Source: Methanothermococcus sp. Ax23 (GTDB lineage Archaea > AGJL01 > Methanococci > Methanococcales > Methanococcaceae). Taken from it: a stretch of 64,000 bases of DNA. Numbering within the stretch: the first letter of the stretch is position 1; every line of letters begins with the position of its first letter. The notes beneath the pieces are model-generated. The model was not told the origin of the DNA. It was given only the letters and a program-made list of their open reading frames with translations, and did not search any database. Shown here piece after piece: positions 1 to 64,000 of the stretch. The position numbers and the translations under genes were made by a program. Where the stretch lies: positions 256,001-320,000 of the forward strand of contig NZ_CP157522.1 of the NCBI RefSeq assembly GCF_049075655.1. The letters run 5' to 3'.

Positions 1-406
1 ATTTGTCGAGTTTTTCCCCTGCAACAGTCCTATTGCAGTCGTATTCTCTATTTATATGATTATATGCATGGTATTCAATGTGATAACCTTCATTTTCTAA
101 ATGGTGTAGGTATTTTACAAACTCAGGATAATCTTTTAAGTTGTATTCATTTGCATGATTTACTATAACGAACAAGTAGGTTCTGTTTTGATAGTGGTGT
201 TTGTTTATTATTTTTTCAATATCCTTTAACTCATTGAAGTATTTTGGACTAACATCATGGACAAGAATAATCGGTTTTTGAGTGGTATTATCCGATATAT
301 CGCTTAACGGGTCAAATTCATAATTGTTATTTATCTCAAAAGTGGATATTAGCAATGGTATTATAATTATTAAAAAAATAAATGAATATGATATTTTTTT
401 ATTCAT
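1..406 (-). CDS. DUF2334/polysaccharide-deacetylase-like membrane-anchored protein (3' end outside the window)
   Basis: Hand translation from ATG at 406 (RBS GGGGGAGG): MNKKISYSFIFLIIIIPLL...IILVHDVSPKYF...GYHIEYHAYNH; N-terminal TM, HDVSP and HAYNH motifs; not in the ORF track. Confidence 0.7.
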   Translation of the reverse strand, partial: MNKKISYSFIFLIIIIPLLISTFEINNNYEFDPLSDISDNTTQKPIILVHDVSPKYFNELKDIEKIINKHHYQNRTYLFVIVNHANEYNLKDYPEFVKYLHHLENEGYHIEYHAYNHINREYDCNRTVAGEKLDK

Positions 407-530
407 TGCCTCCCCCTTTATATTTTGTGTATATTTTTAAAAAGTTAAGGTATATATGAATTATTATAATTTTACTTATATAATAAGTTATATATTTAAA
501 TTTATAAATACATTTGCCTAAAATAAAAAA

Positions 531-603
531 TGCGCCAGTCGGGATTTGAACCCGAGTTACTGGCTTGGAAGGCCAGAGTGATACCAGGCTACACCACTGG
601 CGC
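531..603 (-). tRNA. tRNA-Gly(TCC)
   Basis: Reverse complement folds as a cloverleaf, GCGCCAG...CTGGCGCA, anticodon loop CTTCCAA, T-loop GTTCAAATC. Confidence 0.97.
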
Positions 604-614
604 ACATATAGTAT

Positions 615-707
615 TTGTAAAGATGCGGCCTCCGGGATTCAAACGCAACCTTTAAAAAAGGTTGCTATCCAAAGTCCAAAACTCGCTTCGCTCGTTTTGG
701 AGCCTAA
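615..707 (-). repeat. 72-bp double-hairpin element (636-707) followed by a duplicate of the tRNA-Gly(GCC) 3' end (615-639)
   Basis: 66/72 identity to 47527-47598; 615-639 matches 717-741 at 24/25 positions. Confidence 0.9.
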
Positions 708-725
708 GACCATAAGTTGTAAGGA

Positions 726-798
726 TGCGGCCTCCGGGATTTGAACCCGGGTATCGGCCGTGGCAGGGCCGTATGATACCAGGCTACATCAAGGCCGC
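726..798 (-). tRNA. tRNA-Gly(GCC)
   Basis: GCGGCCT...AGGCCGCA acceptor stem, anticodon loop CTGCCAC. Confidence 0.97.
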
Positions 799-840
799 TT
801 TTTCGTATTACACGAGCAAACTATACAAAGGGGCTCATCA

Positions 841-857
841 TATATAAACATTTCGGT
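841..857 (-). promoter_or_regulatory. BRE/TATA promoter of the tRNA-Gly pair
   Basis: ACCGAAATGTTTATATA on the minus strand ~45 nt upstream of tRNA-Gly(GCC); matches the methanogen stable-RNA promoter consensus. Confidence 0.7.
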
Positions 858-905
858 AATGTGTTATTTTACTGCACATCCATATGTGGCGTATAACTCA
901 CAATT

Positions 906-1709
906 TTAACCATCATTCGGCTGAACATTGTTGAGCTCATATATCCAATCGATGTTTCCCTTTAAAACACACCTTGCCACAGAAACAAAATCGGCATATT
1001 TTAACATTTCTTCCGCATCTTCAATTGAATTTATGGAGTTATTCCCGATGATAAGTTTATCTTTAAAATTATATTTTATTTCTTTTAAATAATCTAAATC
1101 AGGATAATTTTTGCCAGGATTGAAGCAATCAACATGTAATCCATTAAAATAATGCCTTACATTATTTAAATTACCAATTAATTCCTCAGCAGGTATAAAA
1201 TTTGCCCTTATTTTTAAAAAAACAGGAATATTTAAGTTTAAATCGCTTATTTTCTCTAAAAAGTTTTTTAGAATAATATTATTTTCTTTTTTTAGGAGCT
1301 CCTGCCCAAGACCTAATTCCGTAATTTCCGGCTGTCGGCAATGGCAGTTTAATTCGATTATATCGGCGTATTTTCCAATAGTTTTTATATTATTCATGGA
1401 TTTTTCAATGTCTTTAAACCTAACATTGACAGAAACCAATGCGTTGCTTTTTTTTGCCTCATTTATTTCCTTTTTTATCAAATCATCGAATTTATCTAAA
1501 TTGTATATAAATTCTTTTCTTCCCCTTTTTACAATTTTTTCACTGGCAATTTGAGTGGCATCATCTAGGTCATAAGCACCAATGGTGACGATGCCAAATA
1601 AATCCTTATATTTTTTGCAGAAGCTCCCATCTGTAATACCAGCCATTGGAGCAAGGACTACTTTTTTACTTCCACATAATTTTAATATGTCGTGGTTATT
1701 AATTGACAT
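906..1709 (-). CDS. MJ0144-family TIM-barrel, dihydrouridine-synthase-like flavoprotein
   Basis: LAPMAGITD, ELNCHCRQ and IIGNNSI motifs; adjacent to gch3. Confidence 0.85.
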   Translation of the reverse strand: MSINNHDILKLCGSKKVVLAPMAGITDGSFCKKYKDLFGIVTIGAYDLDDATQIASEKIVKRGRKEFIYNLDKFDDLIKKEINEAKKSNALVSVNVRFKDIEKSMNNIKTIGKYADIIELNCHCRQPEITELGLGQELLKKENNIILKNFLEKISDLNLNIPVFLKIRANFIPAEELIGNLNNVRHYFNGLHVDCFNPGKNYPDLDYLKEIKYNFKDKLIIGNNSINSIEDAEEMLKYADFVSVARCVLKGNIDWIYELNNVQPNDG

Positions 1710-1745
1710 GTTATCAATGTTTTTTGTTATTCCTATTATTTTTCA

Positions 1746-2552
1746 TTAAATTGGACATAAAAAATTTCTGGCAGATTTTTTCTTTATATTGTGGTTTTCA
1801 TAGTTCAATGTGCATACCTGACATTCTGTTTTTCCATCCCTTATAAGTTCTAATCCGATATCTGCCATGTTTGAAGCATCTTCCGCTGTTTTCCCAATTC
1901 CAATACCTGCTTTTAATTCAACACCGGTGGATTCTTTTATGTCATTAAACATGCTTATAAAATCACTTTCAGTCATTCCATTGCATGGGCACATAAAGTT
2001 ATCCCCGCCAATGAAGAATCCCATGGCACCATATTTTTTAAGTTCTTTTATAAGTTTTAATTGAACTTCATTGACATTTATATATGTGTCATAGGCATTT
2101 TCCAAATCTGTTAATGTTCCAGTGATATTATTTATATCAACATGTGCCAACTGAACATATCCACTATCAAAGACAAAATCATTTGCAACATCTAATATTT
2201 CCTTTCTATATTCATCCTGGGCACTGCCATGCTCTTGAATCTTTTTCGTTGCAAGTTTTTGAGCTTCATAAGGAGTTTCAGCTGATGCCACAGCCATACT
2301 TATTGTGAAAGGATATCTGTTTTTAATGCTATCTTGAATCCTTTCATGAGTGGTTAAATCTATACCATTTGTAATGGCAATCAGGTTATCAAATCTAGTA
2401 TAGAATACAAGCCCCTTGTGAGCTCCGAATTGTAGGTTCAAATCGCAGTAGAGTCTTGACTGCAAAGCTTGTAAATCACTTTCTCTCCGTGGATTTGGAG
2501 TAACTGTCCATGGTCCGTAATTATCAATCTGTATAACTGTAATTTGAATCAT
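1746..2552 (-). CDS. gch3: GTP cyclohydrolase III
   Basis: [21 protein letters not shown] and GGDNF motifs; start moved to MIQITVIQ (268 aa). Confidence 0.95.
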
Positions 2553-2756
2553 AGCTATCATCTTATTAATTATGTGCATTATTCTTTTTTTATCTTTTAA
2601 ATACATTTAGTTAAACATTTCACATTAATAAATTTATTTTTTAATAGTTTTTTTAATGATAGGTTTTAGAGATTATAATATATATTTAGTATTTATTATA
2701 AAATATATTTTATGATTTTGATTAAATAAATTATATCTATAAATTATTTTTGGGAA

Positions 2757-3719
2757 TTATTTCTCATTCAACGACTTATAACCTACAATTATATCTTTTG
2801 CCAATTTTATTTTGTCGGTTAAACTATTCATTATGGTATTTGTAGCCACAACATCACACTTTATATTATCTATTTTATCTTTATCTGCATTGTCTATTAC
2901 AAGGGTGTTGATTATGTCCTTATAGAATTCACAAATTCCTATGACATCCACAGAATACCCTTTTGCCTTCATCAATACTCCCGCTGGACCGCTTACCGCA
3001 CTATCTCCAACTATTGGAGATACTGCAAAGACTACCTTATCCTTAACTGCCTTTTTAATGTCTTTAATGCTTAATATTGGAGCTATTGAAGTTATGGGAT
3101 TTGAAGGACCTATTATAACAAAATCACAATTTTCAATAGCATTCAATGCACCATCCACTGCACTTGCGTAGTTGGAATTTTCATAAAATACATCCAAAAC
3201 ATCAGCTTTTCCTTTTCTATTAATCCAAAAGTCGTGGAATTTTAAAAGAACTTTATTTTCATTTCCTTCTTCATCTTTTTCTTTTATCAATATTTTTGTT
3301 TCAACATTGTCATCGGTCATGGGGTATATATTTGCCTTTATATTGAGCATTTCTCTTTCCATATCTACAATTTTTGACAGCGGATAACCTTTGTTAATAT
3401 AATGAGTTTTGTGCATTTTCAGAGCTCTGTCTTTATCACCTATTCGTAGGAGCTCCTTGAAATCATTAGATTCAAATTTTTTCAATGTTTCATGAGTTGT
3501 AAATGTGTCTCCTTTTACACCATACCATGTTTCTTCATTTATAAGGTCTGAAAAGGTATAAAGAACGGTATCTATATCCGGAGAAAGATATAAACCCCCT
3601 ACCCATGTATCTTCCGCAGTATTAACAATTACAGAAATGTCGTTTTCTGGTATGACTCTTTTTAGTCCTTGCATAAGTTTTGGAGTGCCGGTCCCTCCTG
3701 ATAAAACACATACTTTCAT
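2757..3719 (-). CDS. cofD: 2-phospho-L-lactate transferase (F420 biosynthesis)
   Basis: LSGGTGTPK, SPDIDTVLY, GPSNPITSI and VSGPA motifs; start moved to MKVCVL. Confidence 0.95.
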   Translation of the reverse strand: MKVCVLSGGTGTPKLMQGLKRVIPENDISVIVNTAEDTWVGGLYLSPDIDTVLYTFSDLINEETWYGVKGDTFTTHETLKKFESNDFKELLRIGDKDRALKMHKTHYINKGYPLSKIVDMEREMLNIKANIYPMTDDNVETKILIKEKDEEGNENKVLLKFHDFWINRKGKADVLDVFYENSNYASAVDGALNAIENCDFVIIGPSNPITSIAPILSIKDIKKAVKDKVVFAVSPIVGDSAVSGPAGVLMKAKGYSVDVIGICEFYKDIINTLVIDNADKDKIDNIKCDVVATNTIMNSLTDKIKLAKDIIVGYKSLNEK

Positions 3720-3925
3720 TATACCACTCCCGTTCATAAATTTTTTGAAATTGGTGAGGATTGCATGATGCAATATATAGTACATGATACATACTTGGGA
3801 TTAATATTTAGTTATACAATACAATACTGTGATTATATGTTTCACATCTTATATTTATATTTATTTTATTTATTTTTATTTTTTATATGGAGTATAGGGT
3901 AGTTATATAAAAATGTTAATTTTGA

Positions 3926-5065
3926 TTAAACTTTAAAAACTTTAAAATTAGAGGTAGGTTTATTAAATACACTCCTAACTGGTTTGTGATTGTCAATTAT
4001 TCTTTTTACATTATCTCTTCCGTTATAATTTTTACACATATTGCTTAATTTTTCAGCATTTTTAAAATAAATATCATTATCATTTATCTCGTCAATGGCA
4101 TTACTTAAATCATACTCCAATGTTTTATGAGATAATGCTATTCCACATTTTAGGTCATTTATTTTTCTTGAATTATTTTCCTGCTCTGGATGGTCTAAGT
4201 CAGGAATTGTAATCACTGGCTTTCCAAAGCTCATAGCTTCCATAAGTGTAGAATGCCCTCCATGACAAACCATAAATGAACAATTTTTTATCAGATTTTC
4301 CATGTTGGTAGTTAATGGTATAACCTCAACATTTGATGATTTTATTTTGTTAAGTTTTTTTGCAACCTCATAACTGCCACAAACCATTTTCACTTTTATA
4401 TTTTTTTCTTCTGCCACATCATTTAATAATTTTAAAATCCTAAATCTATATTCAAATCCCCCAATTACACTTAATATATAATCTCCCCTCTTATTTTCAT
4501 AATCGTCCAATTTGTATCTAATTGTTGGTCCAACAAATGACAAATTGTCCAATTTTGTTAAGTTATATTCGCATATGGTATAAGGCATAGGCAAATCTGG
4601 AATAATAACTTTTTCAGCAGATTTATTTATTACATTCAACAGTTTCATAACAGGATAAACAATGAATTTCTCCTTATTATGTGTTCTTGTATAATTTTGA
4701 TTTGTAATAATATAGTAAGGTTTTCTTAGAAATCTTGACGCCACTACTGTGCTGTATTTGCAATCTGATATAATTAAATCAGGGTCATATTTTCTTATTA
4801 TTTCCATCTCTCTTTTTATGGCCTTTGCGGGATTGTATTTATTATTAAATATGCTTTTTTTAATGTCAAATTTACCATCATTTCCAGATAGTTTTATTTC
4901 AGGGTATGTTTCAAAAACATCGTAATTGTATCTTTTTATAAAATCCATACTTTTACCGTATGCTATAAACTTTACATCATGCTCTTTTGAGAGCTCCTCC
5001 CCAATCGCCACGCATCTTGTAGTATGTCCAAATCCTTCACCACATACGGAAATCAATATCTTCAT
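3926..5065 (-). CDS. MJ1255-family GT-B glycosyltransferase
   Basis: [20 protein letters not shown] and HPEQENN motifs. Confidence 0.9.
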
Positions 5066-5106
5066 AATATCATCTCCCCCAAGATTTATGCATTTTTACT
5101 ACTTGA

Positions 5107-6156
5107 TTAATTATGGTTTTTAATATAATTTTTTAAGTAATTATATGGCATATTGTATTTTTCCACGGGGATATTTTTAGACCAGAGTTGTGTTTTTGCC
5201 TCATTTAATGATTGTTCAAGGTCTCCATTTTGTTTATAACTGTCCATGGTTTTTTTGAGCACCAATATATTCACTGCAACAGTAATACTGTTATTTACTG
5301 CATCCTCATTAAACTGCAATACATGGTTTCCATCAGATTGGGTAGTAATGGGGACATTTAGATATTTTGACAATAATAAGGCAGAAACGCTATTTTTATC
5401 CAATAATATCGGGTAATTGTTGGAATAGTATTTATAATAATCATGACTAATATTTATTATAGGATATCCAAAGGCATGTATATCTTCATTATAACAATAT
5501 TCTACATTAATATTTGGCTTATTTAAAACTATTACTTTATTTGGGATTTCTAAAACTTTATTCCTCTCATACTCTCCAATAAATCTCTTGTTGTGTGCAT
5601 CATAGATTTTTACAGTATTGTTTTTATAAACTCTAATAACACTATTTGGATTATAAACATCTATGGAGCAATAAACAGGAATATATTCATTGGAAACCAT
5701 AATTACTTCACTGAAATTATAGCCATTAACAAGAACTTTTGTATTGTTGCTATTCAATAGTTTTAATATATTTTCATCGGTTTCTACCCTTGTGGGTCCC
5801 CAAATTCTAATTACATTGCCATATTTTTTTAGTTTATTTTCAACATCCTTGGAAACTGCCAATGGACCTCCAACAATCACTATTTTTTTTGGATTTATGG
5901 ATTTTACCATATTTTCCACATGTGGATTTAGATTATCTCCTTCGGTTTGAAGTATAACTCCATTCAATTCATAGGCATATTCCGCAGCAACAATACAATC
6001 TGCCCAGTTATCGTTTGTAATAATCACAGTATCAACAAGAGAAGGTTTTTCTCCACCTATTTTTACCGCATTAACACATCCAAAAGAAATAAACAAAATT
6101 AAAAAAGAAATAAAAAATAATATATTATGATATTTTTTCATCATCATTTTAACCAC
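5107..6156 (-). CDS. Secreted protein with cell-wall-binding repeat-2-like domain
   Basis: Signal peptide; IVIVGGPLAVS..VE..L and RIWGPTRVET motifs. Confidence 0.75.
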   Translation of the reverse strand: MVKMMMKKYHNILFFISFLILFISFGCVNAVKIGGEKPSLVDTVIITNDNWADCIVAAEYAYELNGVILQTEGDNLNPHVENMVKSINPKKIVIVGGPLAVSKDVENKLKKYGNVIRIWGPTRVETDENILKLLNSNNTKVLVNGYNFSEVIMVSNEYIPVYCSIDVYNPNSVIRVYKNNTVKIYDAHNKRFIGEYERNKVLEIPNKVIVLNKPNINVEYCYNEDIHAFGYPIINISHDYYKYYSNNYPILLDKNSVSALLLSKYLNVPITTQSDGNHVLQFNEDAVNNSITVAVNILVLKKTMDSYKQNGDLEQSLNEAKTQLWSKNIPVEKYNMPYNYLKNYIKNHN

Positions 6157-7595
6157 CCATTTAGTTCATCTGACAGGGTTAGTTTATTTATCCTGCCAAG
6201 TTTAATCTTTTTAATTATACCTCGTCCCTCTAAATCAGACACTATTCTTGAAACCTTAGGTTTTGTTAATCCAGTGAGCTCTACAATTTCCTTTTGAGTA
6301 ATCTCTTTATATTCCTTTATTAGTTTTATTATCATTTTTTCTTCTTCTGTTAATATATTCATTAACATTTCGCCTTTGGTTTTTTCATATTCATTTATAG
6401 TGTTTCTTAAATTAGATATGATTTGTTCATATTCATTTATCATACTTTTTAGTTTAGCTATGGTTTCTTCTTTTTCAGTTATTATATTTTTTGTGTATTT
6501 ATTTAGTTCGTCGATTTTTTCCATTTCTTTATTGTATAATTCATTTAATTCATTTATTTTTGAATTTAGGGAAGTTATTTCACTTTCATAATATTTTATC
6601 TTATTCAATAATTCGTCATTCATACTTTTGAGTTTTTTGATGGTGTCATTTTTATCGTTTATTTCTATTTCCAATTTATTTATTTTAGATATTAATTCAT
6701 TTATTTCCTCATTTAATTCTTTATTTTTTTCTCTTAGTTTTTGAATATTTTCATCTTTAATATTTATTTTAGATTCTAAGATGCTAACTTTGCTTATTAA
6801 ATCATTTAATTTATCATTTAATTCTTCTTTTTTAAGGCTTAATTCTTTAATGTATTTAGTTTTTGATATATTTTTTTTCTTTTCATATATAATTCCATAC
6901 ATGGAACCTATTGCAAATAATATAAGAATTACAATCAATATGTTGTAATAAATATTTTTGGATATGGCGGGTGTTTGATTTTGAGGTGAGCTCATCAATA
7001 TGGTGTATGATACAGTTGCTGTAAAGTATCTTTCATTTTCACTTAATTTTCTTTTCCATTTTATAAATATCCGTTTTCCATCGGTATCGATAATATAATC
7101 CTGTGGGGTAATACTCAAAAGCCCCTCCGCAGGAGACACCACAGCAGCCCCCGTTGGTAAAATTACAGTCATGCTAAAATTTGAATCTACTGCTGGAACG
7201 CTTACTGAGAGTAATTTTTTATCTCCCTTATCCCAAACTATGTCGCTATCAAATGTTGTTTTTAAATAACCTTTTTCCCCTTTTTTTATCGGATTTTTTA
7301 ACTTAATGACAATTTCCGTAGAACCCTCTTTTGGATTTTTTGAGAATGATTCTATGCCCCTATCAGAATCTACTTTTAAATTGTAGGCATTTTGTGGAAT
7401 TATGTATGTGATGTCCTTAATATCTTCGGAGTTATCGTTATAAATATTCAAAAATATAGTTTCATGAACTTTATTATTTTGGTCAATATCGCAAGTAACA
7501 TTGTAGCTTTCAAATTTGATGGCGTTAGCTGTGTTAAAAACCCCAAATAAAAGTAAAAATAATATTACGACCCTTTTAAGTCTATTATGAATCAT
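6144..7595 (-). CDS. Membrane-anchored protein: extracellular domain, TM, long coiled coil, C-terminal winged HTH
   Basis: Signal peptide, central hydrophobic helix, heptad-rich region, ITQKEIVELTGLTKPKVSRIVSDLEGRG wHTH. Confidence 0.8.
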   Translation of the reverse strand: MIHNRLKRVVILFLLLFGVFNTANAIKFESYNVTCDIDQNNKVHETIFLNIYNDNSEDIKDITYIIPQNAYNLKVDSDRGIESFSKNPKEGSTEIVIKLKNPIKKGEKGYLKTTFDSDIVWDKGDKKLLSVSVPAVDSNFSMTVILPTGAAVVSPAEGLLSITPQDYIIDTDGKRIFIKWKRKLSENERYFTATVSYTILMSSPQNQTPAISKNIYYNILIVILILFAIGSMYGIIYEKKKNISKTKYIKELSLKKEELNDKLNDLISKVSILESKINIKDENIQKLREKNKELNEEINELISKINKLEIEINDKNDTIKKLKSMNDELLNKIKYYESEITSLNSKINELNELYNKEMEKIDELNKYTKNIITEKEETIAKLKSMINEYEQIISNLRNTINEYEKTKGEMLMNILTEEEKMIIKLIKEYKEITQKEIVELTGLTKPKVSRIVSDLEGRGIIKKIKLGRINKLTLSDELNGWLK

Positions 7596-7696
7596 TTTTT
7601 CACATTTCCAACATAATAATAAACATATTAAATAATATTTTCTTTATTTATATGATATATATTATATGTATTTTATAATATATTCTTTCTTTATTT

Positions 7697-8701
7697 TTAC
7701 TTTATTTTTACTTCATTTTCAAACTCCTCGGATGCAATTACCATATTTTTTAATTTATTGTATGCAATATCCAGTGGAAGCAACCTCATACCGCAGTCAG
7801 GATCTATTATCACATGACTATTTAATTTGTTTATTATGTCTCCATTTAGCCCCATAAATGAATTATTATTTTTCAATATTTCCAAACCCTCACTAAGCAA
7901 ATCCTTTATCTCATCAACTGATTCAACAGATTTTAATTTTGTATTTATACATCCAAAACCAACCTTTTTATCAATGGATTCAAGAATATCTAAATTCTTT
8001 CTATTTGAAGCGAATTCATGGTCTAAAATATCTACATTAAAGGTATTCAACTCCTCAAATATATTCACTATATTTCCACATACGTGCATGGAAACAGGAA
8101 CCTTTAAATTTTCTGTGATTCTTTTAATTGCCCTTCTTGCAGTATCCAATTCATACATTCCCGTGGATAATATTGGTTCATCTATTTGTATTATAGATAC
8201 ATAGTCTTGAATTGCTTCTGCCTCCTTTTTTAGGGCATTTGCCAAATCATATATTAATGATTCATCTTTATTGTCTGAATAATAGCTTTCCACTCTTATG
8301 GATGATGCAATTGTGCATGGTCCTGTCAATATTCCTTTAATACTCTTATTAGAATTGTTTTTATTTTTACCATTATTTTTACTGTTATTATTCTTATTTT
8401 TATTTAAAATGGCATTTGCAAATTTTATGTCCTTTAATGTAATTGGTTTGGTGTGTTCGATTCTATTCACCACTCTTTTTCCCTCAAATCCATATAGGTT
8501 GCTCACAAATATCTCAACCATGTCTCCTCGCACCTGTCCATCACTTAATACATCTATTCCAGCATTTAATTGGTCTATCACTGCCTTTTCTATGGCATAT
8601 TTGTATCTATCAAACATTCCAAGTTTGTCTTTAATTTTTTCTAAAAAGTTTTCTGGCTCTTTAATTACCACAGGGTAGCTCCCAACAACTGTTTTTATCA
8701 T
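7697..8701 (-). CDS. metE: Archaeal core methionine synthase (MetE C-terminal type)
   Basis: TVVGSYP, SDGQVR, IQIDEP, HVCG and DPDCG motifs. Confidence 0.9.
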   Translation of the reverse strand: MIKTVVGSYPVVIKEPENFLEKIKDKLGMFDRYKYAIEKAVIDQLNAGIDVLSDGQVRGDMVEIFVSNLYGFEGKRVVNRIEHTKPITLKDIKFANAILNKNKNNNSKNNGKNKNNSNKSIKGILTGPCTIASSIRVESYYSDNKDESLIYDLANALKKEAEAIQDYVSIIQIDEPILSTGMYELDTARRAIKRITENLKVPVSMHVCGNIVNIFEELNTFNVDILDHEFASNRKNLDILESIDKKVGFGCINTKLKSVESVDEIKDLLSEGLEILKNNNSFMGLNGDIINKLNSHVIIDPDCGMRLLPLDIAYNKLKNMVIASEEFENEVKIK

Positions 8702-8716
8702 ATTATCACCAAAATA

Positions 8717-10426
8717 TTAAAACACTAAATCAACAACCTTGTTGTTTTTTACAAGTCCAAAATCTGTTATTTTTAATTCTGGAATTACAGAAAGGGTTAA
8801 AAATGACAGGGTTAAAAATAAATTGGTATCATACAGCACATGATTTTCTGTTTTTCTCTCAATAGATTCAATTTTTTTATAAATATGTTCTCCATCACAC
8901 CCCATAAGTCCAGCAATATTTAATTGAACAGATTCTAAGATTTTTCCATTTTCAACAACAACAAACCCTCCATTAATATCCTTTAAATGATTGACTGCAA
9001 TGGCAATATCCTTTAAGTTATTTCCAACAACCACCACATTATGGCTGTCATGGGCATAAGATGATGCAATTACTCCCTTTTTTAAGAAATGGATTAATCC
9101 TTTTCCTATTCTATTGGTTCCTTTATGTCTTTCTATAACATATATCCTATTTAATTCATTTTTATTTAACTTATCTATTGTTTCGGAAACATTTAATATG
9201 ATTTCTTTGGTAATAAGAGAGTCCTTTATTGGTTCTATTATCCTTGCCGATTTTTTTGGTTCTATATTTATATCAATCCCTTCAATTAAAAAATCCTCTT
9301 CTGATTTGTATGAGTAATTCATTGAATTATATTTAATATAATTATTATATTTATTATGATTGGTATGATGGGTATGTTGTAGAGCTCCTACAAATAAACC
9401 ATATTCCTCTAAAAATTTCCCTTTTATCATTACCTTATTTATTTTAAAATCGGTTAAATCTTCAAAAATAATCAAATCTGCGTTATTTGATGGTTTTATC
9501 CCAATATCGAATCCAAAATAATTTGCCGGGTTAATGGTTATCATCTGAATTGCTTCAACCGGTGAAACATATTTTGTGGCTTTTTTTAAGGTATTTATTA
9601 AATAACCATTTTTTAAATCCTTAATTGATATGTCATCACTTACAAGCATTATGTTTCTAATATCGTTTATTTTGTCCCGTATTTTTAGTATATTTATATT
9701 TTTTGATGCAGTTCCTTCCCTTATCATTAATTTAAGTCCCAATCGTATTTTTTCAAGGGCTTCCTCTTCGGTGGTGCATTCGTGGTCTGACATTATGCCT
9801 GTTCCAATATATTTATTTAAGTTCAATCCGGTTAGCTGTGGGGCATGTCCATCTATTAATTTTCCATATTTTTTGGCAATGTTTATTTTTTCCAATATCT
9901 CTTCATCCCCGTTTATGACTCCAATATAATTCATTACCTCCCCAAGTCCAAGAATCTTATTTTTATATTTTTCATTTTTAAATAAATTTTCAATATCTTT
10001 TGATGTAATTTTTGCTCCGCTGGTTTCGAGCTCCGTTGCAGGAACACAAGAAGGTATCATGCAATAAACATCAAGAATATGGGCATCATTTAACATGAAT
10101 TCAATGCCTTTAATACCAAGAACATTGACTATTTCGTGGGGGTCAATGACTACCTTTGACACACCGTTTAAAAGGGCATATTTCTCAAATTCCGAAGGAA
10201 TTACATGGGATGATTCTATGTGAATATGGGCATCAATAAATGTTGGAGATACAAATTTTCCATTTAAATCTAATGTTTTAGCATTTTTAAATTCATTTAA
10301 ATCAATAGTATCGTAATAATCGACAAAAACTATTTTATCATCCTTTATGCCGATATTTCCCTCTAAAATTTCCCCAGTATATACATTTATTATATTGGCG
10401 TTCTTTAATATTAAAAACATAACCAC
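8717..10426 (-). CDS. ade: Adenine deaminase
   Basis: [24 protein letters not shown] and AHDSHN motifs. Confidence 0.95.
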
Positions 10427-10489
10427 ACCTTATGAAATATAATATATAAGTTTTCAACGCAAAATGTTTTTGAAAATATATTCGCTACT

Positions 10490-10545
10490 TACGAAAACCT
10501 TTGGTTTTTGTCGAACTTAAAAAACTCCGAAAGGATTTTGTCAGG
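10490..10545. repeat. Degenerate copy of the hairpin repeat family
   Basis: acgaaaacctttggtttttgt and aaaaaactccgaaaggattttg resemble the hairpins at 57970-58026 and 58727-58780. Confidence 0.5.
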
Positions 10546-10598
10546 TATTAAATAAATATTAATTAGTATTGAATTTATTTAATTATTAATTAATAATT

Positions 10599-11366
10599 TT
10601 AATATCCTTCCTCAGGCTCCTCCCTATTATTTCCAAAAATCTCATTTAAATCATTTTTTAATTTCTCCTTTCCCTCTTTTGTCCTCATTTCATATATCTT
10701 TAAAGGAGTGAATATGGAATATATTTCATTTTCGTCAATACCCATGTCCCTCGCCCTTGCTTGACATATTCTAATAGCAATATCGTTTAAAGAAGCATCT
10801 ATATTATCTGCATAATGCAACAACCATCCTTCTATTGAATCGGGTCTCATTGCCCCATGTTCTCCATGATGAGATGCAACTATTTTGATGAGCTCCATAG
10901 AAAATCCCTGTTTGTATAGCTCCGCAACTGCCAGGGTGAGATGCTCCAAATGGAAGTTTGGTATATGGTCGTATTTTTTTGTTTCCTCATCTTCAATATA
11001 GTTCTGCGGTTTCATAATATCGTGAAGTAATCCACCTGCAATTATTAAATCTTTGTCAATATTCAAATTATAAACCTCTTCAAGTGCCTCAGCCATTTTC
11101 AATGCCATCTTTGTGGTAGCCAATATATGTTCAATCAGCCCCCCTCTGTATTTATGATGCCATTTTATACTTGCTGGTGAATCTTCAAGGTTTATTTTTG
11201 TATCACTAATGTCCTCATGGGTTGGAAGGGGATTATTTATAAAATTAATTACCTTGTCCCTTAAATCTTTATTTTCTATTTTTTCCGCCAAGTTAAATAA
11301 ATCATCGATGGTATATAATTTTCTTTCTTCTATCTTTCTTTCGGTTTTTAGATTATTATTTTCCAT
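10599..11366 (-). CDS. mptB: HD-domain phosphodiesterase, probably dihydroneopterin 2',3'-cyclic phosphate phosphodiesterase
   Basis: PAS..WHH..GGL.EH, LLHD, SHHG and HYAD motifs; recalled synteny with the Cys-rich protein and EppA (MJ0835.1-MJ0837). Confidence 0.7.
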   Translation of the reverse strand: MENNNLKTERKIEERKLYTIDDLFNLAEKIENKDLRDKVINFINNPLPTHEDISDTKINLEDSPASIKWHHKYRGGLIEHILATTKMALKMAEALEEVYNLNIDKDLIIAGGLLHDIMKPQNYIEDEETKKYDHIPNFHLEHLTLAVAELYKQGFSMELIKIVASHHGEHGAMRPDSIEGWLLHYADNIDASLNDIAIRICQARARDMGIDENEIYSIFTPLKIYEMRTKEGKEKLKNDLNEIFGNNREEPEEGY

Positions 11367-11469
11367 TTATTCACCTTTTATTTATTATAAACTTGTAAAA
11401 TAAATTATAAATTATACAATATATTAATATAACTTCTATAAAATATAAAATATATAAATATAAAACGCA

Positions 11470-11853
11470 TTGGTGATGTTAATGATAGAGCTCGCAAAAA
11501 AACATCTGAAAAAAGTCCTCCGAATATGTGGGGCAAATAGAAACTGCCAATATTATCCATGTCATTTTGATGGGCAGGTATGTTTATGGTGCTATTGTCC
11601 ATTTTATCCATGTGAAGATGAAGAGCTCGGAGAGATGATTAAGAGAAAGGACGGAACAGAAATTTGGAGCTGTATGAATTGCGTATGGGTTCATAAGCCA
11701 GATGTTGCATGTGAAATATTAAGGGAAATTTTAGAACTCACCAAGAATAAAGAAATTGATGAAGCTGTTGAGATGCTGGATAACGAAGAAATAATAATGA
11801 AAATTAAAGAAAATGTTGAAAAGAAAGTTGGAAAGAACAATAATTTAGAATAA
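11470..11853 (+). CDS. Cysteine-rich small domain protein
   Basis: C.YYPCH, CLWCYCPFYPC and WSCMNC..VH motifs. Confidence 0.85.
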   Translation: MVMLMIELAKKHLKKVLRICGANRNCQYYPCHFDGQVCLWCYCPFYPCEDEELGEMIKRKDGTEIWSCMNCVWVHKPDVACEILREILELTKNKEIDEAVEMLDNEEIIMKIKENVEKKVGKNNNLE

Positions 11854-11900
11854 ACTAAAATATATGGTATTTATGATTTAATAACTATTGTAGTGATAAT

Positions 11901-12935
11901 ATGATTAGTTTCGATTATTTGGCTATTGCATACATTCTTAATTTTATTCTTTTATGTATTGCAACATATACCGATATTAAAAAAAGGGAAATTCCCCATA
12001 CTATCATTATTTTGATGATTTTGATAAATTTACCTGTTGGATATTATTTATTTGGTATTGAATCCATTTGGGCATTTTTTGCAACATTGGTTTTATGTTT
12101 AATACTTGGAATAGGTATGGGTGGTGGAGATATAAAACTTTTCACCGCATTAGCTCCGCTGTTTGCCTATGGTGAAAATATATTCTACATCCCAAAACCT
12201 ATATTGCTATTAATTGGTATAAGTGCAGTATTTGCTGCGCTGTATCCAATGACCAATATATTAAGAACCTATTGGAAGGATATTATTCCATCATCAACAG
12301 GTTTAGCCGTAGTATTTGGATTTTTGATATATCTATTGAATCATTATAGTATTCCCTATGCTTCGCTGTTTCTTTGGGGGTATATAATACTTTCAATATT
12401 TATATCTCGAAAAATACCACAATATAAAGATATTATAAAAAAAGCTGGTTATTTAGCACCGATTTATTTAATTGGAATTTATTTAATTGACAGCAGTTAT
12501 TTTATCAATCACAATATTCTTCTGTCGTTTATCATATATGTGGGGGAGCTCACACTTATATCAATAGTAATTTATGCCTTAACTGGTGCTGAAATCTCTT
12601 CAAAAAAATCTGTTTCTGAATTAAAAGAAGGGGATATTTTAAGGGATATTATTTATATAAAAGATAAGGATGTTAAGGTAGAAAGTGCAAATATACTAAA
12701 AAGATTTAAAATGATGGTAAATGCGGAACTGGGAAAAAATGATGGATATGATAAAATAATTATGACTGATGGAGAAGGACTATATAAGGAAGATGTAGAG
12801 CTCTTGCAAAAACTGCACAAAGAAGGAAAAATACCGGGTGAATTAAATTTAATTACAACATATCCATTTGTTCCATTTGTGCTGGTTGGGTATGTGGTGG
12901 TTTTAGTGCTCCATTATTATTTTAATATATTATGA
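11901..12935 (+). CDS. eppA: A24-family prepilin peptidase, EppA-type
   Basis: TDIKKREI and GGGDIK catalytic aspartates, extra TM block, C-terminal PFVPF. Confidence 0.8.
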   Translation: MISFDYLAIAYILNFILLCIATYTDIKKREIPHTIIILMILINLPVGYYLFGIESIWAFFATLVLCLILGIGMGGGDIKLFTALAPLFAYGENIFYIPKPILLLIGISAVFAALYPMTNILRTYWKDIIPSSTGLAVVFGFLIYLLNHYSIPYASLFLWGYIILSIFISRKIPQYKDIIKKAGYLAPIYLIGIYLIDSSYFINHNILLSFIIYVGELTLISIVIYALTGAEISSKKSVSELKEGDILRDIIYIKDKDVKVESANILKRFKMMVNAELGKNDGYDKIIMTDGEGLYKEDVELLQKLHKEGKIPGELNLITTYPFVPFVLVGYVVVLVLHYYFNIL

Positions 12936-12969
12936 GTTTCTTTTTTTACGAAGTAGGATAATAAACAAT

Positions 12970-14235
12970 CTATTTTATTGTGTCATCATTTTTTAAAAGT
13001 AAATTTGCCAATGGCTTTGCCCAAGACGCCTCTAATACTACACTAATTATTATTGTTGCAAATGTTGCTATTAAAAGTGTTCCTGCCAATTCCGTTGGTG
13101 GCATGTATTTTGTTATTGCAGCTGGAATTATATCAGGATGTGCCATAATTTCGGAATAAACCATTGCAGACAATGTTGCAGGAACCACACCTCGAGGACC
13201 TTCTAATGCTATGTAGATACGCTCTAAAAATGGTCGTGCAGGAGGTATTGAAGTTGCTATCAATACACCAAAAGGTCTTGCCAACAATATGGAGCCCATC
13301 GCACATATCATAGCAGGGAGGGCATATTCTTCCAATAGACCTATACTAACGCTTGCACCCAATAATACAAATATTAATATCCTGATAAAAGTAGATAATT
13401 CTCCAAAAAACATTGAAACTCGTTCCATCTCTTCAGCATATCTTTTATTTGTCATGGTATTTCCAATATACAACCCCATAATTGCCGCTGCCATAAATCC
13501 ACTAATTTCATAGCCGGTAATTTTTGGAAAAATCCCTTCTGCAAAATACCAAAAAGTTATACACAATCCAAGCGTGAATGGAGCTATATACTCTCCAAAT
13601 TTAACTTTTGAAACTATGGTTTTATAGGATACACCTCCAATAAGCCCAAGCACAATCCCTCCAACAGCAAGGGATATAAATTCAATAATCGGATTTTCAT
13701 GAGCAGCTAACCCCATGGCTGATAAACATATTAAAGCCATAACTATTCCCAGCGGGTCGTTGAATACACTTTCCGCCTCTAAAGTTATTGCAACTTCTGG
13801 ATTTATATCCATTTTTGAAAATATAGGTATTAGTGTCGCAGGGTCTGTGGCACATACTATTGCACCAAACAGGAAGCCTATTATTGATAAAATCGGTAAA
13901 TGGAATACCCAATTAAATATTATACCTGATATTGCAAACAATATTAGTAATGCTATTATATCTAGCTTAACAATCACACCCAATACTTTTTTCATAATGC
14001 TCCATTCCATTTCATAGGACCCTATGAATAAAAGGATTATCAACCCAAAATTACCTATGAGATTGAAAGAGTTTTCTACAATATCCTTTGGCATAATATT
14101 GGAAAAAGAAATTGCTAAACCAAGCAACAATAGTAGAGGAATATCAGGAATTCCAAATTTCTCTGCTAATTTTGCTATCAAAGACCCTCCAACAAAAAGT
14201 ATGGAGAGATAGCCAATTAACAATATAACATCCAT
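12970..14235 (-). CDS. nhaP: Na+/H+ antiporter, CPA1/NhaP1 type
   Basis: TDPATLIP, LEAESVFNDP and GPRGVVPA motifs. Confidence 0.92.
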   Translation of the reverse strand: MDVILLIGYLSILFVGGSLIAKLAEKFGIPDIPLLLLLGLAISFSNIMPKDIVENSFNLIGNFGLIILLFIGSYEMEWSIMKKVLGVIVKLDIIALLILFAISGIIFNWVFHLPILSIIGFLFGAIVCATDPATLIPIFSKMDINPEVAITLEAESVFNDPLGIVMALICLSAMGLAAHENPIIEFISLAVGGIVLGLIGGVSYKTIVSKVKFGEYIAPFTLGLCITFWYFAEGIFPKITGYEISGFMAAAIMGLYIGNTMTNKRYAEEMERVSMFFGELSTFIRILIFVLLGASVSIGLLEEYALPAMICAMGSILLARPFGVLIATSIPPARPFLERIYIALEGPRGVVPATLSAMVYSEIMAHPDIIPAAITKYMPPTELAGTLLIATFATIIISVVLEASWAKPLANLLLKNDDTIK

Positions 14236-14366
14236 ACAACCACCCTAATTTAATAGTTTGCAAGTTTTATAATATAGTTTGTAGTCCTCTATTTATAATT
14301 TTTGGTTATTTACATATTTAAATAAATAATATTTTGTATTTAATATACTCTCTTTTTTATTATATT

Positions 14367-15107
14367 TTATTTAAAGAACTTTACAAATGCATATAAATTT
14401 GTAAATGGATGTGGGGGACATCCTGGAATATATAAATCCACAGATAAGATTTTATCAACCCCGCCAACCACTTCCTCGTTTTCTCTAAATATTCCACCAG
14501 ATATTGCACATGTGCCAACTGCGATAACAAATTTTGGAGAAGGAGTTGCGTCATATGTTTTCATGAGTGCGAGCTCCATATTTTTTGTGACAGGTCCTGT
14601 AATTACAAGACCATCCGCATGTCTTGGTGATGCTACAAATTTAATACCAAACCTCGATAGGTCATAAACTGGCGTATTTAAAACATTTATATCGGCATCG
14701 CAGGCATTGCATCCTCCGGCACAAACTTCCCTCATATATACAGATTTTCCAAATAATTTTTTTATAGTACTTAAACTGCTTGTATCTGGTTCTTTTAGAG
14801 TATCTTTTATAACTAAATCTTCCCTTTTTAAAGCAAACATTCTGTAATCTCTTGTGAAACTTATGAAATTCTGTTTTATGGACTGACATTTGCCACAGAA
14901 TAGGCACTTTCCCAAGTCTAAAGTCCGGTCATTAGGATTTACTGCACTTGTGGGGCATATGGATGCCACTTTTTGCACATCTTCGTCTGTTGCATTCTGG
15001 TTTAAGACTGGTCTTCCTCGGTATGCTTCAGGAAGCTGTATTTTATCGCTGGGAAATTCAACTGTCTTATATCCTTGCGTTATCCTGTTAGTAAGTATGT
15101 TGTTCAT
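14367..15107 (-). CDS. Hyf/Ehr small subunit (NuoB/HyfI-like) with N-terminal ferredoxin-like domain
   Basis: CPT..CLFCGKC; GGCNACD, SPRHAD, GTCA and PGCPP motifs. Confidence 0.9.
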   Translation of the reverse strand: MNNILTNRITQGYKTVEFPSDKIQLPEAYRGRPVLNQNATDEDVQKVASICPTSAVNPNDRTLDLGKCLFCGKCQSIKQNFISFTRDYRMFALKREDLVIKDTLKEPDTSSLSTIKKLFGKSVYMREVCAGGCNACDADINVLNTPVYDLSRFGIKFVASPRHADGLVITGPVTKNMELALMKTYDATPSPKFVIAVGTCAISGGIFRENEEVVGGVDKILSVDLYIPGCPPHPFTNLYAFVKFFK

Positions 15108-15119
15108 ATATACACCTCA

Positions 15120-16694
15120 TTAAAGGTCAAAACCACAGTACGATAGGTTAAAACTTTTGTTGCACAGTGGAAAGTCATATATTCCCTCATTTCTAACTGC
15201 TAATTCAAGTGCTGTCCAATTGTGGAAAGAAGGGTCTTTTATTTTATATCTAATTATGTTTCCATCCTCATCCGTGATTATACAGTGGGAGAGTTCACCT
15301 CTCCAAGCCTCCTCCATAGTTATTATAAAGCTGTTAGGTTTCAATGTAGTTTCTTCTAATTTGCTACTGCTGTCATTAATTTGGAAATCTGCGACTTTAA
15401 GGAGGTCTATGCAGAATTCTATGGAGTTAATGGTTTCGTAAAAGTATATTTTTGCCCTGGAACTGACAGCTCCGTCTTTTCTAGCTACGAGCTCCATACC
15501 ATGGTCGTAAATAATTTTAGCCCTTGAAAAGCTCTTTCTTACATCATATTCTATTCCCGACGCCCTGCCTGCTGGACCTACAAGACCTATTAACTTGGCT
15601 GTTTTTGTATCCACCATACCTGTGTAGTCAAATCTTCCAAGAACTTCTGGATTATCAAGCATTAGGTTTCCAACATCAATAACTTCTTTTTTAAGCTGTT
15701 CAAACCTCTTGATGAGCTCTTTTATGTGGTCGTTGCTGAGTTTAAACTGAGCTCCGAAAGGTCGCACTGAGCTCCTACCAAATCTATTTCCACATATTAA
15801 TACAAACATGTTGAGGAAGTCTCCTCTGATTCTACCATAGTATGACGCAGTCGGCAGATATCCAACATCCCCTGCAATGCCCCCCAGCGTTCCGATATGG
15901 TTGGCTATTCTTTCTATTTCAAGCAGAAGTCTCCTGTAAGTTAATAAAGGTTCATCCGCCACATAATCACTTAATCCTTCAACGGCTTCCGAAAAACAAA
16001 TACTGTTTCCAATTACAGTATCGCCCGCTACTGATTCAATGAGTGGAACTAGTATGTTCTTTTTGCAGTTTAACAGCTGTTTTTCAATACCTCTGTACTG
16101 GTAGCCGTGCTGTATTTCAAGATGTAGGATAGTTTCCCCCATACAATTAAACCTAAAATGCCCTGGCTCAATAATTCCAGCATGGACAGGACCAACTGCA
16201 ACTTGGTGTATTTCTTCCCCTTCAACTTCATAGAACGGATAATTTCCAGGAATTGGTGCAGTGTAGTCGTTGCCAAATGCATCTGGATTTCCACTGTAAT
16301 TTTTATGATATCTCACCGATTTAAACCAAGGATGATTTTTTGGGATAATTCCATACTGCTCCGCGATTTCCCTTTCAAACATGTGAAACTTAATATTATA
16401 TTGTGAAAGAGACTCATAGGAATCCTCCACCATGGTACTTGCGACATATAATCCGCCGTCATTTCTTAAAACTGTATATATTTTATAGCCAGTTTTATTT
16501 TCGTTGTCGTTATTTTTATTGTTAGTTTCATTATCTTTAATTTCACAGCAAGGGACTGCAAAATGCTGAACAACATGTCCTGTTTCTGCAAATTTTAAAA
16601 TTTCGTCTTTAAATTCATCAAATGGCAATATAGGTATGTCATCAACATTCACAGCCACTCCGTTCTCAATTCTTAATAGTCCCATCCTATTCAC
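15120..16694 (-). CDS. Hyf/Ehr large subunit (NuoCD/HyfG-like) lacking NiFe ligands
   Basis: VGPVHAGIIEPGHFRF and E..RGE motifs; C-terminus DFPLCNKSFNLSY..DL; no CxxC pairs. Confidence 0.9.
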   Translation of the reverse strand: MNRMGLLRIENGVAVNVDDIPILPFDEFKDEILKFAETGHVVQHFAVPCCEIKDNETNNKNNDNENKTGYKIYTVLRNDGGLYVASTMVEDSYESLSQYNIKFHMFEREIAEQYGIIPKNHPWFKSVRYHKNYSGNPDAFGNDYTAPIPGNYPFYEVEGEEIHQVAVGPVHAGIIEPGHFRFNCMGETILHLEIQHGYQYRGIEKQLLNCKKNILVPLIESVAGDTVIGNSICFSEAVEGLSDYVADEPLLTYRRLLLEIERIANHIGTLGGIAGDVGYLPTASYYGRIRGDFLNMFVLICGNRFGRSSVRPFGAQFKLSNDHIKELIKRFEQLKKEVIDVGNLMLDNPEVLGRFDYTGMVDTKTAKLIGLVGPAGRASGIEYDVRKSFSRAKIIYDHGMELVARKDGAVSSRAKIYFYETINSIEFCIDLLKVADFQINDSSSKLEETTLKPNSFIITMEEAWRGELSHCIITDEDGNIIRYKIKDPSFHNWTALELAVRNEGIYDFPLCNKSFNLSYCGFDL

Positions 16695-16695
16695 C

Positions 16696-18108
16696 TCAGC
16701 GTAGTAAGAAATTTATCAAGCATTCTTGATATGGGCTGAACATAAGCACCGTAATTACAAATGAAAGAATCAGCAAGGTTAAACTTGGGGCATATAATCC
16801 AAAGCTTTCATTGATTGGTTCAATATATTCATCTGATTCGCTATATCCCATTTGAATAATTTTCTTAGAGAATCCTGCGATTACTAGAATTAATCCAAGT
16901 ATAAATAGGAATCCTACTGCGTAGTAATGCCCTGTAAATGCTCCAAATATTATTAACAACTCACTTAGGAATAGCCCAAACGGTGGAAATCCTGTAATAC
17001 CTATGGCACCCAGCGTAAATGCAAATGCAGTTTTTGGCAATACTTTAAAGAAGTTTTTTATTTTGGATATTTCTTTTGTGCCATATTGAAGGAGTATATT
17101 TCCAGTAGATAAGAACAAGGCACACTTGATAAGTGAGTGGTTTATCATGTGGAAAACCGACCCAAGTAATGCAATTCCCCCAATTCCAGTTCCCAGTGCA
17201 ATAATACCCATGTTTTCAATACTTGAATACGCAAGTAATCTTTTGTAATCCTTTTGAGCAGGCATATATGCGGCTGCGACAAATACTGAGAATAAACCAA
17301 GAGCTATCATCATATTGCTTGTGATTTCCCCTAACTCAAAATGCCCTGCAAGAGTATTGAATTTATATATTGGCAAGAAAGCGCAGTTTAACAACGCCCC
17401 AGACAGCAGAGCAGATGCTGGGCTTGGAGCTTCTCCGTGAGCATCTGAAAGCCATATATGCATTGGAGCCAGACCGACCTTTGTTCCATATCCTAGGAGT
17501 ATAAATATAAATCCAACCAAAAACCACAATGGATTTATTGTTCCAGTATAGGTCATTAGATTAGAGAATAAAAGACCAGAAATTTGTTCGGGCTGTGTAA
17601 TTGATTGTAATATAATGAAAGAACCTAGCAATGCAAGAGAAATTCCAACAGAACATGTAATAAGGTACTTCCATGTGGCTACAACTGAATCCCTCGTTTT
17701 ATGCAAGAATATCAGTGGGGCACTTGAAATTGTCGTGGCTTCAATGGCTATCCATGTAAGTATTATGTGGTCGGAAATTGCCGCAAGACTCATTGCTGAT
17801 ACAAAGAACAGCAACATGGAGCTGTAAATATGTTCTGATTCATAGTTAGAGTTTTTAAGGTAATCTATGGAGTAATAAGATACCATCAAGAACAGCAATG
17901 AAATTAAACCAAGCACTATCTTTCCAAGGGGCGTAATAAAGATATAATTTTTTAACATAATTGCTTGGCTGGGTTCAATGCAGATGTATGCTGTAATGAC
18001 AGCATGAACTATTGCTACCAAAAAGGGAATGTATCTTGTAAGTTTTCCCCTTATAAAGTAAGCAATAACGCCGGCTAATGCTGGAATTATAACTACCAAT
18101 TCATCCAT
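16696..18108 (-). CDS. HyfF-like antiporter-type membrane subunit
   Basis: WIAIEATT, GYGTKVGLAPMHIWL.DAHGEAPSP and KRLLAYSSIEN motifs. Confidence 0.9.
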   Translation of the reverse strand: MDELVVIIPALAGVIAYFIRGKLTRYIPFLVAIVHAVITAYICIEPSQAIMLKNYIFITPLGKIVLGLISLLFLMVSYYSIDYLKNSNYESEHIYSSMLLFFVSAMSLAAISDHIILTWIAIEATTISSAPLIFLHKTRDSVVATWKYLITCSVGISLALLGSFIILQSITQPEQISGLLFSNLMTYTGTINPLWFLVGFIFILLGYGTKVGLAPMHIWLSDAHGEAPSPASALLSGALLNCAFLPIYKFNTLAGHFELGEITSNMMIALGLFSVFVAAAYMPAQKDYKRLLAYSSIENMGIIALGTGIGGIALLGSVFHMINHSLIKCALFLSTGNILLQYGTKEISKIKNFFKVLPKTAFAFTLGAIGITGFPPFGLFLSELLIIFGAFTGHYYAVGFLFILGLILVIAGFSKKIIQMGYSESDEYIEPINESFGLYAPSLTLLILSFVITVLMFSPYQECLINFLLR

Positions 18109-18140
18109 CTTATACGCCTCTATATTATTTTAAGTTTAAT

Positions 18141-18773
18141 TTATTCCCTTTTGTAGTCATTAGGGCTGTAAAGTTTGTTAATCTGGTTAATAATTATAGT
18201 CATAAGCATTACGCAAATTAGAATATCCAGAAGTATTCCAAATTCAACAACATACTGCATATTTTTTCCAATCATCAAACCTACAATAGATATACCGTTT
18301 TCAAGCATTAAGTAGGATGATACCTGAGTAATTGCCTTTTTCCTAGCCATTAGAAGGAATAATGCTGGAATTATTGTAGTTATACCTCCAATGAACAGCA
18401 GTTTTTTTGATATATCAAAATCGAGATATCCTGACCATATATAGGCTATGGCTATAACCGCTAATCCGAAGAATAACGATGCCCGGTATCCGATTAATGG
18501 ATTGAGCTCTCTTTTGATATCGCCTTTTCTTGCGGCATAGATAAGAAAACTGGGTATAAAGAAAGACCGTATTACCAAAGTGCTCAGGGCAATAATAAAT
18601 CCATATATAGTTATTTCCCCGCCTCCAAGAACTATCGTCAGAAGTGATACTAAAAAACTCTGAATTGCTATTGTTTTAACAAGTGGAAACAATCTGTGAG
18701 TATTTAATGCGAATAATACCGTTCCAATTATAAGTGCAATAATCAGTTTTTCATAATACAACATTTCAATCAT
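18141..18773 (-). CDS. HyfE-like membrane subunit
   Basis: Hydrophobic; QV..YLMLENGI and EFGILLD motifs; operon position. Confidence 0.85.
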   Translation of the reverse strand: MIEMLYYEKLIIALIIGTVLFALNTHRLFPLVKTIAIQSFLVSLLTIVLGGGEITIYGFIIALSTLVIRSFFIPSFLIYAARKGDIKRELNPLIGYRASLFFGLAVIAIAYIWSGYLDFDISKKLLFIGGITTIIPALFLLMARKKAITQVSSYLMLENGISIVGLMIGKNMQYVVEFGILLDILICVMLMTIIINQINKLYSPNDYKRE

Positions 18774-18774
18774 A

Positions 18775-19689
18775 TTATTCCACCCCTATGGAGAATATTA
18801 ATGCAAGTGTGGCAATGGCAAATGACGACATTAGGAAAGTCGTATTTCTGGGGAGTTTATACCTAACACCAATGGATTCAAGGATTCCTACGGCAAATGC
18901 TATTGCAAACAACCCGACTACAAATACCAAATAATTCAGAGCTCCGATACCAAAATCCACAGGGAATATTAATCTTGAAAGTATCCCTCCAAAGAACAGG
19001 AATTTTAAAAATGTTCCAAATTCCATTAACCCCAAATCAGGACCGCTGTTATCGAGAATCATTACTTCGTGAATCATGGTCAATTCTAAGTGTGTATCTG
19101 GGTCATCTATTGGTTTTCTTGCATTTTCCACAATTAATATCATAAACAGGACAATTATAGACATTATCGCAAATATTCCCGCTTGATGCCATAGTATTTG
19201 AGCCCCCACACTACCTAAAATTCCCAACAGGCTCGGAGCTCCTGTAAGTTTTACCGCTAATATGAATGTCATGAATAATGAGCCCTCTGCCAAGAATGAT
19301 ATGAATGCCTCCCTACTGGCACCCATTCCTTCAAATGATGAAGCCGTGTTTAGTGAGCTCAGTAGTAGAAAGAACCTACTTAATGCAAATAGATACACCA
19401 CTACGATGAAGTCGTATGTAAATGAAATTACTGGTTTTTCTCCCGCAATTGGGAAGAATAGAAGTGCTAATAAGTAAGTAACCATTATAATCAGTGGTGC
19501 AAACCCGAATATCCAGCTAGTGCTTTTGCTATACACCAACCCCTTTTTTAAGAACCTCATCAGGTCGTAGTATTTGATAAATAATGAAGGTCCTTTTTTA
19601 CCTACCGATAATGCCTTTACTTTATCAATCACAGCAGGAAACAGCGGAGCAAGTGAAACCGTGAGTATATAATATATTATGGATTCCAT
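18775..19689 (-). CDS. HyfC/NuoH-like membrane subunit
   Basis: SSFEGMGASRE and ENARKPIDDPDTHLELTMIHE motifs. Confidence 0.9.
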   Translation of the reverse strand: MESIIYYILTVSLAPLFPAVIDKVKALSVGKKGPSLFIKYYDLMRFLKKGLVYSKSTSWIFGFAPLIIMVTYLLALLFFPIAGEKPVISFTYDFIVVVYLFALSRFFLLLSSLNTASSFEGMGASREAFISFLAEGSLFMTFILAVKLTGAPSLLGILGSVGAQILWHQAGIFAIMSIIVLFMILIVENARKPIDDPDTHLELTMIHEVMILDNSGPDLGLMEFGTFLKFLFFGGILSRLIFPVDFGIGALNYLVFVVGLFAIAFAVGILESIGVRYKLPRNTTFLMSSFAIATLALIFSIGVE

Positions 19690-19690
19690 T

Positions 19691-21608
19691 CTACCACCTT
19701 ACTAAATAAACATATGAGAGGAGGAGTGACATGAGTATAATCACATACCCCATGTAGTAGTTAAAGTTCCCGTCCTTAATGTATCTTAATAATGATAATC
19801 CAGTTGAAACGGGTTTTACGAGTAGTAATTCAAATACTGCCTCAGCCAAGTCTTTACTCTCTGAGTGGTATTTGGCTTCACTTGGGAATATTCCCTTGAC
19901 AGGTTTTTCATGGGTTTTTATAATTACGAATGGTTTGAAGAATTCCACTATCGGGCTGGCGTATGATGATGCAGTATATTGCATTTTTGCAGTCGGAGTA
20001 CTATAACCACAGTCCCATGTGCATCCATCAACAGTCTTATTTCTATAAATTAGAGTCCTCAATATAGCCAATATTGAAACCAGTGCAATCAAAATTAGGT
20101 AAATTTCCGTGAGCTTTGGAAATATTGAGAGTTGTTGGTATGCTACAATTTCTGCAAGATTTGAACCCTGTGCTATTTTTATAATTGGATTTACAAATAA
20201 TGCTGGAAGAATACCTATGATTATACAGATTAAAGCCAATAATATTTGAGGGATTCTCAAATCCATTAAATGGAGGTATTCCAGATATTGCAAGAGAACC
20301 CATGAGAAAAGCCAGGCTTGTTGTAGGCATTCTCTTCATTAAACCTCCCATTTCTTCCAAAGAATGTGTTCCTGTGGATTTTATCACCGCACCTGCGCCC
20401 ATGAATAATAATGATTTAAATATTGCGTGATTCAGGACATGGAGAAGAGCTCCTGCAAATCCCAATAGTGCTATGGTTTCATTGTGATAATATTTTCCAA
20501 TTAATCCAATACCCAGACCTATGAGGATGATACCAATGTTTTCAACACTATGATATGCAAGGAGTCTTTTGAGGTCATGCTGAGCAAGAGCATAAACTAC
20601 ACCCAATATTCCAGATAATATTCCAAGAATTAATATCAGATAACCTATATAGATGCTGTTTGTTCCGAGAAGTATTATAAGATTGATAATTCCGTAAATA
20701 CCCATTTTAATCATAACCCCAGACATTACCGCTGAAACATGACTTGGTGCTACTGGGTGAGCATATGGTAGCCATGAGTGAAATGGAAATACTCCAGCTT
20801 TTGACGCAAATCCCACAAACCCAAGGAGGAATACTGCTATTTTTAAGAAGTCCGGCATGCTGGAAAACTGGTCAAAACTAATAGAACCAGTAGCCATAAA
20901 TGCAAGGGCAAATGCTGAGAAAATAAACATTCCTCCAATATGTGTGTATATTAAGTAGATATAGCCTGATTTTCTAACATCTTCTTTGAATCCGTCAAAC
21001 ATGACCAATAAGAATGATGAAATAGACATTAATTCCCAAAATAATAAGAAAATAATACTGTTGTTTGATATTATAACTCCAACCATTGAAGCTACAAGAA
21101 CTGCAAAGTTTAAATAATGAAACCCTGTTGCTATTTTTCTTTTTTTGTCGTCCATATATCCATAGCTGTAAATTGCAGCCATGATAGAAACCAATAGCAC
21201 GACAGCTGAAAAGAACATTGATATTAGGTCTATTTTAAAGCTCACTGGAATTATACTTCCGAGCATGTATGTGAGCTCATAGGAGTTGTTATGCAGTATA
21301 ACCATTAGTGCATTATATAATCCTAATAAAGAACCTGCTGAGATGGTCAATATCGCTATTATTTTCGATAATTTGAACCATTTTGAAAATAAAACACCCA
21401 ATAAACCGCCCAACATAACGAGGGCCATACTCACAATCATGCCATCATCAAGTAGCAATGGGTTATCGTTGAATCCATTAAATGCATTCATGCTTGATTT
21501 TGCCATTACAGGGGATATAAAAATCAATGTCATGGCTGTTATAATTAATAAATGCATTAATTTGTCCCTTAAATTTAATTTTGATGTTATAGTACCCATT
21601 TTAATCAC
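19691..21608 (-). pseudogene. HyfB-like antiporter subunit split by an internal deletion/frameshift near 20260
   Basis: Frame 1 runs to ...GIPPFNGF then leaves homology; frame 2 resumes at LRIPQILLALIC...TWDCGY..PTAKMQYT; the intervening helices are absent. Confidence 0.8.
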
Positions 21609-21865
21609 TTCTTTTAATTTGTATGGTAGTTCAGGTTATAATACATAGTATATAACTGTTTCGAAAGTTAAAAACTGTTTAAAATAATTAAACACAAGTT
21701 AAATTGAAGATAATTGAATATACTGCATTAAAATAAAAAAATAGGCATAAAAAGCAATAAAATGCAAATAATAGACCTATAAAAGTAAAATAAAAGTAAG
21801 ACCACAACGATAATAATAAAACAAAAAAGTAAAAAATAAAATATAAAAATTTATTAAAAAATAAT

Positions 21866-24589
21866 TTATTGAATTATAGCAATTCCATCAACTAATCCAT
21901 CGATATCCACAGTTTCTACAATTTCCCCTTTGCTAAATAATGCCCTTTTAACACTCTTAATATGTTCCTTTGTCAATAAACCAAACTCTGTTTCAAGTCC
22001 CTCATTTAGTATTTTTTCTATGGTTTCTTCATCTGCATCTTTTATGTAATCCATAACTTTTTTGGAGTCTTTTTTAAACTCTGGACCTATTTTTGATTTG
22101 TTTGGAACAACTTCAACAATTTTCTGCTCCAATTCTGGTTTTCCATTTATTACATTCAATTCTTTTATATTCAGAGCTCCCTTTATATCATTAGCTACCT
22201 TCAATATTCCTTCGTATTCATTTTTATCTAAAACATAGATTTCAACATTTTTGAGTTCGGTGTTTAAAGGCATACCTTTGTTGGATTTGTATCTTCTTAT
22301 GGAAGCTACGGTGTTTTTGGCAAGTTCTCCGATGTATTCATTCTCCTCACTTATCATGTTTTCATCAATTTTACACCATGATGTGTGAAGATTATCTACT
22401 TTATATATGTCTCCAACAATATCTGCGAAATGCGGTGCAAATGGAGCCATAAGTTTTAGTGTATTTGTAATTACAGTGTATAATGTATATTGTGCGTTGA
22501 ATTTGCTTATTTTTGCCTTTTCAGTATCTTCTTTATTATACAATCTGTATTTTACCATTTCAATGTAGTTGTCGCAGAACTCATGCCATACGAATTTTTG
22601 AATATCTACTATGGTGTTGAATTTGTAGTTGTTTAGGTCTTCACTTACTTTTTTGATTAATTTGTTTAACTTACTTAATATCCACAAATCCACAGGGTTA
22701 TTTAGATTTACACAGTTGCATGGGTTAGGAACTTCAACTTCTTCGCCACCTACACTTAATTTCACTTTTGAATCATTTATAATATTTTTAATAGTATCAA
22801 TTGTTTCATCATCTAAATTCATCTTTGCAAATCTTGAAGCATTCCAGAACTTTCTTAAAAACCTATATCCATAATCTACTTCCTTCCATGCGAATGGAAC
22901 ATCATTTCCAAGGGTGCTGTTAGCCGCCCACAACCTTAAAGCATCTGAACCGTAGTTTTTTGTTATCTCAAATGGCTCTACAATGTTTCCTCTACTCTTA
23001 CTCATTTTATGTCCGTCTTCACCAAATACCATACCATTTATAACTATTTCATCCCATGGCTTTTTATCCGTTAATGCTATGGATTTTATAATTGTGTAGA
23101 ATGCCCATGTTCTTATAATATCATGCCCCTGTGGTCTGAGCTGAACTGGATAGTGGGATTTGAAAAACTCCTCATCATCCATCCATCCTGCTATCACCAT
23201 AGGGGTAATGGAAGAGTCCATCCAGGTATCCAATACATCTGTTTCAGGAATTAAATTTTTATTTCCGCATTTGCAGGCGTATGGGCATTCTTTTGTTGGG
23301 TCAATTGGAAGGTCTTCCTCCTTAGCTACGATTATTTCCCCACAATCTGGACAATACCATACTGGAATAGGTGTGGCAAATAATCTCTGCCTACTTATGC
23401 ACCAATCCCAATCCATGTCTTCAATCCACTGCAATAATCTTGTTTTCATGTGTTCAGGCATCCATTTAATTTCATTTGTAGCCTGTTCTACTTTTGGCAA
23501 TAGTTTTTTAACATTTACAAACCACTGGTCACCAACAATAATTTCAATAGGTGTTTTACATCTCCAACATACTCCTACATTCTGCTCCAATGGTTCCTGT
23601 TTTATTAAATATCCTTCGTTTTTAAGGTCTTCAATTATTTGCTTTCTTGCATCCTCTGTTTTCATCCCTGCATACTTTCCACAGATTTCAGAGAGCTCAC
23701 CCTTTTCATTAATTGCCTTCTTAATTTCAAGACCATGTCTATTTACCCAGACAACATCCGTCTTATCTCCGAAGGTACATACCATTACGACCCCGGTTCC
23801 AAATTCCTTCTCAACATCGCTATCAGGATATACCTTAACTTCCTGATTAAATAAAGGAACTTTTACAGTTTTTCCAACAACATTCTTATATCTCTCATCT
23901 TCTGGATGCACCACAATACCAACACATGCCGCAAGGAGCTCAGGTCTTGATGTTGCTATTTCCAAGTATTTGTTTTCATCTTCACTGTATGGGAATTTTA
24001 TATAATTCAGTTTGGAAGTTCTTTCTTTATAATCCACTTCTGCAAAGGCAATTGCTGTTTGACATCTTGGACACCAATTTACAGGGTGCTTTCCCCTATA
24101 TATTAAGCCGTTTTCATACATTCTTACAAATGCAGTTTGGGATTTTTTAACATAGTCTGGGTTCATGGTGATGTATTCTTTATCCCAGTCAATAGAAATA
24201 CCAAGAGATTTCACTTGTTCTCTCATTTTTTCTATATTTTCCTCGGTGAGCTCTATACATAGTTTTCTAAATTCATGTCTATCAATATCTGATTTTGTAA
24301 TGCCGTGGATTTCTTCAACCTTAACTTCTGTTGGGAGCCCGTGGCAGTCCCATCCCTGTGGAAACAGCACATCATAGTTGTTCATTCTTTTGAATCTTGC
24401 TATAATATCCATGTATGTCCAATTTAAAGCATGCCCCAAATGCATCCTTCCTGTTGGATATGGTGGTGGCGTATCTATAATATATGGCGGTCTTTTTTCA
24501 TCGTTTTTGAATTTATAAATTTTGCTTTCTTCCCATTTCTTTTGGATTTCTTTTTCCAGTTCAATGGAGTATTCCTTAGGCATTTCCAT
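21866..24589 (-). CDS. valS: Valyl-tRNA synthetase
   Basis: [20 protein letters not shown] and KMSKS motifs. Confidence 0.98.
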
Positions 24590-24857
24590 GTTTTCCCTCT
24601 TATGATTATGATAGGTTTAGATAATATCTAATAAAAATTTGAATAGAATTCAATTTTTATACCACACAGTTTTTACTTTATACACTCTACATTAAAAATA
24701 TAATAAAAATATAAATTATGTTTTAAAAAGATTATGTTTTATTATATCTCACATTATAAAAATTATGTTATAAATTTTCAACATCGGGTAGTCTCAGATA
24801 GAGCTCAACCGAGGTTGTCGAAAAATATTAAAGCATCAATAATATATAATACATATT

Positions 24858-25886
24858 ATGAAAGGGAATTCAAAAAAGAAAAAAGAAAAGAAAAAGACCA
24901 ATACTAAGAGGAAAGAAAAATATTGGAAAGCTTACGATATTAGATATAAAAACTACGACCTAAGAACTACATATACATTAATTTTATCCATTACAAACAT
25001 GCTGAATCGTCCTTCTACTGAAGGACGAAAGGTTGGTAGGACACCAGTCCTACCACATAATGAATATGTGGTAGTTCTAATATTAAAATATATCTACAAA
25101 CTAAGTTTAAGAGATTTGGAAACGCTCTCAAATATTTTACACAACAGACATATCGACCATTCTACATACGGTAAAGCATTCAAGCGAATAGATAACTGGT
25201 GGTTATCTACCTTACTTACTTTTACATATGTAATTATAGACAATCTACTAAACCAGCCCTCCAACAAACTATATATGGCAGATTCCACAGGAGTTTCTAT
25301 AAATAGATTATATGATGAATGTATTCACCGTGGGAAACGGACTAAACGGTTAGTGCATGATAAATTGCATATATTGGCATGTCGCTTACGAAGTAAGCGA
25401 GTAATGAAATTGAAATCTATGATTTCAATTTCATCTGATTACTATCCAGAACAAGGCTATATCCCAATAGTTTCTGCTCGTTGGGGTGGTGCTTATAGTT
25501 CCGATAGTGCCAACCTATTAGAAATGGTTAAACAGATAGATTTTTTAGATAATGAATATCTATTGGCTGATGGAGGATATGATTGTTGTGAATTGTTTGA
25601 GTACTTATTACAACACAATATCACTCCAATAGTTAAAACAAAAGAATTCAAATGGAAGTATCACATTAGAAAAGTTAGAAAAACCATTAAAAGCATGTTT
25701 AATAAGGATTGGTATCGCCTTCGAGGGATAGTAGAATCCATATTTGGAGGGCTGGAGACTAAAAACAGATTAAAATTAGATGATAAGTTAGTAGATAGTA
25801 GATGTAAAAGCACTATCGCAGTAGCGATAGTGCATAACATATTAACACTAATGAGGATATTAGTATTAACATATGATACCAAATAA
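24858..25886 (+). CDS. DDE transposase with an in-frame hairpin insertion
   Basis: ADSTG, LADGGYD and R..VESIFG triad. Confidence 0.9.
   Translation: MKGNSKKKKEKKKTNTKRKEKYWKAYDIRYKNYDLRTTYTLILSITNMLNRPSTEGRKVGRTPVLPHNEYVVVLILKYIYKLSLRDLETLSNILHNRHIDHSTYGKAFKRIDNWWLSTLLTFTYVIIDNLLNQPSNKLYMADSTGVSINRLYDECIHRGKRTKRLVHDKLHILACRLRSKRVMKLKSMISISSDYYPEQGYIPIVSARWGGAYSSDSANLLEMVKQIDFLDNEYLLADGGYDCCELFEYLLQHNITPIVKTKEFKWKYHIRKVRKTIKSMFNKDWYRLRGIVESIFGGLETKNRLKLDDKLVDSRCKSTIAVAIVHNILTLMRILVLTYDTK
25382..25440. repeat. Double-hairpin repeat inserted in the transposase CDS
   Basis: tcgcttac-GAA-gtaagcga and atgaaattgaaatc-TAT-gatttcaatttcat; homologous to 58727-58780. Confidence 0.85.
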
Positions 25887-25920
25887 ATTTACTAATTCAA
25901 TTATTCGACAACCTCAGCTC

Positions 25921-25938
25921 AACCGAAAAGTATATATA
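25921..25938 (+). promoter_or_regulatory. BRE/TATA promoter of tRNA-Leu
   Basis: AACCGAAAAGTATATATA ~35 nt upstream of the tRNA. Confidence 0.75.
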
Positions 25939-25972
25939 TGAGTTCTGAGTATGTAATGATGCAAGTAGTTGA

Positions 25973-26060
25973 GCAGGGGTTGCCAAGCCTGGCCAACGGC
26001 GCTGGACTTAAGATCCAGTCCCATAGGGGTTCGGGGGTTCAAATCCCCTCCCCTGCACCA
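25973..26060 (+). tRNA. tRNA-Leu(TAA), integration target
   Basis: GCAGGGG...CCCCTGCACCA; anticodon loop CTTAAGA; long variable arm. Confidence 0.97.
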
Positions 26061-26064
26061 TTTT
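26006..26064 (+). repeat. attL (3' part of tRNA-Leu)
   Basis: Identical to 47424-47482; begins at the anticodon loop. Confidence 0.95.
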
Positions 26065-26391
26065 CAAAATTCAACAATATAGCCGATTTACAAGGTTATT
26101 GAGTAATAAAAAATTACTGGATTTAATCCAGTAAGTAAAACGATACAATAACAGAATAAAATTGAGTAAGTATCGTAAATGAATAGGTCATTTATCAAAT
26201 ATCCTCAAAAAAATTAATTGGATAGTGTGAGCTTTGCTTTTTTGGTGTTAATGATTATATTTATTTATTTTGATGGTTTAATGTATTCGGTTATTGTCGT
26301 ATTGTTTTTAGTCAATTGTAGTATTTTTTATATATCTACATTGTTTTATTTAATTGTATTAATGTATGTTAAAAAAAGAATGTTTATTTTT

Positions 26392-29300
26392 TTACTCGCT
26401 TATGAGGAACCCTCTCCGAGGTTCCAGCAGTTCTCCAATATTTTTCAGTTTTTCAATAGTTTTTTCATATACTTCCTCTGGATACTTCAACACTTCTATA
26501 ATGTATTCCCAGAGTTCTGTTTCATTAATTCCATTTCTTGCTTTTTCAATAATCTCTTCCTCTATTGTCTTATTTTCTTCCTTGAATATTTTTATGAATC
26601 TTTCCAATAATTCATCCCTATCTATTATCTTTATTGTAGCATTCTCTCGTTTTTTCTTTAATTCTTTTGAAATGTAATTGTATATTGCAGAGAGTATATT
26701 CTTTATTTCTTCAAATTTTAATTTTATTCCACATTCTTTTTGGATTTCCATTATAATTTCTTTAATGGTTATTGTTTTATTTTTTAATCCATTTCCAAGT
26801 CCATATATTTTTTCCAACACTTTTGTCTCAAACATTTTTAAATATCCTTTTTCCATCTTACTGAGGTTCTCTTTTGCACATTTAACTATATTGTATGCTA
26901 TTTTTATTCTTTTAGTGATTGCACCCCACTTTGCTGGACTGAGCTCTGCTATCTTCATGGCAATATCTTTTTGAGTTCTGGCATCATCTCCAAGGATAAC
27001 TTCAGTAATCTTTGGGAACTCTTCATGCAGTTTGATATATTCAACGACTCTTCTTGCCATTTTTATATGCTTCACAATTAGGTATTTTTCATACTCACTG
27101 AACCTATCGTAGTTATTGTATTTTAACGCATTATTTACATCCTTAAACCTTTCATCAATAATATCTACTAACTTATTTACTTCTATCTTGTTTATCTCAG
27201 ATAGTTCCTTTCTTATTTCCAATACTTCTCCAATTTCTTCATCCATTATTTTTTCTATGGTTTTTATCTCCCACCCATGCCCTGTTGTCTCATCCAAATA
27301 TTTTTTCAATAATTCAGAGTTTGAAACAATTATTCTTTCTAATTTTCGATTTGTAAGATATGCTATTTTAGCCTCATCAACTTTATACCCTCCATCTTCT
27401 CTTTTCAAAATCTGCAACTGTTCTATTAGTTTTGTAGGTTTGAGTTCTTTTTCAATATCCAATATTTCTTTATTGTATTCTGAAACTAAATACTCTTTAA
27501 ATAATGAAAAGTCATCATTTGCCATACTTAGCATCTTTTCATATCTCAACATCTGTGATGCCTTCCCCTGTTCTGTATATATTATACAAGTGTCTCCCCC
27601 ATTTCTAACTCTTGCAAGGAACTGCCTGATAATTGTGGCTGATGAAGTTTTAAGGACTGCAACAACATCTACTTTATCCTTTATATTTAGTTGAATTGTT
27701 TCGTTTTCCCCTTCCCCATTTTTAATATTTATCCCTTCTGCAATTATTCTTGTTGCTAAAATTAAACCGTCTGGAACTCTTTCACTGTTTATTATCATCT
27801 GTGCCGCTTTATCTGTTCCAACAGTCTCCTTTGTAATTTTATAAATTTCTGAATTGAAGTTGTATAATTTAAGAATTTCTTCAATAGTATCTATATCCTT
27901 TTTTGAATCTACCAATACTATACCTTTTTTACTACCTTTGTTAAATTTCATTGTGATATATTTACAAAAATCTATAATGTTGTGGAGTCTTCCTTCTGAT
28001 TCAATTATGAAAGTATTTTTAAAGTATTCTTTTTTATCTTTAAATACTGCTTTGACAACCCTTTTGTTTTGTAGGTTTATGAGCTCAGGTGTTGCAGTTA
28101 ATAATATTGAAGCATATACTTTATTCAAATACTGTTCAATATTATTTATTTCCTTTTTCCTGAACTCTTTTTGTAAGATTAAATTGTGAGCCTCATCTAC
28201 TATCAATATAATGTCTTTATCTTCTTTTAGTTGTATTTCTTCTTTTCTCTCACCTATATCGATTACATCATACTTTATATCATACATTATCCTATCCAAT
28301 TGGTTATATGTTCCTATTACTAACCTTATTTCTTTTGCATTGTGAATTCTTGTAGTGCTACCTTCATAATATGCCGCCACTTTTGTTCCTTGGGATGCTA
28401 ATGTATTGTATGTCTGCATCACTTGTGATTTATAAGGGAATAGTAAGACAGTAATTTTCCCATTATTTTCTTCGTAGATTTTTCCTATGTTATTTGTTAT
28501 TGTGTATGTTTTCCCCCTTCCAGTTTCTGCCTGTAATATCACTGGTTTATTTTCTTTTGCAGAGTTGTCTATTGCTGTTTGTAGAACCTCGTATTTCAAA
28601 TACTTTTCACATTCAACTATTACTGCATTTTTATTCTTATCCAGTAATTCTTTTAAATATTCCTCCGCCTCAACATAATCATCCACTTTTGATGAAATTC
28701 CCTTCTTTTCAATAAATTCTAATATTTTATCTTTATATGCTCCCCATAGATATGCAATAACATTTGTTCTCAAATTATTGTTATGCCAATCTACTGCTAT
28801 GGCATTATATCCTTTATTTGGATATATGGTGCAATCTGGGTTATTTCCATCATTATAGTATATTGAATAGATGCTGATGTATTTACCATTTGATTTATAT
28901 CCCACTCTTAAATAGTCAAATAATTCTATAATCCACTTACTATCTTTGTATATTTCAGTTAATTTTGCCTGTATGAATTTCGTAAATTTGTATTCTTTTT
29001 TTGTTAATTCTTTAAAATCTTTAATTTTTATGTTTGATTTTTTGAGTTTATTGATTAGTTCAAATGATTCCGTTGTTTCACTTGCTTCTTTTACCATTTC
29101 TTTATATTCTTCATTATTTATTCCGAATTTGTAGAAAAATACTTCTGGAGCTATTGGTGCTAGATTTTTTCTTACATATAATATTTTACAGTCTCTCCCT
29201 CCCTCATATTTTTCTTTTCTGTTTTTTGTTCCAGGAAGTCTATCTACTCTTGCAATATCGTACATTGCAGTGTCTGCATCATGTCCAATTTGTTCTGCAA

Positions 29301-29952
29301 TTTTGGAAAGTATTGGGAGTTCTAACCTTGATATTGGTCTATCAATGTAATAGATGAACCTCAAACCCCCTCCGGTGAATGCAATAATGTGTGGTGTTGT
29401 GTAATCATCAGGGAGCTCTGAAAGTATTTTGTTTATTTTGTCATTTATCTCATCCATGGTAGGTTCTTTTTCTTTCCACTCCTCAACATCAAAATCAATA
29501 GGTATATAAATCCATGCTGTGGCTGATTTTGAACTCCCATTTTCCGTCTGTCTTGGTGCTATCCCTATTGATACAGTTGTTAATCTTGCTCTTTTACCTA
29601 TCTTTTTTAAAATTTCATTTTCTTTTTCGTAAATTCTGTTTGAAATTGATTCAGCAATGTTTTTTATGTCATCTGGATTAATCTCTGGGATTTCTATATA
29701 TTCAGAATATGCCCAGGAGTTTCTGTTATTTGGTTTTTGGTATTTCTTTTCCAATTCAACCAAATACCTAACTTCAAAATAGTTCATGTGTTTTATTGAT
29801 TTTTTTATATCCTTTTTGAGTTCTGGAATCGTTCCATCAACTACACTCCATACTATTTTATTTCTAAAATTGTAAATTGATGCCAGTAAAATACTTATAT
29901 GTTTAGTTATTTGTTTATTATTTGGCAAATTATATGAAGTGTATTTTTCCAT
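26392..29952 (-). CDS. Replication protein: RepB'/AEP-like primase domain fused to an SF2 helicase
   Basis: IDFD, FTGGGLRFIY and D.ARVDRLPGT.N.K; AETGRGKT, DEAH, LTAT, T..IAEGINI and QFLARVR. Confidence 0.8.
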   Translation of the reverse strand: MEKYTSYNLPNNKQITKHISILLASIYNFRNKIVWSVVDGTIPELKKDIKKSIKHMNYFEVRYLVELEKKYQKPNNRNSWAYSEYIEIPEINPDDIKNIAESISNRIYEKENEILKKIGKRARLTTVSIGIAPRQTENGSSKSATAWIYIPIDFDVEEWKEKEPTMDEINDKINKILSELPDDYTTPHIIAFTGGGLRFIYYIDRPISRLELPILSKIAEQIGHDADTAMYDIARVDRLPGTKNRKEKYEGGRDCKILYVRKNLAPIAPEVFFYKFGINNEEYKEMVKEASETTESFELINKLKKSNIKIKDFKELTKKEYKFTKFIQAKLTEIYKDSKWIIELFDYLRVGYKSNGKYISIYSIYYNDGNNPDCTIYPNKGYNAIAVDWHNNNLRTNVIAYLWGAYKDKILEFIEKKGISSKVDDYVEAEEYLKELLDKNKNAVIVECEKYLKYEVLQTAIDNSAKENKPVILQAETGRGKTYTITNNIGKIYEENNGKITVLLFPYKSQVMQTYNTLASQGTKVAAYYEGSTTRIHNAKEIRLVIGTYNQLDRIMYDIKYDVIDIGERKEEIQLKEDKDIILIVDEAHNLILQKEFRKKEINNIEQYLNKVYASILLTATPELINLQNKRVVKAVFKDKKEYFKNTFIIESEGRLHNIIDFCKYITMKFNKGSKKGIVLVDSKKDIDTIEEILKLYNFNSEIYKITKETVGTDKAAQMIINSERVPDGLILATRIIAEGINIKNGEGENETIQLNIKDKVDVVAVLKTSSATIIRQFLARVRNGGDTCIIYTEQGKASQMLRYEKMLSMANDDFSLFKEYLVSEYNKEILDIEKELKPTKLIEQLQILKREDGGYKVDEAKIAYLTNRKLERIIVSNSELLKKYLDETTGHGWEIKTIEKIMDEEIGEVLEIRKELSEINKIEVNKLVDIIDERFKDVNNALKYNNYDRFSEYEKYLIVKHIKMARRVVEYIKLHEEFPKITEVILGDDARTQKDIAMKIAELSPAKWGAITKRIKIAYNIVKCAKENLSKMEKGYLKMFETKVLEKIYGLGNGLKNKTITIKEIIMEIQKECGIKLKFEEIKNILSAIYNYISKELKKKRENATIKIIDRDELLERFIKIFKEENKTIEEEIIEKARNGINETELWEYIIEVLKYPEEVYEKTIEKLKNIGELLEPRRGFLISE

Positions 29953-29964
29953 AATCTCCCCATT

Positions 29965-30927
29965 TTATAAATTTCTTCTAATTGTGTTTAGTAAAATATC
30001 TGTTCGCTCTTTACTATGTGCGTAGAATAATGTTGTTTCTAATGAACTATGTCCCAAGTATTCTTTTACAATTTCAATTGGAACACCATTGTTCAGTAGT
30101 TCAACTGCCCTACCATGTCGTAGGGAATGAACAACTATTCTTTTATTTTTTGGAATCTCTCCCTCTTTCTTTAATTCATTCACGGCTCTTCTGAACATCT
30201 CACTAACCCAACCTCTTCTTACTTTCCCTCCTTTATCGTTCTGGAATATTGGGTCTTTGTCCTCTGTTTTTATGTTATATTTCACATATTCTCTTAATGC
30301 CATTAGTGTGTCCTTAGAACACACTACAAATCTTTCTTCACTAGATTTTGTATTTTTAATTCTGAACCTCCCCTCTTCAAAGTCGCAGTCTTCATAAGTT
30401 AAATTTATAATTTCTGAAATTCTGCATCCTGTGTCCCACAACATTCTGATAATTAAGGCATCTCTCATATTTGTTCTTCCCCTTCTTTGTAGAATCTTTT
30501 TTAATATTTTGTTCAATGTTTTCGAATTTACTGCATCATAGTGCTTTACTTCAAACTTTGTATATCTTCTTCTTTCTCTGCATTCCATTTCAAATTCCTT
30601 GAAATTTTCCAATCTCATAAGTCTATAAAACACTTTTAATAGTTTGAAATACTGACCTACTGAATTTCCCAATTTTCTTTCGTTTTCCAAATATTTGAAG
30701 AATTTACTGAATTCCTGTTTATTTAATTGGTCTGGTTCTTTGTTTATCCTCTCATAGCAGTATGAGAGAAAAACTCTGAGCCTTGATATATCACTTTTTA
30801 TTGTTGTCTCTTTTATTCTGTCAAATTCCCTTTCTTCTCTGAACTTCTCTATCCATTTGTCTTGGTTTGATAGTTCTACCTTTTTTTTATCAGGATTGAT
30901 AAGAATTAGATTTTCAATATCCTTCAT
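29965..30927 (-). CDS. Tyrosine integrase (MJ0367-like)
   Basis: TGCRISE, HSLRH and LGH...T..Y; N-terminal core-binding domain present. Confidence 0.93.
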   Translation of the reverse strand: MKDIENLILINPDKKKVELSNQDKWIEKFREEREFDRIKETTIKSDISRLRVFLSYCYERINKEPDQLNKQEFSKFFKYLENERKLGNSVGQYFKLLKVFYRLMRLENFKEFEMECRERRRYTKFEVKHYDAVNSKTLNKILKKILQRRGRTNMRDALIIRMLWDTGCRISEIINLTYEDCDFEEGRFRIKNTKSSEERFVVCSKDTLMALREYVKYNIKTEDKDPIFQNDKGGKVRRGWVSEMFRRAVNELKKEGEIPKNKRIVVHSLRHGRAVELLNNGVPIEIVKEYLGHSSLETTLFYAHSKERTDILLNTIRRNL

Positions 30928-31204
30928 GGATTCCCTCTTCTTCTTGGTAGATAATACAATTGATTACAAAGTTTGCTCCTTCCCCAAATTTGTTTAATAT
31001 TTCAATTTCTTTATCTGATAGTGTTAGTAATTTTTTGTTAGTTAATTTTCTCTTTTTTATTTCTGCTATCACTCTTGGGTCTATGCCTTTGTAATTTTCT
31101 GCTTTATGTAGATAGTATCTGAGCTCTCTTGCACCTATGTTTTTGTAGATGTTAAAATATTTTTTTGAATACTTTTTCCCTTTATCCTTGCTCATGCACT
31201 TCAT
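30914..31204 (-). CDS. MJ0366/DUF2540-like ribbon-helix-helix protein
   Basis: F.IYKNI..R.LRY.LHK.EN and LTL...E..I....G..AN...NC match the recalled MJ0366 sequence; overlaps the integrase start. Confidence 0.8.
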   Translation of the reverse strand: MKCMSKDKGKKYSKKYFNIYKNIGARELRYYLHKAENYKGIDPRVIAEIKKRKLTNKKLLTLSDKEIEILNKFGEGANFVINCIIYQEEEGIHEGY

Positions 31205-31287
31205 AGTTTCCCTTCATACTATTTTTGTAGAGCTCTACAAGTGGTAGTAATACTCACATTGTAGAGCTCCTATTGTTGCAGTATTAC

Positions 31288-31644
31288 TTACAGTATTCGA
31301 TATGTTCCAGTGTTCGGTTCGTATATTTCCCCATCTTCTATTAGTAATTTTATCGTTTTACCTACCTCTTTTAGAACCCTTTCCTTTAATCGCTCATAGG
31401 TTATCTCATCATTTTCCATGATTATGTTTAATATTAATTCCTTGAATGTCTCTGGAACCCTATCAACTTCAAACATATTACTTATATTCTCTTCATCAAT
31501 AATGTATCCATCATCATCTTCATCGACATTCTCAAAATATCCGCAGTTTAAACAATACCAACCATGCTCGTCTTCATCCCATACCATAGGACCATTTGGA
31601 CAATTAGGACAATGGGGGGCATTGTCATCAAACACTTTTGCCAT
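31288..31644 (-). CDS. Zn-ribbon plus C-terminal winged-helix protein
   Basis: CPNC...CLNC, acidic linker, GEIYEPNTGTYRIL terminus. Confidence 0.75.
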   Translation of the reverse strand: MAKVFDDNAPHCPNCPNGPMVWDEDEHGWYCLNCGYFENVDEDDDGYIIDEENISNMFEVDRVPETFKELILNIIMENDEITYERLKERVLKEVGKTIKLLIEDGEIYEPNTGTYRIL

Positions 31645-31648
31645 GATT

Positions 31649-31828
31649 TCACCTTTTCCATAAATTGATATAAATTCTGCCCCCGTTGTTCCTTCTATTT
31701 TTATACTCTTTGCTTACTGAACAGCTCCATCTTTTCAGTTTTTTGAATTCTTTTGTTATCTTTTCAACCGTGTATTCTGCATCTTTTTTCTCTGCCTCTG
31801 AATTCCACATGACTCTGATATTTACCAT
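31649..31828 (-). CDS. Small hypothetical protein (59 aa)
   Basis: Hand translation MVNIRVMWNSEAEKKDAEY...SKEYKNRRNNGGRIYINLWKR; RBS AGGTG; below the track cut-off. Confidence 0.6.
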   Translation of the reverse strand: MVNIRVMWNSEAEKKDAEYTVEKITKEFKKLKRWSCSVSKEYKNRRNNGGRIYINLWKR

Positions 31829-32069
31829 GTTTGCACCTATTTATGCTCTTTATAACCACTTTGAATTGTTTTTTAGTAAGTCCATACTTAGCATCTATCT
31901 TCTTTTTCCACTTCTCAAACTCTCCCTTATTTACTAACTTTACCTTTACTCCTCCTAGACATTCTAAAACTTCTTTCTCTTTTTGAAATGCCTTTTTTCC
32001 ACTTACTGCTCCATAGCTATCTATCTTTTCATTTTTATAAACCAAATAATACATCATTTTATCCCTCAT
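31764..32069 (-). CDS. Hypothetical protein
   Basis: Translationally coupled to the upstream ORF; 3' part overlaps the next ORF. Confidence 0.5.
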   Translation of the reverse strand: MRDKMMYYLVYKNEKIDSYGAVSGKKAFQKEKEVLECLGGVKVKLVNKGEFEKWKKKIDAKYGLTKKQFKVVIKSINRCKHGKYQSHVEFRGREKRCRIHG

Positions 32070-32296
32070 ACATCTGCATTCAAGTTAATTTCCAATAATG
32101 GTTTATTTTTACATTTTTTTATCCATCCTTTTTCTATCCATTCATTTAATACCTCCCTTACATTTTCTTTATTTTCCTTGATGTATTGTTTTATTTCGTA
32201 GAGCGATACTACTGGACAATTTTGTTGTTTAATTTCTTTAAACAATTCTTTTGAGTCCATTTTCACCCCCTCTTTGTTTGAATCATTGCCAGTCAA
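32066..32296 (-). CDS. Small winged-helix-like protein
   Basis: VSLYEIK...VLNEWIEKGWI pattern; operon context. Confidence 0.55.
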   Translation of the reverse strand: MTGNDSNKEGVKMDSKELFKEIKQQNCPVVSLYEIKQYIKENKENVREVLNEWIEKGWIKKCKNKPLLEINLNADV

Positions 32297-32603
32297 AACA
32301 ATATTCTTTCACTTCTCCATCATAGTATATTCTCAACAGTTTTGAGCCCCACTTGATGACATGAATAGTTTGTGTCATATCTGGCTCTCTTTTAGCAATG
32401 CTGTCAGGATATTCTGAACATGGAATTGGATCGGCATATTTTTTTACAACTTCATCCTCCATTTTTGTTATGTTGTGTTGCAGTCTTTCTCCTACTGGCA
32501 TTGCTTCATATCTTGCATTCAATTCATCGCATATCTTTTTTCCCAATCTTCTAATGTGAACTAGTTCTATTATTCTTCTTTTCTCTTCTCTTGATATTGC
32601 CAT
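32283..32603 (-). CDS. Hypothetical protein
   Basis: RBS GGAGG; operon context. Confidence 0.65.
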   Translation of the reverse strand: MAISREEKRRIIELVHIRRLGKKICDELNARYEAMPVGERLQHNITKMEDEVVKKYADPIPCSEYPDSIAKREPDMTQTIHVIKWGSKLLRIYYDGEVKEYCFDWQ

Positions 32604-32604
32604 T

Positions 32605-32760
32605 TTATACCTCCAATTTATTTATTTCATCGTCATTTCCTTCTTCTTCTATAACATATACATTTACACGCCTTCCAATGTATTTTTTAGGAACTAATAC
32701 TCGCCCCGTATTGCATGACCGTTTTACTTCTTTGTTTTCCACGATTAATTTTTCCTTCAT
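32605..32760 (-). CDS. DUF2080/AbrB-like small DNA-binding protein (51 aa)
   Basis: Hand translation MKEKLIVENKEVKRSCNTGRVLVPKKYIGRRVNVYVIEE...; RBS GGTGA. Confidence 0.75.
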   Translation of the reverse strand: MKEKLIVENKEVKRSCNTGRVLVPKKYIGRRVNVYVIEEEGNDDEINKLEV

Positions 32761-32911
32761 AGTTTCACCATACTATATAATTATCCAATAGTGTAATATT
32801 TTCCACTATATATCTTTGGTGCATCTTTCATATATATACTTTTCTATTGGATTACATTCCATTATTGGATAGTATTACCATAATGTTTAATGTAATAGTA
32901 TCGCAAAATAT

Positions 32912-33310
32912 TTGGACAATAGCACATTAAAGACAGTGGAAACGATGCTTCAAACAATATCCAAAAAGAACAGCAGAACAGTAATGTTATTACTTGCAAA
33001 ATTTGACAAATTACATTTTGGAGCATTAAAGAAAAAGTCAAAAATAGAAGGCAAATCTTTAACAAATGCTTTAAATGAACTACTCGGTGAAGGCTTAATA
33101 CAAAAAGAATACGAAGACCCTACAAAAAGAACAGCGAAGGTTTATTATTCCCTAACTCCACTTGGCAAGGAAGCATTAAAAATATATAAATTAGCAGAAG
33201 AGTTGGAAAGGAAAAAAGAGACGGTTGCAAATTCAGTTATTATCAATGGGGATGTTAATGGGGGAATTATTATTGGTAATGCTTCAAAAGTCAATATAAA
33301 AAAACATTAA
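32912..33310 (+). CDS. HxlR-family winged-helix regulator
   Basis: LHFGAL...SLTNALNEL..EGLIQK...VYYSLTPLG. Confidence 0.85.
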   Translation: MDNSTLKTVETMLQTISKKNSRTVMLLLAKFDKLHFGALKKKSKIEGKSLTNALNELLGEGLIQKEYEDPTKRTAKVYYSLTPLGKEALKIYKLAEELERKKETVANSVIINGDVNGGIIIGNASKVNIKKH

Positions 33311-33339
33311 TATTATCATAATTATCATTTGGTGATAGT

Positions 33340-33472
33340 ATGCCTCCAAAAACCTAAGGGAAAATTAAGGAGAGCATTAACTGGTGATGGTAGGAAGAAA
33401 CCTTCAAAGTTTTTTAAAAATAATGTTAAAGAAGCCTTGGGGAAGTCAAATTCTAAAAAACGCAAAAAGTAA
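33340..33472 (+). pseudogene. Small basic ORF interrupted by one extra A
   Basis: RBS GGTGA + ATG CCT CCA AAA A CCT...; removing one A gives a 43-aa MPPKPKGKLRRAL...KKRKK. Confidence 0.45.
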
Positions 33473-33492
33473 TAAAGTAATGGGGGTTCAAC

Positions 33493-33858
33493 ATGGTAAA
33501 ATATTCTCTTGATGAAAAAATTTTAGTTAAGCATAATATTACATTAACCGACAATGTGATGCAGATTAGTAGATTTAATATAAAAGCGTATGTTTCAATC
33601 GATAAAATTTCAGCCGTCGAATTGGATTTAAGATGGATGATTATCAATTTTTTAATAGCATTTCTATTGTTTTTGTTTGGGGTATTTATTAAAGGTAGTT
33701 ATTCAATGATTTGTTTTATATTGGGTTTTGTTCTTGTTATTTTTGGCTATTTTGGTGCAATAGTTAAAGTTTATCCTATTGGATATAAAGCCGTTGTAAT
33801 TATGGGGTCTTATCATTCCATGAAAGAATTGTTTTATGAACTTAGGAAATTAGTTTAA
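33493..33858 (+). CDS. Two-TM membrane protein
   Basis: Two hydrophobic helices within a PH-like beta pattern. Confidence 0.65.
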   Translation: MVKYSLDEKILVKHNITLTDNVMQISRFNIKAYVSIDKISAVELDLRWMIINFLIAFLLFLFGVFIKGSYSMICFILGFVLVIFGYFGAIVKVYPIGYKAVVIMGSYHSMKELFYELRKLV

Positions 33859-33867
33859 AGGGAAATC

Positions 33868-34284
33868 ATGGACAGGGATATAATCGAAACCGTGCTAAAA
33901 GAACATGGTTTGTTAAAATATGAATATAGGGGGATTGCAAAGGCGTTGTCTAAAATCATGAATCGTAATGAATCCATCAAAGCCGTTTTTCTAACTGACG
34001 GGGGGTATTGGATTCTAATGAGTAGGAGAATTATTATTGTCTCATCTGGATTTTTAGGACATGGTGTTAGTGTTGATGAAGTTATTAATCATAGTCAGAT
34101 AGAACGGTTGTATTATAATATCAATAAAGGGTTTTTCTCATCATCTATGGAACTTAAAATAAAATTAAAAAAAGAAAAAACTCGAACCTATAAAGTAAGT
34201 AGTAATTATAATTTTAATTATGTTGCCAAAGCAATTGATAATTTAAAATATGCCAAATCCAGAAGGAAAAAGAAAAAATCTTAA
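33868..34284 (+). CDS. Bacterial-PH-like domain protein
   Basis: L...E.I..VF...ILMSRRIII...GFL...I..SQI.....KGFFS pattern. Confidence 0.6.
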
Positions 34285-34724
34285 TCTTTTTTATTTCTTA
34301 ACTCATCCCTAATCTCTTTTAAAATTTCTTTTATTTCATCCTGTCCTTTTTTAACATCTTCCAAAACTCCAAAAATCATTTTAATATATTTAACTCCTTC
34401 ATCGAGTTTTTTATTTAATTCAAGCAAATCATCAGCAGAGATTCTATTTATTCCTTTTGGAAACTCAATATATGTTTTTAATTCTTTCTCTTCTATTCTA
34501 TCGATATTTATAAGATTGTCGTCTTCTTCCAACTCTTTAATTACTTCTTTGAATAATCTCTTCTTTTTTTCAGAGTTGAAGTTTGCTAAAATCCTAACTG
34601 TTCCATCCTTATAATTATAAACTACACCATCAATACCTAAACCTCTCCCAATATCCTCTATCCTATCTCTAAAACCAACATGTTGGACTTTACCATATAT
34701 TTTTAACTCGTAAGTTGTTGCCAT
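34281..34724 (-). CDS. Acylphosphatase-domain protein with C-terminal coiled coil
   Basis: GKVQHVGFR and G.VYN..DGTV motifs. Confidence 0.85.
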
Positions 34725-34856
34725 ATTCTCACCTTTTAATGTTATATTATAACATAACTTCTATATATTTTATTCGATATTGTCAATGTAGTATCGGAGC
34801 TCCTGGAACATAGTGATACCAGGAGAGGGTGAGCTCTGCATGATATATCATGAGAG

Positions 34857-35369
34857 TTATTCCACATACTCCCGGAGCTCCGACAACAACTCATACGCTC
34901 GGTTCAAATCTCCAACTTCAACAGCATGTTCCAACTCACTAAATAATATTTTCACAGAAGCAATGTTGTATAAATCATTATCAATAAACACTTCCTTAAA
35001 CTCATAAATCAACTCTTTTAATTGTTCTTTTTTCATGTTTATTATGTCATCCTTTACATAATCATATACTGTGGATTTTGGAATTCCGACCATCTCCGCA
35101 GTCTCTCTTATTGAATGCCCTTCTTTTATAAGGTTTAATAGTTCTCTCTTTTGAGTTTCATTTATTTTCTTTTTCCTTCCCTTTTGTTTAGATTTAACTT
35201 CAATAAATATTCCTGTGTTCTCTTTAAGAATTTGGATTTTATATGCCATTTTGGGATGGTTAAATACTGATTCTGGCATTCTTATAAATACCAAATCTTT
35301 ATTGGAATCTACAATGATTTTGTTTATTTCCTCCCAACTAACTATTTTATTAATGTCCTTTTCTATCAT
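34857..35369 (-). CDS. Resolvase-type HTH protein (paralogue of 56050-56583)
   Basis: KGRKKKI...EGHSIRETAEMVGIPKSTVY. Confidence 0.85.
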   Translation of the reverse strand: MIEKDINKIVSWEEINKIIVDSNKDLVFIRMPESVFNHPKMAYKIQILKENTGIFIEVKSKQKGRKKKINETQKRELLNLIKEGHSIRETAEMVGIPKSTVYDYVKDDIINMKKEQLKELIYEFKEVFIDNDLYNIASVKILFSELEHAVEVGDLNRAYELLSELREYVE

Positions 35370-35920
35370 CCTTCTCTCCTCAAAACATCCTCCGCTATTT
35401 TAGATTGAGTATATTTTAAAATCATGTCTATTTTTTTATGCCCTGTTATTGATGCCACAATTTGAGCAGGATATTGCTTTTTACCAAGGTATGAAATGTA
35501 GGAATACCTCAAAGAGTGTGTATTTATCCCTAAGTTTGTTAAATACCATGATGATGCATTGTTTGCAATCCGTTTAATGGTTTTATTTTCCCATTCCAAC
35601 ACCACATCTTTTGTCAGTTCAACATCTCTATTTGATATTTCCTTTGGAAGAATGAGTTTTCTCATTGCATTATCTTTCCTTTTTTCCACTTTAACAGATA
35701 CTTCATGTTCTTTTGATTTTGTAAATTTGATTAGTCCTTCAATCGCTTCCCCTATTCTGCAACCATTTCTCAATTGTATGAGTCCCAAAATCAAATAAGC
35801 ATATTTTTTCCTGTCGTTTTTATAAAGGGGTTTCTTGTTTCTCAACTGTTCCAGTTGTTGGATGAGTTTTTGTTTAGTTTCTTCATAATCCAATCCCATA
35901 TCCCAGTCATTTTCTCCCAT
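35366..35920 (-). CDS. Short tyrosine recombinase, catalytic domain only (paralogue of 56838-57452)
   Basis: QLRNGCRIGEA, HSLRY and TGH......Y motifs. Confidence 0.88.
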   Translation of the reverse strand: MGENDWDMGLDYEETKQKLIQQLEQLRNKKPLYKNDRKKYAYLILGLIQLRNGCRIGEAIEGLIKFTKSKEHEVSVKVEKRKDNAMRKLILPKEISNRDVELTKDVVLEWENKTIKRIANNASSWYLTNLGINTHSLRYSYISYLGKKQYPAQIVASITGHKKIDMILKYTQSKIAEDVLRREG

Positions 35921-36073
35921 GTTGATTACCTCTCATAATGTTAGAATGTCCGAAAAATACTAACTTAAAATAATAAAACTATCCTTTGATTAGTTTAATC
36001 GAATGTCTAAAAAAATAATCCATTCCAAAAATTTCCAACTAACAAACTATACATTTTGTTAGGTCGTATAGTT

Positions 36074-36328
36074 TCAACTAATCCCTAAGAGTTTTAGTTT
36101 TTCACGGAATTCTTTAATTGGGATTTCATAACGCCATTCTCCAAATACGACATACACCATTCTTTTTTTTCTATCGTGGCTAATCGGTATGCTCCGAATA
36201 TCATCCATCTCTTTAACATAGCCTCTTATATACGCTTCCTTATAATATCCGTTGTATGAATGATGCCTTTTTCTATCTCTCTTGTGTAATTTTTTAAAGC
36301 ATTTCCGTTTCATGTTGATCATGTTCAT
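36074..36328 (-). CDS. Basic hypothetical protein
   Basis: ORF coupled to the upstream ORF. Confidence 0.5.
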   Translation of the reverse strand: MNMINMKRKCFKKLHKRDRKRHHSYNGYYKEAYIRGYVKEMDDIRSIPISHDRKKRMVYVVFGEWRYEIPIKEFREKLKLLGIS

Positions 36329-36509
36329 CCCTTTTTATCTTATAAACTGTCCCGTCTTCTTTAACTAAAATCACTTCTTTATAATTGCCCTCTATTTCTT
36401 CTGCGTCAATATTGAGAAAACAGTTTGCAGATATTAAAATTCCTTCAGTTGAGAACTTTATAGCATCTATTTTCTTAACATTGAATTCTTTTAAGTTGTT
36501 TTTGTCCAT
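36294..36509 (-). CDS. Hypothetical protein
   Basis: Start moved to MDKNNLKEF after RBS GTGAT. Confidence 0.55.
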   Translation of the reverse strand: MDKNNLKEFNVKKIDAIKFSTEGILISANCFLNIDAEEIEGNYKEVILVKEDGTVYKIKRDEHDQHETEML

Positions 36510-36629
36510 AATATCACTAAAAGCCCATTTGATTAGTTTAATCGAGTAAATTAAGTTAGAGTATAATATGTTATTAAAAGAATATTGAATGCTGATGATA
36601 TATAGAGCAATTTCCAATAAGTGCTTTCT

Positions 36630-36896
36630 TCATTCCATTTCTTCTTCATCTTCCTCAATATCTTCATCATACCCCATCTCCTCCAAATATTTTCCATATT
36701 TCTTCAACATTTGCATCGTATATTCAACATCTTCTTTGAGTGCCTGCCACCGTGCCAGTGCATCCGTGTAATCTTTCCATGTTTCTTCATCAAGATCTGC
36801 ACCAAAAATTAAAAAACACTTTTCAATTTCATTATCGCTGCCATAAACCTTCTGGTATATATGCCCCATTGCGTTTATGATGTCATGGATATTCAT
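36630..36896 (-). CDS. Acidic hypothetical protein
   Basis: Coupled to the upstream ORF. Confidence 0.6.
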   Translation of the reverse strand: MNIHDIINAMGHIYQKVYGSDNEIEKCFLIFGADLDEETWKDYTDALARWQALKEDVEYTMQMLKKYGKYLEEMGYDEDIEEDEEEME

Positions 36897-37252
36897 TATT
36901 CCACCTTTCTGTTTTTAACAATGTCATTTATAAGTTCCAGGTCACTTAAGATTTCAAGACATTTTTCCTTAACTTCTTGCGAGTACGAAATGTGATATAT
37001 TTCTTTCAACCTCGTCCCTACTCGAACCATTAGCCTACTGTATAAGTTATCAACATCAATAACAGGTTCTTTTTTAGGCCTTCCTCTTTTGGGCTGTTCC
37101 ACAACATCCACACTTTCTCCATCAGGACTATCCGGAGCTCCTACGTGTTCATCATCATTCACAATTATGAGTTCATCTTCTTCACTTTCTTGGCTAGATT
37201 CTATTCCTCCAAATAGTTCTTCATCATCACTTATCATCATCAAAACCCCCAA
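36896..37252 (-). CDS. Acidic protein with an AT-hook
   Basis: PKRGRPKK motif after an acidic tract. Confidence 0.65.
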   Translation of the reverse strand: MGVLMMISDDEELFGGIESSQESEEDELIIVNDDEHVGAPDSPDGESVDVVEQPKRGRPKKEPVIDVDNLYSRLMVRVGTRLKEIYHISYSQEVKEKCLEILSDLELINDIVKNRKVE

Positions 37253-37988
37253 CGGTTTTTATAAAGTTGTCAAAACTAAATCCTAGTTCTACACCCGAAA
37301 ACTCTTTTGATTTATTTCCTTTTTTCCTATCGGTCTGCGTTTCTTTACCTTGATATGCCCTCATAGTAGGATTTAATTTAAGAGATGAATCAATAACTCT
37401 CGGTAATTCAACACCCAATTTTTCAAGTGCTGCCTTATACATTGCAGCTTCCTGCAATGCTATTTCATATAGCTGTCTTCTTCTAGGGTCTAATACTTCC
37501 AAAGGTTTTGCCTCTTCGGTGTAATTGTTTATTATCTCAAAACTATGTGCATAGATAGTAATTATTTCATCAGATAGATCAATACATCCAGCAGGAACAT
37601 GCACCACCCTATACTGTTCCTTTTTTCCAAAGATTAATGCTTTAAATGCTGAAATTATTTCTTCAATAAAATCAGGGCTTCGTCTCCTATACAATATAAT
37701 ATGAATATCATTTGGCCGTGGAATTAATGCAATGGGGTATCCATATATTTTTTCTCCATGTCCATTGTTCCAAATCAGTAACTTTTGTTTTACTTTATAG
37801 GGAGTTAGTGAAGCCATTGCAATTTTTTCATTTTCTATTTCCTCTTGCTTCTTTTTTATTAATTTCAAAGGATTTTTTGTTTTCCCATCAGATTTGTTAT
37901 ATTTAGGTTGTGACTTATTATCCCCATTTTCAGACAATTCTTCCTTTTCCCCCAATTCTTTTTCCTTAGATTTTTTAAATCCAAACAT
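37227..37988 (-). CDS. Element protein downstream of the ATPase (t26-15p position)
   Basis: RBS AGGTGA; position in the module. Confidence 0.7.
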   Translation of the reverse strand: MFGFKKSKEKELGEKEELSENGDNKSQPKYNKSDGKTKNPLKLIKKKQEEIENEKIAMASLTPYKVKQKLLIWNNGHGEKIYGYPIALIPRPNDIHIILYRRRSPDFIEEIISAFKALIFGKKEQYRVVHVPAGCIDLSDEIITIYAHSFEIINNYTEEAKPLEVLDPRRRQLYEIALQEAAMYKAALEKLGVELPRVIDSSLKLNPTMRAYQGKETQTDRKKGNKSKEFSGVELGFSFDNFIKTVGGFDDDK

Positions 37989-37996
37989 TATATCAC

Positions 37997-39337
37997 CTAC
38001 AACGATTGTGGATGCCTGTAAGCTATCCTTTCAACATATTGCTTATCGTATGCAAAATACCCCCTGAATTTATTTTTCTGTTTCATTTTTTGGTATTCGT
38101 CAATAGAAAATGATTCTTCCATTCCAATATCATCTTCATCAATTCCGGGAATCATTTTTTTCAACAGTTTTAAGTCTTCAGGACTTGCTATTTTTCCAAC
38201 AATTCCGATGTGTGTGCATCCCTCAATAAGGGATTTATTCAAACCTGCCATATATTGAGTAGCACCAATTAGATTGATACCCATGGACCTACCTTCCCTA
38301 TATATTTTATTAATTGCAGACAGGCCCACAGGATTATTGGCAAAGTGCTGTATCTCATCCACAAAGAAAAAAATAGGTATCTTTAACTTAAACGCAGATT
38401 TAACTGCCATATCTACAATCATTTTAAAAATAAGATTTTCTTCCTCTGTTGTAAGGTCTGAATTTTGGGAAAAATCAATCACATTTATCCGCTTGTTTGA
38501 AACATACTTAAAAAAACTCTCATCTTTTGAAAATAAAGGGTCTTTTTTCAATCTGTCCATAGTTTCTTCAATTCGTGAGTAAGTCCTGGAAGGTTTTTCT
38601 GGGTTATCCCATTCTAATGCTTTTTCCAATACTTTATCAGGGTCCCTAATTTTTTCAATATTCCAAATTTTCCTTAATCTTTCACCATGTAAAGCCCCAC
38701 TCCCAACATGAGTTAATTTCTCAATGAATGAAAAATCAATACTGCTGTATTTTATTTTCGCTTCAATTACTTCCGTTTTCCACCCATTATCTATTTTAAT
38801 ATTATTTAACCTCCTCCTTGGCCTGAATACAAAACGATTAACTGGGAATGCATAAGGAGACAATCCAAAATAACCTAATATTGTATTATTACCTGCCCAT
38901 TTCGTATATTTTCCCAATATATTAGGCATTCCCATTGCAAAATCTCCGGGGCTTCCGTATAAGTGAGGATATTTATTCATTAACTCCACATATTTTATGA
39001 TATAATCCCATGTATTTTTCCCATATTTTTTATACAGCATTTCTTTTGAATATTTTTGAGATTCCTTATAATATATTTCTTTGATTTTTTCTGCCTTTGA
39101 AACATCAATTTTCCTCTCAAACACAAAAATAATTGGAGCAATTCCTTTGTTAAGATATGCTGACCATATGGATTCAATTAGTGCCCTCATTACTGTTGTT
39201 TTTCCAAATCCTGAACCGCCCAAAAATAACATGTGATTTGCTTCCTCTGTTTTAAGGTCGAGTGTTCTTCTTGTTTTATTGCCTGTTGCTCTACCATATA
39301 ATGCATGACCTCTCCCAAGATATATTGGAACCTTCAT
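37997..39337 (-). CDS. HerA/FtsK/VirB4-like P-loop ATPase
   Basis: GGSGFGKT, FFFVDE and REGRSMG...ATQ; start moved to MKVPIY after RBS GGTGGTGA. Confidence 0.9.
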   Translation of the reverse strand: MKVPIYLGRGHALYGRATGNKTRRTLDLKTEEANHMLFLGGSGFGKTTVMRALIESIWSAYLNKGIAPIIFVFERKIDVSKAEKIKEIYYKESQKYSKEMLYKKYGKNTWDYIIKYVELMNKYPHLYGSPGDFAMGMPNILGKYTKWAGNNTILGYFGLSPYAFPVNRFVFRPRRRLNNIKIDNGWKTEVIEAKIKYSSIDFSFIEKLTHVGSGALHGERLRKIWNIEKIRDPDKVLEKALEWDNPEKPSRTYSRIEETMDRLKKDPLFSKDESFFKYVSNKRINVIDFSQNSDLTTEEENLIFKMIVDMAVKSAFKLKIPIFFFVDEIQHFANNPVGLSAINKIYREGRSMGINLIGATQYMAGLNKSLIEGCTHIGIVGKIASPEDLKLLKKMIPGIDEDDIGMEESFSIDEYQKMKQKNKFRGYFAYDKQYVERIAYRHPQSL

Positions 39338-39486
39338 AATCACCACCAAAATAGACCACTTGATAAATAGCAAACTTATCCAAAATAGTTATTATTTGTA
39401 AAAAATAGGCATGTGAGGTTATTTAATGAATAAAAAAATTATATAAATGCGTGTAGTAGTTAAAAAATAAAAACTAAAAAAAGTCT

Positions 39487-40101
39487 TCATACTGGATAGT
39501 CATACCTTTTTTTGTATCTTACAAATCCATATCCTATAACTATACATGCTAATCCACCAAATATAACTGCAGTTTTAAAATTAGAAACATCTTTCTTCCA
39601 TTCATTGTAAGCAGATATGTAATCTTCTTTTGTTTCATTTGATTGTTTGTTGATTAAATCAGTTATAATGTCTTTGTATTGTTCATTTTGTTGTTTAATG
39701 ATTTCATTTTCTGCTTTTAGTGTTGTAATTTGTTTTTGTAAATTTGTAATGTTTTTATTAAGTTCTATATTCTTCTTTTTGTAAGAAATATACTCTGCTA
39801 ACAATTTGTTTTTCTTATCTAGCTCGTTTTGTAATTTTGTCATGTTTTTTTGCAGCTCTGCTATCAATACATTATATGCCTTGACCATGTTGGCATCATA
39901 TACAATTACTGTTTTATTTCCCTCAATTTCCAACTTTTTAATGATTTGAACTGTTAAATTCTCTGGAAGATTCTCATCAGTATCATTAATCCAGAATACT
40001 TTTTGTTCCCCCGTCTGTGCATCTATTAATGTTATATTCTTTGCACTCACTCCTATGGGAACTGCCATTATTATCAGTATCAAAACTAATCGCTTTAACA
40101 C
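39487..40101 (-). CDS. Coiled-coil protein with signal peptide and C-terminal TM anchor
   Basis: N-terminal signal, heptads, C-terminal hydrophobic helix plus basic tail. Confidence 0.8.
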   Translation of the reverse strand: MLKRLVLILIIMAVPIGVSAKNITLIDAQTGEQKVFWINDTDENLPENLTVQIIKKLEIEGNKTVIVYDANMVKAYNVLIAELQKNMTKLQNELDKKNKLLAEYISYKKKNIELNKNITNLQKQITTLKAENEIIKQQNEQYKDIITDLINKQSNETKEDYISAYNEWKKDVSNFKTAVIFGGLACIVIGYGFVRYKKRYDYPV

Positions 40102-40113
40102 AATGCAATCACC

Positions 40114-40572
40114 TCAACCAAATAATCCTTGTATCTTACAATATCCACTCTGCCTATCTACTAAAACATACCCCATGAAATCGCCCTTAGTGTTCTTTCT
40201 ACCAAACAGCAATTTAAACTGCCAGTAATAATTTCCATCTTTGAATTCTTCAATGCTACCTGGGTCAACATCAAGATGATAATTATGCTCTTCCAACATC
40301 TTGTTGTAGTTGTCATCAAGATACTTCCGTGCCAAATTTAACGCCTGAACCCCACCGATTGAATACTTTTTTGGTGGAGTTGATAGAACCACAAAAGAGC
40401 CATCTGGATAACGAATTGTTTCATTCACAATAATGTATCCTGATGAAGGATAGCCAAACTCCAAAAGTTTTTCTTTAATAATATCATCATCGGATTGTTG
40501 GAAACTCATGACCGTGAAAGTAATTAAAAAAATAGCTAAAAAAGAAAAAAATAGAATTCTTAAAACTTTCAT
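40114..40572 (-). CDS. Membrane-anchored/secreted protein, PepSY-like C-terminus
   Basis: N-terminal TM; AL.LA..YL...YYWQF...VLVD..SG pattern. Confidence 0.7.
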   Translation of the reverse strand: MKVLRILFFSFLAIFLITFTVMSFQQSDDDIIKEKLLEFGYPSSGYIIVNETIRYPDGSFVVLSTPPKKYSIGGVQALNLARKYLDDNYNKMLEEHNYHLDVDPGSIEEFKDGNYYWQFKLLFGRKNTKGDFMGYVLVDRQSGYCKIQGLFG

Positions 40573-40582
40573 ATTATCACTC

Positions 40583-41104
40583 TTACTGAGTGCTTATGTT
40601 AAGAACTTCTGAACCATTTTCTGGAACTCTGTATATCGTGTTGTTATATAACACAGTTGTATAGTAGTAGAGCTCGGTTGCAGTATCATTTGTAATTGGA
40701 ATGGTTGCGGTTGTTGGCAATGTAACATTAGTTGCAATGTATGACTCTGTGAATGTTGTATTATCATAGCTCGTAAATACTGCTATTTGTGATACCGATA
40801 TATTATCTTGTGAAGATGTTATTGAAACAAGAGAACTATTTGTTGAATTATCATAAATTGCAGCAATTGAGAAAGACAACTGATTTACAACTGTTAAATT
40901 ATCTGTTGTGTTTGTAGTTTGATTAATAGTTTCATTAAATGTTAAATTGTCTGCTGTTGTAGTGTTCGTAGTGCTGTTTTTTAGGAAGTCAAGGAGGAAA
41001 CCGCCGCCATCACTACTATGTGAGCTCATCCAGAACGCTCCAATACATGTTAATACTAATGCAATTACAAGCCCGATTGTTATATTACGCTCCATATAGA
41101 CCAC
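40583..41104 (-). CDS. Thr/Asn-rich surface glycoprotein candidate
   Basis: N-terminal TM; many N-x-S/T sequons. Confidence 0.75.
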   Translation of the reverse strand: MVYMERNITIGLVIALVLTCIGAFWMSSHSSDGGGFLLDFLKNSTTNTTTADNLTFNETINQTTNTTDNLTVVNQLSFSIAAIYDNSTNSSLVSITSSQDNISVSQIAVFTSYDNTTFTESYIATNVTLPTTATIPITNDTATELYYYTTVLYNNTIYRVPENGSEVLNISTQ

Positions 41105-41351
41105 CTACAATAGATTTAATGCTTTCAATTATTCCATTAAGGTCAAGAACTCCAAAATATGAGAGTGCAGCAGCTACAATTATAACGCATACTAACACCC
41201 ATAAACTCCTGAGGATTATTGCCCCAATCGTAAAAAATGCAACTGCAACTATCCACCATTGCAAAAAGATACCTGAAAAAATCCCCAATAAGAAAAATAA
41301 AATTGCATGATTTTCCTTCTCATTTTCAAGTTTTTCAAGAAAACTCTTCAA
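41085..41351 (-). CDS. Small integral membrane protein
   Basis: Highly hydrophobic; RBS GGTGA. Confidence 0.7.
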   Translation of the reverse strand: MKSFLEKLENEKENHAILFFLLGIFSGIFLQWWIVAVAFFTIGAIILRSLWVLVCVIIVAAALSYFGVLDLNGIIESIKSIVGGLYGA

Positions 41352-41355
41352 CTTA

Positions 41356-41493
41356 TCACCCCTTCTTTTTGGATTTTTTGGATTTTCTCTTTTTCAGCAT
41401 TTCAGACCTATCCGCTTCAATCACATTTCCATTTTTATCCACATAATAGAATTTTCCTTTCTTTTTCTGTATTTTTCCAACTGTTCTTGCCAT
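41356..41493 (-). CDS. 45-aa highly basic CC1-like DNA-binding protein
   Basis: Hand translation MARTVGKIQKKKGKFYYVDKNGNVIEADRSEMLKKRKSKKSKKKG; RBS GGTGA; fills the operon gap exactly. Confidence 0.75.
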   Translation of the reverse strand: MARTVGKIQKKKGKFYYVDKNGNVIEADRSEMLKKRKSKKSKKKG

Positions 41494-41497
41494 AATA

Positions 41498-51345: not shown

Positions 51346-52146
51346 TTATAATTCATCAATAAAAACTATTTCACTATTCCCATTTTCTTTAAGCCAATTG
51401 ATTAATTTTTCAGCATACTGCAACTTTTTTATTTTAATATCGTCTGCCTTTTCAATATCATTCTTTAAATAGGGTCTGGAATATTTGGTGGTATATTTTC
51501 CAAAGTCCATGCCACATAATATTATCATTTTAGCTCCAAAATGCTCTGCAAAAAAACAGCATCTATCCCCGTCTGTGAATCCACCGTAGTTTATAAGATA
51601 GAGAATATCCTTTGGAACCTGCGAGCTCCCAACAATATTTTTTAATTTTGGTGCGTATGTTTTTATATTATCTATATTATCGCCATGTGCATGAACTACA
51701 ACAACAGAACCTCTTTCATTGCTTTCAAATATTGAGTTTAAATCACCATCTAAATCCGAAACAATTATATCTGGAACAATATTTTCTTCTAAAAGTGCCT
51801 TTGTGGCACCATCTGCGGATATTATTATGAAATTTTTGTTTTTGTCATTATTATCATTATTATCTTCTTCATTATTATTTTCATTAACATTATTTTCAAT
51901 TAATTCTTTTACAATTTTAACATGCTTTTTTAAAGATGGTCCAGCTCCAAAAACATAAACATCTTTGTTTTTTATCAGTTCATCCATATTATTTAATGAA
52001 ATACTATTTTTCGTATCTTTTATTATATCACATAGCATTAAGGCACTTTCCAAATCATCCGCTTTACTAAATCCAAAATCATCCATAATTTCATTGTATA
52101 ATGGCTCCCATTCTCTTAATTCCATAGTATCATCTTTTTTTATCAT
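51346..52146 (-). CDS. mptE: 6-hydroxymethyl-7,8-dihydropterin pyrophosphokinase
   Basis: GAGPSL, SDLDG, HAHGDN and GGFTDGDR motifs. Confidence 0.9.
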   Translation of the reverse strand: MIKKDDTMELREWEPLYNEIMDDFGFSKADDLESALMLCDIIKDTKNSISLNNMDELIKNKDVYVFGAGPSLKKHVKIVKELIENNVNENNNEEDNNDNNDKNKNFIIISADGATKALLEENIVPDIIVSDLDGDLNSIFESNERGSVVVVHAHGDNIDNIKTYAPKLKNIVGSSQVPKDILYLINYGGFTDGDRCCFFAEHFGAKMIILCGMDFGKYTTKYSRPYLKNDIEKADDIKIKKLQYAEKLINWLKENGNSEIVFIDEL

Positions 52147-52198
52147 TAATATTTATTGAAATATTAATTGAGATATTATATTGGTGTGTTATATGTTA

Positions 52199-52915
52199 TT
52201 ATTTAATTATATGGATGGTCTCGTCCTTTGATTTTACAACAACATTTTTAATATATTCTTTTGCAATCTTCCCGAGCTCTACAAGTTCATTTGTTGTAGG
52301 TTCTCTCATTTGTTTATATTCCTCTTTCCAGGCATGTTCTCTGTCAAATTGCTGAATAGTGTATAAATCACAGCCCTTTACAGTTTTGGATATTTCTATT
52401 ATATCCTTCTCATCCATTAAATCAGGAATAAATGTTGTTCTACATTCAATAAAAACATTATTTTTTTTGCAGTAGTTTAGGAGCTCCGGTATATTTTTTC
52501 TTATCTCTTCCCCGTCGTAGTCAGTAATATTTTTGTATTTTTCAAAGGCACATTTTACATCAAGGGCAATATAATCTATTAATTTACCATCTATTAAATC
52601 CTTTACAACCTCAATATTTGTTCCATTTGTATCAAGTTTTACTGAAAAGCCCTCTTTTTTTGCAATCTTGCAGAGCTCCTTTAAATCGTCAGGTTGAAGT
52701 GTTGGCTCCCCTCCACTTATCACTATTGCCTCTGCAAACATTAAATCTATATTGTTAAATACTTCCTCAGGCGTCATCTCATATATATTTTCCATCATAT
52801 GTTCATAGTTATGACAGTATCCGCATTTCATATTGCAATCACTCATAAAAACAACGGCTGAGCATTTTTTTGGATAATCTATTGTTGATACATCTATAAT
52901 TCCAAAAACTTTCAT
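52199..52915 (-). CDS. Radical SAM activase (anaerobic RNR-activating family)
   Basis: CNMKCGYCHN, SGGEPT and KLDTNG motifs. Confidence 0.9.
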   Translation of the reverse strand: MKVFGIIDVSTIDYPKKCSAVVFMSDCNMKCGYCHNYEHMMENIYEMTPEEVFNNIDLMFAEAIVISGGEPTLQPDDLKELCKIAKKEGFSVKLDTNGTNIEVVKDLIDGKLIDYIALDVKCAFEKYKNITDYDGEEIRKNIPELLNYCKKNNVFIECRTTFIPDLMDEKDIIEISKTVKGCDLYTIQQFDREHAWKEEYKQMREPTTNELVELGKIAKEYIKNVVVKSKDETIHIIK

Positions 52916-53052
52916 ACTATCACATTTTTAATTCTTCAATTTTTATTAATATTTTTTATAAAGTATTATATTTCATTATTTTGCACTTATGGGATAAATA
53001 TATATTGTAGAGTAAGTTTAGTATAAATTAAAAATATATAAATGGTGGTTAA

Positions 53053-53865
53053 ATGGAGATAAAAATTCTTGTTGATGATATGGCGTATAAAAGATACTTT
53101 GCTCAGCATGGGCTCTCAATAATTATAAAAACAGACGATAAAAAAATATTATTTGATGTGGGTCAAAATCCATATACATTAAAGAAAAACTTAGAGCTCA
53201 TGGGTGAAGATGATAATTTTGATAGTATAGTTATAAGTCATGGGCATTATGACCATACCGATGGACTATCATACTTTATAGATAAAAAAAATAAAAACAA
53301 AAAATCCGATATAAACATTCCAATATATATTCATCCAGACGCTTTCCTCGATAGGTATTCTCAAAATAAAAGATACATAGGAATCGATAAGGATATAAAA
53401 GAATTTTTAAAGAATTATGAATATTTAAAATTGGTAAATGAACCGTATTTTGAAGATAATATGATAATATCTGGAAAGGTTGAAAGAAATAATCCCTATG
53501 AACCTGAAATATTTTATAAATCAATAGATGATAACAGCAGTAAAAATTTTGAAATTGACAATGTAAATGATGATATGTTTATTATCGTAGATGATGTAAT
53601 AATTACTGGATGCTCCCACAGCGGAATTATAAATGTAATAGAATATGCCAAAAAGATAAACAAAAATAAAATTAGGGGGGCTATTGGGGGCTTCCATTTG
53701 GTTGTGTCTTCAAATGAATATATAAACACGGTTTATGAATATCTAAAAAACAGCGATTTAGAGTTTATAATGCCCATACACTGCACAGGGTTCAATGCTA
53801 TGAATGTTTTAAGTGAGCTCGACAATTTTATTTACGGTCATGTTGGAAAAGTAATGGAATTATAA
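53053..53865 (+). CDS. Metallo-beta-lactamase-fold hydrolase
   Basis: SHGHYDH, GCSH, GGFH and HCTG motifs. Confidence 0.9.
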   Translation: MEIKILVDDMAYKRYFAQHGLSIIIKTDDKKILFDVGQNPYTLKKNLELMGEDDNFDSIVISHGHYDHTDGLSYFIDKKNKNKKSDINIPIYIHPDAFLDRYSQNKRYIGIDKDIKEFLKNYEYLKLVNEPYFEDNMIISGKVERNNPYEPEIFYKSIDDNSSKNFEIDNVNDDMFIIVDDVIITGCSHSGIINVIEYAKKINKNKIRGAIGGFHLVVSSNEYINTVYEYLKNSDLEFIMPIHCTGFNAMNVLSELDNFIYGHVGKVMEL

Positions 53866-53901
53866 TTAAAAATATAATAGGCTTGTGGAATATGTGAAAT
53901 T

Positions 53902-55143
53902 ATGGCATTTAAATCAAGAATATGTTCCCTATGCAAAGGAAGAAAGTTATTATGTGGTAAATCAAAATGTCCCATACTTGAAAAACTTAGGGTATTTGAT
54001 GATATAAAAAAGAAATTCGATAAAAAATTAAATAAAAATGAAGTATTTGGAGCTTCCCCTCCATCAATATTTGTTGGTGAATATATCTATCCAAATGTTA
54101 GGATAGCTCCCCTTGTCCCACCAATAGATGGAGATACCTCGTTTATGGACAGTCCCTTAAAATGGGAAAATAAATCCATAAAGGCAGTTATAAAATACCG
54201 CTCCATGCTTGTAATGGGTGAAACTAAACACATCAATGTGAATATGTGTAAAAATAGCAACGACATATCCAAGATATTAGAGTCAATACAGGAGCTCGCC
54301 ATGGCAGTAAAGCCTGTTGATAGCGAAATTATATTAAAACGCAAACCGTCATTTGACATAGTTCCAAGCGGTTTTGCCCCTCCAATATCTCCAAAAGGTG
54401 ATTTATTAAAATTCAATATAGCAGAAAATCCAAAAATACCTTCAAAAAGTGATTATATTGTAAATGATGAATTAAAAGCAGTAGATTCGATAATATCGTT
54501 ATACAATTATGGATTTGATGAATACTATATAGTAAAGCTTCTGTCAGCAGGTCTTTTGGGCATAAATAAAAAACTAGTTCCCACTAGGTGGAGCATCACA
54601 GGAGTTCAGGACACTATTGGAAGGTATTTAACAAAAAGGATAATTGATTATCCTTTAATAAATGACTATGAAGTTTATTACAGTGAATTTCTTGGAAATA
54701 GGTATGTCATATTGTTGATACCAGACTATTATGCCTATGAGCTCATGGAAGTTTGGGAAAAGGGAGCTCTCTTTGGGTGTGATAATCCACCAGTTTTGGG
54801 AGATTACGAAGATTTAAAAACAAAAGGATATGCAAAAGAGACCACCGGAGCATTTTATGCCGCTCGTCTAAGTGTTCTCGAATATCTAAATGAAAGGAAG
54901 AGACAAAGTAAAATTGTTGTATTTAGAGAAATTACCTCAGATTATTATGCACCAGTAGGAGTGTGGCAGGTAAGAACTGGTGTCAAAAAAAGTTTTAATG
55001 AAGTCTTTAAATTCAACACATTAGAAGGAGCTCTAAATAAAATTAATGAGTTATTAAATAATCCTCTTGAAAAATATAGGTTAAAAAGTAGGATATTAAC
55101 AAAAGACAGGCAAATGCGTATTGATGAATTTATATATTTATAA
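53902..55143 (+). CDS. nreA: Nre-family DNA repair protein
   Basis: N-terminal C..CKG...CG...CP, LVPTRWSIT and C-terminal PIP-like QMRIDEF. Confidence 0.9.
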   Translation: MAFKSRICSLCKGRKLLCGKSKCPILEKLRVFDDIKKKFDKKLNKNEVFGASPPSIFVGEYIYPNVRIAPLVPPIDGDTSFMDSPLKWENKSIKAVIKYRSMLVMGETKHINVNMCKNSNDISKILESIQELAMAVKPVDSEIILKRKPSFDIVPSGFAPPISPKGDLLKFNIAENPKIPSKSDYIVNDELKAVDSIISLYNYGFDEYYIVKLLSAGLLGINKKLVPTRWSITGVQDTIGRYLTKRIIDYPLINDYEVYYSEFLGNRYVILLIPDYYAYELMEVWEKGALFGCDNPPVLGDYEDLKTKGYAKETTGAFYAARLSVLEYLNERKRQSKIVVFREITSDYYAPVGVWQVRTGVKKSFNEVFKFNTLEGALNKINELLNNPLEKYRLKSRILTKDRQMRIDEFIYL

Positions 55144-55349
55144 TTTTTAAATAGTATGGGAGCTCCGGTTTTATATCTACTTTAAAAACTCTACAATGAT
55201 ATTAATCAAGAGTGTGCAAAAATAGTCCTGTTTGGTATCAACCACTTTTTAGTAGTCCTTTAAATTCTATGCAAGTATTTTATATAAAAGAGCAACAATT
55301 TAATTTAGGACTTAATAAAATAACTTCAAAATAGTCTTAAAAAGTATGA

Positions 55350-55434
55350 CGCGGAGGCCGAGATTTGAACTCGGGTTGGGCAAAGCCCAACGGGATTAGC
55401 AGTCCCGCGCCGTACCAGGCTGGGCCACCTCCGC
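55350..55434 (-). tRNA. tRNA-Ser(GCT)
   Basis: GCGGAGG...CCTCCGCG; anticodon loop CTGCTAA; long variable arm. Confidence 0.96.
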
Positions 55435-55446
55435 ATATTAACATAA

Positions 55447-56031
<585 letters not shown>

Positions 56032-56049
56032 TAAAATCTAATAATATTT

Positions 56050-56583
56050 TTATTTTCTTTGCATTTGTTTGATGTATTTAATTATTTCTTTTAGTTTTTT
56101 GTAGGCAGTTTCAAGGTCGTTATTATCCACATACATTTTTAATTCTGAAAACTGGGTTTCTATATATGGATTATATAAATCATTTTTAATAAGGTATTCT
56201 TTATATTCATACATTAATGAGGTGAGCTCCTCCATTTTCATTTCAGTTTTTATTTCATTTATCTCTTCCTTTACATTGGTAAATATTGTGCTCTTTGGTA
56301 GATTTAACATACTTGCTATTTTGTTTATCGAATACCCTTCTCTATATAATTCCAGTATTTCTTTTTTTATATCTTCATCTATCTTTTTACTCCTGCCCCT
56401 TTTATCGTTTTCCACTTCCACAATTATATGGTTCTTTCTCATAAATTCGATTTTATATGTCATCTTTGGACTGCTGTATATGCTGTTTGGCAGTTTGACT
56501 ATTACCATGTTATTTTTGGCACTTTCCACGAGCTCGTTTATTTCATCCCATCTTAAAAAATGGTGAAATTTTAATTCAATCAT
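56050..56583 (-). CDS. Resolvase-type HTH protein
   Basis: RGRSKKI...EGYSINKIASMLNLPKSTIF; aligns over its length with 34857-35369. Confidence 0.85.
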   Translation of the reverse strand: MIELKFHHFLRWDEINELVESAKNNMVIVKLPNSIYSSPKMTYKIEFMRKNHIIVEVENDKRGRSKKIDEDIKKEILELYREGYSINKIASMLNLPKSTIFTNVKEEINEIKTEMKMEELTSLMYEYKEYLIKNDLYNPYIETQFSELKMYVDNNDLETAYKKLKEIIKYIKQMQRK

Positions 56584-56768
56584 ATGAATACCTACATATC
56601 ATCTTTTTTTAAATTTTTTAAACTATATTTTTTATTATATATTTATTTATATTCATTATAGCTATAAATTTAAATAAATTGCTAAATATATTATTGTATT
56701 TTTTAGTGTAAATATTTACATACACACTTTAAAAAAATACCTATTTAGTTCAGAAATTTTTTACCAAT

Positions 56769-56795
56769 TGTTGCCTTATGTATCGTAAGGCAACA
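56769..56795. promoter_or_regulatory. Inverted repeat 10-7-10 (candidate recombinase core site or operator)
   Basis: TGTTGCCTTA-TGTATCG-TAAGGCAACA abutting the TATA box of the recombinase gene. Confidence 0.65.
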
Positions 56796-56837
56796 TTTTA
56801 TATATGAGCTCCATAATATACATATACTGGTGATAAT

Positions 56838-57452
56838 ATGGTGGAAATTAAATTAAATAAAAGAAATGATAGGTCGTGGGATAAAGGTTTGGATTTTGAT
56901 AACATATATCGTCTATTTGAAAGAGACATCGTGAAAATAAGGGAAAAACTAAACAATGGAATAGTTTATAAAAAAGACATTAAACGCCTTGCTTATTTAA
57001 CCATTGCCCTATTTCAACTTAGAAACGGATGCAGGATTGGAGAGGCAATTGAGGGCATGATTTTGATATGTAAAAATAACAATTTAAATTGGGACAAGCC
57101 TATTGAAGTTAGAGTTAAGGTAGAGAAAACAAAAAAAACAGTATCATACAGAGATATGGTTCTTCCATCAATCATTACCAAGCATGATGTAGAGCTCATA
57201 CGGGATGCAGTTTTAAATTTGGAAAATGCCAAAAGACCAAGAATGAGGATATACACTTGGTTAAAAAATCACTATGGAATAAATACACATTCTTTAAGGT
57301 ATGCATTTATTACCAAATATGCTGTAATGAACACATCACCACAATTAATTGCAAAAATGACAGGTCATGTGAATTTAAACCATATTATTACATATACGCA
57401 AGAGAAAGTGGCAAAACAAATGTTATATGATTTGGAAAAGCATATAAAATAA
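56838..57452 (+). CDS. Short tyrosine recombinase, catalytic domain only
   Basis: QLRNGCRIGEA, HSLRY and TGH......Y motifs. Confidence 0.88.
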   Translation: MVEIKLNKRNDRSWDKGLDFDNIYRLFERDIVKIREKLNNGIVYKKDIKRLAYLTIALFQLRNGCRIGEAIEGMILICKNNNLNWDKPIEVRVKVEKTKKTVSYRDMVLPSIITKHDVELIRDAVLNLENAKRPRMRIYTWLKNHYGINTHSLRYAFITKYAVMNTSPQLIAKMTGHVNLNHIITYTQEKVAKQMLYDLEKHIK

Positions 57453-57453
57453 A

Positions 57454-58677
57454 TTAAATATTCGGAATATAATTCCAAGAACCACTCACCAAACCTTTTT
57501 GGGACAACTGCCCGAGAGCTCTCAAAGTCTTCCTATCCAACACAGTGGGTTTTTGATTTTCAAAGTATGTGCCAGGTAATGGCATGAAGTAATGTGCATG
57601 AGCTCTTCCATTCTTTTTTATAATGTAGTGTAGGAGCTCCATGCTATCTTTTCTATGAAACTCATTTTCATTTGGGAATCCAAATATAAAATCAACCTTT
57701 GGTATTAAGTCGTAATCTCTGCATAAATCAACGGCATTTAACACATCATCCACAGTATGCCCTCGCCTTATATATCTCAACATCCCATCACTACCACTCT
57801 GAGCTCCGAAATGTAAAAACTTATTATCGCAGTATTTTACAACCAATTCAATTGTATCTTTTTGAATAAATTCAGGTCTAACCTCTGATGGAAATGTTCC
57901 AAAAAATAGCTTTCCTTTTCCTTCACTTAGTTTTTTTAATAGTTTTTCTAATTTTTCAATGTTTGGTTTTCGAAGCGAATCCGAAGGATTCGCTGACTTG
58001 CAAAAACTCGAAGAGTTTTTGCCAAGTGTTCCAGTTTTCGAGCCATAGCAAAAGGCATTTGGGCTTATTACTCGTGTATCTGTGTTGGGATTTGTAAGTT
58101 TTAAAATGCTTTCTATGCTTCTATGTCTTACATTGTTGCCGAATATTTGAGGCGTCTGACAAAATCTACATTTGTATGGGCATCCCCTCGTTATTTCAAC
58201 TGGTGTAAGTGGTTCAATCTTTTCAAATTCATCTAAATTGATTACTTGTTCTCCTATGATGATTTTTTCATTTAGTTCCTTTCTATCATTTTTATCGTCT
58301 TTATCATCTTTATTTTCGTCAAGTTCTTTTAATTTGTTTATTATTTTTGGCAGTGTAATCTCCCCCTCACCAACAACCACATAATCAAATCTCATTTTTA
58401 TAGTATCTTTTGGAGCTCCTGTTGGGTGAGCTCCTCCTGCAATCAAAATTGGTTTATTTGATTTAGTTAATTTTTTTAATTTATTTATTTCTTTTATTTC
58501 CTTTGCAATTTTACCCTTACTTAGTGTTGTAAATGAATAAATTAATATATCTAAATTATTATTTTTAATATTGTTAATTATTTCTTCAAAATTTTTAAAT
58601 AATTTTCCACCAATCAGTGGATACAATCGTGATATGCTGTATTTGTTTTTTGAAGTTAATCTAAATCCAATATCCAC
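57454..58677 (-). CDS. B12-binding/radical SAM protein (TIGR04013-like) with an in-frame hairpin insertion
   Basis: GGAHPT, EITRGCPYKCRFC and GTFPSEVRP motifs. Confidence 0.9.
   Translation of the reverse strand: MDIGFRLTSKNKYSISRLYPLIGGKLFKNFEEIINNIKNNNLDILIYSFTTLSKGKIAKEIKEINKLKKLTKSNKPILIAGGAHPTGAPKDTIKMRFDYVVVGEGEITLPKIINKLKELDENKDDKDDKNDRKELNEKIIIGEQVINLDEFEKIEPLTPVEITRGCPYKCRFCQTPQIFGNNVRHRSIESILKLTNPNTDTRVISPNAFCYGSKTGTLGKNSSSFCKSANPSDSLRKPNIEKLEKLLKKLSEGKGKLFFGTFPSEVRPEFIQKDTIELVVKYCDNKFLHFGAQSGSDGMLRYIRRGHTVDDVLNAVDLCRDYDLIPKVDFIFGFPNENEFHRKDSMELLHYIIKKNGRAHAHYFMPLPGTYFENQKPTVLDRKTLRALGQLSQKGLVSGSWNYIPNI
57970..58026. repeat. 57-bp double-hairpin repeat inside the CDS
   Basis: agcgaatcc-GAA-ggattcgct and gcaaaaactc-GAA-gagtttttgc. 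Confidence 0.88.
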
Positions 58678-58694
58678 AAAAACACCATTTTATC

Positions 58695-59103
58695 TGACCT
58701 ACTCCAACGAGTGAACTCGTTGGGTTCTCGCTTACGGTAGTAAGCGAGCAACGAAATCACGAAGTGATTTCGTCTAATTTTAGCAGGGTTTAACCCTACA
58801 TGGGTGGCCAAGCCCACTACCCCTATCTCCGTTTAGGAGATTCAGGGCTACGCTGTATCACTAAGATTACTCTATCAAAACAAACCACGATACCAACCAC
58901 TACCAGCGGTAGAGTTTTCACTAACCCTACCCATTAGAACTTGGACTGGTAGCGTTACTTACTATTAATCTTCACATATTTATATTTTACTACTTACTAG
59001 CCGATATAATGTCCGCCTCTCATCCAATCTCATAAGAGATTTTACAAAACTATGTTTTGTATAACGATTAAAATCGTTGGCTTTCTCGGCGGTTTATCGT
59101 AAA
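58695..59103. mobile_element. Non-coding structured element, probably a non-autonomous IS200/IS605 derivative with nested hairpin repeats
   Basis: GC-rich ORF-free intergenic tract with many hairpins; end cgcctctcatccaatctc-ataa-gagatt[..]ggctttctcggc resembles IS200/IS605 subterminal hairpins. Confidence 0.55.
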
Positions 59104-59167
59104 AAATAAAACAAAAAAAGATTTTTATAATTATTTTATATTATATGTTAAAAAATAAAAATTTAAA

Positions 59168-60172
59168 TTAACAAACTCTCGGGATAGGGTCGCCAATAGG
59201 AGTATCCACAATTCTTTTTCCAACTATTGTTTCCATAATTACCTTGTTGTGTTCAGATACAACTTCACCAATTATTTGGGCATTTTTACCTAATGGGTGA
59301 GCTCTTAAAACTTCCAATGCTCTTTCGGCATCCTCTTTTTTAACTGCCATTACAACCTTACCTTCATTTGCCACAGTCATGGGGTCAATACCAAGTGCAT
59401 CAGCTATTGACTGAACTTCATCACTGATAGGGATTTTTTCCTCATAAATGTTTATTCCTAAACCACTTTTTTCAGCCATTTCATTTAATGAGTCAGCGAG
59501 CCCTCCTCTAGTTGGGTCTTTCATAGCATGAACCTCTATACCTGCATCGAGAACCTTTTTTATAAGTTTATTCAGTGGTGCAACATCGGATTTTAAATTA
59601 GTTTCAAATTCAAACCCTTCTCTTGATAGGAGTATAGCCATACCATGTTCTCCAATATTTCCAGAGACAATGATTACATCTCCTTCTCTCATTCCTGAGT
59701 CTCTAATGGCCTTTCCTTTATCTACTATACCAATTCCAGCGGAGGATATTATTATATCATCAACATTTGACACCTTTGTATCTCCTGTAATTATCGGAGC
59801 TCCGGCTTCCTTACAAGTTTCGTTTATTGACTTCATTATTTTATCCAATTTTTCTATATCAAAACCTTCTGGAAGAACTATTGACAATGACAATGCAAGG
59901 GGTTCTGCTCCCATAACTGATAAATCGTTTATTGTTCCGCAGACGGAGAGTTTTCCTATGTCTCCGCCGGGGAAGAATATTGGATTAACAGTATGTCCAT
60001 CCACTGTAAAAACTATCTCTTTATCACCCAGTGGAATTGTGGCACCATCGTCTAAATCTTTTAATCCTATTCCGCCATTTACCGAAGTATTTTCTAAATT
60101 ATTTAATATGGTATTCTTAATTAAATCCTGCATAACTTTTCCGCCAGCACCGTGCATTCTTGTTATTTTCAT
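59168..60172 (-). CDS. hypE: Hydrogenase maturation protein HypE
   Basis: HGAGG, DPTRGG and ANEG motifs; C-terminal PRVC. Confidence 0.97.
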   Translation of the reverse strand: MKITRMHGAGGKVMQDLIKNTILNNLENTSVNGGIGLKDLDDGATIPLGDKEIVFTVDGHTVNPIFFPGGDIGKLSVCGTINDLSVMGAEPLALSLSIVLPEGFDIEKLDKIMKSINETCKEAGAPIITGDTKVSNVDDIIISSAGIGIVDKGKAIRDSGMREGDVIIVSGNIGEHGMAILLSREGFEFETNLKSDVAPLNKLIKKVLDAGIEVHAMKDPTRGGLADSLNEMAEKSGLGINIYEEKIPISDEVQSIADALGIDPMTVANEGKVVMAVKKEDAERALEVLRAHPLGKNAQIIGEVVSEHNKVIMETIVGKRIVDTPIGDPIPRVC

Positions 60173-60324
60173 AAAAAATCATCTCCTTTTGGTGAAATAA
60201 ATACCTTGCTATAACTTACTATAATACATCATTTGAAAATAAAAAAATTAAAAAAATAAGAATTAAAATAGTTTATAAGTATATGAATATAATATAAGGT
60301 TTAATTTAATATTTAATAGCTGCT

Positions 60325-60834
60325 TTATGATTTTTTTGATTTTAATATTTTGGAGCCCCTCATAAGTGCAGTTAATCCAGTTCTTGCCATTTCTTTAATG
60401 CCCAAAGGTTTGACCAAATCAATAAATGCATTAACCTTATCTACATCCCCCGTAATTTCTACGGTTAATGATTCAGAACTTAAATCTACAATTTTTCCCC
60501 TAAATATATTTGCATATTGTATTACTTGCGATTTACTGCTTTCAGTTGGTGCATAAACTTTAATAAGGCATAATTCTCTTTCTACACATTTTTTGTCATC
60601 TAAATCACTTACTTTAACGACTTCTACAAGTTTATTAAGCTGTTTTACAACCTGTTCAAGGACTTTGTCATCCCCCTTAACTACAATGGTCATTCTAGCT
60701 ATATTTGGAGAGTCTGTGGCACCAACTGTAATGCTTGAAATATTATACCATCTTCTTGTAAAAAGTCCGGCAATTCTTTGAAGCACCCCGGGATTATTTA
60801 AAACTAAAACTGAAATGATGTGAGTATGTTCCAT
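60325..60834 (-). CDS. ilvN: Acetolactate synthase small subunit
   Basis: ACT domain V.N.PGVL.RI.GLF.RR..NI.S; ARTG. Confidence 0.95.
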
Positions 60835-60896
60835 AAAACCACCATTCTTCTGGTTAATAATAAGATAAATAAGTAGATATATAGATTTATAATTTA

Positions 60897-62726
60897 TTAA
60901 TTAGTGGTATTTGCAGTTTCAGACTCTGTCTGTTCGTTTAATTTTATATTTTCAGGAGTAGTTCCCTCCTTTTTAGTTAGATATCTTCTCTTTATCTCAT
61001 CGAAGCATATTACCTTTTCATTAGGATGTTCCCTAACAGGTTCGATAATATTTGTTAATTTACCTCCTGGCGGAACCATGGATAATGCCTCAGCAGGGTC
61101 AATAATGAAATCAAGCAAATAAGGCTCATCGCTAACTATTGCCTCCCTAAGTGCTTCTTTTATTTCACCAGGTTTTGATATTCTAAGGGCCTTTATGCCA
61201 AAGCTCTCTGCAAGTTTTACAAAGTCAGGCGTGTCTCCAAAATTAACACTACACTGTCTTTTTCCGTAGTATAGGTTCTGCCACTGATAAACCATTCCTA
61301 AGGTTCTGTTATCAAACAAACATATAACAACAGGTATCTGGTAATCTGCAATTGTTCCGAGCTCCTGACAATTCATCATGAATCCACCATCACCACTAAC
61401 ACAGATTACCTTGGAATCTGGTTTTGCTATTTTAGCACCAATTGCCGCAGGGAACCCAAAGCCCATTGTTCCTAAGCCACCAGATGATAAAAATGACCTT
61501 GGAGCACATGATTTAAAGTAATGTGCCATCCACATCTGGTTCTGCCCAACATCTGTGGTTATAATTGAATTTTTATTAAGATTTAAATCATTTATTACAT
61601 CCATTAGTTCTTTTACTATTCTTTGAGGTTTAATAGGGGTGTCATCATAATCCATCTTAGGAATACTTGATTTTTTCAAGGATGTAACATATTCCATCCA
61701 TTTTTCATTTGATTCAATATTTGTTTTAAGAAGGTGAATCATCAAATCCTTTAAAACGATTTTTGCATCTCCAACGATTGGAACTTCAACTTTAACATTT
61801 TTTCCAATTTCCGCAGGGTCTATATCAATGTGTATAATTTTTGCATGTGGTGCAAAGCTTTTTATGTCCCCAGTTATTCTATCCGAGAATCTGCATCCTA
61901 TTGCTATTAAAACATCGCTCTCAGATACGCAGTAGTTCGCGGCTTTTGTTCCATGCATACCAACCATTCCAAGTGCCAACGGGTGCTCCCCTGGGAAACT
62001 GCCTTTTCCCATTAATGTTGTGCATACTGGAATATTGGTGAGCTCCGCAAATTTCATGAGCTCATGTGTAGCATTTGCAATATTTACTCCACCACCTGCA
62101 ATTATTACAGGTTTTTCAGCTGTTGATATTAAATTAGCGGCTTTTTTAATCTGTCTTGGATGACCTATTGTGGTAGGTTTATATCCTACTAGATTTATTT
62201 TAGAAGGTATTGGATATTTAGCTAAGTCCAATTCCATTTCCTGAACATCTTTTGGTAAATCGATATGCACAGGCCCAGGTCTCCCTGTTTTTGCTATTTC
62301 AAATGCTGCCCTAAATGTTTCAGGGATTTCCTCAGTCCTGCGAATTTGGAAATTGTGCTTTACTATTGGCATAAAAAGTCCAAGTGCGTCAATTTCCTGG
62401 AATGCGTCATTTCCTATTAATTTTGTGGGAACCTGTCCCGTAAGGGCTACAACAGGGGAAGAATCTGCGTATGCCGTAGCTACACCAGTTACAAGATTGG
62501 TTGCACCAGGCCCCGAGGTTCCGATACATACTCCAACCTTTCCACTTGCCCTTGCATAACCATCTGCTGCATGAGCTGCTGCCTGTTCATGTCTTGTCAA
62601 TATGTGTATAAAATCGCTGTCATATAGTGCATCATAAAATGGTAATAATGCCCCGCCAGGATACCCAAAGAGAATATCAACTTTTTCTGCTTCAAGTGCT
62701 TTTATCATTGCTTCTGCTCCTTTCAT
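60897..62726 (-). CDS. ilvB: Acetolactate synthase large subunit
   Basis: [18 protein letters not shown] and GDGGF motifs. Confidence 0.97.
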
Positions 62727-63007
62727 AAAACCACCAAAAAATATTAACAAAATCTTTTAGATTTTGCGGTTTAATTCGTTTGAAAAGATAATTTTGAGTA
62801 TTGATAATAATTAAATTAATATTATATAAATTTTGTCTATAACTTTTTTAACCAAAAATAAAAAAAGGAAATATTAGATATTATTAATATTTACAATTTT
62901 TTGCTTATCGTAGTGAAACGGAGAGCTACAACTCGAAGTTCTGTTCAATTGAGGTAAAATGGGAGTATTGAATCAAGATTTCGTCTAATTGATTGTTATT
63001 TAAGTTA

Positions 63008-63895
63008 TTATGATAATCTATCCAAGTTTCCCAATTTATATTTTAATCCAAGATATCCTCCAATATCCAACAGGATGATGTTTATTATAAGAAATACAAA
63101 TGTGGTGTATATTAACGCCATATCCTGTGTAGATAATGCTAAACCCACCAACAACGCAGGTATTAATATAGATACATCTATTGTAACTCCTATAATTTCA
63201 TAGTCCTTTCCAGATGCTATGCTCATACCCCCTGACACTCCTGCAATAATTGCTATAATTGCACTTAACAATAAGGTGTTTTCATGGAGGTATGTTGTAA
63301 TTATAGGTTTTGGTATTTCAAATAAAATACCCAATAAAAATGCACAGGCTATAACTATCAATGTGCATATTATTTCTTTTTTCATACCTTTATATGCCAG
63401 TTTCTTTTCTTTAAGCACATTTCCAATAGCACTAGCCATTACAGTATCTACCAATGGAGCTATAATCATGGCACCAATCAATGTTGGTATATTATGTTCA
63501 ATTAAACCAATAACTCCCATGACACTTGCCAATATAATTTTTATAATAACATCCTTTGATAATTTTACCATCGATGTGCCTTTATAGTAGAGCTCTAATG
63601 GTGAAAGTTTTGATGATGCTAAACCTTCATCCCTGCATGAAAATGTGATATTTGCAGGCATTATGTTTATTGAACCATAACCTTTCTCGCCGATGCCCAT
63701 TTTTCTCAGTTTTATAACTATCTTTTCGGCATCATCTGTCTTGGCATTGCAGGTAATTATTACTCCATCTTTTATTGAAGTTTTTAAAGGTTCAATTATA
63801 GATATGGAATATGCATCATGTTCTTTTAAAATATCCTCCACTTCATTTAATAGTTTTTTGGGGACTATTATTTTAATATACTTTATATGACTCAC
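63008..63895 (-). CDS. TIGR00341/DUF389-family membrane protein
   Basis: [16 protein letters not shown] and GV.I..S.L.P motifs. Confidence 0.85.
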
Positions 63896-64000
63896 CCCTA
63901 TTTATTTTATTGAAATATATTATTTCATATTATATAAATTCCACCAGCGGTGATTGTTAATAAAAAATAAAATAAAAATTAATCGATAGGCAGTAATAAA

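Follow-up and report, generated by a model that had tools for sequence, protein, structure and literature searches.

A 64,000-nucleotide stretch of the genome of Methanothermococcus sp. Ax23, analysed in its full length and referred to here as the window, holds two copies of one small double hairpin behind two different tRNA 3′ ends, which raises the question of whether the hairpin is a mobile element and, if so, how it enters such sites. An earlier note on this DNA had matched the two units (636-707, minus strand; 47527-47598, plus strand) at 66 of 72 positions, with two compensatory pairs among the six differences, and recomputation gave the same result. The differences lie at positions 6, 17, 23, 40, 46 and 60; those at 17/23 (GC-GAA-GC versus AC-GAA-GT) and 46/60 (GCAACC..GGTTGC versus GCATCC..GGATGC) are compensatory. 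Both units share the orientation of their tRNA, and both are followed by GTTTGAATC and then by the cognate acceptor 3′ strand with its flank. The parts of the two copies are as follows (DR1, proximal target duplication; DR2, distal duplication).

530 to 604, minus strand: tRNA-Gly(TCC), the neighbour that bounds DR2 of copy 1 (ARAGORN)
605 to 644, minus strand: DR2 of copy 1 (sequence read and comparison with relatives)
645 to 707, minus strand: element core of copy 1 (covariance model 645-706, 86.7 bits; DNA fold; absent from the orthologous site of G012, G004 and G005)
708 to 746, minus strand: DR1 of copy 1 (sequence read; single in the empty sites of G012, G004 and G005)
726 to 798, minus strand: tRNA-Gly(GCC), the intact target gene of copy 1 (ARAGORN; Rfam tRNA, 60.4 bits; locus L001)
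25973 to 26060, plus strand: tRNA-Leu(TAA), an intact gene whose 3′ part is repeated at 47421-47482 (ARAGORN)
29965 to 30927: tyrosine integrase gene of the 21-kb integrated element, with 62-bp tRNA-Leu repeats flanking
47421 to 47482, plus strand: attR-type copy of the last 62 bp of tRNA-Leu(TAA) (61/62 identity to 26003-26064)
47455 to 47526, plus strand: DR1 of copy 2 (repeat of ~70 bp)
47527 to 47589, plus strand: element core of copy 2 (covariance model 47528-47589, 86.4 bits; DNA fold)
47590 to 47665, plus strand: DR2 of copy 2 (GTTTG and AATC, followed by a decayed acceptor strand and well-preserved flank)

At copy 1, DR1 begins with T-loop G53 (746), passes the tRNA 3′ end (726) and reaches the element head after a further 16-18 nt of flank. 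The core follows in the order head TTAGG, hairpin 1, linker and hairpin 2, with a GC end at 645, and DR2, in which GTTTG replaces GTTCA, continues with AATCCCGGAGGCCGCA and flank up to the next tRNA gene. At copy 2 the place of the tRNA is taken by the attR-type copy left by the 21-kb integrated element; since this repeats the tail of tRNA-Leu, copy 2 sits behind an attR-type copy of a tRNA 3′ part, and its DR1 extends from T-loop GTTCA through the tRNA-Leu 3′ end into ~50 bp of flank. With that qualification, the placement described in the earlier note (behind a tRNA 3′ end, in the same relative orientation, with a cognate tail copy after the unit) is correct for both copies. Its delimitation of the unit has to be revised: GTTTGAATC, a T-loop-like sequence taken there for the unit's own end, is the start of the duplicated target, namely tRNA GTTCA/GAATC with positions 4-5 changed, and is absent from copies at non-tRNA sites.

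The element core is thus a double hairpin of ~62 bp. It consists of the head (T)TAGGTTCC, a variable hairpin 1 (with GAA, GATA or CGAAG at the apex in different copies), a linker and the conserved hairpin 2, GCAACC-TTTTTTAAA-GGTTGC. Nearly every copy has a sharp head and a sharp hairpin-2 end; the inverted termini are weak, at most ~8/10 and only when the changed T-loop is counted. Folded as DNA, both strands of the window units form two hairpins (−15.5 and −14.4 kcal/mol; z-scores of −4.6 and −5.2; equalled by 0 of 200 shuffles), and folding energy was uninformative as a means of choosing a strand, both folding equally well. In an alignment of 71 distinct sequences the stems are paired in 96.7% of cells versus 72.4% in shuffles (0/500 reach 96.7%), and all 18 of 18 stem pairs show changes on both sides, so the structure is conserved, as had been argued from the two window copies. 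The stems are almost purely Watson-Crick (G-U type cells, 11/1183), and this scarcity fits a DNA-level structure. When six loci were searched with Rfam covariance models (E up to 1), only tRNA genes came above threshold and no model matched the unit.

In the genome, BLAST with the 72-mer returned 29 matches and nhmmer likewise 29 hits, falling into ~19 loci at E<0.01; tandem arrays occur, and one of 7 copies with a period of 112 is among the nhmmer hits. As had been suggested, the search was carried across Methanococcales, where the covariance model matched 21 of 40 genomes in both families of the order; the seven matches in G031 are double hairpins flanked by repeats. A scan of genome contigs for the exact hairpin-2 motif found four contigs, all from one Methanothermococcus MAG, but missed G017, which holds the exact motif, and was therefore not used for distribution. 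The exact 21-base motif was also found on three IMG/VR contigs; these were rejected as not homologous because they are generic AT-rich terminator-like hairpins, without hairpin 1 or head, amid unrelated repeats. The unit probably belongs to an old family of mobile DNA elements, non-autonomous and spread across Methanococcales.

The copies are partly scattered, yet they are strongly enriched behind tRNA genes. Among 39 predicted tRNA genes, 8 have a copy ≤50 bp downstream, 8/8 in tRNA orientation (binomial P ∼ 1e-21 for at least 8 of 19 loci behind tRNAs). The remaining copies sit behind protein genes, and at 7 of 11 non-tRNA loci an ORF in element orientation ends −20 to +2 bp from the head. 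Since ~half of this genome's loci are non-tRNA, with long duplications like those of the tRNA loci, the tRNA is a preferred instance of the target motif and not the target as such. The distal copy begins at T-loop position 53 in 13 isoacceptors from five genomes, each duplication being cognate; the proposal of insertion at the TψC loop of unrelated tRNAs accordingly applies to the tRNA sites, while the ~half of loci behind protein genes lie outside it. The motif at the upstream edge of the duplication is close to GTKSRAA, which by our reading of the repeats opens 5 of 19 non-tRNA targets (genome frequency, 7.9e-4 per position; P ∼ 1e-9 to 1e-12 for 5/19). Its commonest form is the T-loop coding sequence GTTCRAAT, and this would make tRNA 3′ ends hot spots. 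Position at gene ends and orientation may, on the other hand, reflect selection instead of mechanism. Copies stand in sense orientation behind 8 tRNA genes and 7 ORFs; this, together with the T6 run in the loop of hairpin 2 and the existence of tandem arrays, would also suit an immobile unit, that is, a conserved cis element such as a terminator, beside which repeats had formed by local slippage.

Comparison of orthologous sites makes such immobility very improbable, because sister species differ in the presence of the unit. The Gly-GCC site is filled in G000 and G003 and empty, with one repeat copy, in G012, G004 and G005 (by alignment); by coordinates it is empty in G010 as well. In the sister species G012 the element lies behind Gly-TCC instead of Gly-GCC, with its own tail duplication. 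Locus n1651, where the duplication is 67 bp and includes the stop codon, is filled in G000 and G012 and empty in G008, G007 and G002, so that empty sites with a single repeat copy, which the earlier note had proposed to look for in relatives, exist both at a tRNA and at n1651. Three different copies occupy tRNA-Met(CAT) in three species (G012, G003 and G013; none in G000), copies at unrelated loci are 85-97% identical, and presence is patchy inside each genus; all of this argues against a fixed cis element, although a terminator role after insertion is compatible with mobility. Precise loss, if the two repeats recombined, could likewise leave a site empty, and the direction of change, read as gain, rests on parsimony over few genomes.

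At 38 of 52 copies examined, an abutting direct repeat with a score of 40 or more (the threshold set for copies) was found, whereas only 1 of 1500 random positions had a repeat at the same threshold. A further 12 of the 52 copies fell under the threshold, four of them with short repeats scoring 33-39, and several G017 copies lack any repeat. Duplication lengths in the 38 copies are broadly distributed from 22 to 140 bp with no sign of a ruler, in agreement with the claim that a variable length of downstream target is duplicated, unlike att sites or fixed target site duplications. Because the last 22-140 bp of the target are duplicated on insertion, the gene is left intact, whether it is a tRNA or an ORF, the latter keeping its stop codon. 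Duplication of a tRNA tail without the unit, which would have spoken against this, was not seen save in two cases, the att repeat of the integrase element and a duplication in tandem of the Asp-Lys genes. That att repeat suggests another origin for the units, as remnants or miniatures of integrase-borne elements with tRNA att sites for repeats: tRNA 3′ parts are classic att sites, and the window itself contains the 21-kb element with its tyrosine integrase and 62-bp tRNA-Leu repeats. This explanation is close to refuted. Protein genes account for about half of the loci, where the repeats are of local sequence; every repeat matches the site at which it lies and therefore cannot have come in on a circle; repeat length varies; and only ~62 bp of hairpin DNA lie between the repeats, with boundaries identical at 19 loci and neither an integrase gene nor a remnant of one inside. 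The unit is a genuine mobile element, non-autonomous, whose target motif resembles the T-loop and whose target duplications are long and variable in length.

The distal copy is also changed directionally at positions 4-5. In tRNA copies the change is identical each time (CA or CG to TG), and A57 reads as G in most of them; the change at positions 4-5 is also present at non-tRNA sites. Mismatches of the distal copy are concentrated at its start (71/286 in the first 8 positions versus 116/1604 further in), and the excess has a direction, 29 of the 71 being A>G and 17 C>T. Archaeal tRNA T-loops are modified (m1A58, m1I57 and Cm56), and variable-length target duplications are a hallmark of target-primed reverse transcription. 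A SINE-like, RNA-mediated route might therefore be considered, in which a reverse transcriptase copies element RNA and the 3′ part of the gene transcript with a template jump, the modified T-loop bases causing a fixed stop and A-to-G reading. The variable duplications, the A57 read as G and the position of the left joint near transcript 3′ ends would all suit such a route, which we nonetheless consider improbable: positions 4-5 are changed at non-tRNA sites too, where no modification of the transcript is to be expected; the distal copy takes in unprocessed 3′ trailer; the stems are nearly all Watson-Crick; no Rfam family matches; and RVT_1 (PF00078) was found in 1 of 41 genomes (G013 only), being absent from G000 and from the copy-rich G003, G012 and G017.

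The left joints are mostly without homology. At locus n1472, however, the 12 nt past DR2 are the element's own head, and at locus n155 in G003 most of the element is missing while ~22 nt of head-like sequence are kept, a remnant that a simple gain model does not predict; taken together, the two loci indicate that some left joints also lie in short homology. The same structure might thus be produced with no dedicated enzyme, by host replication or repair joining a free or nascent element strand. Either a 3′ end past hairpin 2 would anneal to the GTKSRAA or T-loop-like motif and prime synthesis across the target, or a polymerase would switch template twice, and duplication length would be set by the chance place of the other joint. 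Broad repeat lengths without a ruler, short homology at n1472 and n155 and the failure to find a transposase candidate are in keeping with host repair, as is the directional mismatch excess, which is expected from G-T mispairs at a low-fidelity synthesis start. We consider host repair unlikely, since the sharp head and hairpin-2 end are not expected of random template switching, the change in tRNA copies is uniform and not scattered, homology is missing at most left joints, and a supply of free element DNA would be needed.

A related idea, which we put forward tentatively and hold to be doubtful, is a DNA-level counterpart of target-primed insertion that dispenses with a transposase or reverse transcriptase of known type: the 3′ end held by hairpin 2 would pair with the T-loop-like motif and prime copying of the target. 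This would explain both the long variable duplication and the directional A-to-G and C-to-T patch at its start, and the preference for tRNA genes would follow from the T-loop being, in any genome, the form in which the motif is repeated most. In a variant, the element together with the start of the distal repeat would serve as a guide for a co-occurring TnpB nuclease.

No enzyme or autonomous partner was found in this analysis, nor was the longer version with an enzyme gene for which the earlier note had proposed to look. Y1 transposase (PF01797) had 0 matches in G000, with a control that matched 6 of 14 known genomes. The genome also contains five repeat families that carry transposase-like ORFs, and nhmmer with the unit gave no hit on their ends (for the IS4, IS5 and ISC1217-like families, nhmmer was the comparison made). 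Two resident TnpB IS families were rejected as partners after inspection of their left and right ends, which are unlike the element, and the ISC1217-like transposase (PF04693) was rejected as a driver: it occurs in 10 of 40 genomes and is absent from the copy-rich G012 and G003. Over the 40 genomes, the element and a TnpB-bearing IS occur together in 17, the element only in 4, TnpB only in 5 and neither in 14. The second contig, of 7.7 kb, encodes a large helicase-like protein and showed no recombinase by Pfam and no link to the element. We know of no transposase that gives variable-length target duplications of 22-140 bp.

The explanation that best accounts for the whole, to which we assign a probability of roughly two in three, is that the family lands behind genes by staggered opening and fill-in with the help of a factor acting in trans. 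The element would land just behind a gene with its head facing the gene. One strand would be opened at a GTKSRAA-like motif and the other a variable distance downstream, near the gene end; the element would be joined between the two openings, and both single-stranded target stretches would then be filled in. We infer a DNA and not an RNA intermediate, and a dedicated enzyme: the two hairpins would be recognised as a DNA structure by the trans-acting factor. This explanation does not account for the directional change at positions 4-5 of the distal copy.

Several known systems share parts of this behaviour. Among them are MJRE1-3, palindromic repetitive elements of Methanocaldococcus jannaschii (Suyama, Lathe and Bork 2005, FEBS Lett, cited in PMC2229807). 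Like the present element these are short, palindromic, non-coding repeats from the same order, some of them beside or inside genes, a likeness drawn from their description. The abstract of the 2005 study reportedly mentions no tRNA T-loop target, long duplications or empty sites. Classical MITEs have fixed target duplications of 2-10 bp and terminal inverted repeats of 10-15 bp or more (PMC11602168). The element resembles them in being small, multicopy (~19 loci), non-coding, structured, polymorphic at orthologous sites (some of them empty) and associated with target duplication; it differs in the length and variability of the duplications in 38 copies and in its weak inverted termini, and whereas MITEs share ends with a resident IS, no IS sharing its ends was found. 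With IS200/IS605 derivatives (PATEs) and with REP/REPIN sequences and their RAYT the element shares subterminal hairpins kept by compensatory change, Watson-Crick-only pairing, copies at gene ends and co-occurrence with TnpB-bearing IS. Both kinds, however, make no target duplication and need a Y1 HUH enzyme, whereas this element has long duplications at 38/52 copies and PF01797 has no match in this genome. No T-loop-targeting hairpin element and no long variable duplications in Methanococcales are described in the literature searched (e.g., the accessible parts of PMC2229807, PMC11602168, PMC10969869 and PMC3733652), which did not include the full 2005 MJRE study, so that an earlier description is possible.

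Integrative elements with a tyrosine integrase that target tRNAs, such as the pT26-2-like one in the window, also leave direct tRNA 3′ repeats and an intact tRNA. They carry the att repeat in, specific to one tRNA, whereas the hairpin element duplicates the own sequence of 13 isoacceptors and many ORFs and has no integrase gene inside. Among casposons there are some with tRNA 3′ ends as integration sites, and when a CRISPR spacer is integrated, one whole repeat of ~30 bp is duplicated; arrays of the form [repeat-element]n superficially resemble the latter. The duplications of casposons and Cas1 are set by a ruler (14-15 bp, or one repeat), in contrast to the six-fold variation in length seen here. 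Non-LTR retrotransposons and SINEs resemble the element in their variable duplications and in having one sequence-defined and one loose joint; the element differs from SINEs in the lack of RVT_1 in copy-rich genomes, the lack of an A-tail and the DNA-like structure.

Small hairpin repeats of Methanococcales, which we take to have been listed since 2005 and treated as passive, gain from these results a defined behaviour, with a landing point defined by sequence in the T-loop coding part of at least 13 tRNAs and a gene-sparing 3′ duplication whose lengths fit no known transposase ruler. In genome annotation there is a risk of taking the duplicated tRNA tails for att sites of integrated elements. 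The system is open to testing, as sister species differ at orthologous sites and several members are culturable, some with genetic tools. If the mechanism is new, it would represent a cost-free way for mobile DNA to enter compact genomes, and it would account for duplicated gene 3′ ends and tRNA tails in these archaea.

The window carries two copies of a small double-hairpin element, one behind tRNA-Gly(GCC) and one behind a copy of the 3' part of tRNA-Leu(TAA), the head of each unit facing the target gene:

Window 726-798, minus strand: tRNA-Gly(GCC)
Window 707-645, minus strand: copy 1 unit, 62-63 nt (head TTAGG, hairpin 1, linker, hairpin 2)
Window 644-605, minus strand: copy 1 distal repeat, GTTTGAATCCCGGAGGCCGCA plus flank
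Window 47421-47482: 62-bp copy of the tRNA-Leu(TAA) 3' part preceding copy 2, 61/62 identical to 26003-26064
Window 47527-47589, plus strand: copy 2 unit

Copy 1 is separated from its tRNA gene by 18 nt of flank, and its distal repeat (the target copy after hairpin 2) is a second copy of tRNA-Gly(GCC) from the T-loop to past the 3' end; copy 2 leads into GTTTG and AATC, then an acceptor strand that has decayed and flank that is well preserved. The two 72-mers are identical at 66/72 positions, four of the six differences forming two compensatory pairs, and the earlier note's description of both units, including their placement at tRNA 3' ends and the cognate tail copies, proved accurate. Folded as DNA, the two hairpins form on either strand (z-scores -4.6 to -5.2).

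A BLAST search of the 1.67-Mb genome (G000) with the 72-mer returned 29 matches, and a profile built from eight copies returned 29 hits (~19 loci at E<0.01), extending the pair to a genome-wide family. Elements were found within 50 bp downstream of 8/39 tRNA genes predicted by ARAGORN (Gly-GCC, Arg-TCG, Arg-TCT, Pro-GGG, Val-GAC, Ile-GAT, Thr-GGT and, via its attR copy, Leu-TAA), in the orientation of the tRNA in all eight cases (P ~1e-21 for at least 8 of 19 loci behind tRNA genes by chance). The proposed tRNA association therefore holds as a strong enrichment, but the remaining loci lie away from tRNAs. At 7 of these 11 loci a co-oriented ORF ends from 20 bp before to 2 bp after the head; two more adjoin the 5' end of an opposite-strand gene, and at some non-tRNA loci the element's own TAG is the ORF stop. 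Such copies at protein genes, together with repeats that are cognate to their own site, come close to excluding that the elements are remnants of integrase att sites, third by weight among the rival explanations. At G000:C1:869122-869931 (locus L081, 523-1332), seven identical units of 47-bp target repeat plus element stand in tandem (period 112 bp) where a 476-aa ORF ends; the stop of this ORF is the element's TAG, and the array terminates in a diverged element head. Comparable arrays occur in relatives within the Methanococcales: three units behind tRNA-Ser and two at the n1600 site in G012, and two behind tRNA-Ile in G010. At G000:C1:371689-371775, GTTTGAATC follows a degenerate element and precedes a sequence that matches the tRNA-Met(CAT) tail with two mismatches; the gene itself is 140 kb away, and no tRNA is close by. 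Either rearrangement brought a relic here, or an element took its distal repeat along.

To detect target duplications, the 220 nt before the head were locally aligned with the 140 nt after hairpin 2 (threshold score 40) for 52 copies, comprising those of G000 and loci from relatives. An abutting direct repeat scoring ≥40 was present at 38/52 copies, compared with 1/1500 random G000 positions. Among the 14 copies below threshold, four have shorter repeats (scores 33-39) and two are Gly-GCC copies, for which the aligner took the similarity between neighbouring tRNA-Gly genes instead. Repeat length ranged from 22 to 140 bp, with the majority at 40-70 bp. Locus n46 has its distal repeat, parted from the element by an insertion sequence:

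G000:C1:46587-48700: 2-kb TnpB insertion sequence, starting 9 bp after element hairpin 2; second copy at 1510565-1512578

A tRNA-Asp and tRNA-Lys pair is tandemly duplicated at G000:C1:525334-525964 (period 332 bp), the sole tRNA-tail duplication in G000 with no link to the hairpin element, the integrase att repeat aside.

Comparison with empty sites, as the earlier note had proposed, revealed a single target copy without the element at both Gly-GCC and the protein-gene locus n1651. In alignments of the Gly-GCC site, G000 and G003 carry the element and two tail copies, and G012, G004 and G005 carry neither element nor second tail copy; the site in G010 is likewise empty by coordinates. In G012 it is the adjacent tRNA-Gly(TCC) that has a copy behind it, and this copy precedes a repeat of the same tRNA's tail. 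Locus n1651 is filled in G000 and G012, with a 67-bp duplication ending just beyond the stop codon, and holds one target copy and no element in G008, G007 and G002. Behind tRNA-Met(CAT), which has no element in G000, three distinct copies in G012, G003 and G013 differ in hairpin sequence and repeat length. At n1600 synteny breaks at the site in three relatives, and at n155 the G003 site lacks the distal repeat and the bulk of the element, leaving ~22 nt that resemble the head. Empty sites exclude a static regulatory element as the sole explanation, the fourth of the rivals by weight. They suggest that the duplications arise upon insertion, a direction of change that rests on parsimony, since precise loss via recombination between repeats would also yield an empty site.

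The distal repeat has a preferred start. In tRNA genes it begins at T-loop position 53 (GTTC...) across 13 isoacceptors in five genomes, including G031 from the other family of the order, and 5/19 independent non-tRNA targets start with GTKSRAA, a motif found at a frequency of 7.9e-4 of genome positions; from this, the T-loop appears to be the best case of a short target motif and the one most often repeated. The joint between proximal repeat and head has no common sequence and is located near the gene end. Identity between distal and proximal repeats is 0.965 at positions 1-3 after hairpin 2, 0.68 at position 4, 0.50 at position 5 and 0.87-1.0 later. Mismatches occupy 71/286 sites at positions 1-8 versus 116/1604 further in (Fisher P = 3e-16, overstated since loci are related), with A to G accounting for 29 and C to T for 17 of the 71, and A to G for 10/116 further in. 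Copies at tRNAs almost always have GTTTG in place of GTTCA or GTTCG, the exceptions being a G012 array that retains GTTCA and G010 and G013 copies with an extra T. In young, otherwise perfect repeats, such as the seven-copy array, the changes at positions 4-5 are the sole differences, which places their origin at insertion or close to it. They can be read in three ways: as a five-base tail of the element itself, as an error-prone start of synthesis primed by the element's 3' end, or as selection against an intact target motif next to the element.

The target-element-target anatomy is that expected from paired staggered single-strand openings followed by fill-in, which is the best-supported outline (a probability of about two in three). 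One opening would be tied to the GTKSRAA motif and the other placed loosely, 22-140 bp downstream; fill-in of the opened target would produce both flanking copies, and the hairpins would be recognised as DNA by a dedicated, hypothetical trans-acting factor. Host replication or repair could give the same outcome if the element's 3' end annealed at the motif and primed synthesis. This is the weightiest rival. It fits duplications that have no length ruler and the error patch at the start of the distal repeat, but the sharp element ends and the constancy of the TG change speak against it.

A covariance model from 15 copies aligned 87 matches (71 distinct), in which standard pairs fill 96.7% of cells versus 72.4% in shuffles (0/500 reaching the observed value), in an alignment fitted to the model and hence leaning towards structure. 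All 18 pairs have changed on both sides, sliding partners by one to three columns lowers pairing to 36-54%, and G-U type cells are rare (11/1183, manual count). These patterns indicate that structure rather than sequence is conserved, and Watson-Crick pairing on both strands points to DNA hairpins or cruciforms, not RNA; no Rfam family matches the unit. Such DNA-like pairing weighs against an RNA route, second among the rivals, which would account for duplications of variable length and for G replacing A at tRNA position 57. Protein genes, however, show the same footprint, and a search for RVT_1 reverse transcriptase, positive in 1/41 genomes, was negative in G000. Variants carry one or two extra small hairpins, between the main hairpins or within the hairpin 2 loop; a second module of ~50 bp (CGAGCGATAGCGAG..., a short hairpin and a T run) sits precisely inside that loop:

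G000:C1:426560-426691 and 1316699-1316826: copies with the ~50-bp module, behind tRNA-Ile and tRNA-Thr

Related small modules separate hairpins 1 and 2 at G000:C1:1259634-1259757 and in G012 and G003. Hairpin elements nest within each other at fixed points. The longer, enzyme-carrying versions that had been envisaged were not seen.

The insertion sequences of G000 comprise two TnpB families and IS4-like, IS5-like and ISC1217-like families, none with element-like ends (profile search with the unit; TnpB family ends inspected), and a Y1 HUH transposase is absent. ISC1217-like genes were rejected as driver, their distribution not tracking the element. By our own tally of 40 genomes, in which kin are not independent, 17 have both TnpB and element, 14 have neither, 4 carry the element without TnpB and 5 carry TnpB without the element; TnpB tracks the element loosely, and both may simply mark genomes tolerant of mobile DNA. 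Two TnpB-type (IS200/IS605-type) insertions lie directly at the element's 3' side, at n46 and at the L081 array end. Two other repeated sequences lie in the window:

Window 58691-59105 (G000:C1:314691-315105): repeat of ~305-410 bp, ~18 copies in G000
Window 24811-25915: IS4-like insertion sequence just upstream of tRNA-Leu (ORF 24858-25886, 342-aa DDE_Tnp_1); six G000 copies by self-BLAST, 86-94% identity

Another copy of the ~305-410-bp repeat follows the seven-unit array and starts with the TnpB family A left end (TTACGATAA...); the repeat probably derives from that family as a short non-autonomous form. The tRNA-Leu(TAA) gene itself houses a larger element (listed first below, before a separate tRNA-flank motif):

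Window 26065-47420: 21.4-kb integrated element, between 62-bp repeats 26003-26064 and 47421-47482
Window 26392-29952: its 1186-aa ResIII/DEAD helicase
Window 29965-30927: its tyrosine integrase
Window 42635-44665: its protein with all three T26-6p domains
Window 505-529, 47479-47520 and 47614-47650: examples of a ~40-bp tRNA-flank motif

The 21.4-kb element, which also encodes a HerA/FtsK-like ATPase, matches the pT26-2 plasmid family. Besides the large ResIII/DEAD helicase of this element, the second contig (C2, 7732 bp) encodes one very large helicase-like protein that spans the contig ends (DEAD/ResIII, weak matches), next to a few small ORFs with no assigned family. The ~40-bp motif (TTTTTATTTTAGG... 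ATATTT.TTAATTT) lies directly 3' of eight different tRNAs or duplicated tails in G000, and behind a tRNA tail in G031; 11/17 genome-wide hits of its 13-base core are so placed. It includes TTTTAGG, resembling the element head; a shared region of terminator and promoter is one possible role.

Relatives of the 72-mer were found in 9/41 genomes, and covariance-model matches in 21/40 genomes of the order (8/22 in the window's family, plus G000 itself, and 12/17 in the other family), counts that are lower bounds with ≤136 candidates scored per genome. Within the window's genus, 3/12 other genomes have copies, and the complete genomes G004 and G005 yielded no model matches. Copies in G026, G031, G013 and G017 also have flanking repeats, up to 99-101 bp. 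The nearest described objects are the palindromic MJRE repeats of M. jannaschii; the literature covered, which does not extend to the MJRE source paper, describes no T-loop-directed hairpin element or long variable duplications in Methanococcales. Like MITEs, the element is small, structured, multicopy and polymorphic, but it lacks two of their traits, a short duplication of fixed length and termini in common with an IS of the same genome. Its structure recalls single-strand hairpin elements (IS200/IS605 derivatives, REPINs), from which it differs in duplication and enzyme; its outcome recalls tRNA-integrating elements, though the logic is different. The mechanism may, with modest probability, be of a new kind. 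Once inserted, the element is likely to act as a terminator, as its T6 run and sense orientation suggest.

Follow-up and report, generated by a model that had tools for sequence, protein, structure and literature searches.

A composite DNA site, consisting of a palindrome and a conserved flanking motif, adjoins every pair of a short, catalytic-domain-only tyrosine recombinase and a helix-turn-helix (HTH) protein. This site is a new result of the present analysis. The palindrome has arms of 9–12 bp and a spacer of mostly 6–7 bp and varies with the recombinase lineage, and the motif, about 18 nt long, is conserved and restricted to where the HTH family occurs. Judged by comparison of sequences, the chances are about even that the pair and the site form a three-part site-specific recombination module of the Xer/cer kind, with multimer resolution as its probable use. 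The whole looks like an undescribed recombination system of plasmids and chromosomes, and the covered part of the literature searched yielded no description of the recombinase–HTH pair or of the composite site.

The window, which is the whole stretch of 64,000 nucleotides analysed here, contains two pairs, as listed in Table 1. The initial annotation had described a 184-aa recombinase gene overlapping a 170-aa HTH gene and a homologous pair at 56050–57452; both ORFs of the former are present with an overlap of 4 nt, and the latter is present in divergent orientation. The element and chromosomal recombinases share 41% identity (78/189, E = 2e-44), and both contain the stretches QLRNGCRIGEAIEG and GINTHSLRY, as had been noticed. 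For the HTH proteins the identity is 40% (70/173, E = 5e-44), and they do align end to end (residues 1–169 against 1–171).

Table 1. Positions of the two gene pairs, the composite sites and the host element in the window.
Feature	Position	Strand	Basis or remark
Host element (pT26-2 family): plasmid of 21.4 kb integrated at tRNA-Leu(taa)	26003–47482	.	62-nt direct repeats
Full integrase of the element	29965–30927	-	PF00589 and SAM-like N-terminal domain
Element-borne HTH partner	34857–35369	-	ORF, 170 aa; 4-nt overlap with recombinase stop
Element-borne short tyrosine recombinase, catalytic domain only	35366–35920	-	ORF, 184 aa
Composite site E1	35947–35996	-	Sequence; same layout upstream of the recombinase in L005, L006, L007 and L008, also on other replicons
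E2, second motif copy	36023–36074	-	9-bp inverted repeat AAACTATAC..GTATAGTTT, atypical 13-nt spacer, then GTTAGTTGGAAATTTTTGGAA
Exact 18-nt copy of E1 left arm and outer flank	36528–36545	-	TTTGATTAGTTTAATCGA on the + strand
T26-6p-domain protein	42635–44665	-	PF22092, PF22265, PF20984
Chromosomal HTH partner	56050–56583	-	177 aa
Chromosomal composite site	56748–56796	+	Sequence comparison
Chromosomal short tyrosine recombinase	56838–57452	+	204 aa

The host element is bounded by 62-nt tRNA-Leu repeats at 26003–26064 and 47421–47482. A T26-6p-type protein, an integrase and the tRNA repeat, which were among the core genes and features checked, place it in the pT26-2 family, whose traits are a T26-6p-type core protein, a tyrosine integrase and tRNA att repeats of 50–60 nt (PMC6972569). 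The full integrase that the initial annotation had credited to the element was confirmed. Two members of this family, pMEFER01 and pGE2 (Badel et al. 2019, PMC6972569; review PMC8371274), carry the short recombinase. The subject of these papers is the full-length pT26-2 integrases, together with the att sites in tRNA genes; the parts of them that were covered contain no mention of the short recombinase, the HTH partner or the composite site, and the pT26-2 gene tables may list the genes. The suggestion of a domesticated chromosomal copy agrees with the conserved gene context, the gene order round the pair being kept in G027, G033 and G026, and with an identity between genomes that resembles that of housekeeping neighbours. 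The pair was also considered as an excisionase or recombination directionality factor of the element integrase and rejected as such, as it lies 4.4 kb away from that gene; the chromosomal pairs in G026 and G033, with no integrase in the gene neighbourhood, also contradict this reading.

When 39 family members of the short recombinase are aligned, all of them have R55, K80, H135, R138 and Y170, and at least 90% keep H161; the R-K-HxxR-H-Y set is therefore intact as had been stated. The protein carries the catalytic R-K-H-x-x-R-H/W residues and the nucleophilic Tyr of the PF00589 superfamily, and DNA cleavage and strand exchange are its predicted activity. The PF00589 profile covers residues 46–174 of the element recombinase (profile positions 28–169), with a score of 30.5 bits for the element copy versus 24.6 bits for the chromosomal copy; at a cut-off of 27.1 bits the former lies above and the latter below, in agreement with the whole-genome scans. 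In the AlphaFold2 model (pLDDT 93.1) the protein forms one catalytic domain, with only two helices ahead of the first catalytic arginine (residue 55), and the top Foldseek matches of the model, XerH and XerA among the best of them, are all tyrosine recombinases (catalytic domains or whole enzymes) at a modest TM of 0.4–0.57. Both Pfam and the model bear out that the protein is too short for a core-binding domain. All 57 homologues are likewise short, at 105–234 aa; the 633 candidates included no longer or fused homologue, which is weak evidence. The ‘simple’ tyrosine recombinases, including Xer, consist of a core-binding and a catalytic domain (Smyshlyaev et al. 2021, PMC8138268). No full-length Xer-type recombinase was found in the window's own genome.

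The HTH partner consists of an N-terminal alpha/beta domain, a GR[KP]KK arm, a Hin/resolvase-type HTH and a helical C-terminal part. The Pfam HTH_7 profile matches residues 64–104 of the element protein (E = 1.5e-8); the two HTH proteins score 35.1 and 27.3 bits, both over the cut-off of 23.8, and the GR arm precedes helix 1. When the family profile was compared with the PDB, it matched gamma-delta resolvase (E = 1.1e-5) and Hin (E = 0.0037), in both cases in the DNA-binding domain. The residues G64, R65, T100, K113 and F143 are invariant in the family, and the most conserved ones within the HTH, G64, R65 and T100, map to the arm and the third HTH helix. All 10 of the 10 full-length relatives are 170–229 aa long. 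The AlphaFold2 model has a pLDDT of 89.4; Foldseek gave no significant match for the whole model or for its N-terminal 59 residues, and the alignment with the Hin domain 1ijw_C spans 41 residues with 34% identity and an rmsd of 2.3, but at an E value of 0.35. The protein is not a serine recombinase, since it has no match to the Pfam resolvase domain and its N-terminus is structurally unmatched. The predicted complex of recombinase and HTH protein had a score of 0.12 (mark 0.32), which counts neither for nor against binding.

Among 40 Methanococcales genomes, an HTH gene adjoins 17 of the 20 recombinase genes, 9 in tandem and 8 in divergent form, so the linkage does survive the orientation change as first proposed; at the remaining 3 there is no adjacent HTH gene. 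Outside the Methanococcales, the recombinase family occurs without the HTH family at 29 of 29 loci, 19 of which are flanked on each side by 600 bp of sequence or more, and the plasmid pGE2 likewise carries the short recombinase and lacks the HTH family. The check on co-occurrence is thus divided: the tight linkage holds within the order, and the independent occurrence, which the initial annotation had named as a refutation, is what is found beyond it. An obligatory partnership is unsupported, and the HTH protein is not generally required by the recombinase family. The HTH family also adjoins 9 genes of a second, unrelated catalytic-domain-only recombinase family, represented by a 185-aa protein that covers PF00589 profile positions 2–169 of 172. 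A comparison of conserved neighbours found no shared partner family next to the recombinase outside the Methanococcales; what was seen there were small ORFs of RHH/CcdA-like type at scattered loci (L059/L060, L084) and a single protein with multiple HTH_7 domains (L077). Within the genus (g1), 7 of 13 genomes have the recombinase, and 13 of the 40 genomes of the order lack tyrosine recombinases altogether. This indicates that the chromosomal copy is non-essential, and an essential function of the chromosomal pair as a replacement of XerA is therefore unsupported.

The inverted repeats that had been noticed next to the genes exist beside both pairs and are conserved. A generic scan of both loci for inverted and direct repeats gave mostly A/T-rich chance matches, and the sites emerged only through comparison across genomes. 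Read on the minus strand, E1 consists of the palindrome AAACTAATCAAA-GGATAG-TTTTATTATTTT (35996–35967), AA and the motif GTTAGTATTTTTCGGACA (35964–35947), and it lies 27–76 nt upstream of the ATG of the element recombinase. The chromosomal site consists of the motif GTTCAGAAATTTTTTACC (56748–56765), AA and the palindrome TTGTTGCCTTA-TGTATCG-TAAGGCAACA (56768–56795), followed on the 3' side by a TATATA stretch and then the recombinase ATG at 56838. This palindrome, of the form 11-7-10, is comparable to the 11-6-11 type of Xer/dif sites and, like them, is single on the chromosome.

The comparative pattern suggests which protein goes with which half of the site: the palindrome can be assigned to the recombinase and the flanking motif to the HTH protein. 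The arms differ among the recombinase clades, being of the types TTGCCTTA, AAAACTTA, TTAACTT, TAATCAAA and GTTGGACTTT. At 7 of 23 non-Methanococcales loci, where the HTH family is absent, a CTTA-N6-TAAG palindrome lies at most 250 nt upstream of the recombinase, and the pattern occurs zero times in the remaining 136,414 bp of those loci; pGE2 has TTAACTTTC-ATAC-GAAAGTTAA upstream of its recombinase copy. The HTH proteins of G038 and G039 are 94% identical and their motifs are the same, whereas their recombinases are only 54% identical and the palindromes differ. The G038 recombinase is 84% identical to that of G026, and the recombinase-side arm of the G038 palindrome resembles that of G026. 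The HTH protein as reader of the core, as the initial annotation had supposed, does not fit this pattern, which gives the palindromic core to the recombinase and the separate motif to the HTH protein.

A search of the 40 genomes for GTTCAN{1,2}AATTTTTTACC without mismatches gave 9 matches, against none for the reversed control. Seven of these lie upstream of a chromosomal recombinase, one per recombinase-bearing g1 genome (n = 7), and the remaining two are on the plasmid C2; none is found in the 6 g1 genomes that lack the recombinase. A related motif is found upstream of 7 of the 8 second-family recombinase genes examined, and with up to 3 mismatches the motif has no match in 31 non-Methanococcales loci (179,512 bp). 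The search with 2 mismatches was partly noisy, and only matches with an adjoining palindrome were used; those in G008, G012, G013 and G017, with no palindrome, were discarded as chance. For the arm pattern TAATCAAA-N6-TTTGATTA with 2 mismatches, the frequency in the 40 genomes equals that of the reversed control, and the one exact match is on G006:C2.

These assignments suggest a mechanism in which the catalytic-domain-only recombinase would bind the palindromic core next to its gene as a dimer and exchange strands there, with a crossover spacer of 6–7 bp in most sites. The HTH protein, through its GR[KP]KK arm in the minor groove, would bind the conserved A/T-rich motif of about 18 nt located 2–3 bp from the core, and may, as an accessory subunit, bring in or activate the recombinase. 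It would thereby make the site asymmetric and might also repress the operon. The composite site would be the substrate, and the most likely job would be the resolution of replicon multimers as in Xer/cer. In this arrangement genes and site would occur together on the pT26-2 element, on other plasmids and on some chromosomes, and small plasmids would have sites only and borrow the resident enzymes. Recombination at the site, and resolution as its purpose, are proposed from sequence patterns. Several observations weigh on the other side. A palindrome with an A/T-rich motif upstream of a gene is equally compatible with an operator and a promoter. The two site types differ in the flank of the palindrome that carries the motif, and one fixed arrangement of the proteins therefore cannot apply to both. 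The occurrence of the recombinase family without the HTH family in other archaea, the three recombinase genes with no HTH neighbour and the 13 genomes devoid of a tyrosine recombinase also count against the module.

Gene-less sites are found on small replicons. C2, the genome's own circular contig of 7,732 bp (a plasmid), encodes neither the recombinase nor the HTH protein (tblastn E above 0.1) and carries three composite sites, one of the element type, one of the host-chromosome type and one of a type known from other species of the genus. The sites on G005:C3 and G015:C3 agree in arm type with the module that the respective genome harbours. G006:C2 has sites although the queries used found neither gene of these families in G006. 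The spacers of plasmid and resident sites differ (TTATTA versus GGATAG, and TGGACA versus TGTATCG), which fits crossover among copies of one plasmid better than crossover between plasmid and chromosome. The sites on G006:C2 count against the proposed module, and so do two identical sites in direct orientation on G015:C3, because a constitutive resolvase would delete the DNA between the latter.

It is rather unlikely that the HTH protein is only a transcriptional regulator or autoregulator, with the palindrome or the motif as its operator and the motif as a promoter, the recombinase acting elsewhere or alone, and the gene-less plasmid sites being HTH-controlled promoters. The position of the sites at most loci, 25–130 nt upstream of the recombinase ATG, suits such a regulator, as does the A/T-rich motif, which is like the archaeal BRE/TATA region. 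The 18-nt half-site copy at 36528–36545 sits 16 nt upstream of the ATG of another ORF, and the recombinase family is found elsewhere without the HTH family, both of which point the same way. However, palindromes of the same geometry precede the recombinase where the HTH gene is absent, the sites of G002:C1 and G005:C1 lie downstream of the operon and point towards it, and sites B and C of C2 have no ORF of at least 70 aa downstream for more than 1 kb. The exact 17–18-mer occurs nowhere else in the 40 genomes, and it is therefore not a generic promoter.

Integration and excision of DNA would be a different use of the same parts: the module would form and resolve cointegrates of plasmid, element and chromosome, or capture small DNA modules, with the HTH protein as directionality factor. 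We consider this decidedly unlikely. It draws on the tandem arrays whose members differ in their cores (E1 with E2, B with C on C2, and a pair upstream of the second-family recombinase of G007), and on the discordant histories of recombinase and HTH protein across the site in G038, G039 and G026, where the G038 palindrome looks hybrid. It also draws on a segment near E1, where the two exact 18-nt copies of the E1 arm lie 543 nt apart and bracket two small ORFs, both of which are absent from a 99%-identical element in G037. In the comparison with G037, however, the ends of this indel lie elsewhere than at the core spacer, and cassette integration at E1 as its source was for this reason rejected as stated. 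The differences between plasmid and resident spacers should block such crossover, and the element is already equipped with its own integrase and tRNA att sites. The assembled contigs covering the chromosomal site contained no junction or cointegrate, a result that says little either way.

An inversion switch, in which the recombinase flips a segment such as an intergenic promoter with the HTH protein as cofactor, would be in keeping with FimB and FimE, which are catalytic-domain-only invertases, with the Hin type of the HTH domain and with the occurrence of the pair in both tandem and divergent orientation. This is highly improbable, since each locus has one composite site and no segment flanked by an inverted pair, the chromosomal palindrome and motif are single-copy on the chromosome, and the arrangement is identical in four related genomes and one metagenome contig (55965–57658). 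It is barely conceivable that a full-length ancestor of the recombinase lost its core-binding domain by a gene split and that the HTH protein is this domain, a literal reading of the word ‘split’ in the initial annotation: the translational coupling of the tandem form (4-nt overlap) and the recombinase without a core-binding domain would suit a split gene, but no fused or longer relative was found, the order from recombinase to HTH is the reverse of that from core-binding to catalytic domain, the HTH is of the Hin/resolvase type and not the SAM-like core-binding fold, many archaeal lineages have the short recombinase by itself, with relatives outside the Methanococcales lacking this HTH family, and one HTH family serves two different recombinase families.

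Returning to the three-part recombination module, a wider picture can be drawn, although we would not expect all of it to hold. Catalytic-domain-only recombinases with their own core of the CTTA-N6-TAAG type may be widespread in archaea, and two such families in the Methanococcales may have independently joined one Hin-like reader of a flank motif. Recognition would then be divided and could be re-assorted by gene swap, and small plasmids would exploit arrays of gene-less sites for several resident specificities, giving an archaeal counterpart of Xer/cer in lineages such as that of the window, whose genome yielded no full-length Xer-type recombinase.

In the Xer systems acting at cer and psi, accessory DNA-binding proteins read a one-sided flank, and the plasmids carry the sites and borrow the host enzyme; in modules of a single recombinase, such as XerS/difSL, XerH/difH and archaeal XerA/dif, the site adjoins the gene. 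The present sites resemble those of Xer/cer, psi, XerS/difSL, XerH/difH and XerA/dif in their palindromic core of about 28–30 bp with a spacer of mostly 6–7 nt. They share with XerS/difSL a position next to the recombinase gene, and with cer/psi a flank on one side, here proposed for an accessory protein, and gene-less plasmid sites. Unlike Xer, the recombinase is short and without a core-binding domain, and its accessory factor is a dedicated, co-transcribed HTH protein of the Hin type, where Xer/cer relies on housekeeping proteins. Nor is the module near-universal as Xer/dif is, in view of the 13 genomes mentioned above, and a link of the chromosomal site to the terminus is not apparent from the weak GC skew. 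FimB and FimE, of about 180–200 aa, are essentially the catalytic domain alone and need helper DNA-binding proteins; the short recombinase is like them in size and domain make-up. In contrast to these invertases, with two inverted sites and host architectural proteins, each locus here has a single composite site and a dedicated partner gene. The partner protein resembles Hin and gamma-delta resolvase (HTH_7) in a GR-x-x arm followed by a three-helix HTH, but it has no serine catalytic domain, its HTH lies mid-protein between an unmatched N-terminal alpha/beta domain and a helical C-terminus, and it is paired with a tyrosine recombinase.

If the proposed module is real, it would represent a new architecture of tyrosine recombination, in which a minimal catalytic subunit deals with a variable core and a Hin-type HTH subunit with a constant flank. 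It would account for the role of the second ‘integrase’ in pT26-2 plasmids and for how small Methanococcales plasmids without a recombinase could stay monomeric. It could also provide genetic tools for methanogens, being compact and thermostable, made of two proteins and naturally diverse in specificity. The predicted sites are short and explicit, which makes the model directly testable.

Only a weak cumulative GC skew is seen; its extremes are near 175 kb and 825 kb, and the chromosomal site lies at 312.7 kb. In the Logan contigs of X1, X4 and X8, no joint or loose end was found at 56748–56796. An RNA-library contig covers 57094–58718, which is not a demonstration of recombinase transcription, and the X4 Logan contig spans 55965–57658 in the reference arrangement.

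As shown in the table, two gene pairs are present at the places given in the initial annotation, one in tandem within an integrated element and one divergent on the chromosome, each comprising a short tyrosine recombinase and an HTH protein. The homology claimed for both partners holds: the element and chromosomal recombinases are 41% identical (E 2e-44), and the HTH proteins align end to end (40%, E 5e-44). The genome (1.67 Mb, two contigs) has exactly two copies of each gene, and a PF00589 profile search of it gave the element integrase, the two short recombinases and no further tyrosine recombinase.

Feature coordinates and composite-site types (Gnnn, genomes in the set of 40 Methanococcales, G000 being that of the window; Cn, contigs; Lnnn, individual loci)
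Feature	Record	Position	Strand	Details
DDE transposase-domain ORF (PF01609)	window	24858-25886		342 aa; directly 5' of tRNA-Leu attachment site
62-nt repeats of tRNA-Leu(taa) 3' part	window	26003-26064 and 47421-47482		element borders
Full integrase	window	29965-30927
Acylphosphatase-domain gene	window	34281-34724		directly 3' of HTH gene
Element HTH gene	window	34857-35369	-	170 aa; 4-nt overlap with recombinase gene
Element recombinase	window	35366-35920	-	184 aa
tRNA-Leu 3' end plus flank, second copy	window	47455-47526 and 47590-47661		82% identical; beyond right att repeat
Chromosomal HTH gene	window	56050-56583	-	177 aa; divergent
Chromosomal recombinase	window	56838-57452	+	204 aa; divergent
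Structured repeat, ~400 bp	window	58690-59100 (G000:C1:314690-315100)		successive hairpins
Acylphosphatase-domain gene	pMEFER01 (L166)	3993-4433		one gene further 3' of HTH gene
pGE2 short recombinase	NZ_MN477947.1 (L165/L167)	200-718
pGE2 integrase	NZ_MN477947.1 (L165/L167)	22822-23943		373 aa; locus spans record origin
Recombinase relative, then 433-aa protein	L077	2099-4260		Sericytochromatia (bacterial) MAG contig
Recombinase adjoining TnpB/OrfB_IS605-like genes	L063	2180-3775		Desulfurococcales MAG contig
Same	L080	4640-5974		Desulfurococcales MAG contig
Same	L074			Desulfurococcales MAG contig
Element-type palindrome	window		-	AAACTAATCAAA-GGATAG-TTTTATTATTTT
Chromosomal-type site				motif GTTCAGAAATTTTTTACC, AA, palindrome TTGTTGCCTTA-TGTATCG-TAAGGCAACA, then TATATA
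Palindrome arms	G000, G026, G027, G033			TTGCCTTA/TAAGGCAA
Palindrome arms	G030, G034, G035			AAAACTTA/TAAGTTT
Palindrome arms	G039			TGTTAACTT/AAGTTAACA
Palindrome arms	G005, G002			GTTGGACTTT/AAAGTCTAAC
Palindrome	G003:C2			TTTTAACCTTA-CGGCCA-TAAGGTTAAAA
Site A	G000:C2			element type; perfect AAAATAATCAAA-TTATTA-TTTGATTATTTT + GTTAGTAATTTTTGGACA
Site B	G000:C2			host-chromosome type; matches chromosomal site at 80% identity across 51 bp
Site C	G000:C2			type of G030, G034, G035

The recombinase is indeed too short for a core-binding domain, Pfam assigning only the PF00589 catalytic domain, and the catalytic set is intact as claimed: among 39 family members R55, K80, H135, R138 and Y170 are invariant, H161 is kept in at least 90%, and the N-terminal W6-D7 motif is conserved too. 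The AlphaFold2 model is a single catalytic domain (pLDDT 93.1, pTM 0.89), and its best Foldseek matches (staphylococcal integrase, XerH, HP1, P2, XerA and SSV1 integrase) reach TM values of only 0.4-0.57. Its minimal size is shared with FimB/FimE, whereas simple/Xer tyrosine recombinases are defined by the core-binding domain that it lacks. The HTH protein carries a resolvase-type HTH_7 domain (residues 64-104, Pfam) matching the DNA-binding domains of gamma-delta resolvase and Hin, with G64 and R65 (GR arm), T100 (third HTH helix), K113 and F143 invariant in the family. Exhaustive phmmer searching gave 10 full-length relatives, all of 170-229 aa, the remaining matches covering the HTH segment only. 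The proposal of a split recombinase did not gain from the comparison, as no longer or fused recombinase form was found, which is weak evidence against it.

The recombinase query gave 21 strong places in the 40 Methanococcales genomes, corresponding to 20 genes in 16 genomes, two places being halves of one G035 gene split by contig ends and counted once. An HTH-family neighbour is found at 17 of the 20 genes (9 tandem, 8 divergent), so that the linkage survives a change of orientation, as had been proposed; the exceptions are G007:C1:11291, G030:C42 and G037:C1:91861. Nine other intact HTH-family genes (seven in g2, a genus other than that of the window's genome, g1, and one each at G037:416 kb and G007:1.11 Mb) adjoin a second, unrelated family of catalytic-domain-only recombinases of ~185 aa (PF00589 84-95 bits, profile positions 2-169). 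One intact HTH gene, G007:1217285, stands alone, and a few family matches are pseudogene fragments. The pairwise identities of recombinases and HTH proteins correlate with r = 0.70 (16 pairs, 120 non-independent comparisons).

Genome-wide co-occurrence, proposed initially as a check, is tight within Methanococcales but does not extend further, the HTH family being adjacent at 0 of the 29 loci elsewhere, 19 of which include 600 bp or more of sequence on either side of the recombinase. The recombinase family, much the broader of the two, has 34 related loci, the 29 outside Methanococcales including Desulfurococcales, Thermoproteales, Thermoplasmata, Aenigmatarchaeota, Nitrososphaerota and a few bacterial MAGs; no other shared neighbour family was found around these recombinases. 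The single jackhmmer match to the HTH protein among them belongs to L077, where a 433-aa protein is built of at least five repeated HTH_7 units, possibly a pairing with Hin-type HTH domains that arose independently. In pGE2 (Pyrococcus, pT26-2 family) the short recombinase lies directly 5' of a large integrase, with no HTH gene. One Desulfurococcales MAG has at least four copies of the short recombinase; these copies and the adjoining TnpB-like genes hint at a mobile unit there.

A composite site, consisting of a palindromic core and a flanking motif of ~18 nt, became apparent when the sequences preceding the recombinase genes were compared. In the element type, 2-3 nt separate the palindrome from a motif near GTTAGAAATTTTTGGACA, which is followed 20-30 nt further on by the ATG; at L007 the palindrome is a perfect 11-6-11, AAGTAATCAAA-GAACCA-TTTGATTACTT. 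The arms vary by lineage while the symmetry is kept, and the orphan recombinase of G007 has CTGAACTTT-CCTGAA-AAAGTTCAG and the motif as well.

The comparative pattern suggests that the palindrome belongs to the recombinase. Of 23 loci from outside Methanococcales, 7 have a CTTA-N6-TAAG palindrome (symmetric arm 7 or longer, no more than one mismatch) in the 250 nt preceding the recombinase gene, the remaining 136,414 bp of these loci containing none, and pGE2 has TTAACTTTC-ATAC-GAAAGTTAA upstream of its short recombinase. By the same kind of comparison, the flank motif appears to follow the HTH protein: a scan allowing up to 3 mismatches gave no occurrence in 31 loci (179,512 bp) from outside Methanococcales, and a related form lies upstream of 7 of 8 genes examined in the second recombinase family. 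The exact pattern GTTCAN{1,2}AATTTTTTACC occurs nine times in the 40 genomes (reversed control 0), with one copy preceding the recombinase gene in every one of the seven g1 genomes that have it, two on plasmid C2 of the window's genome, and none in the six g1 genomes without the recombinase (completeness 64-99%).

This assignment agrees with a natural swap. G038 and G039 have HTH proteins 94% identical and the same motif, with recombinases 54% identical and different palindromes; G038 and G026 have recombinases 84% identical and similar recombinase-side arms, with HTH proteins only 45% identical. At these loci (L013, L020 and L016 for G038, G039 and G026) both genes surround the same intergenic site with discordant relationships, which suggests an exchange of one of the two genes at or close to that site.

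Composite sites also occur apart from the genes. C2 (7,732 bp), circular as judged from its 98-bp terminal overlap, bears three of them, although tblastn detected neither gene on it (E above 0.1). On G005:C3 and G015:C3 the arms of the sites are of the same type as those of the resident module elsewhere in the respective genome, and G006:C2 has two sites, neither gene being found in G006 with these queries; the spacers of plasmid and resident sites differ. C2 also encodes a 668-aa ORF, part of which is 68% identical at the DNA level to the element's 1186-aa helicase gene, and three further ORFs without a Pfam match; its sites B and C lie with a strong hairpin in a 1.7-kb region free of ORFs of at least 70 aa.

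A recombinase dimer would bind the palindromic core and the HTH protein the flank motif as an accessory, possibly also as an autoregulator, and small plasmids with sites only would use the module in trans. Judged from sequence, the most likely role of the module is multimer resolution by a putative recombination, on plasmids, elements and perhaps also chromosomes, and it would work like Xer at cer and psi and the XerS/difSL module. Contigs assembled from sequencing runs showed no recombination junction at the chromosomal site. This mechanism is countered by the placement of the motif, which switches sides relative to the core between the two site types, by two identical direct sites on G015:C3 and by the recombinase standing alone in other lineages; the composite site may instead be an operator and promoter. 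The pair and its site are apparently undescribed in the article text searched.

The element pair lies inside a 21.4-kb element, which does have its own full integrase, as initially annotated, and encodes a T26-6p-domain protein; it fits the pT26-2 plasmid family in the traits compared with PMC6972569. An acylphosphatase-domain gene near the HTH gene also in pMEFER01, whose tandem pair is annotated only as tyrosine-type recombinase/integrase and helix-turn-helix domain-containing protein, indicates a neighbourhood conserved between two pT26-2-family elements. The second tRNA-Leu 3'-end copy may have been left by a previous integration into this tRNA. On the chromosome, G000, G027 and G033 have the same gene order (radical-SAM gene, recombinase, HTH, NMN adenylyltransferase), which is partly kept in G026, the pair's proteins being 71-96% identical, similar to the values for the flanking genes. 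Tyrosine recombinases of any kind are absent from 13 of the 40 Methanococcales genomes; an essential Xer-like role is therefore not indicated for the chromosomal copy. The weak cumulative GC skew, whose extremes lie near 175 kb and 825 kb, gave no link between the chromosomal site (312.7 kb) and a replication terminus.

The palindrome GGAGCTCC occurs 13 times in the 64-kb window against 0.16 expected from shuffles and is not specific to recombinase loci. By blastn (76-99% identity), the window's genome contains at least 25 copies of the ~400-bp repeat, either near-full or large partial ones. DNA and RNA contigs cover the repeat at very high depth, and Rfam gave no match to it; it is missing from the corresponding place in G033, the insertion here having TTTAT at its flanks. 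The hairpin of the repeat, CTCGCTTACGGTAGTAAGCGAG, is present 23 times in this genome and in none of the other 39; it shares the arms TTCTCGCTTA..TAAGCGAGAA and the CTTA-N6-TAAG geometry with the palindromes beside the recombinase at L067 and L071, a likeness that may be due to chance.
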